This document shows positions 1-64,000 of a stretch of DNA of 64,000 bases, piece by piece. Position 1 is the first letter of the stretch; the number at the start of each line of letters is the position of its first letter. Under the pieces are notes generated by a model. The model saw only the letters and a list, made by a program, of their open reading frames with translations. It had not been told where the DNA came from and did not search any database. Source of the DNA: Sphyrna mokarran. Lineage: Eukaryota. Both the position numbers and the translations under genes were made by a program. Location of the stretch: assembly GCA_024679065.1 (NCBI GenBank), contig JAGIQG010000004.1, positions 99,944,001-100,008,000 on the forward strand. The letters run 5' to 3'.

Positions 1-662
1 CTCCACTTGCTCTGCCACCTTCAGAGACTTGTTCACCTGCACCCCCAGGTCCCTCTGCGTTTCTATACTCTTAATAGGTCTACCCTTTATCATATACCTC
101 CCCCCTACATTCTTTCTCCCAAAATGCATCACCTCACATTTATCAGGATTGAATTCCATCTGCCATCTATCTGCCCAAGCTACCAGCCTATCTATGTCCT
201 GCTGCATCGCCTGACAATGCTCCTCACTATCCGCAAGTCCAGCCATCTTTGTATCGTCTGCAAACTTGCTGATCACTCCAATTACTCCCTCTTCCAAGTC
301 ATTTATATATATTACAAATAGAAGAGGTCCCAGTACCGAGCCCTGCGGCACACCACTAGTGACTGACCTCCAGCTAGAAAAACAACCTTCCACTATTATT
401 CTCTGTCTCCTATTACCAAGCCAGTTACTTGTCCATCCAGCTACCTGTCCTTGTATCCCATTAACCTTGACCTTCTCAACTAACCTCCCATGAGGGACTT
501 TGTCAAATGCCTTACTAAAATCCATATAGACGACATCAACGGCTCGCCCTTCGTCCACTGTTTTCGTCACCTCCTCAAAAAATTCTACCAGATTTGTAAG
601 GCACGACCTCCCCTTAACAAATCCATGCTACATATCCCTAATCAGATCGCAACGCTCTAAGT
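1..662 (-). mobile_element. CR1 LINE, ORF2 reverse transcriptase fragment (runs off window edge)
   Basis: Minus strand translates to M*HGFVKGRSCLTNLVEFFEEVT...YMDFSKAFDKVPH...GVPQGSVLGPLLFVIYINDL...KFADDTK...WQMEFNPDKCEV; only one stop seen. Confidence 0.95.
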
Positions 663-1499
663 ACTCTATGAATAATATATTTTGTCTGTAAAGCACATAT
701 GGAACAATACTTTTTACTGTTTACTAATATATGTGAAAATAATAAAACAAATTTAAAAATCACTATCATTGTTATCACCTCTATTGAGTACAGAACTTGT
801 TTAGTTTCCTTGAGATGCGATGACCAGCATTGAAATAGTGTTCTCTAGATGAAGCCAGACCAGATCACTGGACAGTTTGCACTTTTCTGGGGATTTGTAC
901 TGACAGTTAATGCTCCTTGCACCTTCCAAGTCTTTAAACTATTTTTTCCACTTAAAGAAGCATATATTTTTTGAATTCCATTAATTACATTTGGAAATTT
1001 ATTTTGAAACTAGAAAAGAGTTGAACTTTTGCATAATTGGACACGGTTTGGAAAAAAGGCAGAATTCCTATCCCTAGAGATTCTGATATTCTGTCTTTCA
1101 AAGTTCATGGGACAGTTGCATAAAGCTCAATGTACTTTTCCACAAGCATTTAAGGATTTATACTGCTGTCCTCGAGACAATTTTGTGTTCAAAAAGACTT
1201 TTTTTCTTTTTCATCTGGATTGCAATTCTGTTTGTGGATTACAAAAGATGGAGCAATATACATTGAATAAAAATACAGGAACATTTAGGAATTTTTATTC
1301 TTCAAGGTTTCTTATTCTGTCGAGAAATGCTCAATTGAATGTTGTCAAGTCTAATGAATGTGATTAAACTGATGAGGATAGGGAGGAAATGCAAGGCCAT
1401 CCACAAAATATGTGGCTTTTATTTGATGGCAAATTTGTGATGTTACATTAATTGCCTGAGATTACCTATTTATTTTTGAAGAATGAGGAGAGACAATTG

Positions 1500-2150
1500 T
1501 ACAGTGCGTGTAACAATTTTAAAAGGGGTGCAAGAACAGGGGAACCTGGAGATGTATATCCGCTAATATTTGAAAGTAGCAAGGTATGAAAGCTGTTTAA
1601 AAAATGTGTGGAATTATTAGCCGTGTAATAGAAGCAACAAAAACAAGGAAGTTGTGCTAAACCATTTCAAGTCAGTCGATAGGCATAAGCTGAAGTATTG
1701 GGTTCAATTCTGTAAATCACACTACAGATAGAATTTTAAGGGCTTGGAGAAGTTGCAAAGGAGATTTGTTAGAGTTGTATCAGGAATTTCAGGACTTCAG
1801 TTATGTGGAGAGGCTAAAGAACACAGGATTATTTTCATTGAAGAAGAGAAGATTAATAGGAGAATTCAGACAGGCGTTCAAAATTATGACAGGATTAAAT
1901 AGGGTAGTTTGGATCTCACTGGCTGAAGAGTTACTACTCAGAAGCAACAAATTTAAGATAAATATTTTGTTGGATCGCAAAAGACTTAAGACTTCATATA
2001 CAAGAGAAAGGATTTTTAAAAAATGCTGTATGATTTGGAATGCACTATTTGAAAGGGTGGTAGAAGCATATTCAATACGAACTTTCAAAAGGGAATTTAT
2101 TAAATACTTCAAAAGGAAAAGGTTATAGACTATGGAGAAGGCTGGGGATG
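1500..2150 (+). mobile_element. Degenerate CR1 LINE 3' ORF2 fragment
   Basis: ORF 1766-2128 FSYVERLKNTGLFSLKKRRLIGE...IWNALFERVVEAYSIRTFK resembles the CR1 C-terminus (SYEERL..LGLFSLE.RRLRGD...WN.LP..VV.A). Confidence 0.85.
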
Positions 2151-2888
2151 GTAACGAGAATAATGGGATACCTCTTTCAAAGGGCCAGCATGATGGGAAT
2201 ACAGAATCACAAAATAAACAAATGTTTAATATATTTTTAAAAAGCACATTTTAATGTATTGCACTAATAAATAAATTGTAAATCTTGAAGTCTATGAAGG
2301 GTCAAAACAATCTAAAGTCTAATAATAACTGAGCTGAAATATGAGAACACACCAGCAAAATTGGAATTTCTTGAATGCATTCAATGTATTTTTTTGGACC
2401 AATATGTTCTCGCACCAATAAGATGGCAGACCACAAGAGTTTTAGTAATGAGTAACAAGCTAAACATAGTTAAAAATCTCACAGGAAGAGGAAATGTATC
2501 TAACACCGATTACAATAATCAAATTCAGTGCCAGGTTTGAAAAAAAGAAATTTAACTCAGTTAGTAAGTTTTTAAATTTTGAGAAAGCAAAGACAGAAAC
2601 TATAACCTACCAAATGGTCAAAGCACTTCTGTAAATTTACAATTGAATATGGATGTAAGGTCAAGCATCAGCTTTGATCTTGTCTCTCTTTTGGAGACCA
2701 TGAGTTGGATTTAATTGGAACTTGAATTTAATGTTTGGAGTAAGCCGGGAATTAATTCAGGGCTGCCTGGTCCACTCTGAACATTAGCTTTGTAACGTTA
2801 AGAATGGAGTAAAGAATAGTTTGAAAAAAAAATCATAATGTAACAGATTACAGGGCAAGTATGTGCCACAAAGAGAAAATAAATCTAT

Positions 2889-4563
2889 GGGCTCAATTTT
2901 ACATTGCGTGGTAAAGTCCGATGAGAGGCTATTAATGCAACCCCCATCTGCGCAGATGGCCACTTTGCCGAAACCCGGGAATGGCGGTGATTTGATTCGT
3001 GCCCAAAACAGGTGCAACAGCGATTTAAAAGCATTTGCATGCATAAATTGACTTAATGAACTGCTCGCCCAACTTTATCAGCATTTCCCTCTTTACCACT
3101 GTGTTCGTCATTCCGGAATCGTGCTGTAATGGACATGCCAAATAAAAATCTGAATCAAACGCTCCAGCTGCTGAGGAGGTGAGTTCAGAGCTTCCAATGG
3201 CTCTCTGACTCAGATCAGTGGTGGGAGGAGGGGGAGGAGGAGAAGGAGAAGGCAGGTCAAGTGTATCTCTGGTAGGGGGGGGGGGAGGTGGGAAGGGGAA
3301 TGCTGATCATTGTCTGGTGGGGAGGGAGGAGGAGAGGGTCAAATACTCCTCTAGTTGATGGCTGGTGAGTGAGGCCATTCTCCGGAGGCTGGGATGGGAT
3401 GCGTGAGGCCAGATTGTTGTCAGGGGGGTAGGAGACAGGAGAAGGGTAAGATATATCACAGGTGGGGGAAAGGAGAGAGAGCAGATGGATCGCAGCTGAT
3501 GGATCTCTGATGATAGGGGCAGATGGATCTCTGATGGGCCAGTGGAGAGTGGGGGGGAGGAGTAGGGGGGTCTGCTGCCACTCTGTTGGTGATCATTGGG
3601 GCGGGGAGGAGAATAGGGGTGGTGATCAGTTTGGGTAATGGGTGTGGCGTTGAATAAAGGGGACAGTGATGTGTGTGGGTAGGGGAGTGGATAAGGGAGA
3701 CAGTGATGTGTGTGGGTAATGGGGGTTGGATAAAGGGGACAGTGATGTTTGTCAGTAGTGGGGTGGAAAAGGGGATCAGTGATGTGTGTAGGTGGTAGGG
3801 ATGGGTGAATGAGGAGGATAGTAATGTATGTGGGTAGTGGCGGGGGGGGTAGATGTGGGGGACAGTGATGCGTGTGAGTAATGGAAAAGGTGGATAAACG
3901 GGACAGTGACGTGTTGGTAGTGGAGTAGCTAAAAGGGACAGTGATGTGTGTGGGTAGCGGGGAGGTGGATAAGGAGGACAGTGATGTGTCTGGGTAGTGA
4001 GGGGGTGGATAAGAGAGACAGTGATGTGTGTGGTTAGTGGGGAGGTGGATAAGGGGGACAGCGATGTGTGTAGGTAGTGGAGGGGAGAATAAGGGGGACA
4101 GTGATGTGTGTGGGTAGCGGGGCGTGGATAAGGGAGACAGTGATGTGTGTAGGTAGTGGGGGAAGTGAATAATGGGACCAGTGATGTGTGGGGGTTGTGG
4201 GGGTAGTGGGGGGATGAATAAGGGGAACAGTGATGTATGCACATAGTAGGGTGGGTGGATAAGGAGGACAGTGATATCTGTGGGGTCCATTGTCTCCGCT
4301 TTACGCTCCCGAGCTGCTTTCTCTGCTTTCTGCAGCTTGAAAGTGATCTGACATGGGCATGCTATTTCAAATCTTTTTTAACTGTGCATGTGCAGTTCGG
4401 AGCTCCAATCATTTCAGATGTGCTAAGTCCCACCCACAGCACAGATGGGACTTTGAATTTTTTTCAGGCTGAGTGGAATGGAGGCGCCTAAAAGCAGATT
4501 TCCAAATCGGATCTGCAGTACGTCTAAATTCAGCACTTAGAATGAAATGGTAAAATCGGGCCC
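2889..4563. mobile_element. Non-autonomous PIF/Harbinger-type DNA transposon
   Basis: TIRs GGGCTCAATTTTAC ... GTAAAATCGGGCCC; TAT on both flanks (2886-2888, 4564-4566); excision restores the CR1 reading frame. Confidence 0.85.
3660..4280. repeat. G-rich minisatellite, ~40-bp unit, about 16 copies
   Basis: Unit approx GACAGTGATGTGTGTGGGTAGNGGGGAGGTGGATAAGGGG recurs; explains the low-complexity 327-aa and 262-aa minus-strand ORFs. Confidence 0.92.
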
Positions 4564-7500
4564 TATCTGTCAAATAAAACAGCCATGGTCAGTAAAAGAG
4601 ATGTGAGGTAACATAAAACTAAGGAAAGAGCAAATAAAACTGCAGAATAGTGTACATTCTGAAGTTTGGAGATCTGTACAAAGGAAGACAAAGTTACAGT
4701 TAGAGCTGCAAAATACAATAAGAAGCTTATGAGTAATATCAAGATCAATACAAAAAGTATTGCAATACAATTCTGTTAGAATATAAAGGATAAAGGTTAA
4801 TATGGGCTCTTTAGAAACAATGTGGGTGATACTTCAAATTAAAATGAGGAAATAGCGGTCCTTTGAACAACAATTTGTGTCAACTACTCGGCCTCAGTTT
4901 TCACTGCGGAGGACAGCAGTACCATCCCAATAATAATAGAAAATGCAGAGGTAATAAGAAAGGGATAAGTATAGAATTATCATTATCTGGAGGAAAAAAG
5001 TACTGATGTAATTACTGGGATTGAAGGCAGACAAATCCACAGAGCCTCATAGGCTACATCCCTAGATCCTACAGGAAATAGCATTGGACAGAGTGGATCC
5101 ATTGGCTACAATATTTCAAAAATTCCCAGATGAGGGAATGATTCAGGTGGATTGGAAAATTGCTAATATAATACCCTTATTCAAGAAGAGGGAGACAAAA
5201 TGTAGAAAACTGTAGGTAAATTAGTTTAACATCTCAGTTGTTGTAAGTTGTTAGAATCTGTTATTATATTATCAGAACATTTGGAAAATCAAAATGCAAT
5301 CCATCAGAGGCAGTACGCTTTTATGAAGGGTAAACCATGTTTACCTAATTTGCTTGAGTTCTTCGAAGACACAACGAGCACAGTGAATAATGGCGGCCCT
5401 GTAGGTATGGTATACCTGGACTTCCAGTAGGCGTTTAATAAACTTCCACACAAGGTTGGTTCATATGGGATTAAGGATAATTTATTAGCTTGGATAGAGG
5501 ATTGGCTAACCAAAAGAAAGCAGAGAGTTGGGATAAACAGGTCTTTTTATAGTTGGCAAGATGCAGCTAGTGATATACCACAGGGTTCAGTTCTCAGGCT
5601 ACAATCATTTACAATCGATATTAATGATTTGGATGCAGGGTCCACATATGTATGTAAGACCCTTAGAGGCAGGAACTACAGCCAAATTTGCAGATGACAC
5701 TAAAATAGGTAGGATAGTAAGTTATGATAAAGAAAAAAAGAAATTTACAAATGGATATGTATAAGTGCGTAGAGCAAATTTGGCGAACGGAGTTTAAGGT
5801 GGTGTGGTTTCTATTTTGATAGGAAAAATACAAAGGCAAATGAGGAGAAACTCTGGAATCAGTGCAGAGAGATTTGGGTATCCTTTTGCATGAATCACAG
5901 AAATATAGTATGCAGGTACAGCAGATAATAAGAAAGATAAATGGAATCAGCTCCTCAAGACTGCTTTAACACTTGACAATATTGTCAACATTATACCACT
6001 GACTACAACTCAACTCTACTTAACTGACAGTAAAGTAATTTGGAACATTGTGAAAGGTGATGGTTCAATGTAGATGTTCTTTTTTTCATTATACTTGCAA
6101 TACTTGCATGTAGTAGACAGAGTGACTGTGTCATTGATGAATTAGAAGCCCATTGCTGAATCTCTGAAGATAATTAATCACTGAGCAATCAACTGACATT
6201 TGGAAAATAGCTACAAAGAAATCACTGCATTTACTAAATAATTGAATCATTTAGTTAATACAAACTTATCATTCTGACTTCTCTGATGTCAACACATCAT
6301 ACAGTTGTGTTGGACACTGAATTTTTGCCTACCTGTGGATTGCATATGAAGATGTATTATTCTTGTACCAAAAAATGTGTAAATAGTAATTTTTTTATTC
6401 AAGTTGTTGTTCAAGGTATGAAAGAAACAGACAAATTAAATGAATAAACCTAAGAAAGTTCAATAGTGAAAAAGAGTGCAACAGCAAACTCCTGAGAGAA
6501 ATAATTTCTCGAAAGACTTAAGTCATCGAATTGGGTTTCTATGAAGGCCTTTTTCATGATGACAGTTCTTTATGCTGTTTCTCTGGGATTTCAATGGAGT
6601 TACAATAGACGATTAATAATCCTTACCCCCAGAGAAATGATCATTTCACAGTGTAAACAAGCTTTGCTAAATTTTGAACAGGATGGTGTTGGGTGGGGTG
6701 GACTTAAATGGAATAAAGATTTGTAAAACCTTTCTTTAAACCATGTTTTTGGTGATAAATAAAGATTTCATTCCCAGATTTTGAGAGAGTGATAAAACGA
6801 GTGGTATCCTGTGTTACATCACTCCTGGCTTTCAGATTCTCACATTTATTTTGATGAGGGCCAATATTCTCAAACATCTGATATATCGATGCAACATGTC
6901 TCCAGAATTGTATCTATTTTGTGGCATAATAAAAATTTAGTCTGCTATTTATGTGCTGGCCTAAATTCAAAACTTAATTTTGCAAAGTGTACAGTATTTA
7001 CTTTGTGATTCTAAACCTCAGAAGTGTCACCTCTCCATGCTCAACACATACTTTCAACATCCCTCTTAACTCCCAAACACCACTTTCCAGTCATCCCCTT
7101 CTAATAACTCCTAATACCCCAGTAATTTCCATCAATCACCTCTCCAACCAGCCCTCCACCTCTCTCAATCCTCCCCCTAACATTCCCCAACACCCTCTAA
7201 CCCTCAATTTATTCAAAGATTACTATTCTAAAATTACCAATTTTAACCAATCTTCTCACTTGCTGTACTGCTTCTGACCTTCGTGTAACTTTGTGATTTT
7301 CTGGCAGGATTTTCAAAAAATATAAATTGGAATCACTAGTCTCTCTGAAGTTCAGAATCAGCAATGCAGCAGTTAGTGAAACTGACCTGAAAGACTGGCT
7401 TTACAAAAAAAATCAGTATTGTCAGACTGACAGTTCTGATTTATTTTTAATCTGATTTTTTGGGTTTGAAAGTCTGCAAGTGCAGGCTGGACAATGGAAA

Positions 7501-7620
7501 TTCCAGTTAAAGCACCAAGCCAGGGCACCACTTAGCCTCCATGCCCCAATGTTTGGCACCATCTGTGCCTTCATCCCGAGACTGCAAACCCCCTTCACTT
7601 TCCCAGACCCTGAGTCATTA

Positions 7621-7908
7621 AGGCGACACAGTGCCATTGTGGTTAGCACTGCTATCTCACAGTGCCAGGAAGCCGGGTTTAATTCCGGCCTCGGGCCACT
7701 GTCTGCATGGGTTTCCTCCAGGTGCTCTGGTTTCCTCCCACACTCCAAAGGGTTTAGTTGTTTGGCTATGCTAAATTGACCCTAGTGTCAGGGGATTAGC
7801 AGGGTAAATGTGTGGGGTTATGAGAATAGGGCCAGGGTGGGATTGTGGTCAGTGCAGACTCCATGGACTGAATGGCCTCCTTCTGTATTGTAGGGATTCT
7901 ATGATTCT
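7621..7908 (+). mobile_element. tRNA-derived V-SINE (HE1-like), CR1-type tail (type A)
   Basis: tRNA-like head, V-domain core TGGGTTTCCTCCAGGTGCTCTGGTTTCCTCCCA, tail GACTGAATGGCCTCCTTCTGTATTGTAGGGATTCTATGATTCT. Confidence 0.9.
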
Positions 7909-7910
7909 GT

Positions 7911-8037
7911 GAACAGAATTTTACTGGCATGTCCGCCCGAGGTTCAAAAGATACTACCTGTGGCCAACGGAGAACGCCACACTCCAAGCCTTGCCCGCCC
8001 CTGGAATTGAGGCGGATGTGCTGGTAAAATTTGGCCT
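7911..8037. mobile_element. ~127-bp MITE
   Basis: Imperfect TIRs GAACAGAATTTTACTGGCATGTCCGCC / GGCGGATGTGCTGGTAAAATTTGGCC. Confidence 0.75.
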
Positions 8038-8049
8038 ATGAGTCTTGGT

Positions 8050-8335
8050 AAAAGGGATTTAATTTTAAAATTGGAGTTCAGCTGTTCAGGAAAGATATCA
8101 CAACAACACTTCTCACATGAAGGCTGGTGGGAGTTTTGAACTTCACACAAAAACATTGCAGATTAACTCAATTCTTAATTTTAAACTTGAGATCAATAGG
8201 TTTTTTTTTGATTTTTGTTTCTATACAGGGTTCTAAAATGACATTGAGCTAAGGCAGGTAAGGTGCGCACTGTGATATTATTGAATAGAGTAACAGACTT
8301 GATGGAGCTGAATGGTCTGCATCTGTAACTACTCC
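8050..8335 (+). mobile_element. Old CR1 3' end fragment
   Basis: Ends with CR1-like tail CAGACTTGATGGAGCTGAATGGTCTGCATCTGT. Confidence 0.6.
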
Positions 8336-8697
8336 CTGACAAATTATTAAAATTATGCAATGATTTTCAACAGTATCTCAGAACTTAAGGCTCGAGGCAC
8401 AGAGTGGTCAAAACTCATCATCATCAAAGAGAATTCTCATAAACAATTCAAGTGAAAAGTCTCAAGGTAGCAAGCAGATTTAAGTTACCTTTTCTTTGTT
8501 GCATCTTCCCTGTAACTGCTTGGATGCAGTGCCAGTATTATGCCTTCTGGTTCCCAGAAGTTAAAAATAAACACATTTCCTTTGAACATATATCTCAGAT
8601 CTCACCATGTGCTGCAGATTGATAGATTGCAGTTCAACACCTGATTGTAGTGCATTGATATGGCATTCTGAATATGTAGTGCAGAACAATATATAAG

Positions 8698-9385
8698 ATG
8701 ATGGTGTCATGCTAATGTCCGTCGGCTAGTAATCCACAAGCCTAAACTAATGTTCAGTGGATGAAGGTTCAAATCCTAACATGACAGCTGGTGGAATTTG
8801 AATTCAGTTTAAAGTTTATTTATTAGTGTCACAAGTAGGCTTACATTAACACTGCAATGAAGTTACTGCGAAAATCCCTGAGTTGCCACATTTCAGCGCC
8901 TATACAGGTGCACTGAAGGAAAATTTAGCATGGCCAACATACCAACTAGCATGTCTTTTGGACTGTGGGAGAAAACTGGAGCACCTGGAGGAAACCCACG
9001 CAAGTATAGGGAGAACACTCAATTCTGCAAATGATGACCCAAACCAGGAATTTAACATCTGGGGCTGTGAGGCAGCAATACTAACCGCTGGGCCACCGTG
9101 CCACACTATTCAAACAATAATTTGGAATTGAATGGCAAGTCTCAGAAAAAATGACCATGAAACCATTGTCAATTGTCAGAAAAACACACTTTGTTTACTA
9201 ATGTCCTTTATGGAAGATAATCTGCTGTCCATACCTGGTCTGGCTTACATGTGAATCCTGACCACAGCAATGTAACCTTAACTGCCCTTTGAAATGATGT
9301 GACAAGCCCCTCCAGTTCAAAGGCAATTACGGATGGGCACCAAATGCTAGCCTTGCCAGTGATGCCACAACCCATGAAAAAAATG
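8698..9385 (+). mobile_element. tRNA-headed SINE (type C), interrupted by a V-SINE at 8809-9104
   Basis: B-box GGTTCAAATCC near 8766; body ACCTGGTCTGGCTTACATGTGA; tail GGATGGGCACCAAATGCTAGCCTTGCCAGTGATGCC...AAAAAAA; matches 16701-17090. Confidence 0.8.
8809..9104 (-). mobile_element. V-SINE with alternative tail (type B)
   Basis: Reverse-complement V domain (GGAGCACCTGGAGGAAACCCACGCA); tail CAGTAACTTCATTGCAGTGTTAATGTAAGCCTACTTGTGACACTAATAATAAAC on the minus strand. Confidence 0.9.
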
Positions 9386-9443
9386 AGCTAATCTAGTTTC
9401 TAACTCTTAGCAAATAATGTAACAAGAAAACATCCTTATCATA

Positions 9444-9736
9444 AAATCATAGAATCCTTGCAGTGCAGAAGAAGGACATTTGGCTCATCGAGTCTGCTCA
9501 GGCCCTACTCCAAAACCCCATGCTTTTACCACTAGATAGTGCCCTAGAAACTAAGGGGCAACTTGGCATGGTCAATTAACCTAACGTGCATATTTGTGGA
9601 TTGTGGAAGGAAACCGGAGCATCCGGAGGAACCATGCAGAAATGGGGAGAATGTGCAAACACCACACAGATAGTCACCTAAGCCGGGAATTAATCCGAGT
9701 GCTGTGAGGCAGCAGTGTTACCCACTATGCCGCCCC
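9444..9736 (-). mobile_element. V-SINE type A
   Basis: CATAGAATCC...GCAGAAGAAGG tail, V core and GTGAGGCAGCAGTG...GCCGCCCC head, all reverse-complemented. Confidence 0.88.
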
Positions 9737-11209
9737 TCAATATAACTATGCCAATCAATGACTTTTTTGTATTATGTCTAAACTAAAATTGATTAACAAT
9801 CAACTTTTACAATTAAATGGAACATCTTAGCAGCCTTTTATGGCTTTTTTTTCTAGAAAGCATAATTCAAAGTATTGCTTAGATGGTAGGATGTTGTGTC
9901 TCCATTTCATGGATTTGGCATTCATTGCTCTCAATGCTGTGTTGGCAATCTGTATTGGTGTTATTGGGCCTGGTGGTGTAGGAGTTGTGCGTGCTGCTGC
10001 CTGATGTGGTGTCATTTGTTTATGTTGTTGACTGTATGTTGGCGGTGCTGTTGATATTGTCTCACTGGTTAGTGATGTTGAAACTTTTCCTGCATTCCCA
10101 GCTCAGATATAGGTTGAACATGGATTCTATTCCTTCTCATTTGCTTTGTTTTTCATCTCAATTAATGACTCCAACCTTGGAGTCTCAGTTTCACAAGCTG
10201 AGTTCCAGATTTTTATGATTGAATTCTGTGTTTGTACATTTCGTACTTTCATCAAATTGGGCAGCAATTTCACCACCCTATATCTGTGTGAATTTTTATC
10301 CAGTCTGTAGGTCCTGAGCTTCTGGTGATTGTTTTCTTTTTCTTGAGCTTTGTTTCAAATTTTTCTCTTAGTTCTAGTAGTATGTGGGGCTGAGTCATTG
10401 ATCTCTATGTTAGATCAATAGTGATACCAAATGCACAACCTTCAAAACATCCAGCTATTTCATGAAAATGCAGATGCATTTGGTCCAGATCTTCCTCTCT
10501 GCTGATTAGAGGGCACATTGCAGTGTGTGCACTTTCTACAACTCCCTGTGACATTTCCTTTATTCCATCTTTTTTCTGAGATCAACTGCAACACTTCACA
10601 ACTGCTCAACTTCAGGACAGGAGGATCATTTGTTTCTATAACACAGGTAAAGTTTTTCCTTTTCATGTCCCTCTGATTTCAGGTATTGCTAATTGTTGAA
10701 TCTCAATATGCCAATTGCATGCTGTTAATCAGTTTCAGAGCATTTTTCTTTGGGAACCATTTTCTTTCAAACTTTCTGGAAATTCTTCTAATAGAGTTTG
10801 CGTGGGATGATGTCACTCTGTGCTCTGGTATCAAGATTCAGTTACATTTTTATAGATATGGGCTTATTTCTCACTTTTTTCCTGAACTAAATGGTTGTGT
10901 GAATGTCTTTTCTCTGTAAACTGTCACTTGCAGACATTTCAGCTATCTGTATGGTTCCTATGATTAATGTGCCCTCAAACTTACAATCAGCATCTGGGAT
11001 ATGATTATTTTGTTTCCTTTTTGCCTTATTGCTTTGCCTCTGTTAACTCCTTTATCATCTTTTTGCCTTGTTCAGCACATCTTTCGTCTGTGATTGAGTT
11101 GTCTCCAAGCTCTGCAGTTTGATGCATATGTGGGATATCTCCTTCTTTCTGTAAACTCATGATTATCCATGCTCTTGCACATATTTCTCTGTTTAGTGGG
11201 CATTCTTTT

Positions 11210-11597
11210 ATTTTGATTTGATTTATTATTGTCATTTGTATTAGCATACAGTGAAAAGTATTGTTTCTTGTATGCTATACTGAAACAGCATACCATAGGT
11301 AGAGAAGAAAATGAGAGAGTGCAGAATATAGGCAGAATATAGTGTTACAGTCATAGCGAGGGTGTAGAAAAAGATCAACTTAAAGCAAGGGAAGTGCATT
11401 CAAAAGTCTGACAGCAGCAGGGAAGAAGCTGTTGTTGAGTTGGTTGGTACGTGACCTCAGACTTTTGCATCGTTTTTCTGAAGAAAGAAAGTGAAAGGGA
11501 GAATGTCCGGGGTGTGTGGAGTCCTGAATTATGTTGGCTGCTTTGCCGAGCCAGCATAAACTGTAGACAGAGTCAGTGAGTGGGAGGCTGATTTGCT
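11210..11597 (-). mobile_element. Rex1/Babar-type LINE 3' fragment
   Basis: Minus ORF has HPGHSPFHFLSSEKRCKSLRSRTNQLNNSFFPAAVRLLN; 3' end AATAATAAATCAAATCAAAAT. Confidence 0.82.
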
Positions 11598-12587
11598 GTT
11601 TCACTGCATCAACTTTGCTGCCTTTCTTTTGACATAACTAAATATAACTGGTAGTCTGCACCTTTATCTGTCTCCTGATGGCATCCTGTTCTTTGGCAGT
11701 ATCTACAACCTATGATAGATTGAGCTTATTCTTTACAATCAAATGTACTTTATGTATGCAGAACACCAGAAGATCTAATCTACCAGTCTTCCATCTGTTT
11801 TGTTCAAATCTATTTTGCTGGCTACAGTTTTCAACCTCCTGAGGAAATTGTCATTAGGCTCACCTGGTTCCTTCCTTAGACTCATAAATCTAGATCCACT
11901 AATTTGCTTTTAGCCGGAGAAGTATGCTAAATTAAAAAAAAACTATTGTTTTATTACCATTCTCAATAATCTACCAGCCCAGTTGAACAAATTTAACTTT
12001 TTGTCTACTGTTGTCAAAAGGATGAACCTAACTCTTCCTGCTACATTGGTGCCATTTAGAAAACTGCTGAATATTAACCTTCTCAAATGCGTCCATGATA
12101 TAATTTCCAAATTAATTATGTGCTGTAACTGTGTATTCATTGCTGCAGCAAGGGCCAGTTTGGTTTTGTTTTTGCAGGATTCACTCAGTTTTTCTCTTCC
12201 ACTTTGGCGCTTGTTCAAGTTGATTTTTCTCAATCCAATGAAACATTGAGTCAGCTTAAAATGTTTGGGTTTTACTCAGAGTTCTGTTGCCTCTGTGTTG
12301 CCTTGTGAATCCCAGAATTTAAAAAAAATCACACATTTAGATACAAAGAGCTGGAGATTTCTTTGAATGTGCATCACAGATCTCACCATATGCCAACTCA
12401 TTGATACATCGCTGTAGAGCACTAGTTTAGTGTAGTTGTATGTGGTGCGGCATTCTGGATATACATGCACATAATAAATATTGTTTCTCACTCTTTGCCA
12501 ACAACACAAACAATAAAACAACTCCCTTTGAGAATCTGTGTTCTAATCATACTGCATTCCAGTCCCTGATCTTGTTCCCAGTAATTC

Positions 12588-12680
12588 AGAAAACAAAAAA
12601 CACTGGAAAAACTCTGCAGGTCTGGCAGCATATGTGGAGGGAGAAAATAGAGATAACTTTTGGAGTCCGTGTGATTTCTT
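12588..12680 (-). mobile_element. Short Penelope-like terminal fragment
   Basis: AAAACACTGGAAAAACTCTGCAGGTCTGGCAGCATATGTGGAGGGAGAAAATAGAG; related pieces near 28210-28320 and 56920-56990. Family assignment from recall. Confidence 0.5.
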
Positions 12681-12785
12681 AATTTTCAATTTGGCAAAAG
12701 TTGGTACCCTTGTTGCTCTTCTCTGCAAGCAATTATTAAAAAGAGATCCAGAGCGTAGTACCATCAATATCAGTTAATTGATACA

Positions 12786-13105
12786 ATAGAATCCCTAGAG
12801 CGCAGAAGAAGGCCATTCAGCCCATCAGGTCTGTACTGACCACAATCCTATTGTGTACGGGTCTATTTCCGTAACCCCACATATTTATAATGTTAATCAC
12901 AATGAAACTAGGGAAAATTTATCATGGCCAATCAACCCAACCCACACATCTTTGGATTGTGGGAGGAAACCAAAGTACCTGGCAGAACCCACACAGACAG
13001 AGGGAGAATGTGCAAATTCCACACAGTGACCCGAGGCTGGAATTGAACCCAGTTCTCTGGTGCTGTGAGGCAGCAGTGCTAACTTCCGTGCCATCATGCC
13101 ACCCC
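12786..13105 (-). mobile_element. V-SINE type A
   Basis: Head, V domain and CR1-type tail in reverse complement. Confidence 0.9.
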
Positions 13106-13522
13106 TCATTACTTTCAAGGAATGTTTTTAAAGAGGTGAAAACTTTTCATGAAGCTTTATAAATATTCTTCACTTAGTTAAGTTCAATAAATAACTGAAG
13201 GCATCACATAATCAAAGAAAGATTCTAAGTAGTCCCTTCACTTTTTAATCATGAATGACGGTAAAGATTTCCAGCTAAAGTCAAATCTTTAATCGTCAGT
13301 CACAGAGCATTGTTCCAGCAGTCTCAAAACTAATACTACTTTAAAATAGATAATCCTTCACCACAATATCAGCTTAAATAACTTCACTCTTCGCGTTTAC
13401 TTCTTCCCAATTTATTAAAGAGTAGAATTCATGATTGAAGGTTCTTGGGCCAACTGCACATAAAACTAACCTCAATAATTCATTGCCAGAAAATTTAAAC
13501 AAACCATTTTTGAAACATACTG

Positions 13523-14520
13523 AGGGTGATTTTGAACTCATCTGTCATCAGCGAGAACAGTGATATGGTTGCAAAATCTTGCAAGAGTCGGGAAACGAGA
13601 TGCTTACCAATGAGTTCTCATTTCCCAACCTTTCTCCATGCCTCATCAGTCTTATAATGTGGTTCACACCCACAAAGAACGAGAGTCTCATTTAAGTGCT
13701 TTTACATACATTTTGATATAATAAATGAACTGCCTCCTCACTCCCCCAACTCCCCCCTCACCCACCAGTGCCATCACACGATTCCTCATCACTGAATATT
13801 CAAACCTCGCCAATGTGCAGTCATGTCTGTAAGGTTTCGAAACAGATATTGAAAAACACAAATCAGTGGAGAAGATTAGTCGCAGGAGCACAAAGGTAAA
13901 TATAGTGTGCAGGGAAATGCCTTGGCACTGCTCTCTGGCACTGCTCCAGCACAGGTTGATACTGCCAAATTGCCATAGCCCAACCTGACAGTGCCAATCC
14001 AGTAGTGCCAGTCTGTACTGAGGCAGTGCCATGGGCAGACTCTCTGAGGAGCTCCTTTGGGTATACATTATGTTTGTTGAGAGTGGGAGGGATAGTCCCT
14101 AATGCTGTTGATGGTAGGTGGTAGGAGAGCCCCTGATTCTTGTGGTGATGGTATTTCTTTCTGTATTCATCTGAGTTCCATTTTTAATTCCCTTAGAGTC
14201 CATTCTGTCAAGGTGATGTTGTCAAACATGCCCACTATCTTCTTTTTTTCAGAGAGGATCAAGACCTGAACTCAGAACTTGGCAATGCTCCATTTTTCAC
14301 TCAGAGTCTGTTCAACAACAGAAAGAGGCACAGGGGTGACAAGCTCTTTAATAACATATAATAATGTATGCTAATCAGGTTCATATCCTTTTTGGGCATG
14401 AAACTGAGCATGTCATTGACGAGGAGTGGGGAAGATCTCAAACTGAGACTTCACCAGTGCAAATTCTGTTTTTGTCCACTCACAAGATTCAGCAGCTAAC
14501 AGGTGGTCAATATTTTAGCA
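13523..14520. mobile_element. Degenerate TIR element (Harbinger-like, non-autonomous)
   Basis: Left end GAGGGTGATTTT; inverted subterminal similarity AATCTTGCAAGAGTC... vs ...CCACTCACAAGATT; internal GGCACTG/CAGTGCC repeats similar to those in 60245-61393. Confidence 0.5.
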
Positions 14521-15079
14521 GACAAACAACCTTAAGAAGAAGCTTAACAGTGAAACAAATAAAGCACTGACTATTACTGGTCCCTATTGAAAATGTCAAA
14601 ACATTAATGTTTGGGGTAAAGGTCATATTGAAAAAAATTAACATACCTGAACTTTGACTGTACATCAGTCAGATTTAAATTCATAAAATCAATCCCTTCT
14701 TCATGTTTCATACAATTATTAGATTGGCTAATATCAAGTATGAAATACCCTGGAGCCTGTGAAGTGGCAGATGGTCCAATTTCAATAAGGTATGCCATGA
14801 TTGTAAGGGTGCGAGTGTGGACATGCTGTGTGTGTGCTGGAAGCATGTAGAGTGGGCAGATTGTGAATTCAAACAGCATTTAACACTGATTTGGTGCTCA
14901 ATCAATATCCTGGGGGAAACCATTGATCAAAAAATGAAGTAGAACCGAATTCTGTATCTATGAAAGCAGATCAGAAGCTGGGAATTCTGCAATGAATAAC
15001 TCACCAGCTGATTCCCCAAAGCCTGACCACTATCTACAATACACAAGTTAGGGTGAAATACTCTCTGCTTGTCTGGATG

Positions 15080-15195
15080 AGCACAGTAAGAAGTCTCACA
15101 CCAGGTTAAAGTCCAACAGGTTTATTTGAGTTTAATCTGGTGTTGTGAGACTTCTTACCATGTTTATCCCAGCCCAATGCCACATCTCCACATCA
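15080..15195. mobile_element. Penelope-like short inverted pLTR insertion
   Basis: GTAAGAAGTCTCACACCAG ... CTGGTGTTGTGAGACTTCTTAC inverted arms plus one-sided tail; flanked by direct repeat TGTCTGGATG (15070-15079, 15196-15205). Confidence 0.78.
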
Positions 15196-15492
15196 TGTCT
15201 GGATGGTTACAGCTCCAACTGCGTTCAAGTAACTCAACACCATTGAGGACAAAGTGTACTAGCATCCCATTCACTAACTTCATCAACCAACGCCTCCATC
15301 ACTGATGCACAGTGGCAGGAGTATGTACAAAGTGTGCACCATGTACAAGATGCACTGCAGCAACTCACCAGGACTTCTTCAATGCACCTTCTGGACCTGC
15401 GACCTCTGGCTTTAGAAGACAATGGTAGCAGATGCATAGAAACACCACCACATGCAAGTTCCCCTCCACCACATCAGCATGACTTGGAAAAA

Positions 15493-16017
15493 TTGTTGGA
15501 ATTTTCCAGCCATTCCCAACAATGAGATCTTCCAGTCCCATTGATGGCAACAACCTGCTGTGGCTTCCCTGGAGGTGAAGAGTGCAAACCAAAGTTTTCA
15601 AAAGCTTATTCATTAGTCACAAGTAGTCTTGCATTAACACTGCAATGAATTTACTATGAAAGTCCCCTAGTCACCACATTCCAGCACGTGTTTGGGTATA
15701 CTGAAGGAGAATATAGCATGGCCAGTGTTCCTAGCCTGCACATCTTTGGACTGTGAGGGGAAACTGGAACACCCGAAGAAACCCATGCAGACACAGGGAA
15801 CATACGTAAAGTCCACACAGACAGTGATCCAAGTTGGGAATTGAGCACAGATCCTTGGCACTGTGAAGCAGCAGAGCTAACCACTGCACCACTGTACCGC
15901 CCAAATGGGAACCCCATTGATAGTGGTGGGACCAGAAGATCATGCTAACGGAAAATGACAGGCCACCTGCACACTGCAATACACCACGCGGAGTAGAAGG
16001 GGTGTAAAATCCAACTC
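15493..16017. mobile_element. MITE interrupted by a type B V-SINE
   Basis: Ends TGTTGGAATTTTCC ... GTAAAATCCAACTC followed by TAT; host LINE sequence is continuous across it. Confidence 0.65.
15605..15902 (-). mobile_element. V-SINE type B
   Basis: TTAGTCACAAGTAG...CACTGCAATGAA tail; V core; head ...CACTGTACCGCCC. Confidence 0.9.
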
Positions 16018-16474
16018 TATAATCATTGTTCCTTCAATATTGCTGGGTCAACATCCTGGAACTCCCTCCCTAACAACACTGTGACTGTACCTAGACCACA
16101 AGGACTGCGGTAGTTCAAGAAGGTGGTTCACCATCACCTTCTCAAGGACAGCTAGGGCTGACAATAGATGCTGGTTTTCCTGTAAATGAATAAAAATAAA
16201 ATTCTGGACGTAACAAATCCTATTAATGTCATATCCTAAACATTGCTTGCTGAACATATTGTATGAGAAACCTCCCCCAAACTATTTGAAGAGGTCAGCA
16301 TGGCACTTTCGGGTGAGATTTCTTTGATTTTAATTCCTGTTACAAAACAATGGATATACCATGTAATTGGAGGAATTGGAAAAAGCTTTTGATCTCAGAA
16401 AGAGATGAAGCTGGATATTGAAAATAAAGTGAGAGGATTTGTTGGCCTATCAGCAGAAAACATGCTTTTGCTTC

Positions 16475-17900
16475 TTGGGGCAATGATTACCATCCATCAC
16501 AATTGCAACACAATGGAAACATGGAGTATAGGAGGCAGAGATTGTGCACAGAGGGAGCACCGGGGGAAGGCCCTCAATAGAAAATTGTAGTCACCAAAGC
16601 TTCTCAAAGAGGACTTCTTTCATATCTACCTCAGCCAAAAGCAGTGTCTAAAGTGGCTGTAACTCACTGAGGAATTGTCATAGTCATCCACCTCCTACCT
16701 GGGGAGCTGATGGCCTAGTGTTATTATCGTTAGACTATTAATCCAGAAACTCAGCTAATGTTCTGGGGACTCGGTTTGAATCCCACCACTGCAGATGGTG
16801 GAATTTGAATTCAATAATTTAAAACTCTGGAATTAAATGTCTAATGATAGTCATGAAACCATTCCCATTCTCAATTGTCAGAAAAATCTATTCAGTTGAC
16901 TAATGTCTTTTTTAGAAGGAAGTCTGCTCTCCTTACCTGGCCTGGCTGATATATGATTCCAGACCCACAGCAATATGATTGACTCTCAACTGCTCTGTGA
17001 ACAAGAGCACCTAGAGATGGGCAATAAATACTGGCCAGCCTGTGATGCCTATGCCCTAAGAATGAATAAAAAAAATGAATGAATAAAAAGCTACACAATA
17101 GGGCAGTGGTCATGGTCATGAAGATCATTATGACTCTCAATTTCACTGTCCACCCATGCATTGTTTCAGGTCACAACATAGAATGCTGTCAACATTTCAC
17201 AATCCACTGTGCAATGCTGCACAAGTGAGGTGACAGAAGCCCTGTATGTAAGGAGAGGGAACCTTGTAGTCTTTACACTTAACAGAAAGAAACAGGGGCA
17301 TAACTTTGCTGGAATAATGGAAATCTCATTGGTGCAGGGAGTCACTGATTGCATGCATATGGCTTTGTGGACTCTACATATTAAAAAGACATACCATTTT
17401 CAGAAAGACCACCATTCGCTTAATGTATGGCTGATGTGCTGTGTAACCATATCCTGAACATCAAGCGAGTAAATTGCAGCTATTCTTCCATTTTGAGGCA
17501 GTCAGCCATGCCTGCCATCTTTGAGTCACTTTGATTTCAAGGGTTGTACATTGCTCATGATTCTGCTTTTTCATCTGGCGACTCATGAGTTCCTCACCTA
17601 CATTGAGAACCATGCTGCTGTCAGAAGGGCTGTGGAGCAAACCATTGGTATTCTGAAACAGCAATTCTGCTGTATGGACCACTTGGTGGAAGGACACAAA
17701 TATTCACTGGAGCAGTCCTCTACAATCCTGATAGTTTACTGCATTCTTGACAAACTCAGTCTCATGAGGATGTAGGCCTTGCAATTCAGCTTCAGCTGGT
17801 CATCTTGGGAAGGGGTAGAAGCGCGAGAAGAGAGGAGAAAGAGGGTTATATAGAGAAGAATGAGTAGGAGGGGATGAGAGAGGAGGAAGAAGGAAATGAC
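16475..17900 (+). pseudogene. Decayed PIF/Harbinger DDE transposase (HARBI1-like)
   Basis: EVTEALYVRRG...LVQGVTDCMHMAL...HHSLNVWLMC (17209-17457) and NHAAVRRAVEQTIGILKQQFCCMD...YSLEQ...VYCILDKL (17521-17775) match GAIDCTH, HSLNVQ and IE.TIG.LK.RFRCL...Y.P; purine-rich acidic tail follows; frameshifted; SINE at 16701-17090. Confidence 0.88.
16701..17090 (+). mobile_element. tRNA-headed SINE type C, inside the transposase
   Basis: A-box TGGCCTAGTG, B-box GGTTTGAATCCC, body CCTTACCTGGCCTGGC..., tail GATGGGCAATAAATACTGGCC...GAATGAATAAAAAAAA. Confidence 0.88.
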
Positions 17901-18087
17901 ATCCGACACCCTCTCTGCTCCAGATGAGCTTCCCTTGGTGACTAGCTATTCAATCTCTACCACATTCCCATTGCTCTACAACTCCTTAGCTTTCCATCCC
18001 TGTCTATGGACCATCAAGTGACCTTTTGGCCAAAATCAGAAAATACCATTTCATGATGACTTTATCTGAAAACATTTTCAATAATAA

Positions 18088-18345
18088 AGCTTATTTCTTA
18101 GTCACAAGTAAGGCTTTCATTAACACTGCAGTAAAGTTAATGGGAAATTCCTCCAGTCACCATAGTCCAGTGCCAGGTTGTGTCAATGCACCTAACTAGC
18201 ACGTCTTTCAGACTGTGGGAGGAAACTAAACACCCAGAGGAAACCCACACAGATACGTGAGAATGTCCAACATCCACAAAGACAGTGACCCAAGCTGGGA
18301 ACTGAACTCAGATCCCTGGCTCTGTGAAGCAGCAGTGCTAACCGC
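18088..18345 (-). mobile_element. V-SINE type B
   Basis: Type B tail and V core in reverse complement. Confidence 0.87.
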
Positions 18346-18734
18346 TAATACAAAATTGAAGCATTTGCCCTTCAACATTCTCTTACTGTTGTCTTGTGAG
18401 TGCCTTTGTTTGGTCTCATGCTTCTGCACAGTGTGGCTACAGCATGGCTGGTGAAAGATTGTTAAGCTTCAGTGTGAGCGATTGCAGTTGGCTTTTGAGC
18501 AGCTCTAACCTTGAAAGTCTGGCACTGGATTTCATCTCTGCAATCTAAGTCCACTAATGAAGCAGCAGTGATGGCAGAACAAATCCTGTTGCCCAGAAAG
18601 GAGACAGCAGGTTTGTGCTTCATACAGCCACTGCCAATTCTCTGGTGCAATGCCTCAGCACTCCTAGTTATCTATTAGAGCACAGGTTGCTGTGGGAGAC
18701 TGCATTTCCTTTTGAGCACTCGCATCCAAAGCTA

Positions 18735-19025
18735 TGAGCAACTGTGACACAGTGGTTAGAACTGCTACCTCACAGTGCCAGGGACTCGAATTCAGTTCCT
18801 GGCTTGGGTCATTGTCTGTGCAGAGTCTGCACATTCTCCCAATTTCTGTGTGGATTTCCTCTGGATGCTTTGGTTTTCTCCCACTTTCAGAAAGACATGC
18901 TAGTTACACTGGCTATGTTAAATTCTCCCTCAATGTAGCTGAACAGGGGACAGAATACATTGAAGGGGATTTTCACAGTAACTTCACTGCAGTGATAAAG
19001 TAAGCATATTTGTGACACTAATAAA
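18735..19025 (+). mobile_element. V-SINE type B
   Basis: Head CAGTGGTTAGAACTGCTACCTCACAG, V core, tail CACAGTAACTTCACTGCAGTG...TGTGACACTAATAAAC. Confidence 0.88.
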
Positions 19026-19126
19026 CCCAGACTTAAAAACAATTAGAAGTTGCATGACTCTATACATGGGACATCATGACATCAGACTGAGCTTCCATTG
19101 TAGCAATAAAGTATCACATATCTTTT

Positions 19127-19913
19127 TGTTAGGGACCAGATCAGAAACTCCAAAGTATGTTACAGTTTGCCTAGATCCTAACTTCTTTGATTTTGGAGCT
19201 ATGATAAGCATAAGGATCAGATGTGATTTGATTGATTCACTAGGAAGCTTTTATTAAAAAGAAACTTTATTTAAGATCACAGATTATATAGAAAGAATTA
19301 TCATAGTTTTTACTAGTTGGAATGCTTAAACATGACAAAGTATAATTCTTAATAGCTATTCATTTCTATAGTTCCAATATATGCAATATCCCCATAGACA
19401 TATTGCTTTCTTGAGAAGCAATTCGCACCAAAATCAGATATACAGATGTGGATGCTAGTTGTCCAGTCTTTTAGCCACTCAAGACAGAAAAAAACCTCCT
19501 CTGACTCCCATACAGCAGTTTCAAAGGAGGATACATCCTTGAAGTACTTAGTGAAAAAAAGACTTACTTTTTGGCAGATCCCAGAATATAGAGAATGAAA
19601 GAGTTATTTCTTTATACAGCTCTCAAGCAGTAGCTGAACTGGATTTCTCTCTGTGAGACTAAGCTTGCTCAGTTGCCTGACTTTTCCTGTCAAAACCTAA
19701 TCAAACCCCACTCTGTAAAATCTCAGGGGAAAACATAAATGAATGAGCTACATTAGCCCAGATAAAAACAAACATATTCACAATTAAAATCAATTATGCT
19801 TCTGCAGTAACAACAGGGAATGGTGAATGCAGGCAAAATGGAAGCAATAATAAAACAAACTTCTAAAATAAATATGATCTAAATACATTCCTTAAAGGTA
19901 CAATATTGTCACA
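19127..19913 (-). mobile_element. Probable solo LTR
   Basis: TGTTAG...GTCACA termini, near-TSD CTTTT/CTTTA, minus-strand AATAAA motifs near 19250-19270; sits within the Harbinger remnant. Confidence 0.5.
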
Positions 19914-20211
19914 CTTTATTGTCACCATTCGGTCTATACTGCACTGGTCATTAGACAGTGCATCAAAGTCTCAGCAGCAGAATTTCTCTCCAATCTCATT
20001 CTATGAGGAGCTGGTACATGCACTATCCTTCCTTCCTGATCTGGTTGTAGCCCACTCATGCCCAGTGACTCACCATGTGCTGATCTCACCCTTGTGAGTA
20101 TACAATAATACTTTGTACACTAAACTATGTACAGTGCCACTGTCTGAGCTGATGGCTGTGAATGCAGGTCAAGGTTCTTGGGCAAATTCCCGCTGTTCCT
20201 TGTGCTTGTCT

Positions 20212-20884
20212 GTACAGATGCAGCAGATAGTGAAGAAGGCAAATGGTATGTTGGCCTTCATAGCGAGAGGACTTGAGTACAGAAGCAGGAATGTCTTGCT
20301 GCAATTACATAGGGCCTTGGGCAAATGACACCTGAAACATTGCATGCAGTTTTGGTCTCCTTATCTGAGGAAGGATGTTCTTGTCATAGAGGAAGTACAG
20401 CGAATATTTACTAGACTGATTCCTGGGATGGTAGGTCTGTCATATGAGGAGAAATTGAGTCATTTAGGATTATATTAGCTGGAGTTTTGAAGAAAGAAAA
20501 GATTTCATAGACACCTATAAAATCTTAACAGTGTGGATGCAGGAAGGATGTTTCCAACAGTGGGGATGTCCAAAACCATGAATCTAAGTCTAAGGATATG
20601 GGGTAAACCTTATAGGACTAAGATAAGGAGAAATTTCTTCACCCAGAGAATGATGAGGCTGTGGAATTCATTATAATAGAATGTAGTTGAGGCCAAAGCA
20701 TTGTATGTTTTCAGCAAAGTGTTTGATAGAGCTCTTGGGGCAAAGGGGATTAAAGCTTATGGGGAGTGAGGTGGGCAGGTAGGATCAGGTTGAGTTGGAT
20801 GATTGACCATGATCATAATGAATGGTGAAGAAGCCTTGAAGGTCCAAATGGCCTATTCTTGCTCCTGTTTACTACGTTTCTATC
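20212..20884 (+). mobile_element. CR1 LINE 3' fragment
   Basis: QQIVKKANGMLAFIARGLEYRSRNVLLQLHRAL; tail GGTCCAAATGGCCTATTCTTGCTCCT. Confidence 0.9.
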
Positions 20885-21052
20885 ATTTTATGTGCTCAGT
20901 CTGTACTAGCTGGTCAAGCCATTGGCAGCAAAGAAAAAGTGGGGTGGGGTGATAGTGGTGAGTTTAGGCTGCTTGAGAAAGGAAAGGCTAGAATATAGAA
21001 AGCATGAGATGTTTAGTCACACTATTTATAGCTTGCACTGGCAGGCAAATGA

Positions 21053-21268
21053 TTTTGATTTGATTTATTATTGTCACACATATTAACATACAGTGAAAAG
21101 TATTGTTTATTGCATGCCAAACAGACAAAACATACCATTCATTGAGAAGGAAATGAAAGAGTACAGAATGTAGTATTACAGCCATAGCTAGCATGTGGAG
21201 AAAGATCAACTTAATGCAAGATAAGTCCATTTAAGAGTCTGATAGTGGCAGGGAAGCTGCTGCTCTTA
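21053..21268 (-). mobile_element. Rex1/Babar-type LINE 3' end
   Basis: GATTTGATTTATTATTGTCACA...GCAGGGAAGCTG, same as 11210 and 62244. Confidence 0.8.
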
Positions 21269-21324
21269 GCAGAGAAGATAAAATTATGAAGGGGGATTTG
21301 AAAAGGTGCATACAGTCATCCTTA

Positions 21325-21935
21325 ATGTTCTCAGTAACATCACATGCAAAAGCCTCAGTAATGCCAGCCCAAAATGTGGATCACTCTTTCCTCCACGAAA
21401 CTTAGTTATTACAAATGTGCCTATCCCCTGCCTAACTGCTGCTCCCTGTGGTTACATGCAACCTTGTCTTGCAAGCTAGTGTTGTAATGTTTCTTGATGC
21501 CTGTCATAGCTGAAAACTGGATGCAAGTGGAAGCTACAAGTGATAGATGTGAGGCTGGCGGCAATGGGAAGTGTGAGAAGGCGTGCTTGCTAGTGCATCT
21601 TTACGTTGTACATAAATCCATCTAACTATTGCTAATGGGTGAGTGATGAGGCTTAATGCATTGAGTGAGGTTGGTGATACAATGCTGGAAATTTCATTTG
21701 AAGATGCATTCATTGACCCTGACCAGATGTGTGCAGTAATTGAACCTTTTTCTGCATTGTAGCCAAGTCCTTGGGCTTGACCTGAGGAATTGAGCTTCCT
21801 GACTATCTGCTGTCATTGGCTCCAGGAAATATGCTTTGAGGGCCTCCTAAGGAGACATCACTTCTCTTCTTCTCTTGAAGTCTGCATTTGGGCCTTCAGC
21901 ATTGCATCAGGAAACACTCTCACTTGTTCCACTTG
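21325..21935 (-). pseudogene. Decayed Myb/SANT-like DNA-binding protein gene of a Harbinger element (two exons visible)
   Basis: Exon ~21718-21935: FPDAMLKAQM...RRPSKHISWSQ*QQIVRKLN...PRTWLQCRKRFNYCTHLVR then GT. Exon ~21325-21468: DKVACNHREQQLGRG*...LSFVEERVIHILG. Matches the W..VA..VN...RTW.QCRKKFNDL / K.AHN.RE...TGGG pattern. Confidence 0.8.
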
Positions 21936-23949
21936 CAACAATCTTCCTCTCTCAAATGTTTCTGATTTCTGTCCAGTTGCTGCTCAAGCATCAGTACAGG
22001 ACAGATGCTGTCTTTGATATATATGCCAGCCAATAAAAGGCCAGTAGTGTGTTTCATTGTGGACTATATGCCACAATCGTTGAAATAAGCTGTTGTGCAT
22101 GCTGCCTGCATCAACTGGATAAGGTGCGGCGTAATCATGCATTATCCTCCCCACAGCTTCTAAGGGGTTTAGCTGAAGGTTTAGCTCTGTATTTTTCAAT
22201 ATTTTGAGACAATAAGAACTCATGTACCAATTGTTTCTGAACTGACATTTCATGAGTCATGATAGCTAAGTTTGAATACACTCCATCAATAGTCACTTAA
22301 CAAAGCACAACACAATGGATTCATGAAAAATTATTCCCCTGATAACTGCAACTGTTGGAATACACGGAAGAAAACCCAGAATTAGATTTCCAAGTTTTTG
22401 AGTCATACAGTTTCAATGTAGATAATTATGTTTAATCACAGAGTCACTGTGCTACAACTTTACCCTTGAAATATTTATTTATTTTCTTTTATGATACAAT
22501 TCTTAGTGTTTTAATCATCCTTTCTGTGGAAAAAGGCTCTTAATTTTCCTCTTCCAATTCAGGTTTCATTTATCCCATAAGTGTAGCATCCACATAGAGC
22601 TAAATCTCTTCAGTTATAAAGTAAATATGCCCCAAACTTAGAAATATTGCTGCAGATCTTCAGAGCAGTAGCATTGATTGCCAGGTTGTTACTGCGCTTG
22701 TAAATTGCCCTGACTCAACATTGCAGTGCATTTTTTCTGGAGTTTTCTGATCTTGACTATCACAGAAATATGCAGCACTGCATCCCGTAAGGAAATCTGT
22801 TGGAGCAGAGTGGAGTCAGGGCAAGATAGGCATGTGAATTTTTACAACACTCACTGGCACGTGTTGAGTGTTAGCGAATGGCGGAGTACATTGGTTTACA
22901 GGTGAATGGATGAGCTGGTGAGTGAATGGATAGGTAGGTCAATAGGGTAGATAAATGGTGAGGTAATAGGTGGGCAATAGGATCGGGCAGGGGGTTAGTA
23001 AGGTCCAGAAGATAGTTGTTGATGTGGTCAGGTCAGAAGTGTAGTCAGGGCTAGTTGGAGAGGTTAGCCAGTGGTGTAACTGGGTCGACTGTGAGGTATC
23101 TGGGTTGGGTTGGGAAAGTTGGAGACATTCATGGAGGATCTTGGGAAGTGGGACAATTGTCCACAAGAGGTGTAAACTTCTTGGGCAATTCCCACATTAA
23201 GGGCCCTTGCATTAGAACTTCTGCAGGTTCCTAACAAGCAGTTTTAGTTATAAGTCTGGTCTCCAATAATCCAGAGTCTGAGACATTGGCCCATTGTTAT
23301 TTGGGAGCGGGTGGTCAAAATGTATGTTGGTATATTCTTTTATAAGTAGAAGTCAACTCAATTATTGAAACTAAAACTGTATACTTTAAATTATTACAAT
23401 ACATTCTATACTCCCTAATACAAGTTAATGTGTTTGCTGGATTGAGCTTCATATATTTTTAAATGGCATTGGACACCAATCCAGAGACAGAGACATTAAA
23501 CTCAGTGTGTAACCTTTAACCACTGGTTAAATAATGAACATTGTACTTTTGAGAAGATATTTTTAATGAATAAACAATTGCTCAAGCATCAACAAACTTC
23601 CTATGCAAAAGGAAAGTTTTGCTCTTCATGGCCATGTGTGCATTTCAGCTTCCACACATTGCTAAAATGCAGAGATAGTTTCAGGAATATTTAATAATGT
23701 TTCTCAAATATTGGGAACTGTGAAGAACTTGGAACATATTTTTTTTCTTATTGCATTTGTTAGCTATCTGTTTCCATAGAGGCTTTTTTCACCACAGTGA
23801 CATTTGCCAACTTGTGGAGTCATAACTTAAAACACTTGATTGTATTTTATTTGAAGTATAATAGCTCAGAAAACATAAATAGTTTAACAATAACATTTGT
23901 GAATAAGTAAACTACATGCGGATTACAGCTGGTTTATTTTAAGATGGAA

Positions 23950-24252
23950 TTCATAGAATCCTTACGGTGCAGAAGGAGGCCTTTTGGTCCATTGAGTCTG
24001 CACTGATCACAATCCCATCCAAGCCCTATTCCTATAATCCCACATATTTACCCTGCTAATCCCCCTGAGACCAGGTTCAATTTAACATGACCAGTTAACC
24101 TAACCCTCGCATCTTTGGACTGTGGGACGAAACAGGAGCACCCAGAGGAAACCCATGCAGACACAGTGAGAATGTGCAAACTCCATATAGATAGTGACCC
24201 AAGGCCAGAATTGAGCCCGGGTACCTGGCACTTTGAGACTGCTGTGCTAACA
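23950..24252 (-). mobile_element. V-SINE type A
   Basis: CATAGAATCC tail, V core and tRNA head in reverse complement. Confidence 0.88.
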
Positions 24253-24309
24253 TTACATCCACAGTTTTATTACATAATTCTATGTATTTTGGATGTAAAA
24301 TATTTTAAA

Positions 24310-24683
24310 GTAGAGGGATGACCTGACAGAGGTTTACAAGAATATGAGTGGCATGGACAGAACGGATAATCAGATGTTCTTTCCTTGGATAGAAAAGTCA
24401 AGTACTAGGCGACATAAAGTTTAAAGTGGGTAGGCAAAAGTTTAGAGGAAATGAGTGAGGCAAGTTTTTTTATACTGAGGGTGGTGAATGACTGGAACGT
24501 GCTGTCCAGGGAGGCGGTGGGACCAGGACACCATAGCAGCATTTAAGGGGCATCTAGACGTGAATAGGAGGGAATGGAAGGATGGACTCCTTAAGTGCAT
24601 ACAGTTTTAGTTAAAGCAGGCATCATGATCAGTACAGACTTGAAGGGCTGAAGGGCCTGTTCCTGTGTTGTACTGTTCTTTGT
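24310..24683 (+). mobile_element. CR1 LINE 3' end
   Basis: RG.LTEVYK-like start; tail GGGCTGAAGGGCCTGTTCCTGTGTTGTACTGTTCTTTGT. Confidence 0.85.
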
Positions 24684-25724
24684 AGGTATCAAGTTTCTAG
24701 TTGATTGATGAATTATTGAAAATTAACTGTTTGTGAGGGAACTAACATAATTCATTTCTGACTGTCCCGTTTACTTGTCTCTTGATTTTACAGGTTTATT
24801 TTGCTCCAATACTACATTATAAACATCTTCAATCCTGGATATTTCTGTGATCATCGTTAAAATTGGCAAACTAAGATACAAGAATATTTTATCTAAACGG
24901 CAAAAAAATCCTTCATTGTTTTAATGTGGGTTGTCCATATTCTTCAATAATCCAATCTATCTACAGATTGCAACCGAACTGAGCATCATTGTTAGAAGTA
25001 ACAAAGTTATAAATAAACAGATGGGCCACTGCAGGCTGGTTCACAGGTTCAAGACTCACTCACTCCGTGGTGGATTATTAAATACGACGCGCTACTACCA
25101 TCTTTGATGCGTGATTTAACAGAGACACTTGTGAGCCTCTTATCGATATTAAAAAGCACTCAGCCTTTAATTCCTTGGGTAGAACATTAAGGCTGATGAA
25201 TAACAAAGTCTCTTAGTGCAAATGACTTGTTAAATGAAAGAAACAGACTAAAAATGACAGCTATATCACATGATGACTGGTAATTTATCCTCATGTCCCT
25301 CCAGTCATTACTGTTTATATCTTTTAACTTGATTTAAGCTATAGTATACCACCAGAAACAATTTCATGTAATATTTGGGAGGATTTTGAACAGTTATACA
25401 GACACTGGATGCTATATACAAAACAATAATATGGCAACTGTAAAGTACGTGAACCAGATAATATCAAAACAGCTGTTAGCATCAATGAGTTACAGAATTA
25501 TTTTCCCTATAAGATAAGGGAAATTGGCAAGTCATTAAACATTGGTAGTATTCAATTTCTTCAGAGTGGAAACATAGCAGTAGAAAAACAGCATTAAAAA
25601 ATCAATCTTCATTTATATTCAAGATAAAAATGGAATTGAAAATCAAAATGAGCTTTGGATGGAAATAGTTGTGGCATTAAAAGGTTTTCAAATGTTCTGC
25701 TGCGACTGTCATTTACGGTACCAA

Positions 25725-26410
25725 CTCTTTCACTGGATATGGGCATTGCTGGCCAGACAGCGTTTGTTGCTGCCCCCAATTACTCTTGACCTGAATGGCC
25801 CAACTGGGCCATTTCAAAGAGCAGTTAGGTATCTGCATGGGTTTCCTCTAGGTGCTCTGGTTTCCCATCTCAGTCTGAACGATGTACTGGTTAAATACAT
25901 TAGCCATACTAAATTTTCCCTTATTGTACACAAACAGTTGTTGGAGTGTGTGACTAGGGCATTTTTTCAGTAACTTCATTACAGTAATATAAGCCTCCTT
26001 GCAACTAATAAATAAAATTTTAAAAAAATGTATTGTCAAGCAGAATCAAAAAGCAGCAATGTTAAGCCATTAAAAATGTGGAGTGCCAACGATAAATTCT
26101 TCAGGAATACAAGAAATAGTGGTGTGGGAGTGTGAAGGGAAGCTACTGCAGATGATTAATGTGAATCTAGAGTCCCATGTAGGCCAAACCAGGTAAGGAT
26201 GACAGATTTCCTTCCCTGAAGGAGATGCATGAAGCAGATGGATTTTTACGACAATTGATGATAATTTCATGGTGACAATCACTGCAGCAAGCCTTCAATT
26301 CCAGATTTTGTTCATTGAGTTTAAAATTCACCTGCTGCCATGGTGGGATTTAATCCTGTTTCCCTAGAGAATTAGTCAGAAGCTTCTGTAATACTAAACC
26401 AGTGACATTT
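25725..26410 (-). mobile_element. SINE type C, interrupted at ~25828-26157
   Basis: Reverse complement of tail (GGGCATTGCTGGCCAG), body (GTAGGCCAAACCAGGTAAGGA) and B-box region (GGTGGGATTTAATCC). Confidence 0.78.
25828..26157 (+). repeat. Direct copy of ~27045-27357 (3' part of type B V-SINE plus unique 3' flank)
   Basis: Both copies continue past the SINE tail with TATTGTCAAGCAGAATCA.AAAGCAGCAA..TTAAGCCATT.AAAATGTGG...GGTGTGGGAGTG. Confidence 0.88.
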
Positions 26411-26479
26411 CCATATTTAATCAGGGAATCTCAAGAATTAGAGGAATGTGGAACCCTTGGAGAGCCATGGATGGAAAGT

Positions 26480-26720
26480 GGTTACAGAGATAGGGAAGGT
26501 TGGGGGCATGAAGATGAGAATTTTAAAATGAATGCATTGTTTAAAAAGTAGCCAATGTAAGACATTGAGCAGTAGAGTGATGTGGAAATAGATGCAAGTT
26601 GGGACATGAACAGCAGAGCTTTGGAAGCACTGAAGTCTCTGGCAATTCTTACAAAGAAACAGCAGAGTTGATTATGTCTGTACTTAGTTATCACGCGACC
26701 ATAGTGGAGTAAAGGCATCT
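26480..26720 (-). mobile_element. Old L2 LINE fragment
   Basis: GTTACAGAGATAGGGAAGG...GATGAGAATTTTAAAATG resembles the reverse complement of L2 ORF2 C-terminus (FKIL...PYLCN). Confidence 0.55.
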
Positions 26721-26967
26721 CAGTAACAATGGTCATCTTGGCCAAGAATGACTTTACAAGCCCTTTTCTGAACACTTTCAAACTGCTGGGTATATTTATT
26801 TAGACATATCTAAAATGGGATGTACATATCAATTCTACTCTTAAATAAGCTAACTACAATCTGTACGAACAATGGAAACTGAAATATCATTCTCTCTTAA
26901 ACAATGATTCAGTAATTATTTCCACATAGATTTTTGATACCTTCTTGGAATATAGGACACCTGTGTT

Positions 26968-27225
26968 AAGGGCAGCACTGTGGCACAGTGGTTAGTACTG
27001 CTTCCTCACAGCATAAGTATCCTAGGTTCGATTCCTGTCTGTGCATGTGTCTAAATGGGTTTCCATCTCATTCCGAAAGATGTGCTGGTTAAATGCATTA
27101 GCCACGCTAAATTTTCCCTTAGTGTCCACAAACAGGTGCTAGAGTATGGTGAGTAGGGCATTTTCTCAGTAACTTCATTGAAGTGTTAATGTAAGCCTTC
27201 TTGTGACTAATAAATAAAATTTTAA
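26968..27225 (+). mobile_element. V-SINE type B with internal deletions
   Basis: Head GGGCAGCACTGTGGCACAGTGGTTAG, B-box GGTTCGATTCC, type B tail. Confidence 0.87.
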
Positions 27226-28720
27226 AAACCATATTGTCAAGCAGAATCACAAAGCAGCAACATTAAGCCATTGAAAATGTGGGTTGCCAAGATAAATTCT
27301 TGAGAAATTCAAGAAATAATGGTGTGGGAGTGGGAAGACTACCTATTGCAGGTGATTCTCTGGCAATGATTGAAGCTCAACACAATATTCTCATTGAATC
27401 TTTAAAAAAATCACATAGTTTTGAATTTGATTTTAATTTACATTTTGATTTCCCCTTCAAGGGCACCCTGTAGCTTGTCAATCAAATGCAGCAAAAGCAC
27501 CGCACCCAAAGACGGTCCTACCAAAGCTAAATTTTTAACATTCATCACCATGCTAGAAGGCTGGGCGAGATTGAAGGAGCAAAACAATCTCATTCAGACA
27601 ATTGTCAGAAGTTTTTAGATCCCTCCTTTCAGTGAGGTGAATATCTTCTCCCATAATCTTCAAAGTATCTTCATAGAGACTAGCAAATGGGCTAAGGAGA
27701 CTCCAAATTAAGTTAACCATATCAATTTAGTCCTTTACATGTCACATCCTTATTTTGAATCAGACTGTGAGTAGTTACATTTTAACGTTTCATATTTCTT
27801 CCAACATGTTTCATTTCCCCTTACTCTGTCCAACCCCTTCCCTCAGATAAAGCATGCTATTATCTATCAGAGAAAAAATGCACTGTTGGGTTCAATACGA
27901 AGCTAACACAATTTCCACTGCGTGCAGTTAGAAGTTCCAGTTTATTGAAACATGCGAAAATAAATTAACTTTAATCTACTTTTGATCAATGTTAATTAAT
28001 CTGAAAAGTTGGAGGGGGGGTGGAGCGCTGAGTTTTCTCAGGTGTTGAACACATGTTTAGAGCTTAGGATAATGGGAATATTTGGGAAGAAAAGCCATGG
28101 AACTGGTATCTCAATATTGTCACACCCCCTTCCATCTTTTGCCCAAGGGTTCCTGATTTGAAAAGCATCTCATTGTTTATGCAAAAACTAAGGTGGAAAT
28201 GGTCCTCCTGTTATCTTTGCTTTCTACTCCACAGATGATGCTTTGGACCTGCTGAGTATTTCCAGAATTTGCTGGCTTTTCTTCCTCAAACTTCCACCAT
28301 CTGCAATGTTTTGCTATTGTATGAATCCACTTCCAACAGATATGTGAGAATTTGGATGTTTTTCTAGAGATATTACGCTTAGAGCAAGTTTAAGTTGTCA
28401 GCTGTGAAGTACAGTGAACAGAATTGATCCAAATACATGATAGTTATATTCAAGTGATAATATCATGCATAACAGCCCTAAATTGGGTCACTCAGGTTAT
28501 GTTAAACCACATTTGCTGTCATTTCTGAAAATACTGCCTTTAATCTTTGCTTGCCCCATTTCTGGAATCTGTGTTGTCTGTTACATTTTTATTCCTTCCT
28601 GACCAGTTTTATTTTGTAGCTCCAGTCTCAGTGGATATTGACAGGCCTGAGCAGTCAACTCATCTTACATTTCACCACTTAAAAAAAACTATTATTTTAA
28701 TAGAACCACTGCATCAATAT

Positions 28721-29168
28721 GGGCCGGCACAGTGTTGGGGTGGTCAGCGCTGTTGCTTTACAGCTCCAGGGACCTGTGCTCAATTTCAACCTTGGGGACT
28801 GAGTGTGTGGAGTTTGCATGTTCTTAGTGTGTCTGTGTGGGTTTCCAGTTTCTGAGTGTTCCGCTTTCCTCCTTCAGCCCAGAAACATATGGGTTATGTC
28901 GATTGACCATGCTAATTCATCCTTCGAGTGGGATTTTCCAGCTCGATCCAAGACAGGAAAATGCCGCCCGAAGTCAATAGATCATTACATGGTCCGTATC
29001 TCTTCTGTTATGATTCCTGTAGCAGTCAGGATGAGAAAATTCTGCCCTTAATATCTGGGGGATTAACAGTGTAAATATGTGGGGTTACGGAGACAGGACC
29101 TGAGTGGATTTATTGTCAAGGTAGGATCGATAGGCAGAATGGTTTCCTGCAATGTAGGAATTCTATGA
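28721..29168 (+). mobile_element. V-SINE type A containing a MITE
   Basis: Head and V core 28721-28925, tail 29048-29168. Confidence 0.87.
28926..29047. mobile_element. 122-bp MITE inside V-SINE
   Basis: TIRs GAGTGGGATTTTCC / GAGAAAATTCTGCCC; flanks TTC / TTA; homologous to 43458-43583. Confidence 0.85.
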
Positions 29169-31221
29169 AAGCCAGTCTGTGTTTTCACCGAATAAAATAT
29201 GGTTCATTTAATATTGACATGTTAGCTGCATTCCTCTTTGTGTGAATAAGTTAATACATAATTAATAATAACAGATATTTAAATCTCTATATGCATTACC
29301 TGGCCCAGCTAGTGCCTTAGAGTGATGTACTGACAAGCTAACATTTCACAAATACAATCTATTTTTGACATCTATTTTAACACATTTTTCAGACTCCCTT
29401 TGACATTATATGAAGTTACAAAATTCCTCTCAAAAGTGCAAAGAGGATGTTGTCAGATCATTCCCCTATTATATCTAGTGCTTGAAAATGGGTTCCATTA
29501 ACTGCAATGGAAGTGAACACTAGACACATAATATAATCTATGTGATACTGCTTGTTTTGATGCCATTGCCTAAGATGATGTTCAAGGATCAGGAAAACAT
29601 TTCATATGGAGGTCAGATGTACAAAACACTATTGCCATTTACACTCTGTCTACCTGAATGATCACAGGTTGTTTGTCACAAGCTATCATGGCTCAATTAA
29701 TACTCTTCTTTTGGAGCAAGCTCTGGGAGATCCAAATTGCTGAGCACAGCTGACAATGGTGCATACTTTGTTATTCAAACAACAAAATTCTACTCTTGCC
29801 CCTCTTCCCACCACCACCCACTCTTTCTGAGCCGTGCATTTTCCTCTACCTCATTAGCTGAAATCCCTGCTGTGGATATACCTGAACTGATGCTTGCAAG
29901 AGTGTTCATCTGTGAGGTACCGAGGCATGAACCACTTGGCTCTGGCACTGCTTCAGTGACACATCCAGAGATAGGAGAGAAACATATGTTACAATACCGT
30001 CATCATTACAATTATAAAATGAAATCTACAGCAGAATGAGTCACATTTTATTATGCTTCACTGTAAGCTTTGATAATAGTTAGTGGCTGATCAGGATAAG
30101 AAGGCAAGAAGAAAGGCAATGAGTAAGATAGTATTAACCTATTTCACTATCATTTAACTCTTCTGTACTTCTTCCCCATTTATTCAGAAAGGATCTTCTT
30201 AGCATTGTTCAACAGTCATAAGTCATGAGGTCTTCATCCTGTTCAGGTTACTCCAGCCTTGTGGGTGTAGCCTTCTCCACCAGACAGTACAGCAAAGATG
30301 AGCTGTTCTAATATAGATGATAGCCAATTATTGGCTGTTGTCACACATGAATGTATCATGCTGCTATATTCAAATGGATGAATTCCTTTAAGGGGGCTAT
30401 TGTGAAAATACTTACAATGAGAGATTTTTGGTTCAAAGCATATCATGCTACAGAATGGCCATGGCTGCTAACCTGTTGACTGAGACCCTTTCTCCAGTTG
30501 ATTAACAGTCAGAACATTGTTATTTTTGAATCATGTCACTTTTTTATTAAACAGAAGATAAAACCCCAATGCCAAATCACTACTGTAACCTGTTTAAAAA
30601 CACATAAATAATTTGACTTCCCTTCTCTATCACTACAAATTCCTCAGCACAGGTTTAAACAAACAATACATATTTAATGACTTCTAGTGAAAATATGCAG
30701 ACGTCACCACCTAATCATGCTGGCCAGGTATGAAAGATGATCATACCCTGTCTTCAAGCCCAAAAATCTTGAGGCTTCCTTCCATGATTGTTCTTATAGG
30801 TTATCACTGGTAAGTCTGCGACAATATTTATATCTTCCTTGATCAGATATTGCATAGCTGCTTTCATTCCTCTGTTCCAATAGTTTACTATAGATGTCCA
30901 TGTTAATGGCCTCCCATCTGTCACAACCATTATCTCCTACCATTCTTGTGAAAGGGGATTGTTTACAACCATTTGTTCATTTCACATCTCCGGCACCTCA
31001 AGCTGATAACAATCACCTTTTGAAGTCCAGACATCCTGCTGCCTTATATCCTGTGGCAGAACTGCCTGTGATTCCTTGAAGTATCTCTATAACTGGGCTA
31101 CACTGCCCATCAACCTTCAGTATCTTTGTTTAGCCAATTTACTATCAAAATTTAGATCAGGGCCACAAATCAGGATACTATAAGATATTGTGAGACACAA
31201 AACATTGTGCCTTATATACTT

Positions 31222-31780
31222 TAGAAACATAGGAACAACAGGAGGTTATTCAGCATATTTCAATATTCAATAAGCTCATGGCTGATTTATATCTACCTCC
31301 CATGGCTCGACAACCCTCAATTATCTTGATTAGCAATGCTCAATCCATCTCAGACTTCAAAATATTAATTGAGTTAATGCCTATGATTTTCATGATGCTG
31401 GCATTGGACTGGGGTAAACTCAGTAAGATGTCTGACAAAACCAATTTTAAATCCAACCGATTTATTTGATAGTAAACCTGCTAGCTTTTGGCCTTTATAG
31501 CCTTTGTCAGGTGAATGAGGTGTTCTGGTCTGCAATAGCACACATATCAGAGCTGATATGTGTGCTATTGCAGACTAGAGCACCTCATTCACCTGACGAA
31601 GGCTACAAAGGCCAAAAGCTAGCAAGTTTACTATCAAATAAATCGGTTGGATTTAAAATTGGTGTTGTCAGACGTCTTACTATGATTTTCATGTCAGGGT
31701 TTCACGCTTCTACCACTGTTTGTGCGAAGAAATCTTTCCTAATTTCTCTCCCGAATGGTTTGGCATTTACTTTAAAGTCC
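31222..31780 (-). mobile_element. Old CR1 3' fragment hosting the Penelope-like palindrome
   Basis: AGAAACATAGGAACAACAGGAGG tail in reverse complement; continues ...CTACCACTGTTTGTGCGAAGAAATCTTTCC after the insertion. Confidence 0.7.
31395..31679. mobile_element. Penelope-like inverted pLTR palindrome with hammerhead-ribozyme-like motif in each arm
   Basis: Arms 31422-31550 / 31553-31681 (129 bp, 7 mismatches, no indels, 2-nt loop); 14-bp TSD CTATGATTTTCATG (31381-31394, 31680-31693); CAC-CTGACGA-AGGC...GCC-AAAAGCTA at 31590-31621. Confidence 0.88.
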
Positions 31781-31783
31781 TGG

Positions 31784-32336
31784 TGTAATGTGAAATTTAA
31801 GTACACAGACTGCACAAAGGTTAAAAAAAATCCTATATTCCACTGGCATTAAAGCTGTATGAATTCCTCCAGGGAAAGCTTAACTTCAAGAAATGTATTA
31901 TTTATAGTCAATATTCATGAGCAATGTTCCAGATTTTTCCTATTTTTGCCTTTGATAACTCAATGCAGTGACTCACCAAACTTGAACTGCTGCTCTGGCC
32001 CTTTGCTGCTACTTTTCTCTCCTTCTTCTCCTCAAGGTTTCTTTGACTCAAGTGTGCGGTCAGTAAGCCTGACTACATCACCAGTTTTACTTCCTGGCTC
32101 TTTAGCCACCCACAGAGCTTCAAGCTGCCCTATTCATGACCTTTGCTCCCACCACACTGCTACTGAAGTGCTAAACTTGTCTTTGTTGCTTTCTCTCTTG
32201 CCTTATGGCTTAGGCTCTGCCCCTCAGCTTGTCAAAGACTCTGCTCCCTGCAGTGAGAAGCCCACAGGGGTCAACCAGTTTCCCTACTCAGTTCTTTCCC
32301 TCAAAATTGACACCTGCTGCTGGAGGCTTCACTACA
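31784..32336. mobile_element. Possible solo LTR
   Basis: TGTAATG...CACTACA termini form a short inverted repeat; no clear TSD. Confidence 0.35.
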
Positions 32337-32339
32337 TAA

Positions 32340-32783
32340 GGGCAAGATTTTTATGAAGTTTACAATGACAGCTGGGACCCAGATCTTACGCCTATTTCTG
32401 AAAGATCCCATTTCTGATGGCAGAGATAAAGCATGAGTCATACAGGTGAGCAATCTGAACTTGACAGGGCCAGTTGAAATTAATATTGAGTTCAAACAAC
32501 CCAATTTTCTCTTTTCCAAGGATCTTAACTAATGCTGAGGAAATGGTTAAGGGGGTAGTGTTGGAGTATGAACCACAGAGAACCGAGATACTTCTGACCA
32601 GTCAATCTCATCTGTCATTTACCTCCATGGCCACTTACAAAATGCTTCCAGGATCAGTAAGCACATCTATAGCCCATCTCCATGAATGAAAATGGGATTT
32701 GACAGGACCATTTGAACATAGCTCTGCTGAGTCAGAAATTTTACTGACTTGAGTTTCCCACTTTGGTAGCTGAAATCTGGTCT
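32340..32783. mobile_element. Degenerate Harbinger-type MITE
   Basis: TAA|GGGCAAGATTTT ... GAAATCTGGTCT|TTA. Confidence 0.45.
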
Positions 32784-33886
32784 TTAAATATTCCCTACAG
32801 CAATAACGTTTGGGTTGTTAGTTGATATGAGACCAGGGAGAGATCAGCCATGATCTGATTGAATGGCAAAGCAAACTCAAAGAGCTGAGTTGCCTATTCA
32901 TGCTCCTAATTCCTATGTTCCCAAGCAGATTTCTTGCATTGATCTTACTTATGTACACACACACATTAAGCTAAAGTAAGTTGTAGTCTTTGATTCTAAC
33001 ATAAAATCCATTTTCAGCCAGAAATCACAAAATGGGCAAAGAGTAACAAATACTAGTTTGTTTTTGAAAATTTTCAAGGTTTAAGATTATTCTTTTATTC
33101 ATATTTTATTCTGTTTGTCAAGTTGTGATTATTCAATCAGCAGTACAGTCACGTAACCAGAATGTTGTGCGTCTTTATTAGCTCGACACTTCCTTGTGTC
33201 TTCATTCCTTTCCTTTCTGGCTATATCAACCTGTCATTAGGAATGGTTCAGATATCTAAATGGGTACCACGCTAGTAAGGCAGTTTCAAATAAAAGCTGC
33301 AGGAAAGAATGAGTAACTGGTTTTGTTTCAAATTTTTACAAGACTGATTTATAATAAATTCAAATGTAACAATGCTGTGATAGATCCTACTCCTTTGCTC
33401 AGCATGTCCTTCAGGCTACATTCAGAGGCTACACTCCATTAAATCCTGTCTTTAGCTGAAAAATAATGCAAAACTTTCAATACATTTTGATGGAGAAAAC
33501 ATAATTAAATGGGAAAGCTTGTTCCAATCTATTGCTGAGCCCATCAGTAAAAGCTGACTATAATATCCAAATGTCAAAGCTAGAATATATATAGCAATAG
33601 ATGATATTTTTATATTGGTTATGCTGTCTTATGGCAGGTCATAGCCAACATTAGAATGAAAAGAAATGTTACTGCACCTCAAAAAATTATTGTGATGAAC
33701 GTTAACTGATATGGTATAATTCTGATATGTATAATTTTGTGTTTGGCCTGAGTTAAGACTTTAAAAAAATACTAAACTTCATGATTTTCCTGAAACAGAA
33801 TGCTTTTCCTCCCAAAGAATTTATTTATCAAACCTGATTGACTAAAAATTGCAAGTTTATATTTTGTTGATGAAATATTAAAAAGA

Positions 33887-34396
33887 AGACTAAGGAAATG
33901 TGGCATGTCCAATATGATTCTCACCAACGTTTGCAGATGCACCATAGAAAGCATTCTTTCTGGTTATATCACAGCCTGGTATGGCTCCTGATCTGTCCAA
34001 GACTGCAAGAAACTATAAAGGGTCGTGGATGAAGCCCAGTCCATCATGCAAACCAGCCTCCCATCCATTAACTCTGTCTACACTTCCCACCGCCTTGGCA
34101 AAGTAGCCAGCATAATTAAGGACATCTTGCACCCGAACATTCTCACTTCCACCTTCTTCTATCAGGAAAAAGATACAAAAGTCTGAGGTCATGTATCATC
34201 CAACTCAAGAACAGTTTCTTCCCTGCTGCTGTCAGACTTCTGAATGAACCTACCTCATAGTAGGTTAATCTTTCTCGACACTTAGCTATGATAATAACAC
34301 TATATTCTGCATTCTCTAGTTTCCTTCTCTATGAATGGTATGCTTTGTCTATATAGCATGAAAGAAACAATACTTTTCACTATATACTAATACATG
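33887..34396 (+). mobile_element. Rex1/Babar-type LINE 3' fragment
   Basis: Translates RLRKCGMSNMILTNVCRCTIESILSGYITAWYGS*SVQDCKKL*RVV. Confidence 0.88.
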
Positions 34397-34552
34397 ACCC
34401 TACACGACACCCCAGTTCCCAACCCATGCAACCCCACCCCCTCCCAACCCAATCCCCCTGACCAGCCAGGCCAAATACAATTCACATATCTAGATGCTTA
34501 CCTTCATCCTGGCCTGTCAATTTCATTCGGCTCTTTAAACTGACTATGGCAG

Positions 34553-35305
34553 GAATAATAAATGTGTGGAGTATAGGGCTAATGGTAGGATTCTTAGTAG
34601 TCTTGATGAACAGAGGGATCTTGGTATGTATGTGCATAGATCCCTGAAAGTAGGCAGTCAAGTCGAGAAGGTTGTTAAAAAGGCATATGGAGTCTTAGCT
34701 TTTATTGGTAGGGGGATTGAATTTCGGAGCCGCAACGTCATGTTGCAACTGTACAAAACTCTAGTGCGGCCGCACTTGGAGTATTGTGTGCAGTTCTGGT
34801 CCCCGCATTATAAGAAAGATGTGGAGGCATTGGAGAGGGTACAGAGGAGGTTTACCAGGATGTTGCCTGGTATGGAGGGCAGGTCTTATGAAGAGAGGCT
34901 GAGGGATTTGAGGTTGTTTTCGTTAGAAAGGAGGCGGCTAAGAGGGGACCTAATCGAAACATATAAGATGATTAGAGGTTTAGATAGGGTGGACAGTGAT
35001 AGCCTTTTTCCTAGGATGGAGAAAGCTAGCACGAGGGGACACAGCTTTAAATTAAGGGGTGATAGTTATAGGACGGATATCAGAGGTAGGTTCTTTACCC
35101 AAAGGGTGGTTCGGGAGTGGAATGCCCTGCCTGCAGCAGTTGTAGATGCGCCAAGTTTGGTGGCGTTTAAGAGGTTAGTTGATAAGTATATGGAAGAGAA
35201 GGGAATGGTTTAGTTTGGAGGGGCATTGCTTTTTATATTGGTCGGCGCAACATCGAAGGCCGAAGGGCCTGTTCTGTGCTGTAATGTTCTATGTTCTACG
35301 TTTTC
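34553..35305 (+). mobile_element. Young 5'-truncated CR1 LINE
   Basis: Open 215-aa ORF2 C-terminus (LYKTLVRPHLEYCVQFWSP...FFTQRVVREWNALP); tail with GTTCTAT-type repeats; TGGCAG direct repeat at 34547-34552 and 35306-35311. Confidence 0.95.
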
Positions 35306-35504
35306 TGGCAGCCAGTGCGATAGAAGAAAGTGGTGTGGTCCACCCTGAATTTGCTGGAGTTGCACCACTGTGGCCTGTACTGCATGCCCCAAGCAGTTCC
35401 AGCCTGCAGGAGGTTTGTACAAAATTTACAGAGCAGCTCAGTGCATTTTAAACTCTTGTAATTCCACAACTGGATGGAAGTTGTGGCCTGCAGAGTTCTC
35501 CCTA

Positions 35505-37480
35505 TCAAGCTCTTTCATAATCTCATAAGTTTTTCAATGAGACCATTCTTATAAACTCCAGAGAATTTAGGCCTGATATTTACTCAGCCTCTTATCATAG
35601 GAAGCCTCTATTCCCGGGACCAATCTAATGAGCCTTTATTACAGTGCCTCCAATGTAAGTAAGCATGTCCTCCCTTAAATATGTTGGTTAAATTTGCACA
35701 CATTAATCCAGATGCCAACCAAAGCTCTGTACTAATTATAGTATGACTGCTTTAATTCTATACTCTGATCCCCTTGCAATAAAGGCCATTTTCCATTTGC
35801 CTTCCTGATTGCTTGCTGCACTTATATGCTAACTCACTGAATTCCTTGAATGAGCAGAGTCAACTCTCTCTGAGCATCAACATTTACATGTTTCACACAT
35901 TGTTAGAAATTTTCTGCTTTTATATTCTTATGACCAAAGTGAATTGTCTTATACTTGCCCACATTATACTCCATCTGCCATTTTGTTGCCCAACCATCTA
36001 ACCTGTGGATATCTCTTTGCAACGCCTCTGTGTTCCCCTCAAAACTTACATTTCGACTTTGTCCTGTAAATCACAAACTTACACACATTACAATCTTTCT
36101 CTTTGTCTAAGAAATACAGGGTGGGATTCTTCGGCCATTCACGCCAACTGGATTCTCCTGTCCCACTACAGTGAACGGAGATTTGGCTGAGCACCAAGTT
36201 CTTCGTCTTCTCTGGCAATGGTGGCAGGGTGTGAACGACTGGAGAATTCTGGTTATAGGTTGTAAATAGCTCAAGCCCCAACACTGATATTTGCAGCATT
36301 CTACTAATTACGGGCATTTTAATTAGGATCCGAACTCTTCAAACTATCCATGTAGAACATCTACTTATGACATTGGTTCATACATAGATCACAATAACTG
36401 GATCATTTCCTGCCCATTCCACATTTGTGTTCAGCCATGCGGCGATGTCTTCAAACCTAGCACCAGTCAGACAACACAATATTCGGAGTCTCCAGTCAGA
36501 AAGTGAATATAAAGAACAGTGTATAGCCTCTGAATGTTTGGTCCCTATCACTACCACTTTTTTTTTGATTCCATCAATTGAATAGCATCCTGTGCCAGGG
36601 TGATATGGTCAGTTTACTCATTCAACCTGCAGTTTTTCTCTTCACCCACACAGGTCACAAGCAGTTCATACTTGTTGGTCAAAGCCAAAGGCTGAGGCTC
36701 CTCCATCACTTGCTGTTGGATCCACATTCCTGTCTCATTCACAATAATACGCTGCCATCCCTGATAACTGATCAACTCAAAAGTACTAACTAGCCTAAGG
36801 GATCTGACTGCTCCCTGAAACAAAATGACCATGCAACTCTCCCCGCATCCCTGATGATGTGCAGTGTCGGCATATTAAATTCCAGCTCAGCAACTCTGTT
36901 GCTTGAATCTAGGGAATGATAATGTCGTTACAATATTACTTTTGGATGACTGGATGTAACAGTTCAAAAGCATAGGGATCAGCTTTTGAGATATAAGCAG
37001 CTTGTGGCTAGTGTGCTAAACCTATCAAAGTGACTTGTGCACTTCATTTATCATTCAAAAAACACCCCTGCTGTTGTCAATTTAAAAATTGATTCTACCT
37101 ACATGAACTCTGAATATTGTCAGGCTAACCTCCAAGCAGGTAATTAACATCGAGAGGGAATACAGAATAAGACAAGGCCTTAGGCATCAAGGAACGAGTA
37201 CTAAGTTGGGAACTCTGAGCTGGAGGTGCTCAAGCTGCAAATGTTTGATTGTCCATGACTTGATCCATCCCAGCGAAGGTTAGACAGCCATGTTACACCA
37301 CAATCTATGTTGTGTCGGCCTAACTTACTTATTTGATTAAGTCAATTAGTTAATAATTTACACAGCTGAAATACTACCAAATCTCCTAACTTGAAGAAGA
37401 AGAACAGTCATCAGCTACTGGAGAGTGAAAAAGGATATAAAAAACAGCATTGCCTGCCCCTCTGTGCTGAATTCCCACTG
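35505..37480 (-). mobile_element. Old internally deleted CR1 LINE retaining ORF1 (esterase-type) and 5' UTR remnants
   Basis: ORF2 3' motifs 35505-36320; ORF1 motifs VVVIG, EPQPLALTNKYELL and RVAELE at 36330-36896; continues at 37214 after an inserted inverted copy. Confidence 0.75.
36119..36254. mobile_element. ~136-bp MITE
   Basis: GGGTGGGATTCT ... GGAGAATTCTGGTT; same family as 58674-58810. Confidence 0.75.
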
Positions 37481-37828
37481 GCATCAAATTTCTAACTTAA
37501 TACTTGTTCCTTGATGCTGAAGGCCTTGTCTTATTCTTGCATTCTGTCTTGATATTAATTAACTGCTTGGCGATCAACCTGACAACATTCAGAGTTCATG
37601 TTGTTAAAATCAATTTTTAAATTGACAACAGCAGGGGCTTTTTTTGAATGATAAATGAAGTTCTCTCAGGTCACTTGGATAGAGTAACGCACTAGCCATA
37701 AGCTGCTGATATCTCAAGACCTGATCTCTTGGTGTTTGAACTGTTACCAGTCCCAGTTACAAACCAAAACTTCAGCCATCCAAAAGCAATACTGTAGCGA
37801 CATTATCATTTCCTGGATTCAGGCAACA
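36897..37828. repeat. Long inverted repeat: arms ~36897-37213 and ~37487-37828
   Basis: TGTTGCTTGAATC...CTGCTGTTGTCAATTTAAAAATTGATT...GAATAAGACAAGGCCTT pairs with AAGGCCTTGTCTTATTC...AATCAATTTTTAAATTGACAACAGCAG...GATTCAGGCAACA. Confidence 0.92.
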
Positions 37829-38092
37829 ATCATGGTTCCTCAATCAACAGCATTCTATCTGGTTGTACCATATCCCTGGCAGATGATTGAATAATTATTA
37901 AATTCATACATTCCACATGATACAAAAAAAAGTTTACTCCTTTCTATAGATAATTTTAACCTACAGAATTCAAGTCCACCTTTGACTAAGATTGATGTGT
38001 CTGTTCAGCTCTTGACTTCATACAAGGATGTACAATTAAAACTATGTCCAGTAGGTGGGTAGAATAAAGTGTCGATTACCAAGTTATCATAG

Positions 38093-38690
38093 ATCATAGA
38101 ATCCCTACAGTACAGAAGGAGGCCATTCAGCCCATTAAATCTGTACTGATCACAATCCAACCTAGGCTCTATTCCTTAGCCCTACGCATTTACTCTGCTA
38201 ATCCCTCTGACACTAGGGCCAATTTAGTATGGCCAATCAATCCGCCCCACACATCTTAAAGTAAATAAAGTTTATTGATTAGAGACAAGTAGGCTTATAT
38301 TAACACTGCAATTAAGTTACTGTGAAAATCCCCTAGTTGCCACACTCCAGCGCCTGTTTGAATACATGAGGGAGAATTTAACATGGCCAATGCACGTAAC
38401 CAGCACATTTTTCAGAGTGGGGAGGAAGCCAGAGCACCTGGAGGAAACCCACTCTGATACGAGAAGAACATGCAAACTCCACACAGACAATGACCCAGGC
38501 TGGGGAATCAATTCCAGGTCCCTGGTATAGTGAGCAGCAGTGCTAACCACTGTGCCATTATGCCATTCAATTGGACTTTGGGAGGAACCCATGCAGACAT
38601 GAGCAGAATGTACAAACTCCATCCAGACAGTGACCCCCCCAGGGCCAGAATTGAACTTGGGACCCTGGCACTGTGAGGCAGCTGTGCATA
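38093..38690 (-). mobile_element. V-SINE type A with a type B V-SINE nested at ~38257-38565
   Basis: A tail 38093-38256 ends CACATCTT, a complete B element follows, A resumes TTGGACTTTGGGAGG. Confidence 0.87.
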
Positions 38691-39574
38691 ATTTCATGAC
38701 ACCTCTTTCTCAAAACATTCTGACATACTCAAAAGCAAAATTATCATTTTATAACTTCCAACTATCACGGACTCACATCCAAAATTGCACACAACCCAAA
38801 AATATATGAGATACAGATTTTGAATTTTTTAGAAATTGTTCTTTAAAACTTGCAATGATTCATTGTACTGCAAAAAGAATTTCTAACTAGAGATAATGGA
38901 TTTATTCAAAACTGGAGATAAATTCTAGTTAAAGGCAGTGCAATCTTTTTACTGGTGTCCTTATTGATTTATTGATGTGCATGTTTCTCTCCAATAATGA
39001 ATAGTAGAGATCAGCTCACTTCGTGAATTTTAATTTAAAAATTTATTCTCACATTTCTTCTCTTGCAGTTTCCAGCATAAACTTATTTTTCTGTTCTGTA
39101 GTAAAATAATTAAAATTGTTTGAGGAGTGAAACTTTTTGGAATCATTCTATTGTTAGCCACTGTGATAATTAGTTGAGAGAAATTTCTATAAAATAATCG
39201 AGGAATGAAAAGCTTCTAATTCAATTAAGTGGTTTTGAAGAAAGTACGGTTTAAGTGTTTTTTTTTAACATCAGCAGAAGAAGAATGAATTGCTTCTTAC
39301 AGGACACATTATTCTCCACTGTCAATCTCCAATAATTATAGATAGCATTGTTAAAAAAAAAGCTTGATATTTCCTTCAGTGCAGTATAGGTAGAGCAATG
39401 TAGGTATGGAATGATAAACATAACAGCGACCGCAAAGCTGAAAGTGTGCGACGCAATAGTCATACTAGTTCACGGGTAATGGACTCACATGAAGCATATT
39501 GCACAATTTAATAAAGAACAGTACTGATTCTACCAGTGAGCACCACAGCCTCAGCTGTGATGTTTTTAAAATTT

Positions 39575-40935
39575 CTTTCAGGGGATGAGGGTTTTGCTGG
39601 TTAGGTCAGTATTTAGTGTCCATCCTTGATTGCTCTTGAGAAGGTGGTGGTGAGTTGCCTTAATGAACTGCAGTATTCCATGTGGTGTATGTGGACTCAC
39701 ACTCCTTTTAGGATGGGACTTACAGAATTTTGATTGAGCCACTGTGAGGGGAATAGTTGTATAATTCCAAGTCAGGGTGGTCTGTGCCTTAGAGGGATCT
39801 TGCAGATGGTGCTGCTCCCATCTGTCGACTGCCCATGTCCTTCTTGGTGATAGGGGTTGCAGATTTGAAAGATGCTGTCGAAGGACCCTTGGTGAGTTGC
39901 TGCATTGCATCTTGTAGATAGTGCAGACTAATGCCACTGTGCACCAGTTGTGGAGGAAGTGAGTGTTGAACGGTGGATGGAGTCCCAGAAAAGTGGGTAG
40001 CTTTGTTCTGGATGGTGTTGAGCTTTTTGAGTTTTGTTGAAGCTGCATCATTATCCTACCTTGTGCCTTTCAGATGGTGGACAGGCTTTGGGGAGTCAGG
40101 AAGTGAATTATTTACCATCAACTTCCTGCCCTTGTAGCACAGTATTTATATGGCTGTTTCAGTGCTGTTTCTGGTGCTTGGTAAACCCCAAGATGTTGAT
40201 AGTGATTCAGCAATAGTAATGCCTTCGAATATAGGCAGATGATTAGATTCTTTCTTGTTGGAGATGGCCATTGCCTGGCATAAATATTACGTGCCACCTA
40301 TCAGCCCACGCCTAAATGTTATTCAGTTCTTGCTGCATATGGACAAGGATGTTTCAGTATCTAAGGAGTCATGAATGGTGTTGAACACTGTGTAATCATC
40401 AGCAAACATTCCCACTTCTGACCTTATGACAGAACATGGGGGATTGCTGAAGCAGCTGAAGATAGTTGAGTCTAAGACACTATTTCAAGAAACTCCTGCA
40501 GAGATAACCTGGGACTGAGATGATTGACCTTCAATCATCACTACGATCTTCCTTTATGTTAAGAATGATATCAACCAGTGGGGAATTTTTCCTGTTGGCT
40601 TCAATTGTTCTAAGGTTCCTGGTGCCCCATATGATCAATTAAAAAAAATCAAGCTCTGGAACTCACCTCTTTTTTTTCAAGTTTGGATCAAAGCGGTACG
40701 TGGTCCGGAGGCTGAATAGTCCTGACAGAATCCGGAACTGTGCATTAATGAGCAGGTAATTGGAGAGTAGGTGCTACTTTACAGCAAACAACAAATCTTT
40801 GCATCATTTTGCTGATATTTGAGGGTAGATTGATGGGAAGGCAATTGGTTGGATGGGATTTGTACTACTGTTTGTGGTCAGGGCATACCTGGGCAAATTC
40901 CTACTTTGTCATGTAAAAGTCAGTTTTGTAGCAAA
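39575..40935 (-). mobile_element. CR1-group (Zenon/T1-like) LINE 3' ~1.35 kb
   Basis: Minus ORF HNWCTVALVCTIYKMQCSNSPRVLRQHL...KATHHHLLK; reverse-complement FADD (ATCATCAGCAAAC) near 40395. Confidence 0.82.
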
Positions 40936-41082
40936 ATGCAAGTGCAAAACAAAGAGACAGGTTTATTACATATTTCAGCATATTATCTATAACATCAGTT
41001 TGCAAACTGATACAATCTTAACTGCAGAAGACAGACGCCAGACCTCCCACTTCATTCTCGAGCAACATTCAACTTCTCAAAT

Positions 41083-41934
41083 TTTACCAGGATGCTGCCT
41101 GGTATGGAAGGACTGTCTTATGAGGAACGATTAAATAGACTGGGGTTGTTTTCCCTTGAAAGACGTCGGCTTAGAGGGGATCTCATAGAGGTGTATACGA
41201 TTATAAGGGGTATAGATAGAGTAAATGGAGGTAAACTTTTTCCACCTTCAGAAATGGATAGGACGAGGGGTCATGGCCTTAGGGTGAGGGGGGCTATGTA
41301 TAAGACGAATATTAGAGGGCAGTTTTTCACACAAAGGGTAGTGGGAGTGTGGAATGCACTGCCGAGTAAGGTGGTGGGAGCAGGCACGCTAGGGCTGTTT
41401 AAGGGTCTCTTGGACAGCCACATGAGCGTTATGCAGATAGAGGGATATAGTAGGACTGTTTAACTATGGCTTTTTTTTCCACAGTTAATTCGGTCCATAC
41501 TTGACCAACAAGGATCATGCATTCGGCAGGTGGTGCGAGGACAGCTCTTGGATGTTGATTCACGGGTTGCCTGGTGCTTCATGTCGTAAATGAGTGCTTT
41601 ATCTGGACCATCTGAAGGGCACCATGACAGCTCAGTGACTATCGCTGTAGCTGTGCAGACACTTGGAATTGGCCGGTGTCTGCGGGAGTTTGCGCGTTCT
41701 CCCCGTGGTTGCGTGGGTTTTCTCCGGGCGCTCTGGTTTCCTCCCACATCCCAAAAAATTCGCTCTTAGGCTGATTGGGAAACAAATTGTCCCTACATTG
41801 AGACTCTTCCATATTAGGAATAATCTAAAATTAGAATAGGATAATGGAATTGTTACTATATAGTTATGACGGCGGCGCGGGCTCGTTGGGCCGAAGGGCC
41901 TGTTTCCCGTGCTGTGTTGCTCTTAAAAAAAAAA
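41083..41934 (+). mobile_element. Young CR1 LINE 3' end with extended 3' UTR containing a V-SINE-derived segment
   Basis: Open ORF2 end (stop 41461-41463), V-domain at ~41677-41752, CR1-type terminal GGGCCGAAGGGCCTGTTTCCCGTGCTGT, A10 run, AAATT at both junctions. Confidence 0.9.
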
Positions 41935-43332
41935 TTCTGGTTCATCACTTCTTTATCATTCATAGACACTATTATATGATGGTTTTATGACATCTCTATG
42001 TACTTGAATACTGCTTAGATTAGCTTGTTAGTGTTACCTTAACACTTCAGTATTCTATATATTCATTCAACAAAATAGAAGATATGCATGACAGCAAATT
42101 TAGTTAATTGCACTTTTGTTGTATCACAAGAGATGTAATGTTGAAAAATATTTATGAACTTGGAATTAATTTTAGGCAACGGGGATTGCAATTGTTGCTG
42201 ACTAAAATAAAAAAAAGATTTCTTTTTGAGCTTCATGGTCATGGTCTTCTTTTTTCCTTAACTCAACAAAGGGACATTCATGCTGTGCTACCTCATTTTA
42301 GCTGCCTGTTCTGGATTTCAACAATTGCTCAGCTTGCAACGCATGGATCCTCATCACTATTTAATGACTTAAAACAATTTTGCTCAAGTGCCTCAATTTT
42401 GTTTGCACCAGAATAGTTCAAATATTATTTTTCCCCATTGGCCTTTGAGGCTCAGAAGTGAAGTAAGCATGGCAGTGCCAGCCGTTTTGCAGTGGCTCTA
42501 AATAAAAACTTGCCTGCATGCTCTCAGTTTTGACTGGCATTATGTTTACAAGTGTGAATATAAAGATATGACCCAATGGCATTGTCTGGGGACTGGCAGT
42601 AAATTGGCTTGTGAACTTGGAATATCAGAGTGTAACATTATTGCTGGAAATGAGAGATAAAGCTGCTTCTTCAATACATTAGTAACTTCTATCCAGCAAT
42701 CATCAAAATAAAAATACATTATTGAATTAATTAAGAATTTGAAAAACAAAATGACACAAATGAAGATATGGAAAATTATGTTTGAATAACTGTATTCAAA
42801 CTGTATGCTTTATAGTACTTTCTGTGTTAAGTTTTATTACTTTCATTTTAGCCCACCTGAACAGAATGTACTCTGTCTCAAGTTACAAATGCTATTCCCC
42901 ATGATGGCTTTTCCTCACCCCATACAGTGCTGATGTATCTCTTTATGTCACCTGGTGGCTATTGTCAATTATATTGTCATGGCGTGCAAGATAAAGTATT
43001 AGGCTTGATACTATTAATCGGCGTAGTAGCAAAATATTGCAGCTTTTCCTATCCCCATCTCAGCAGTACACAATCTGTTTGTACTAATGCTCTTAGCTTC
43101 AACTTGAAAAGCATAGCTACAATTGGCTCCTTCCTAATCCACCTTGCATCGAGGGACAACATCTTCACTCATCCGTTTGTTGGCATTCTCCTTAATTCAG
43201 CTGCAAGAGCTTTGGTAGAACGTAATTACTAGTCAGTCTCCAAAGGACACTTGGATGATTGCCTGCAATGGATTTGAGAATGAAAACAACACTTCCTCCA
43301 GGGTTTCATACAGATTCTCAGAATGAAGTATT

Positions 43333-43780
43333 ATCATAGAATCCCTAAAATGCAGAAGGAGACTATTCGATCCATCGAGCCTGCAACAACAACATTCCCA
43401 TCCAGGCCCTAATCCTGTAACCCCATGTATGTACCCTCCTAATCCCCCTGACGCTAAGGGGTGAATTTTCCTGTTCCGCCACCACAGGAATTGTAGCAGG
43501 TGAGGGGCAGACCATGGAAAGATCCGTTGACCTCGGGCAGGATTTTCCAGTTTTGGAGTGCAGGCAGCTGGAAAATCCCACCCAAAGTGTCAATTTAGCA
43601 TGGCCAATTAATTCTAACCTTCATACCTTTGGAGTGTGGAAAGAAACGGGAGCACCTGGAGGAAACCCACGCAGACACAAGAAAAATGTGCAAACTCCAC
43701 ACATTCAGCAGAGACCGGAATTGAACCTGTATCCTTGGCACTGTGCGGCAGCAATACCAGCCATTGTGCCACTGTGCCTC
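43333..43780 (-). mobile_element. V-SINE type A containing a MITE
   Basis: Tail 43333-43457, V core and head 43584-43780. Confidence 0.88.
43458..43583. mobile_element. 126-bp MITE inside V-SINE
   Basis: TAA|GGGGTGAATTTTCC ... GGAAAATCCCACCC|AAA. Confidence 0.87.
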
Positions 43781-46700
43781 AATGCAGCCTTGTATTTTGT
43801 TTGCTTTTAAAATGAATTCGACATAAACCTTCACCAAACCTTTCTGGTATTGAAAGTTGTTTTATTAAGGTGGGGTAGGGTGGTGAGAGGGAGAGGTACA
43901 ATGAGGTTGAAATGTTTTCCGATTCTATCCATCAATCATCTCAAATTTCCCATCTGTGCTCCAAGATGTTTTAATAAGCTGATTTATAAAGAGAGAAACC
44001 TATAATATTTCCATTCTGCAGAGAGAAGTGCTAAAAATAGCTGTCAATTAGGATAGCTGGAAAATTCAACAGCAAATTAAAATCCTTCTGAAAATGTAAA
44101 CGATGCATATATAATCTAATACATACTGGCAGTTCTGCACTGAGAATTTCAACTGTGATTTAGAAATAGGAGTTGCTAATTATTTACAACGAGAAATGAA
44201 AGGCAAATAGACACTGTGTATTTATAATTTTTATCACTTCCCTCAAGCTTTCACAATGTACAGTTTAGCACTAAGATTCAGAAGAGTGCCAACATTGATT
44301 TGGATGATTTTCAGTTTTTGAAATATTCTCTGTCAATTTGCAGTAAATAATTTGGAGCTGCAATAGCTCCTGGAAATTTCCCCCCACTTGCACTGTTTTA
44401 TTAGATCCTAATCGTGTTTTGAGGAAAAAGACACTCTTAGGCTCCAGCTAGTCTAATTGTATCATCTATATCTCTACTGATTGTTGTTCCTGGCTTGTGA
44501 ATGCATGAACTTCTGCAGGTATTAATAGGGGTGTTCTGGACTACATATAGATCAAAGCCCATAGATCTTCCAGATAGAATCTAACAGCACCCTGTCATGG
44601 GTGACAGATAAAGCACAGATTAAAACTTACATTGGTTTGTATGAGCAATATACTTAATATATTAATGGCTTAACCAAGGGGTAGATGAATTAACTTCTAT
44701 AGCGATTGTAATCACTACTCTATGATTCATACAGACTAGTGCAAAACATAAGCACGAACGATGAGTTTGATCAATCAACAACTTTGCTTATATAACCGGA
44801 CAGACACAAAGTGCAAGCCAAGTTGTAAAAAGGATGGCATAAAAATCGTTATGCTAAGATTGTTGATATACTTATTGGCATAAAAATTGTGAAATGCTTC
44901 AAGCTTCAATATTAATTTCAAAGAACATCAGATGGTCAAAGGAATACACATCTGTACAATTTACTTTCTCACTCTGGCTGTGATTTGGGGCAGTCACCTG
45001 ACCCAAGTTGGCCAAGAATTTCCCAAGTTGTTACTGCAAAGTATGCTCAAACAAGATAACATATTTCATTTCATAATAATTTTGCTATCTTGCTTGTTTA
45101 AAAGCTATTGACAAATGACTTTTGCAGAATCACTACAGGTTTTCAAACCTAATAATAATTTGATTCAATGGTGAAGTAGTACAAAGAAGGCTAAAGCTGT
45201 TAGGACTTTTATTCAGAGAGCTCTTACAGTAATTATAGTCAATTTAAACTTGTTTTTACTTGGATAAAAGCATATTAAAAATGTGAACATGGCATGCACT
45301 CAGTGCTGCCACATATAAGCAAAATCCTGGGACTCTCTTTGGTGACAAATACATGCCCATTGGGGTAATCTTACCATTCTCCTTCTTGTCCCTCTCACCC
45401 CACCCAATGCTGACCTTGTGGGCTCTGCTAGAAGGACAACTTTCACTGCTCTCTACCTCTCCCTCGAGAAAGTCTTGTGGATAGCGACTTGTCATCCAAT
45501 GAGTGCACAATGGATATTTGTGTTGCCATGGCCTTGACTAAAAACTAGCTATAGAATGATGCCATCTTTTCCCTAAAGAATGTCTCTCCACCTGACCATG
45601 TCATTCACCATTTGTTATCATGGTGACGAAATGGCTCTTACCATTAAATCAAATCATATCCTGCCCTCTTATACCTCTGAATCTTTCTTCTCTTTTGAGT
45701 AATTTATCTTGTTTCATGACTCTTAGCTCGTGGTTAAATCCTTATTCAGTAGCCCTCATGCAAATAATTTTCTCACAGATATCTGTTTTCCTCCCTCAAT
45801 CTCTGCACCAAGTTACCTCTTGCCTTCTGGAATTTCAAATTCCATTTCAATGCCCTTTATTCTGCAAAGTTCACTGCTATCTTATTTTCCCCTTTGTTTA
45901 ATCCTCCACGTAAATTCTCCAAGCCATTTTCACAGCCACTCCTTTTGTCACTTCCCGCACACATCACCCTTTCTCTCCGAATCCCGCTTACCTCTGTGTT
46001 TCCCCTTTGAAAGAAGCTCTTTCCCAATTCACTATACTTTTCACTTCCCAATTGTCTAGCCTTTGGTCCATTGTTGACCTTGACATTTCTGAAGCTATTA
46101 CTTGTTTAACCACACTTCACCTTTGCCTTGTGTTTCCATTTAAACTATTGCTTTCTATCACCCTGATAGCTTGCTTGCTGCAGTCCTTGATTGCATTTCC
46201 TTACATTCAAGGAATGCAGGGTTGAAAGAATATGATAGAAAACTGGTTTGGCCAATAACCACCAGATCTGAACGAAACGTATAAGAATATATTTGACTTC
46301 TGTCCCTTTATGCCAGAACCGTTCACTATTTCAGAATCATCCTGGAATGCAAAAAATACCCCTGACTTCTTCTCTCTACAGTAAACAATCATCTGCATCT
46401 CCACTAAACTTCCTCTGCAGGTCCCTCATACTTAGTCCTAAACTCGCATTGTTCCCTATGTTCTCTCCTATCACTTCCTCACAGAGCTCATAATTCCACA
46501 GAGTCCACCTCCTAATTCCTCAATTCCATTGCCACTGCTGAACACCCAACTTTTCCCCAGTGGACTCTGATACAGTGGATTCCAGCATTCAAGTGAATAA
46601 ATATTCCCAACTTGTTTTTTTGTTGCTCTTAGTTATTTCTTGTGATAAAACTCTTTCCTTTCCTGTCTCTTCATTGTGTGCTTATGCGTATTTTTGAGAC

Positions 46701-47072
46701 ATCCATCCCCTAGATTTGAATGTATGAATAAACAATACTTCTATCCTAAAGAGAGTTTACTCTGGATCACTTTAAAATTCACTTCACAAACTGAAGGTTT
46801 GGAGAAATGTGCTACAGTCAACTTAAAAAAAATTAAAACTCTTAGGGAAGCAGCCATCCGATGAAGATTTGTTTTCTGATTCAGCCAATGGGAAGATGTT
46901 CAGTAAGATAAATCTGTCAAATGCTACTTGCAATTAGAATTACCGACAAGACCAAAGAAATTATTTACTACTCATAAACACAATGGATTGTGCTAGTACG
47001 TAAATTAACATTTTAGGATTCTACTTCCCTGGCAATGCTCCAGAGTGCTGTGGATCTAGTGCTAAGTGCATC

Positions 47073-47395
47073 ATCATAGAACCCTACAGTTCAGAAGAAG
47101 GCCATTCCACATTTCAAGTCTGCACCAACAACAATCTCACCCAGGCCTTATCCTCACTTAGTTACCCTGCTATTCCTTCTAATATATCCCATTCTGGGAC
47201 CCCAAGGGTTAACTTAGCATGTTCAATCAACCTAACCCACACATCTTTGGACTGTGGGAGGACAGCAGAGCTCCCAGAGGAAATGTGGGGAGAATGTGTG
47301 CAAATTCATGTAGACAGTGACCCACATCGGGAATTGAACCCAGGTCCCTGGAGCTGTGAGGCAGCAGTGCTAACCACTGTGCCACTATGCCGCCC
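47073..47395 (-). mobile_element. V-SINE type A
   Basis: Head CTGTGAGGCAGCAGTGCTAACCACTGTGCCACTATGCCGCCC and tail in reverse complement. Confidence 0.9.
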
Positions 47396-48704
47396 AAAAA
47401 AGGGGCACCGACGAGGATGGGATGGAATGAAGGAAGTGTGGTTCTTCTTAGATGACATTCTAGTTAGTGATAAAGTTATATTGGTTTAATATGTGCCAGT
47501 TTCTCCTATTTTAATTTGTAATCTGTTTCCTGAAAATGTTTAGTTTCCTGATTTTAAAAGTGTGTGCATTTATGGAGGTGATAAAGAACATCATTTACCT
47601 TTTAATCTGAAACATTAATTACAGTTACTAAGATGCAGGTTTGTTGAATTGACTTTCTATATATCAATCTTAATTAATTATTCATTATTAAGAAAATAGC
47701 CAAAAGTTGAGTTCACAACAAATCACATAGAATATTGAATAATTGAAGCTTTTGGGAGATTAGAAGGCAGGAAATAAATGATTGCTGACCACTGCTTACA
47801 TATCGAGTTAGTCCCTATTGTGTGTCTTCATAAAAACAAAGCAAAATGCTGACTACTTAAGTGATTAAAATGTCCATCTTAAGTTGTAACAAGGATTCTA
47901 AATTCAGATAATCATGATGAAGTAGTTGTTAAAAATCATTAGAAGATGTATAAAAACATAAAATATAAGCATATAATCCACTTAATGCACTTGTCAATGC
48001 AGTTGTCTTGTGATAAACCCAGAACTACTTTTCAAGATATACTTTGCTGTGACCAAAAATTCTAAATAGTACAAATATAATGATTTAGCTTTCTTATGCA
48101 CCTCTAAATAAGGTTTTGCAACACCTTAATCATATTGATTATGAAATCAATGAAAACCTGAATTGTTAATAGGGATATTTTACAGAAATGAGGCATTATG
48201 CAGAAACTAGAGTGAATGGTGTGATGCAATTCCACCAGAATTATGCATAAATGAGATATCACAATGCACATTCTGAAGTTCTTTTTAAAAACTAATGGAT
48301 TTTTGTGATGTTGTTTGCATAAATCCATGAGACATGATGAAAGCCAATGAAGGAAGTGAATAATAATCAAGTGTTCTTTAATCCCTGGGAAACATGAGCA
48401 AATTAGCAGGCTTTGCAAACGTGATGGATGTATTTCAAAGTTTTCATTCCTTATTTGGACTAAACTACTTTATAATCAGAACAATATCATTACTAAATAA
48501 GGACATTTGAGTTTTATAGAGGCAGATATTGTATTTAAATCAAACGCTTGGATCAGGAATTGCATTTAATTAGAATGAACAAGATCCTACCAAAGGCTTT
48601 GACTTCCATTTAGGCTTAATAATCTTCTAGTAATATTTGTCCTCGCACTTAATAAAAGATTGATGATAGAATGTTTTATAGAAACTTCTCTAGAATGTGT
48701 CTCA

Positions 48705-49022
48705 GTGTGGCATGGTGGCTCAGTGTTCAGCACTGCTGTCTTACAGCAAGAGGGACCTGGGGCCGATTCCCAACTTGGATCACTGTCAATGTGAAGTCTG
48801 CATGTTCTCCCTGTATTTGCATTGGTTTCTTCCAGATGCTCGGGTCTTCTCTCATAGGCTGAAAGATATGCTGGTTAGGTGAATTGGCCATGCTAAATTC
48901 TCCTTCAGTGTTCCTGAACAGGCGCTGGAGTATGGTGACTCGAGGATTTTCACGGTAATTTCATTGCAGTGTTAATGTAAGTCTACTTATGACTAATAAA
49001 TAAATTTAAACTTTTAAACTTT
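48705..49022 (+). mobile_element. V-SINE type B
   Basis: Head, V core, tail TTCATTGCAGTGTTAATGTAAGTCTACTTATGACTAATAAATAAA. Confidence 0.9.
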
Positions 49023-49649
49023 AGAATCCCTACAGACTGAGGAAGGCCATTTGGCCCAACAAGTCTACACCGACTTTACTGGACCTTCTTTTGGGTTTAA
49101 CGGTCAAAAAATTTATTTCCCAGCAATAGAATAAGCAAATAATAGAAGTACTATGACATTTTCATAAGTGTTAAGCTTAGCTAACTCCATGCAATGGAAA
49201 ATAATAATGGAATTTATTGGGAAAACTGCATTGATAATTTATCATACACAATGGGCCTCTTTTTTCTCATCAACCACAACATTATCTGACTTAAATAATT
49301 CTCATTCAGGGAGACTCTGTGATTTGATAAAAAAAGGTAGACTGTTAAGAACACTTCGAAAGAATTTCTAGGGTCATGTCATATTAAAATAATTGTTGAA
49401 TTAAAAAGGTCCATCAAACACATGTTTGAACAAAGCACATAGAAAATTCGTGTTTAAATTTGTGATTTGACTCTGCCAAGTCCCCAGTTTTATAAAACAA
49501 TTGTTGCAAAACAGGAGGAAAATAAGCTTGAACATTCTTCAGTGATTACCAAGCTAAATCTTAGATAACAATGTTTCATGTGGATTACATTGGACAATTG
49601 TTAATTGCAAAAAAAGACATCTTTAGTAACTTTTTTCATGATCTTTAAC

Positions 49650-49990
49650 ATAATGGCATAGTTGTGAGCACTGTTGTCTCACAGCACCAGGGACCTGGGT
49701 CGAATTCCAACCATGGGTCACTGTCTGTGTGGAGTGTGCACCTTCTCCCACATGGATTTCCACATGGATTTCCTCCTGCTGCTTCTGTTTCCACGCACAC
49801 TCCAAAATTGTGCGGGTGAGGTACATTGACAATGTTAAATTGCCTTTTAGTGTCCCAGGATATGTATGTTAGTGGGATTAGTGAGCTAAAAATGCAAAAT
49901 TATGGGGATAGGCCCTGGATAGGATTATTGTTGGTGCAGATGTGATGGGATGAATGGCCTCTTTCTGCATAGTAGGGATTCTATGATTCT
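49650..49990 (+). mobile_element. V-SINE type A (longer variant)
   Basis: B-box-like GGGTCGAATTCC, V core, tail GAATGGCCTCTTTCTGCATAGTAGGGATTCTATGATTCT. Confidence 0.88.
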
Positions 49991-50069
49991 AATATTAGAA
50001 CACAAATCAAAGAGAATTGATACTTTTTCTCTTTCCTATAATGGTGCTATGAATTTTGAAATATAGAAA

Positions 50070-50468
50070 CAAGAATGGATCTTCCATTCCCTTTACTCTG
50101 TTCCCCCATTCAGTTTCCTCATCCTTATTTAGTCACCTTTTCTCAAGTTTCCTCAATTTATTTCACAATAAATCATCAATCTCAGTTTTAAAACTAAAAA
50201 TTAATTCAGCATTTACAGCTTTTTGGTGGAGCAAGTTCAGATTTCCCTTACCCTGTGAAAAATGCTTCCTGATTTTGGCATAGCTGTAACTTTGAGAGCA
50301 TGCATTCTATTTTTGGATTCCTCACCAAAGGAAATAATTTCTCTGTGTCTATGTCATCAAATCTCCTGATCATTTTAAACACCTCAATTAGACAACTCCT
50401 CAATCTTCTAAACTCAAGAAAAGACAAGCTAAATTCTTGCAACCTGTGCTCATAAATTACCTGGTAAT
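50070..50468 (-). mobile_element. Old CR1 3' fragment
   Basis: Minus ORF LSFLEFRRLRSCLIEVFKMIRRFDDIDTEKLFPL. Confidence 0.8.
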
Positions 50469-50469
50469 C

Positions 50470-50680
50470 CAACACCAGGTTAAAGTCCAATGGGTTTATT
50501 TGGAATCATGAGCTTCCAGAATGCTGCTCCTTTATCCGATGAATGGGGAGGTCGGTTCACAAACATGGCATAAATAGACAAAGACACAATTGCACTCACC
50601 TGATGAAGGAGCAACTCTTTGAAAGTTCATGATTGCAAATAAATCTGTTGGATTTTAACCTAGTATTGTAAGACTTCTTA
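50470..50680. mobile_element. Penelope-like inverted pLTR pair with degenerate hammerhead motif
   Basis: AACACCAGGTTAAAGTCCAA...TTTATTTG inverted to CAAATAAATCTGTTGGATTTTAACCTAGTATT; CAC-CTGATGA-AGGAGC..CTCTTT-GAAAG at 50597-50625. Confidence 0.8.
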
Positions 50681-50682
50681 TA

Positions 50683-50958
50683 GTGTCATAAGTAGGCTTA
50701 CATTAACACTGCAATGAAGCTACTGTGAAAATCCCCAATTCTCATGCTCTAGGGCCTGGTCAGCAATACTGAGGGAGAATTTAGCATGGTCAGTGCAGCT
50801 AACCAGTACGTCTTTCAGGAAACTAGAGCACCCAGAGGAAACTCACATAGGCACAGGGAGAATGTGTAAACTCTGCAAAGACAGTAACCCAAGCTGGGAA
50901 TTGAACCTGGGTCCCTGGCACTATGAGGCAGCAGTGCTAAGCACTGTGCTACCATGCT
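50683..50958 (-). mobile_element. V-SINE type B
   Basis: GTGTCATAAGTAGGCTTACATTAACACTGCAATGAAG tail; head in reverse complement. Confidence 0.88.
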
Positions 50959-51398
50959 GGATGGATACCTCCTATTTTATTAAGGTTATAATTAATGAAG
51001 AATCCAAAATCCAGTAATGATTTGCTTTTCTCAAGCAGAAGAACATACCTTCTTTTCTCCTGATAGTTTTATTTTAGTTAAAGAAAATAACTTTGTTAGA
51101 CTTAAGAGTAGAAATCTGAAATAGCAAATGATTAAAAAAAAATCATCCATAGCTGCTAGTCTTCATCAATTGTGCTTAAGAATGGATTAGCTTGTTAACC
51201 AACTTCATATTATTCAACAAGAGAGAATCAAAGTACTCTATTGTTTTGTTGGTTTGTTATATATCAGACAAGACTGACAAAGTATTAATTTTCACAACAG
51301 CTTTCTGAAACAAACTTGAAGTGAAAAATACTTGGGTGATTGTAGGTTTAGCTTCCAATGTTCGCTAACAAATCTGCTTTCCTTTCCTTTGTTCACAG

Positions 51399-51572
51399 GT
51401 TGGCATTGAACAGCTGTTCTTCCAATAGGATGAGTTCCGGTAGTTCAGATGAGTTCTTTCAGTCAATGAATCATGCAGAACAAACATTTAGGAAAATGGA
51501 GAACTACCTCCAGCACAAACAACTGTGTGATGTTCTCTTGATTGCTGGAGATCACAAGATTCCTGCTCATCG
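51399..51572 (+). CDS. KLHL4: Kelch-like protein (KLHL4-like) coding exon: linker and BTB start
   Basis: Pyrimidine tract + CAG acceptor, CG|GTAAAG donor, 174 nt, phase 2-2; [62 protein letters not shown]1/4/5 family is secure; paralog call from recalled diagnostic residues (DVLLIAG). Confidence 0.9.
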
Positions 51573-53014
51573 GTAAAGTATGCAATCTATTTGATTGAAT
51601 TACAGGACCCATACAGTCAGTGTCAGTGCAATTTATTGCATTTAGACTCATATGGAATCATCAGTGCTGTTCAGTTGATGAACGCTAAAATGGTTCACTT
51701 TGAATCATTTTACCAAAGTACTCAATGATAAAATATTGGTTTAAGACAGGTCTTTCAAAATATTAGAAGTTTTATCACACTGTCTCATATCAACACTAAA
51801 TCCTTGCAAATAGAAATGCATCAAAACCCTAATAAAATAAAGAATATGAAAGGTAATCCAGAGCTAATGGTAAGATATCATCAAATTTGCAGCACTCTAA
51901 ACAAAAATATTGGAATTAAAATATTTATCTGGTGGCATATATTTATATGTCTTGTTTTTAATTAAAAGAAAATATTCTCATGGCATGTGTCACTGGCAAG
52001 GCCAGAAATTGTTGCTGTTCCCTATTTGCCCTTGTGTAAGATATGAATAAATACCAATTTAGGCTTTTGACATCAGGAATATTTGACAACATCAGTGATG
52101 GCATGAAACAAAGAGAAAAGGAAGAGGCATAATACCATGAAAGAAAGCTTCCAGGTTGCAGGTTTAAGTTATTCAATACACAGCATCAATATGTGTGCCA
52201 TGCTGTTGAATAAAATATCAGTGTATCTTATTGCCATGCAGATTGACTTAACAAATAAACTATTGCTAAGGGCGATAACAATATTGTGTCTGTATTTTTA
52301 GAACTATTTCAGGGAAAAAGGAAATCAATGTGACTTGATTTATTAAAAATGATAAAAAAGAAACAATGAAGTCCACTAAAAGTGTAATAGGCCACAAGTT
52401 AACAACAGGAATTAAACATTAAATCACTGTCCTCATTTCTCCTGAGCCCCTGTCTTAAATCTTTGGAAGTGCCAGATGGCAATGATTAAAGGCTTTTGGC
52501 TTAATGCTTGAAACATCAGTCCTTAAACAAAGCGTGGTCGATGATTGAATCCTATTTTTGCTGAACAAAGTTGATCTCATTATAAACTTACAACAGTGTA
52601 GAATTTCTTGATGTTTACATAATTAGCACTTCCTCTGGGACCACCTATTACTAGACACAATTTTAACTTGTGTTCATGACTTCCTTTACTGAATTGGCAG
52701 CAATTATAAATCTAAATTTCTCTATTTTGTATGTTGCTGCATAAGTAATGTAGTGCATTTTGACCAGAAATCAAAATGATACAGCAGAATGCAAATGTAT
52801 TAAACATAATTAAGTGGACTTTAAATAATTCTCCGGTGTGAAAACTCAATGGTTGTATAAAACCAATTAAAAACCATATAAAATATGTTTGATCCTAAAT
52901 TTTATTTTTAAGAAGTGCAGCTTTCAGACTAATGAAGTTGACAAAAAACATTAATGTGTGGTATTTGTTTCAAAGTTTTCAGCTTATCTCTTATGTCATC
53001 TTCATTGCTTTCAG

Positions 53015-53151
53015 GCTAGTTCTCAGTGCTGTTTCGGACTATTTTGCAGCCATGTTTACGAATGATGTACGTGAGGCTAAGCAAGAAGAGATTAAAATGG
53101 AGGGTGTCGACCCAGATGCACTTAAAGCACTTGTCCATTATGCTTACACAG
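53015..53151 (+). CDS. KLHL4: KLHL4-like coding exon, BTB domain
   Basis: TTTCAG|G acceptor, G|GTGACC donor, 137 nt; [46 protein letters not shown]; phases join both neighbours in frame. Confidence 0.92.
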
Positions 53152-54227
53152 GTGACCTGTAATGTTATATTTATAGATAACTTTGTTATCTATGTAACTT
53201 TGTTATCTTTGTTATATATCTTCGTTATCTATTCGCTTTGTAGCAAATGTCTATATTGGAGACAACCTCCATTTTAGATTTCCAGTAAAGGAAAAACAGT
53301 TACATTTCACAGAAAATCTGAATCAACTGTCTTGATCTGAATGTATTTCAAGGTACAGGATATATGCACTGAATTTTTTTTAAATGTTTGCTTCTGCGAA
53401 CACTTAAAATTGGGTTACGTTTCCTGTCTTGGAAAACTGTTAAATGCTCAAGTCCTGTTTCTGTGCTCTAGTACAACAAATCAAGAGTGTGATATATATT
53501 TATTTTGTTCTTATTTTTAACCATTTAACAAGCTTGTATGAATTACATGGTCAAAGATGTTAATAATTAAGGTAAGATTACTGTGCTTTTTACTTGGGTA
53601 ACTCAGTCCAAGTAATTTGTAAAAATATTGGATTTAAATAACAAATTCTTACTCATAGATCCCTTATGACATTTTCAAATATAACTTTTGGCTTGGATTT
53701 TCACTTTTGAGCCAACTTCCTGCTCCGCAAACCCAACTCAGCAGAAAGTGCCTTAGAAGCTTGGACTTTTGGTCCGTAACGGGATGGATGGAAATCAGAG
53801 TCATGGAAGGAGTGTGGAAGCTGTGCACCAGCGCTGTGAGGAAGTTTTAACATTGGGATTCCCATTATATCATTGGCAAGAGGTGGGGATAATTAGAATG
53901 TAAAATCTCATTGCCATAAACCACATTTTTGGACTCCCTGGAATTTCCCATCCCATGAATCGTCCAACTCTCTGAAAATGGAAATGGAAACCCCGCTCCC
54001 CACAATATATTTATATATTTCCTTCAACTATATAATTTCTTAAAAAAAAAGCATACTCTCAAGTGCTGATTTTTTTATAAAAGCGAACATTGAAATTCAT
54101 GGCTCCATTCTTCAAGGAATCCAGAACCATGTGTACCTGTAGTTCAAACTGTGAAATGACAGGCAACTTACAGTGATAATGGAAGGTTATGAAATCAGTT
54201 ATGCAACATTAATCTAGTAATTCCCCA

Positions 54228-55665
54228 ATCCTAAATTGGAAAATAACCAATATTGTTCCTTTATTCAAGAAGGATGGCAAGAATAATCACGGTAATTACA
54301 GGCCGGTGAGCCTTACACCAGTGGTAGGGAAGTTATTGGGGAGGATTCTTTGAGACATGATTTACTCCCACTTGGAAATAAGTAGACATATTAGCGAGAG
54401 GCAACATGATTTTGTTAGAAGGAGGTCATGTCTCACTAATTTACTGAATTTCTCAAGGAAGTGATGGAGATGGTTGAGGGTAGGGCAGTGGATGTTGACT
54501 ATATGAACTTCAGTATGTCCTTTGACAAGGTCCCTCATGGCAGAAAAGTGCAGAAGATGAAGTCTCATGGGATCAGAAGTGATCTGGCAAGGTGATACAG
54601 AATGGCTCAGTAATAGAAGACAGAGGATAGCAGTAGGAGAGAGTGCCTTTCTGAATGGAAGGCTGTGACAACTGGCATTCCTCAGGGATCAGTGTTGTGA
54701 CCTTTGCTGTTTGTAATATATAAATGATTTGGAGGAAAATGTAATTGGTTTGATTAGTAAGTTTGCAAATGACACTATATTGGTGGATTTACAGGTAGCG
54801 ATGAGGACCGTTAGAGGATACAGCAGGATGTAGATCAGTTGGAGACTTGGGTGGAGAGATGGCAGATAGAATGAGGTAATGCATCTTGGAAGGTCTAACA
54901 CAGATAGCAAAGATACAGTAAATGGCAGAACCCCTAAGAGTGTTGATAGGCAGGGGGAGTTAGGTGTACAGGTACACAGATCACTGAAAGTGGCAAGTAG
55001 GTGGAGAAGATAGTCAAGAAGACATACAATATTCCAGGACATGCTTGATTTCATTGGCTGGGGCATTGAGTTTAAAAATTGGTAAATCATGTTGCAGCTT
55101 TATAGAATCTTAGTTAGGCTGCCCTTTGTATATAATGTTCAATTCTGGTCGCCACACTATCCGAAGGATTTGGAGGCTTTGGAGAGGTTACAGAAAAGAT
55201 TTACCAGGATGTTGCCTGGTATGAAGGGTATTAGCTATAAGGAGAGGTTGGAGAAATTTGGTTTGTTCTCACTGGAATGATGGCGGTTGAGCATTGACCT
55301 GGTAGGAGTCTACAAGATTATGAGGGGCACGGACAGATGGATAGTCAGAAGATTTTTCCCAAGGTGGAAGAGTCAATAACTTGGCAGCATAGGTTTAAGG
55401 TGCGAGGGGCAAGGTTTAAAGGAGATGTACGAGGCATGTTTTTAACACAGAGGGTGGTGGGTACCTGGAACTCACTGCTGGGGGAAGTAGTGATGGCAGA
55501 TATGATAGTGACTTTTAAGGAGCGTCATGATAAATACGTGAATAGAATGGGAATAGAGGGATATTATCCCTGGAAGGGTAGGAGGTTTTAGTTCAGTCAG
55601 GCAGGATGGTCAGTGCAGGCTTGGAGGGCTGAAGAGTCTGTTCGTGTAATTTTCTTTGTTTTTTG
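54228..55665 (+). mobile_element. CR1 LINE ORF2 RT to 3' end (~1.4 kb, frameshifted)
   Basis: NIVPLFKK..NYRPVSLT, RSCLTNL, IPQGSV, MLQLYRILVR..QFWSPH, FLTQRVVGTWNSL; CR1 tail near 55620-55660. Confidence 0.92.
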
Positions 55666-55867
55666 TAATCGTGGCTCTCCAGCTTAAGTTAACACCAGAC
55701 TGAAATAGCAAACAACCATTTATTTTAACACCCCACACAGATCTCTTTTCAAAGATTTAAAAAGAAATTGTTTCAAAACCTTAACAATTGTTTTTTACAA
55801 CTCTTGTGACAGTTTCAGTGAGTTCATACACATTTTACATACACTAATGTCCATTTTAAAAAAAAAT

Positions 55868-56130
55868 ATTTATTAGTCACAAGTAAGACTTACATTAACA
55901 CTATAATGAAGTTACAGCGAAATTCCCCTCGGTGCCACACTTCGGCACCTGTCCGGGTCAATGCACCCAATCAGCACATCTTTCAAACTGTGGGAGGAAA
56001 CTGGAGCACCCAAAGGAAACTCAAGCAGACATGAGAAGGACATGCAAACTCCACACAGACAGTGACCCACACTGAATCAAACTGGGATCCTTATCACAGT
56101 GAAGCAGCAGTGCTAACCACTGTGCCACCG
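55868..56130 (-). mobile_element. V-SINE type B
   Basis: Type B tail, V core and head in reverse complement. Confidence 0.88.
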
Positions 56131-56235
56131 TTCTCTAACAATCACAAAGGATACCTTACCACTCAAATTGCCACTTATCTCCACCAAAGGGCAATTTATT
56201 TCTTCCAAAGGTGTCATGGGACCATATCCAAAAGG

Positions 56236-56735
56236 ACCTGGTCTGGCTTATATGTGACTCCACAGCTATAGCAATGTGATTAACCTTCAATTGGCCTCTG
56301 AAATGACCTAGCAAGGCACTAAGTTGTATCAATCACTATAAAGTTTCAATGAAGAAATGAAATTGGATGGACCTCCTGTCATTCACCTAGGCATCTAAAA
56401 AGATAACAACAAAATAAACAGCCTTGTCGATGCTGCAAAGTCTTCCTTATTAATATCTGGGGACCAAAATTGGGAGACTTGTCTTACAGACTAGTCAGGC
56501 AACAATCTGACATAATCATTTTCACAGCATCCTAGACATCACCATTACTATCTCTGGCAGGACAGACTCAGCAGGGGTGGCTAGCTTTACAGTAATATAA
56601 TCAGGAAGAATTGCTTGGGAGTCCTGAACACCGAGTCCAGATCCCATGAAGTTTCATGGCTTCAGGTTAAACATGGGCAAGAAAACCTCTTACTAGTTAC
56701 AATGTACAGTCCTCCTTCAGCTGATGAATCAATAC
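56236..56735 (+). mobile_element. 5' end of a LINE: short leader then AP-endonuclease N-terminus
   Basis: Degenerate NIWG..KLG.LS.RLVRQQSDIIIFT...QDRLSRGG...HEVSWLQVKHGQENLLLVTMYSPPSADES; leader matches the type C SINE body. Confidence 0.78.
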
Positions 56736-57470
56736 CCCAGGAAAGGAGGTGATACACATGTCCTTAGTCTGCTGTACATTACCAACTATATCTCACACTA
56801 GATTTGAAATAGTGCACATGGGTAGTACCATCTGCTACAGAGATTCAGTCTGCTTGTTTGCAGTTGGGAGATTAAGGAGGAATGAGGGTCAAAGTTTTTG
56901 ATAAAAGCAAAATAAAGGCAAGGCTCAAAACATTGATTCTATCCTCTCTCAGCAGATGCTGAGTTTCTCCAGTATTTTCTGTTTTTGTTCCAAAACTAAT
57001 GAGATGTATTGGGAAGATATTGAAACATTTGGCAGGAGGAATGCGAAAGTTTGCAACTTTTTAAAGAAACAATTGTCTTCGTTATGTGTTAGCTACATCA
57101 TCAAATTTATCTTTATAGGATATAAATTACTGAGTGTAAAAGTGTTTTTTTTTGAAAAGATTACCGAAATGTAACTGGCAGATTTATTGCTGCTGTTGAA
57201 AAATGAAGTAAACAATTAGAAAGAAATATATACTTTAAATGTTCTGCTTAATAAAATGGTAACAAAAAAATCTACTCAGTCTCTTCAAGGGAAATAACTT
57301 TTTTTCAAATTTGTCAGTTGTTTATGAATTGTACTAACTCAAAATATTCGGATGTAGAGCTGGGACTCAAATAAATGGGTCCAAGATGTTGAAATTGGAA
57401 TGACTCTCAGAATAAAATAATAGCACTTCATCCACATTGCTCTTGATTGGTTCCGCTGCTTATTTTACAG

Positions 57471-57667
57471 GCCTCTTGGAACTGAAAGAGGAAACTATAG
57501 AGAGCTTATTGGCTGCAGCATGTCTTCTCCAGCTCTCTCAAGTGGTGGACGTATGCTGCAACTTCCTCATGAAACAGCTCCATCCATCCAATTGTTTGGG
57601 AATAAGATCCTTTGCTGACGCTCAAGGCTGCATGAATCTGCTAAATGTGGCCCATAGCTATACTACG
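57471..57667 (+). CDS. KLHL4: KLHL4-like coding exon, BTB end and BACK start
   Basis: TTTTACAG acceptor, ACG|GTAAGA donor, 197 nt; [65 protein letters not shown]. Confidence 0.92.
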
Positions 57668-57763
57668 GTAAGATTATCAAAGATTGATGCCAGTTTTTGT
57701 AGCTATTTCTGAAGGCAGTTCCTGAGAGAGAATTCCCAAGTTGTTGTGGTGGTGGTGGGCGAG

Positions 57764-57796
57764 GTGTGTGTGTGTGTGTGTGTGTGTGTTGTGTGT

Positions 57797-57850
<54 letters not shown>
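57764..57850. repeat. Interrupted (GT)n microsatellite
   Basis: Direct reading, about 40 GT units with two interruptions. Confidence 0.97.
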
Positions 57851-57853
<3 letters not shown>

Positions 57854-58374
57854 AATGCAATCAATGTCCTAAAATCTGAACGCAGAGTAGGAAATTATTG
57901 CACATAATTACATTGATTGGTTATCTAATGTCTGTCCAAGTGAGGAAGTCACCAAATATTTAAGCATAAAACCATTGTTGCGTTTAGTTCATTAAGCAAC
58001 TCTCTAAAATTAATGCATGCAAACGTTTTTAAACAATAAATGTTGTAGCTAAGATCGTGGAAACAACTTGTTTTGCTGTTTTCTACATTTTTCACTACAC
58101 TATAGGAATGAATGTGAAATAGACAGCAGAATTCCAGTTAACAAAGGACTTTGCTTTAAATTGACTTGAGTCTATAAACTTCCTTCAGATAATTTTCACA
58201 GTATTTCTTGCAGGCAGAGAATGCTACATTGTGTCTTTCAGTGTGGCATTAAAGAATTTGCTAAAAGGAGTTTTTAATTTGCATTAAAACCATACGTCAA
58301 TCCTCCCTCATCTGTGTACTTGCTGACGTACATGATTTCCCATTTAAACAATGCCTTGATTTTAAAATTCTCAT

Positions 58375-58570
58375 TTAGTTTTCAAATCCCTCTATTGGCA
58401 GGTCCTTCCATATCTCTGTCATCTCCTCCAGCTCAAAAAAACCCTCTCAGATATCTGCACTCCTCTAATTCGAATCTCCCCTAAGTATCCCTGATTTTAA
58501 TGGCTCCATCACTGGGGGCCATGCCTTCAGTTATCTCGGCTCTAAGCTCTGGAGTTCCCTCCGTAAAACC
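58375..58570 (+). mobile_element. Old L2 LINE 3' fragment
   Basis: FKSL..PYLCHLLQ...LHSSN...GGHAFSYLGSKLWSSL-like motifs. Confidence 0.72.
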
Positions 58571-58673
58571 AATTGTTTTCCAATGGGCATTGTTGGTCTG
58601 CTCTTGTTTATGGTATCATTATGGAAACACTTAATAATTGTCAATAGTTGTCCAACCATGGTATTCAAACCAT

Positions 58674-58810
58674 GGCTGGGATTCTCTGGTCTTGCCCATG
58701 GCTGGGAAACTCTGGTCCCGCTGCAGCGAGTGGAGTTTTGACTAATCACGAGATTCTCTGTGCTTGCTGACAGCAGTGGCAAGGGTGAACAACGTTAGAG
58801 AATTCCAGCC
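58674..58810. mobile_element. ~137-bp MITE
   Basis: GGCTGGGATTCTCT ... AGAGAATTCCAGCC TIRs; homologous to 36119-36254. Confidence 0.82.
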
Positions 58811-58959
58811 AGCTTATTAAATGGTTGCAGTGATTTCAGTAAATTGGTGATAAAGTATCAGTTCTGTAAGTCTACGTAGGCTTGATGGATTTCTCTTATT
58901 CCATAGCCCATCTTAGAGACTTCAGCAGATAATGTACTCCAGGATTGAGCTGGCCAGCA

Positions 58960-59192
58960 AAATGTAGTGTGACAGCTTTGGGCCATTGTGCATGTGCAGA
59001 GGCCCGAAATTGTCAGACTCTGGCGTGAATCAGCCCCAACCCTTGAGCTTTTAATGATATTCACGATTGTGACCTCTGCATTGCACAGATTGTGGGAGAT
59101 TCAAATATGAACTCGCACTAAAAAAACAATCATGAATTACACCATTTTTCTTGCCAATCCAGCATTTAGAATTTTTTGGGAGAATCAGGCCC
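58960..59192. mobile_element. One end of a Harbinger-type element abutting the 3' half of a V-SINE
   Basis: Ends GCATTTAGAATTTTTTGGGAGAATCAGGCCC|TTA, followed by type A SINE 3' half (59193-59335); left boundary uncertain. Confidence 0.65.
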
Positions 59193-59894
59193 TTACAGTC
59201 TCAAGAATGGGGAATTAGCGGGTACATATGTGGGATTATGGGGATGGATCTTGATATGATGTCCTGTTGGAGAATTGGTGTAGACTGGATGAGCTGAAAT
59301 TCTTTTTTCTGCACTGTAGTAATTCAATATTCTATGCTTGCAAAGAAGAACAGTTAACTCTCGTGGCTTGACCAACATTTACTCCTCATTCTACATAACC
59401 AAAACAGATAATTTGATTGTTACCATAATGATGTTGTAGAATTTTGCACTTCGAAAGTACTTCATTCATTATAAAGTGCTTTTGGACATCCTGAGGTTGT
59501 GAAAGGCATTATGTAAATAATTTCCTTTTTTAGTACAGCATCATTGAAATTGAACTTAAAAAAAGGGGAGAAAGTAGACAACTGAGTCATGAAGGAATCA
59601 AATAGATACAAATGGATAAGCAGAAAATAAAAATTGTAAAAGAAAAAAGTGATAACTTGAGGGAAATTTTGTGCAATGTTAATTAAAATGGGAAATATTA
59701 GAACATTTAAATGTTACATAATGTTCAAATAATTTTGTCTAAATATGACCCTGAATACTGAAGTAAGATTCCTGTGCTATATCAGTAGTGCTACAGGTTA
59801 TGCTGACTTCATTTGAATTAGTGGAAGCAATGACATTTATTTATATTGTGAAAAGCAACATACTGAGGGCACATTATTTGGCCATCACAAGTCA

Positions 59895-60100
59895 TCTGAA
59901 TCTTCTCTTCTCTAAGGAGAACTGCCCCAGCTTCTCCAATATATCCATATAACTGAAGTCCCTCGACCTCTTCTCTGAGAAAAACAGCTCCAGCTTCTCC
60001 AATCTATCCATATAACCGGAGTCCCGTAACCTTGGACCCATTCTCAGAAATCTTACCTGCACACTCTCGAAACCTTCACAACCTTCCTAAAGTGGGGTGC
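59895..60100 (-). mobile_element. CR1 fragment with ~63-bp tandem duplication
   Basis: CTCTTCTCT...CCAGCTTCTCCAAT.TATCCATATAAC.G.AGTCCC occurs twice in tandem. Confidence 0.7.
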
Positions 60101-60244
60101 TCGGGGGAAGTGTCAGAGAAACAAGAATAAGGTGACAGTAAATAATATAATACAGTGGACAGGAGTAATTTTAGGGATGATACAAAGTACAGGAGTTAAG
60201 GAGTAAATCTGTCACTAACTTCAGAATTGAAATGAAACATAGTG

Positions 60245-61393
60245 GGGGGGAATTCTCCCAAAAAATTTCTAAGTGCCGAATTTCAATGAAAACTGGAGTA
60301 ATTCATTCAGTTTTGTCTTCATTGGGAGTTCAGAGAAGGATCTCCCACACTCTGTGCACTGCAAAGGTCACCAGCATGAATATCATTATATTTCAAGGGT
60401 GGAGCTTATCCCCACTGGAGAGGCTTAAATCAGTGTGTTGAGTGGGCCACTGCTCTGTTGGTGCCAAGATCAGGGCCTGCACTGCTGTCCTCCTGACTGC
60501 TTGCCAGCTCAATCGCTGGCCAGCCTTGCAACCCTTTCAATTCTGGCTCTCTGATCCCCCTTCCCAAACTCCATCCCCCCAATTTCCTGTTTGCTGCCAC
60601 CCACAACCATTCCTAGGCCCAGCTCAGATCCTCACCCTCCTGACTGCTGCGATCTCCAGCTCCTCCCACCCTTGATAGTAACGCCCTCCCCCGCGCCGCA
60701 GTCCTGACCCTCCCTGTAGTGCTGACCCCCCCCTCCCACTGCAGGCTGACGATATCCCCCACCAAACAGCCCACTCAGATCGCTGGCCTCTCTCCGTGCC
60801 CCATCAATCCTGACTGCAGAGTGGCAGTGGGAGCCCCCATCCCTACTGATTGCCCCATCAGCCCCACTCCTATGAGCCCCTCAGGCCCTGCCCCCATGTA
60901 CCCTGTCTCCTTGTCACTGGCCTATGCCTGATGGGCTGCGCCAAGGTGCCCCCTGGGCATTGGCACTTTGCCCCTTGGGCAGTGCCAGGGGCCCAGACTG
61001 GCACTTACAGGTTGTCAATGCCCAGGGGGACACCATCTCTCAACCCCTGGGAGAGCCCAAATGCTTTCCCTTCATTCCAGTGGGGTCAGGCCGCTAGCTC
61101 CCCGAAACTGAAGAGCTACTATAATCCTCGCAAGAGTGGAACACCATGGTGGGATGGGAGCTGCTCACGGACCCAGAGGCTTCAGTCCCGGGCTTGCCAA
61201 TGATATTGAAATAATATTAAAATTACCATTTAAATGGTCTGTTTGTCTCACCCAAATTCTGGTGTTGAACAGATGCATCTGGGAGACATAAGCAGGATAT
61301 GAACACTCAGACACACCCCGCGAATCAGCCAGTGCGGATTCTCCCGGCCCGATGTGCTAAAAAGAAGCGCAGTGAGATGGGAGAATTATGGCC
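60245..61393. mobile_element. Non-autonomous Harbinger-type element with C-rich interior
   Basis: GGGGGGAATTCTCCCA ... TGGGAGAATTATGGCC; subterminal TTCTAAGTGCCGAATTT shared with the 4563 and 59192 ends. Confidence 0.75.
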
Positions 61394-62243
61394 ATTATCT
61401 ATATATACGCACATCATCATATCAGTTCTCAAATTCACCTCCAGCAATCATATCATGGGCACCTTTGAAATATTTACAGAGAAAGGTAAATTGCGTAAAA
61501 TTGAATTCATTTACATTAGAAACCTACAAAGAAATAAAGAACCCATCAGCTCCAGACAGTGCAAGTGAAAATCTGAAAGCTCCTTGCCTTCCACAGCTTT
61601 CAGTAAATAAGTGATCTTACTAATAAGCAGGAAGGACAATTTCAAGATTTTATTCTAACCTGCAATTTCAGCTGATACTTACAAATCACTGATGTTTCAT
61701 TGTGCTGCACTAGGTAATGTTGATAGCCTGACAATTAGATTATAAGATGCATTCTCCACCATTCATCACCGTTGAAGATATGAATAAACAATTAGACCCC
61801 AATTTTCTTTCCTCAAATATTCTATTCAACAAAACAATACATTCAGGAACTGACTATCTACATTGGGATTAATATAGTGAATAGTCGCATCTCATCCCGT
61901 GAACAATGTTTACATGAGCCTACACAATGAGTGAAAGCTAGATAATTAAACTTTTGCTACTCGATATGTCCTTGCCTCGTTCTACAACTATTCCCCATGA
62001 TCCTCATCATCTCCTCCAGCAGATTCACTTCTTCACCTTCCTTAACACTCCTCAGGCTACCTGTCAGTGACTGTTTTTGCTCATAAGAAGCACCTTGGAG
62101 AATTTTGGTAGCATAAAGGTGCTCTATAATGGTAATATGCCATTATTTTCAAGCGTTGCAGACCTGAGATTAAATTAAATATAGACTGGAGATTAAACCT
62201 GAACTTCCTGCACCAAATGGCTAAGTTATTCACTGACTTATTG

Positions 62244-62692
62244 GATTTGATTTGATTTATTATTGTCACATGCATTAGCATACAGTGAAAAATATTGTTT
62301 CTTGTGTGCTACAGAGTCAAAGTATATTGTTCATTGACAAGGAAATGAGAGAGTGCAGAATGTAGTGTTACAGACATAGCTAGGTTGTAGAGAAAGATTA
62401 ACCTAATGCAAGTTAGGTCCATTCAAATGTCTAATGGCAGCAGAGAAGAAACTACTCTTGAGCTGGTTAATACATGTCCTCAGACTTTTGTATCTTTTTC
62501 TCGACAGAAGAAAGTGGAAGAGAAAATGTCTAGAGTGCATGGGGTCTTTAGTTGTGCTGACTGCCTAGCCAAGGCAGCAGGAACTATAGACAGAGTTAGT
62601 GAGTGGGAGGCTGACTTGTGTGATGGATTGGGGTACATTCATGACCTTTTGTAGTTTCTTGCGGTCTTGGGCAGAGCAGGAGCTATATCAAG
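62244..62692 (-). mobile_element. Rex1/Babar-type LINE 3' fragment
   Basis: GATTTGATTTGATTTATTATTGTCACATG; reverse complement of WYSSCSAQDRKKLQKV. Confidence 0.85.
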
Positions 62693-62768
62693 CTCATGAC
62701 ATTATCAGAGCAATACATAAAACAAAACAGATACTTGTTTGTAGTTCTACCCCAAAAATAGTTCGGGG

Positions 62769-63050
62769 TCATAGAATCCCACAGTACAGAAGGAGGTTGT
62801 TCGACTCATTGAGACTGCACCAACTACAATCCCACCCAGGCCTTATCCCCATAAACCCATGCATTTACCCTAGCTAGCCCCCTAACTGACATGGCCAATT
62901 TACCTAACCCGCACAACTTTGGACTGTGGGAGAAAACCTACACAGACATGGGGAGAACATACAGACTCCATACATACAGAGACCCAGAGTGGGGAATCGA
63001 ACCCGGGTCCCTGGCACTATGAGGCAGCAGTCATAACCACTGTGCCGACC
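62769..63050 (-). mobile_element. V-SINE type A
   Basis: CATAGAATCCCACAGTACAGAAGGAGG tail; GGGAATCGAACCCGGGTCCC B-box in reverse complement. Confidence 0.9.
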
Positions 63051-63387
63051 GAGTTGGACAGCAACAAATAAGGATCAATGACTGAAGTGCACAAAATTAA
63101 TGATCAATGCTAAGTTATTCTGTTAATTTATCTGGATTTGCTTCTGAAATTTGGAAATAAGTGACTACCGAGCTTTATTTATGACTCAATTGAAGTCATG
63201 ATTTCAAGTTTAGAGTGGGTCACCCTGACACATGTAAACAAAAAGGACTGTGTAAATTTCCTTTCATTTTTCAGTTAATAAACTACACTTCCAATTAACT
63301 CATTTTTTTTAAACTGCACTGGCTATATTTTTAACTAAACTTGTAGCTGCACTGGACTTACTGGTACACACTGTGTGGGATGACTTG

Positions 63388-63770
63388 GTAAGAAGTCTCA
63401 CAAAACCCAGGTTAGAGTCCAAACAGTTTACTTGATAGTAATCTCAAAGCTTTCGGAAACGGTGTTCCTTCATCAGATGTGTGGAAAGTTCTGATCAAGG
63501 GACGACTTCAGCTCTTTAGTACAATTCTTTTCATGTTAGGGACGTTGTTAGAGGTCAAAGCAAGATATCAATGCGATGATGTGATTATTCATGCTTACAT
63601 CATGTGCAATAGGTTGGAAATCTGTTTAAGTTTGCAAAGACACAAAACAATGGATTCCATTTTGTTATCGATGGCCGGGAGGAGAGGAATAAACTGGTTC
63701 TGGTTCTCAACAACAGCGCCATCTTGGTCAATAACTAGTCTCAAGCCAAGACAAAATTAACACTGCCACC
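63388..63770 (-). mobile_element. Penelope-like pLTR with minimal hammerhead motif
   Basis: GTAAGAAGTCTCACAAAACCCAGGTTAGAGTCC end; minus strand 63444-63482 reads CTGATGA-A-GGAA-CACCGT-TTCC-GAA-AGCT; right boundary uncertain. Confidence 0.72.
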
Positions 63771-64000
63771 TACACACTGAAATTTAGGTATAAAACCACA
63801 AGGTAAATGGAGGGCTTGGGGGAGGAGTTCAATCCTTCTGTCTTAATGCACATTGATCTGTCTCCTGAGCTGTATCATCACTTTCATTGCCTTGTTGAGT
63901 GGAAACAAATCATTGCAAGGAAAAATTGAAAGTAGAATCGTATACTAAAGGTCATTTCATAGTAGTCAGCCATGTGTCTGTCCGGATTTTACATCAGTGG

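Follow-up and report, generated by a model that had tools for sequence, protein, structure and literature searches.

Harbinger-type insertions at a single TTA of a SINE in Sphyrna mokarran, probably drawn by resemblance to a palindromic target

Background

Why should a small DNA transposon lie at the same TTA of the same SINE more than once within a short stretch of DNA? The question is raised by a window of 64,000 bp (the whole stretch analysed, Sphyrna mokarran contig JAGIQG010000004.1, positions 99,944,001 to 100,008,000) in a genome of 2.77 Gb. The original prediction, made from this window, offered two readings, a composite SINE in which one ancestral MITE insertion was later amplified by retrotransposition, and a SINE-targeted DNA transposon using the SINE as a safe haven. 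The available part of PMC2836001 describes an extended target preference of 9-15 bp in PIF/Harbinger elements, and the target of Harbinger3_DR is given as AAACACCWGGTCTTT in the text seen of PMC3016246. In this study, we provide evidence that the Harbinger-type ends at this one SINE TTA very probably arose by independent cut-and-paste insertions, through resemblance of the site to a palindromic target of about 13 bp.

MITE insertions in the window

A profile search identified 27 SINE matches in the window. A V-SINE is marked by a tRNA-derived head with A and B boxes, a conserved V domain of ~80 bp and a 3' tail in common with a partner LINE. The SINE consensus carries A- and B-box-like motifs and matched a tRNA-like family of Rfam only weakly (E 2.7); we call it a putative V-SINE (HE1-like), the V-SINE name following the original prediction. 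HE1 is given as the V-SINE of sharks and rays in the available parts of PMC4824008 and PMC3747384. On the + strand, a SINE 5' half (28726-28925, consensus about 5-202) ending in a left target copy TTC (28923-28925) is followed by a 122-bp MITE with decayed GGGYRGGATTTTCC-type TIRs (28926-29047), and then by a right target copy TTA with the SINE 3' half (29048-29170, consensus 200-325). On the - strand, a SINE 5' half ending in a left target copy TTT (43584-43779) is followed by a 126-bp MITE (43458-43583) and by a right target copy TTA with the SINE 3' half (43328-43457). The shared SINE position, the shared relative orientation and the SINE-strand flanks TTC/TTA and TTT/TTA were all as predicted, and the two MITEs, 73-74% identical, belong to one family. 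In both cases position 202 of the SINE consensus is the last base of the left flank and position 200 the first of the right flank, so the SINE triplet 200-202 (TTA) was duplicated as a target site duplication (TSD) of 3 bp. A third, internal TIR copy occupies nt ~36-49 of the 126-bp MITE (28956-28969, ending at 28969 in the first MITE, and 43535-43548 in the second), and the first ~49 nt therefore look like a mini TIR element.

The third case fared differently. The element ending at 59192 indeed abuts a TTA with a SINE 3' half (59193-59330, +), as predicted, but it is not a full third insertion: just the right ~250 bp are present (58939-59192, +), the left part is missing and no SINE 5' half lies upstream, which leaves a half junction without a testable TSD. 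It represents a different, non-autonomous family with a related TIR and a full size of roughly 0.75-1.3 kb. A fourth case, absent from the original prediction, is a related 126-bp MITE (7911-8036, +) with TGT/TAT flanks; it interrupts the repeat in the 3' tail of a SINE (7623-7910) and exemplifies the second hot spot described below. At a fill rate of 0.3%, a rough figure based on 6 of 40 ends fitting the pattern, about one window per genome would be expected to carry three filled sites, which places this window in the tail of the distribution.

The window holds further repeats. TIR elements of the same group were found at 2889-4563 (1675 bp, TAT/TAT TSD, with a ~40-nt tandem repeat at 3600-4284) and, clustered round the third site, at 58674-58810 (137 bp) and 60245-61393 (1149 bp). 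An inverted repeat at 31422-31681 has arms of 129 nt, 95% complementary and 2 nt apart. A second SINE type (15645-15900 and 48707-48960) has the head in common with the first and a different 3' part after TCTCC(C/T)TCA. Of 53 sampled empty copies with an anchor, about 22 are of this second type, yet among the 71 filled copies described below no junction of this kind is conspicuous.

The two window copies lie 14.5 kb apart, as would suit a local duplication of one filled SINE. However, about 1 kb of flank beyond both SINEs was compared, the check for a segmental duplication that the original prediction had called for, and showed no similarity; MITE identity is 73%, and many unlinked MITE-in-SINE cases occur on other contigs. 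The probability of a local duplication is practically nil.

A genome-wide hot spot

Junctions were collected genome-wide on the 5' side by a pattern of SINE anchor, free gap of 0-25 nt and TIR. By hand count, 64 of the 71 matches lie at gap 9, which is exactly the TTA site, 68 lie at gaps 8-10 and 3 elsewhere. On the 3' side, 42 of 49 junctions lie at gaps 19-22 (hand count), and none of these 49 lies at a neighbouring TTA of the SINE, which rules out TTA content alone as the cause. Uniform insertion would give 1.3 (5' side) and 0.66 (3' side) junctions per gap. These expectations were derived from 27-64 anchor copies in ~1 Mb, a non-random genome sample taken for the most part from one contig and from the surroundings of elements; the TTA site is enriched about 50-fold over them. 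This is more than chance, and the TTA of the SINE is a real, sharp genome-wide hot spot. The TIR pattern alone, from which the uniform expectations follow, gave 58,405 genome matches vs 1,733 for the control. An earlier junction pattern, which picked up mainly empty SINEs owing to the likeness between the SINE site and a TIR end, did not enter the counts. As rough totals, SINE copies covering the TTA site number ~400,000 and filled sites ~1,500 genome-wide.

It had been proposed that the left flanks TTC and TTT, related to each other, mark a shared ancestral insertion. Among the 64 filled sites the left triplet is TTA in 38, TTT in 4 (including the window copy) and TTC in none, and the 41 full MITEs recovered at the site have TTA in 16, TTT in 5 and TTC in 2; in locus L032 a variant triplet TCA stands on both sides. 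TTA predominates, and a common TTC/TTT mark is not borne out.

The predominance of TTA also weighs against the first of the two readings, that composite SINEs arose when one or a few SINEs carrying a MITE were multiplied by retrotransposition. This reading draws on the like orientation and non-TTA left flanks of the window copies, on an excess of junctions over the target matrix (see below) and on a weak correlation between MITE and SINE-flank identity (rho 0.12, 781 non-independent pairs of filled copies), which shared copy age would also give. On the other hand, the orientation of the 41 full MITEs is mixed, with 23 in sense and 18 in antisense in a sample biased to sense, and several element families occupy the site, including a ~1.1-kb element and a 5.87-kb transposase-bearing one. 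SINE-borne MITEs are scattered over the MITE tree instead of forming one clade: the tree needs 41 label changes, the maximum, vs a shuffled mean of 38.3, and the nearest neighbour is itself SINE-borne in 3 of 41 MITEs vs 7.2 by permutation. Top identity is 80.5% among SINE-borne MITEs vs 84.9% among non-SINE copies, and the SINE flanks of the window pair are 63% alike vs a mean of 70%. In addition, TTTT, a motif absent from the SINE consensus, occurs at nt 9 of the MITE consensus whichever orientation is read. TTTT is a stop signal of Pol III, which would likely stop before reaching the tail on which retrotransposition depends; the motif argues against a Pol III transcript that runs through both SINE and MITE. 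A sample of 41 SINE-borne MITEs could miss small families among the ~1,500 sites; the composite reading, favoured in the original prediction, is largely refuted and in our estimate very improbable.

Inserted elements and transposase loci

The elements at the TTA site range well beyond MITEs. Locus L313 holds a 5.87-kb element with a DDE_Tnp_4 fragment between two SINE halves with TAT/TAA flanks (Pfam match PF13359, E 2.9e-8), L233 an element of ~1.1 kb from the same family as the window element at 58939-59192, and L211 one of 1307 bp with TTA/TTA flanks. Genome-wide, 150 DDE_Tnp_4 matches were scored of 3922 candidates; DDE_Tnp_4 loci end in GGGCCYRATTTTAC-type TIRs, and in L314 MITE-like TIRs surround the DDE match. 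Among 22 transposase loci, no autonomous parent sharing its interior with the 126-bp MITE was found, the TIRs alone matching. PIF/Harbinger elements have a second ORF with a Myb/SANT-like domain. No Pfam match to a Myb domain was obtained in the L313 fragments; by its motif, L313:1704-1916 may be Myb-like. In non-SINE flanks, 24 of 110 insertions gave exact 3-bp matches vs 2 at 4 bp. A 3-bp TSD, short TIRs shared with transposase-bearing elements, DDE_Tnp_4 and an extended palindromic target, all seen here, are features of PIF/Harbinger. The inserted elements are old and decayed, with no sign of present activity in these data.

Against a background of thousands of decayed candidates, seven DDE_Tnp_4 loci (L255-L261) keep intact open frames, 387-660 aa long, and are possibly domesticated Harbinger-derived genes. 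Pairs of TIR elements standing end to end with a single triplet between them (L172:5921-6071, L311:4957, L355:1955, L048:1489 and L194:1252) suggest that occupied target sites were re-used.

Target preference outside SINEs

A target matrix was built from non-SINE ends, 145 at first and then 208 (63 new), these being 248 pattern matches minus 34 internal-TIR copies and minus 6 SINE-adjacent ends. In the flanks of the 208 ends, position -7 is A (0.70), -8 is R, -5 is W and -4 is Y, and the triplet is W-rich, which describes a palindromic target of about RANWY-NNN-RWNTY with a 3-bp TSD. Positions -8 to -1 depart from background in the 145 ends (p 1e-4 to 4e-28), and the result was repeated on the 63 new ends. 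The commonest triplets of the 208 are AAT (21), ATT (17), TAT (15) and CAT (13), with TAA at 9 and TTA rarer, so that the TSD is W-rich and not of the TWA type that had been expected. Half-sites ACAC, AGAC and AGAT are commonest at -7 to -4 (15 each of 288 ends), and GACAC (7/288) and GACCC (4/288) are among the commonest half-sites outside SINEs. The right half of the SINE site, GTGTC, fits the preference fully, and the left half fits as the GACCC variant, which is enriched among filled sites: 33 of 64 of these have A at -7, whereas in empty type-A sites the proportion is 5 of 30 (p 0.0015). The preference persists within the C77 SINE class (p 0.02); the disfavoured C at -7 occurs in 21 of the 64.

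The matrix, learned outside SINEs, ranks the gap of the TTA site top within both searched stretches, and it singled out a repeat in the SINE tail, GATTC-TAT-GATTC, as the most favourable position of the SINE before this was searched. Of 100 matches, counted by hand, gap 14 then held 42 junctions (44 predicted) and gap 22 held 9 (8 predicted), which makes this a second hot spot. The true target preference proposed in the original prediction is thus supported. SINE matches that cover the tail only (L169, L176 and L290) have a common upstream sequence whose translation is presumably a CR1-like C-terminus, judged by a motif; a Pfam search of this translation gave no match. In L176:3250-4100 this is likely the 3' end of a CR1-type LINE with the tail of the SINE, interrupted by a SINE. 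Since the SINE and the likely LINE have the tail in common, some tail junctions are LINE ends.

A preference for the site does not make the transposon one that, like Dada, is dedicated to its target and has the SINE as its safe haven. An enrichment of about 50-fold at one base, in several families, would be in keeping with such targeting. However, the TTA site holds 0.9-1.0% of insertions by an anchor-based estimate, and of 214 ends taken without bias, 2 are at the TTA site, 2 at the tail and 208 outside SINEs, so that ~99% of ends lie elsewhere. The closest relatives of the MITE at 43458-43583 lie at the TTA site in 0 of 29 cases, the nearest one found being a non-SINE copy (L002, 91%); 1 of 24 copies of the 58939-59192 family and 1 of 22 transposase loci lie at the site, and no sub-lineage residing mostly in SINEs was seen. 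With ~1% of copies at the site we are dealing with a hot spot and not with a hybrid element; 'SINE-targeted' and 'safe haven' overstate the case, and dedicated targeting is refuted as a property of the whole family and highly unlikely in any form.

Where the matrix fails

While the additive matrix predicts ~7 junctions per side at the TTA site, 68 and 42 were seen, an under-prediction of 6-10-fold. At SINE position 78 it errs in the other direction, with 56 predicted and 4 of 16 matches there (hand count), a 14-fold over-prediction. Family-specific matrices (TTTTCC vs TTTTAC ends; the 126-bp MITE vs others) were nearly the same and left the excess standing, as did a decay-corrected matrix. G77 occurs in 8 of 18 filled SINEs vs 14 of 120 (p 0.002), independent of the base at -7, so filled SINEs are skewed to some subfamilies and SINE age or availability confounds the numbers; divergence is equal in filled and empty type-A SINEs (14.3%), which argues against a simple age split.

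A non-additive readout of the target is a plausible cause of this misfit, and the excess leaves room for an extra site-specific effect. One such effect would be an attraction beyond sequence preference: the SINE stretch TAAATTGCCCC-TTA-GTGTC resembles an element's own right end followed by TSD and a good flank, and the transpososome would be attracted to it through a protein that binds TIRs, through DNA shape or through chromatin related to Pol III. The 6-10-fold excess points this way, and so do the end-to-end insertions, with 6 rows (5 junctions, ~3 strong) at gaps of 2-4 among 288 ends vs ~0.3 expected from a background of 3.3e-4 per position. Yet on the TIR profile the SINE stretch reaches -5.7 bits, or 4.7 once one base is deleted, vs a true-end median of 16.6, re-use of an already preferred flank could itself give the tandem cases, and non-additive readout may suffice, GACAC and GACCC being common outside SINEs. 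We regard such an extra attraction as possible but rather unlikely. A narrower form, in which the SINE site passes for a junction already filled by a transposon, with pseudo-TIR, triplet and ideal flank, and Harbinger complexes home on their own ends, appears distinctly doubtful; if true, the SINE would be a genome-wide decoy for several related DNA transposon families, drawing them 6-10 times beyond the matrix.

Discussion

The reading by independent insertion, which we favour, runs as follows. MITEs and their longer relatives with Harbinger-type ends occupy the TTA in both orientations and with a 3-bp duplication, and very probably inserted there independently by cut-and-paste. A Harbinger transposase with a Myb-like partner would read a palindromic target of ~13 bp, which the SINE site happens to resemble, and with ~400,000 near-identical targets a modest preference would add up to ~1,500 filled sites. 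The cause of the hot spot is mostly known in these terms, with the 6-10-fold residue remaining.

The closest parallel is the zebrafish PIF/Harbinger pair Harbinger3_DR and Harbinger3N_DR, which likewise combine a 3-bp TSD with an extended palindromic target. The Harbinger3_DR core ACAC-NNN-GTCT, as given in the text seen of PMC3016246, matches the commonest half-sites found here and the right half of the SINE site; the preference here is looser, however, its triplet W-rich and not CWG, and a SINE hot spot is not mentioned in that text. Tourist-like MITEs (mPing, PIF), described in the available part of PMC2836001, are also small, high-copy TIR elements moved in trans, with a 3-bp TSD and an extended preference; unlike theirs, the TSD here is not TAA/TTA-specific (TAA at 9 of 208 ends), and the signal extends to -8, past the 9-bp motif of plants. 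Dada and Pokey are DNA transposons at fixed sites in multicopy genes, and Pokey inserts elsewhere too (PMC3706591, in the portion available). In the present case, by contrast, ~99% of insertions lie away from the site, the target is a retroposon and the transposase belongs to DDE_Tnp_4; the word SINE is absent from the main text of PMC3706591 and PMC8869645. MER6, a V-SINE inside a Mariner MITE, is another V-SINE/MITE chimera, but according to the part seen of PMC6887750 its nesting is opposite and it was amplified as a unit, whereas the nests here are independent and not amplified.

The elements are not of a new kind. In a search of literature titles and abstract openings, with Repbase, Dfam and subscription journals outside it, no description of the hot spot was found, and the inserted families may already be named in Repbase or Dfam.

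Conclusions

Repeat pipelines could take the pattern described here for a composite SINE family; independent insertion at one SINE TTA accounts for it and makes the presence of a MITE at hot-spot SINE sites homoplasy-prone as a marker. The ~1,500 independent insertions in near-identical targets amount to a natural experiment on how Harbinger elements read their targets, including the sites where the matrix fails.

What the first reader, a model, noticed from the sequence alone, without database searches (positions are those of the whole stretch)
41083..41934. Young CR1 LINE whose 3' UTR carries a promoter-crippled V-SINE (LINE that may have captured its own SINE parasite)
Seen: after an intact ORF2 end (stop 41463) the UTR runs ~470 bp, against ~90 bp in the CR1 at 34553-35305. 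At 41617 begins a diverged tRNA-like head (GGGCACCATGACAGCTCAGTGAC...) lacking the B-box. It is followed by a clear V domain (GTCTGCGGGAGTTTGCGCGTTCTCCCCGTGGTTGCGTGGGTTTTCTCCGGGCGCTCTGGTTTCCTCCCAC), then a single CR1-type terminal motif and A10. The V segment differs strongly from the free V-SINEs here yet keeps its CpGs, as does the LINE part, and I see no internal TSD. Established: V-SINE tails derive from partner LINEs. Inference: a CR1 lineage acquired its 3' end from a V-SINE and has since retrotransposed as one unit, reversing the usual LINE-to-SINE flow. Alternatively it reflects a LINE source of the V domain.
Basis: partly seen in the sequence, partly recalled or inferred. Interest (0 to 1): 0.8.

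Follow-up and report, generated by a model that had tools for sequence, protein, structure and literature searches.

The report
Shark LINE carrying captured SINE tail
A jumping gene in a shark-like genome appears to end in a captured copy of one of its own small parasitic elements, which has lost its promoter but kept its folded RNA shape, so it may offer a way to test what this ancient, unexplained sequence does.

Summary
The anatomy is confirmed. A 5'-truncated CR1 ORF2, open to TAA at 41463, lacks its own tail. It is followed by a 153-bp spacer of unknown origin, a V-SINE head remnant (A box eroded, B box deleted), a V domain, one CR1-type terminal stem-loop and A10. A 5-bp candidate TSD frames the whole unit (chance about 4%); none lies inside it.

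New here: the SINE-derived part is not a decayed copy. It keeps its CpGs. Its head differs from the resident V-SINE consensus at 15/33 positions, its V core at 10/69. All 9 pairs of the head hairpin survive (172/50,000 matched simulations), and the joint fold beats 2,500/2,500 simulations. This points to long replication under RNA-structure selection without Pol III, as expected for a passenger in a LINE 3' UTR. A database protein 91% identical shares the unusual ORF2 end (EGYSRTV).

The decisive test, a second copy with the spacer-V junction, could not be made: there is none in the window and no shark DNA collection was available. Verdict: probably a CR1 subfamily with a V-SINE-derived 3' end (0.65); a one-off chimera remains possible.

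The parts
41079..41083 (+). Left copy of candidate 5-bp target-site duplication (AAATT; last T shared with LINE homology)
   Evidence: a match this long arises at 4.1% of random sites
41083..41463 (+). 5'-truncated CR1 ORF2 3' end, 126 open codons, ending EGYSRTV-stop
41460..41484 (+). 3' splice-site-like motif (branch-like TTAAC, T-rich tract, CAG) overlapping the ORF2 stop; function unknown
   Evidence: 2 such motifs on both strands of the window
41464..41616 (+). Spacer of unknown origin; no native CR1 tail; 41492-41609 folds as a closed domain
   Evidence: no homology; z -2.8; 1 of 200 shuffles as good; 5 CpG, reached by 3% of windows
41617..41676 (+). V-SINE tRNA-derived head remnant: A box eroded, B-box arm deleted; carries 5' strand of helix P1 (41619-26), hairpin P2 (41627-54) and 5' strand of P3
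41677..41796 (+). V domain (core 41680-41748, weaker homology to 41796); 3' strands of P3 and P1, hairpins P4 and P5
41797..41867 (+). AT-rich mid-tail with no significant match to other tails in the window
   Evidence: best: 10 of 300 shuffles as good, among 9 comparisons
41868..41924 (+). Single CR1-type terminal stem-loop, closer to the window's CR1 LINE tails than to HE1-type SINE tails
   Evidence: scores 29-45 vs 23-27; z -2.4
41925..41934 (+). A10 tail
41932..41936 (+). Right copy of candidate TSD (AAATT, overlapping the A tail)

Best explanation
This is one 5'-truncated insertion of a CR1 subfamily whose 3' UTR was replaced long ago by a spacer plus a whole V-SINE. Shown: the parts, their order, the single terminus, the loss of the Pol III boxes. 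Inferred: (1) an ancestral CR1 gained the SINE as its 3' end, by reverse-transcriptase template switch or by read-through into a downstream SINE followed by loss of the old tail. The SINE's tail was CR1-type, so ORF2p could still recognise it. (2) Transcribed from then on as part of the LINE's Pol II RNA, the SINE no longer needed its A and B boxes and lost them. (3) The head+V RNA fold (helix P1 closing P2, P3 and P4, then P5) was kept by paired substitutions, so it does something in cis for the RNA, most likely stabilising the RNP or presenting the tail to ORF2p (about 0.45 for this step). (4) This copy arose in one target-primed reverse transcription event, primed at the A tail and ended at 41083.
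For: No native tail after the stop; one terminal stem-loop. Candidate outer TSD, none internal. CpG o/e 0.52, 0.61, 0.42, 0.91, 1.20 along the five segments, against 0.06-0.40 in 15 resident SINEs and 0.31/0.16 in the flanks. Uneven divergence: head 15/33 vs V core 10/69, Fisher p 0.001. Hairpin P2 is predicted independently in the resident consensus and in the element; 9/9 pairs are kept with 2 double and 1 single change, and composition-matched simulations keep all 9 in 172/50,000. Two-sequence fold energy -41.3 vs null -28.9 +/- 2.9, 0/2,500 as good. The element pairs at 34/34 named positions. By eye, the frog V-SINE Racla forms P1 and P2 with yet other pairs. P0121 (91% identical over the whole query) ends in the same EGYSRTV, and P0122 (82%) in GYSRPY, so the non-canonical ORF2 end is a subfamily trait.
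Against: Only one copy seen; the spacer-V junction was not found elsewhere. P0121 vouches only for the bases up to the stop codon. The TSD is short (chance 4%). The bare count of compensatory pairs is not significant (5 vs null mean 2.9; 200/1,500). Pair counts on a 10-row alignment do not clearly beat shuffles (48, 86, 317, 11 and 39 of 500 for the five measures). The covariation could predate capture, in a separate SINE lineage. The head's own CpG o/e (0.42, 2 sites) is not distinct from the resident SINEs. The resident consensus comes from decayed copies and is uncertain at CpG sites.
Confidence: 0.65

Rival explanations
1. One-off chimera: reverse transcription began on the RNA of a separate, rare V-SINE-derived element and switched to a CR1 RNA at this locus only; or a V element inserted next to a 3'-truncated CR1.
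For: Single copy in the window. V-SINE-related hits cover about 6.1 kb of 64 kb, so adjacency is common. Single-copy CR1/SINE composite insertions are reported in coelacanth (PMC4255032, passages).
Against: A free SINE template should have working A/B boxes; this one has neither, yet is CpG-rich. No free copy of this V type among 19 head-bearing V-SINEs in the window. No TSD or tail remnant at the internal boundaries.
Confidence: 0.2
2. Spacer+head+V+tail is the 3' part of a separate, longer non-autonomous element with its own non-tRNA promoter, fused here or in a small subfamily to CR1 ORF2.
For: The spacer is structured (z -2.8), CpG-rich and begins with a splice-acceptor-like motif. SINEs with added 5' heads are known (PMC4824008 and PMC4758252, passages).
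Against: No Rfam match (5S, 7SL, snRNA, tRNA) in the spacer even at E 10. The acceptor-like motif overlaps the ORF2 stop, whose preceding codons are shared with P0121.
Confidence: 0.1
3. The V domain is native to this LINE's 3' UTR, and V-SINEs derive from such a LINE.
For: LINE 5' UTRs have supplied SINE bodies in RTE and Vingi (PMC5786205, main text read). The terminal motif is LINE-like.
Against: The tRNA-derived head remnant lies in register 5' of V, which marks a SINE donor. V domains occur in cnidarians, molluscs and insects with varied LINE tails. The three other CR1 3' ends in the window, and L001, have short V-less tails.
Confidence: 0.05

Closest known systems
Elasmobranch CR1 LINEs (HER1) and their partner V-SINE HE1 (PMC3747384 table)
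   Same: CR1-type ORF2 C-terminus; CR1-type terminal stem-loop; head and V domain homologous to the resident HE1-like SINEs.
   Different: Here LINE and SINE are one unit; the UTR is 471 bp instead of about 90; A and B boxes are lost; the end is A10, whereas the resident copies end in TTCTATG-type repeats.
MER6/MER6A (PMC6887750, parts 1-2 of 5 read)
   Same: A V-SINE captured inside another transposable element and spread without Pol III transcription.
   Different: MER6 is a non-autonomous Mariner DNA element and lacks the tRNA head; here the host is a retrotransposon, the head remnant is kept, and the SINE supplies the functional 3' terminus.
Ingi-3_AC and RTE-1_DAn (PMC5786205)
   Same: SINE-like or tRNA-like sequence inside a LINE; SINE-to-LINE recombination is suggested for Ingi-3_AC.
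   Different: Ingi-3_AC's segment is in the 5' UTR and is RTE-like; neither is a whole V-SINE forming a CR1 3' end.
Coelacanth CR1/SINE composite insertion 26 (PMC4255032, passages)
   Same: CR1 fragment followed by SINE sequence.
   Different: That one is single-copy and nested, with separate TSDs for its parts; here no internal TSD is seen.

Membership tests
CR1 clade LINE | ORF2 homologous to CR1 ORF2 | tested here: met
   C-terminal 125 aa match RT-bearing CR1-type proteins of sharks, rays and birds. The RT domain itself is truncated away, so no RT tree was made.
CR1 clade LINE | 3' terminal stem-loop shared with CR1 tails | tested here: met
   0 of 300 shuffles reach the score against 3 of 4 CR1 tails, 3 of 300 against the fourth.
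CR1 clade LINE | Terminal short tandem repeat rather than poly(A) | tested here: not met
   A10. PMC13343379 calls poly-A unique to Zenon among CR1-group elements (passage). One copy only, and three of the A's may belong to the TSD.
CR1 clade LINE | Full-length autonomous element (ORF1, EN, RT) | not testable with these tools
   Copy is 5'-truncated; no source genome available.
V-SINE (HE1-like) | V conserved domain | tested here: met
   E 7e-20; 59/69 identical in the core.
V-SINE (HE1-like) | tRNA-derived head with working internal Pol III promoter (A and B boxes) | tested here: not met
   head homology 24/44, A box 2 mismatches, B-box arm deleted. Box patterns are recalled consensus motifs.
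V-SINE (HE1-like) | Free-standing interspersed repeat with own boundaries, at least 100 copies (SINEBase definition) | tested here: inconclusive
   No free copy and no own TSD in 64 kb; genome-wide count not possible.
Composite LINE-SINE family | Same ORF2-spacer-V junction at several loci | tested here: inconclusive
   ORF2 end shared with P0121; spacer-V junction not recovered; no eukaryotic DNA collection to search.
Composite LINE-SINE family | One TSD around the whole unit | tested here: inconclusive
   5-bp AAATT, chance 4.1%; empty site not available.

The most novel reading that the evidence does not exclude
An autonomous shark CR1 family replaced its 3' UTR with a V-SINE and has kept the SINE's multi-helix head+V RNA fold under selection after losing the Pol III promoter. 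The V 'highly conserved domain' would then be a cis-acting RNA structure that aids retrotransposition, useful enough for a LINE to adopt it from its own parasite, and testable in a single coding element.
Probability: 0.45. Interest if true: 0.8.

Novelty: new variant of a known kind. Interest (0 to 1): 0.62.

Why it matters
Why SINE central domains stay conserved for hundreds of millions of years is open. PMC5804259 (passage) argues against a role in SINE-LINE exchange because no such domain had been found in LINE sequences. A CR1 family carrying a V domain would be a counter-example and would reverse the usual LINE-to-SINE flow of 3' ends. Because this lineage lost the promoter but kept the fold, it separates the transcription role of the head from the RNA-structure role of head+V. 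It supplies a concrete structural model (P1-P5) to mutate and rescue. It would also mean that shark repeat annotation counts some LINE 3' ends as free SINEs. If the junction proves unique, the locus is a minor chimera, though the structural comparison would stand.

Tried and rejected
Second copy in the window: none by blastn or by a 24-nt diagnostic pattern with 3 mismatches. Junction copies via predicted proteins: the minus-strand frame over spacer+head+V gave 0 of 1 candidates; 11 hits among 1.84 billion representatives, 8 with best stretch within residues 2-55 (V and head), the other 3 at 17-59, 37-66 and 3-32, none spanning the spacer; nothing usable in the ESM Atlas. The exact ORF2 fragment is not in the collection. 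Prokaryotic collections, searched for stray eukaryotic contigs: V pattern 0 hits; ORF2 query 1 locus of 545 candidate stretches, with an ordinary short CR1 tail; plasmids and phages no match. Spacer as a 5S/7SL/snRNA/tRNA head: rejected (four chance matches, none in the spacer). Spacer as a decayed CR1 or SINE tail: rejected, 0 of 7 comparisons above shuffles. Empty site as part of another repeat: no support. The T4 run in the V core as a sign of lost Pol III use: rejected, insect V-SINEs have it too. The first null for the fold test did not preserve base composition and was replaced. Compensatory-pair counts alone were not significant. Supplements: PMC13343379 holds none of three motifs (its consensus sequences are in an outside repository); PMC4824008 none in 2 files, 1 file unsearched; PMC3531059 unavailable. 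The original V-SINE paper (PMC155270) is not held. Repbase, Dfam and viral or metagenome contigs stayed unchecked.

Full report
Setting. The window is eukaryotic, about 39% GC and CpG-poor (o/e 0.23). It holds 19 V-SINE copies with a recognisable head in two tail types, and three other CR1 3' ends (24319-24684, 34553-35305, about 54300-55667). Among the closest named ORF2 relatives are shark and ray proteins. I infer an elasmobranch genome; the names HE1 and HER1 come from the table in PMC3747384 (passages).

Observation. LINE homology starts at 41083. The frame is open to TAA 41461-63. DNA homology to two of four ordinary CR1 ends runs to about 41449 and stops. The next 153 bp match nothing in the window, no CR1 or SINE tail (0 of 7 comparisons above shuffles) and no Rfam family. 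At 41617 a head remnant aligns without gaps to the resident V-SINE head (24/44; 12.3 bits against a background maximum of 9.6 over 109,580 positions). Its A box reads CAGCTCAGTGA (2 mismatches to a recalled consensus), and a 19-20 nt gap removes the B-box arm. The V domain follows. The only terminal stem-loop is at 41868-41918; it resembles the CR1 LINE tails (scores 29-45) more than the HE1-type SINE tails (23-27). A10 ends the unit. AAATT occurs at both outer junctions (4.1% by chance); nothing comparable frames 41617.

Age. The 842 bp hold 31 CpGs; the best other window has 22, the mean 7.3. Segment o/e values are 0.52, 0.61, 0.42, 0.91 and 1.20, against 0.06-0.40 for 15 resident SINE regions. 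The unit is therefore much younger than the resident SINEs and about as young as the CR1 at 34553 (0.62). The spacer alone (5 CpG) is matched by 3% of windows; the head alone is uninformative.

The SINE part is not a decayed copy. Divergence from the resident consensus is 15/33 in the head but 10/69 in the V core (Fisher p 0.001), and 6 of those 10 are CpGs present in the element. Most resident copies show no such contrast. Head+V folds with z -4.1. Hairpin P2 is predicted in the same register in the resident consensus alone and in the element alone. All 9 pairs survive, with G-C to A-U at 41629/41652, A-U to U-A at 41632/41649 and one wobble. Placing the same substitutions at random keeps all 9 in 172 of 50,000 trials; the two-sequence fold energy was matched in 0 of 2,500 and the single-sequence energy in 1 of 2,500. 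Further double changes fall in long-range helix P1, between the head's 5' end and the V core (41621/41709, 41622/41708), and in P3 (41655/41683). After loss of the B-box arm, P3 is a perfect 8-bp helix in the element. By eye, the frog V-SINE Racla (supplement of PMC5804259) forms P1 (GGCACAG with CTGTGCC) and P2 with other pairs again. Against this: the number of compensatory pairs alone is not significant (5 vs 2.9; 200 of 1,500); counts on an alignment of the element with 9 of the 19 resident copies barely exceed shuffles; and the consensus is uncertain at CpG sites.

Reading. A young, CpG-rich copy with a dead Pol III promoter and structure-conserving divergence implies a source lineage that replicated for a long time without Pol III (inference). 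The simplest carrier is the LINE RNA in which it lies. CR1 is listed among the stringent LINEs, and for zebrafish L2 the 3' stem-loop is required (PMC4176376, passages); the only such stem-loop here is behind the V domain. Independent support reaches the ORF2 end: of 64 near-length hits, P0121 is 91% identical and ends in the same EGYSRTV, P0122 82% with GYSRPY, while the other full-length rows aligned end differently (9 of the 64 hits aligned). So this is a distinct CR1 subfamily whose non-canonical sequence begins before the stop. Nothing I could search reached the spacer-V junction. These searches have little power for non-coding shark DNA, so the blank is weak evidence either way.

Mechanism. 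Capture by template switch, or read-through into a downstream SINE followed by loss of the old tail; the two cannot be told apart here. The acceptor-like motif at the start of the spacer (2 in the whole window) hints at host intron-exon sequence or at a spliced short RNA and is unexplained. Promoter decay followed, with retention of the fold. I think the fold most likely helps the RNA in cis (stability, or hand-over of the tail to ORF2p); this is untested. The covariation may partly predate capture.

Literature. PMC5804259 (passages and supplement) states that no conserved SINE domain had been found in LINEs. PMC5786205 (main text read) screened Repbase SINEs against LINEs and reports only RTE and Vingi 5' parts in SINE bodies, plus Ingi-3_AC as a possible SINE-to-LINE case. 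PMC6887750 (parts 1-2 of 5) describes a V-SINE captured in the DNA transposon MER6. PMC4255032 (passages) describes a single-copy nested CR1/SINE insertion. Passages only were seen for PMC5499810, PMC4824008, PMC13343379, PMC7245038, PMC11481361, PMC4758252, PMC5753468 and PMC3531059. Nine searches (one search listed 40 of 46) showed no title or abstract start describing a CR1 with a V-SINE 3' UTR or a V-domain fold.

Verdict. Observation confirmed and extended. Composite CR1 subfamily 0.65, one-off chimera 0.2, separate longer non-autonomous element 0.1, LINE origin of V 0.05. It works like a CR1; the V part fails SINE membership on the promoter test. New variant of a known kind; interest 0.62, rising to about 0.8 if the junction is multi-copy.

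Noticed in passing
window 28722-29168 (+) and 43333-43782 (-): Two HE1-type V-SINE copies share a roughly 130-bp insert with inverted-repeat-like ends at the same point just after the V domain (74% identical over 97 bp). Either a SINE subfamily carrying a MITE-like passenger or a targeted insertion.
   Followed up: partly
window 41460-41484 (+): Textbook 3' splice-site-like motif overlapping the ORF2 stop; only one other in the window, at 39042.
   Followed up: partly
window 41492-41609 (+): The spacer folds into a closed multi-stem domain (z -2.8) with no Rfam match.
   Followed up: partly
window, e.g. 8800-9106 (-), 15594-15902 (-), 48705-49018 (+): A second resident V-SINE type shares head and V domain with the HE1 type but has a different, non-CR1 tail ending in a TAATAAA-type motif; partner LINE not identified.
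   Followed up: no
window 38084-38712 (-): Three V-SINE pieces abut: one tail type appears inserted within a copy of the other.
   Followed up: no
window 34553-35305 (+): A second young CR1 3' fragment with an open 224-codon frame and CpG o/e 0.62, 72/117 aa identical to the element's ORF2, so two distinct CR1 lineages were recently active.
   Followed up: partly
L001 1-547: A 547-bp contig in a bacterial assembly is a vertebrate-type CR1 3' end, probably contamination; several CR1-type proteins are likewise labelled as bacterial.
   Followed up: no
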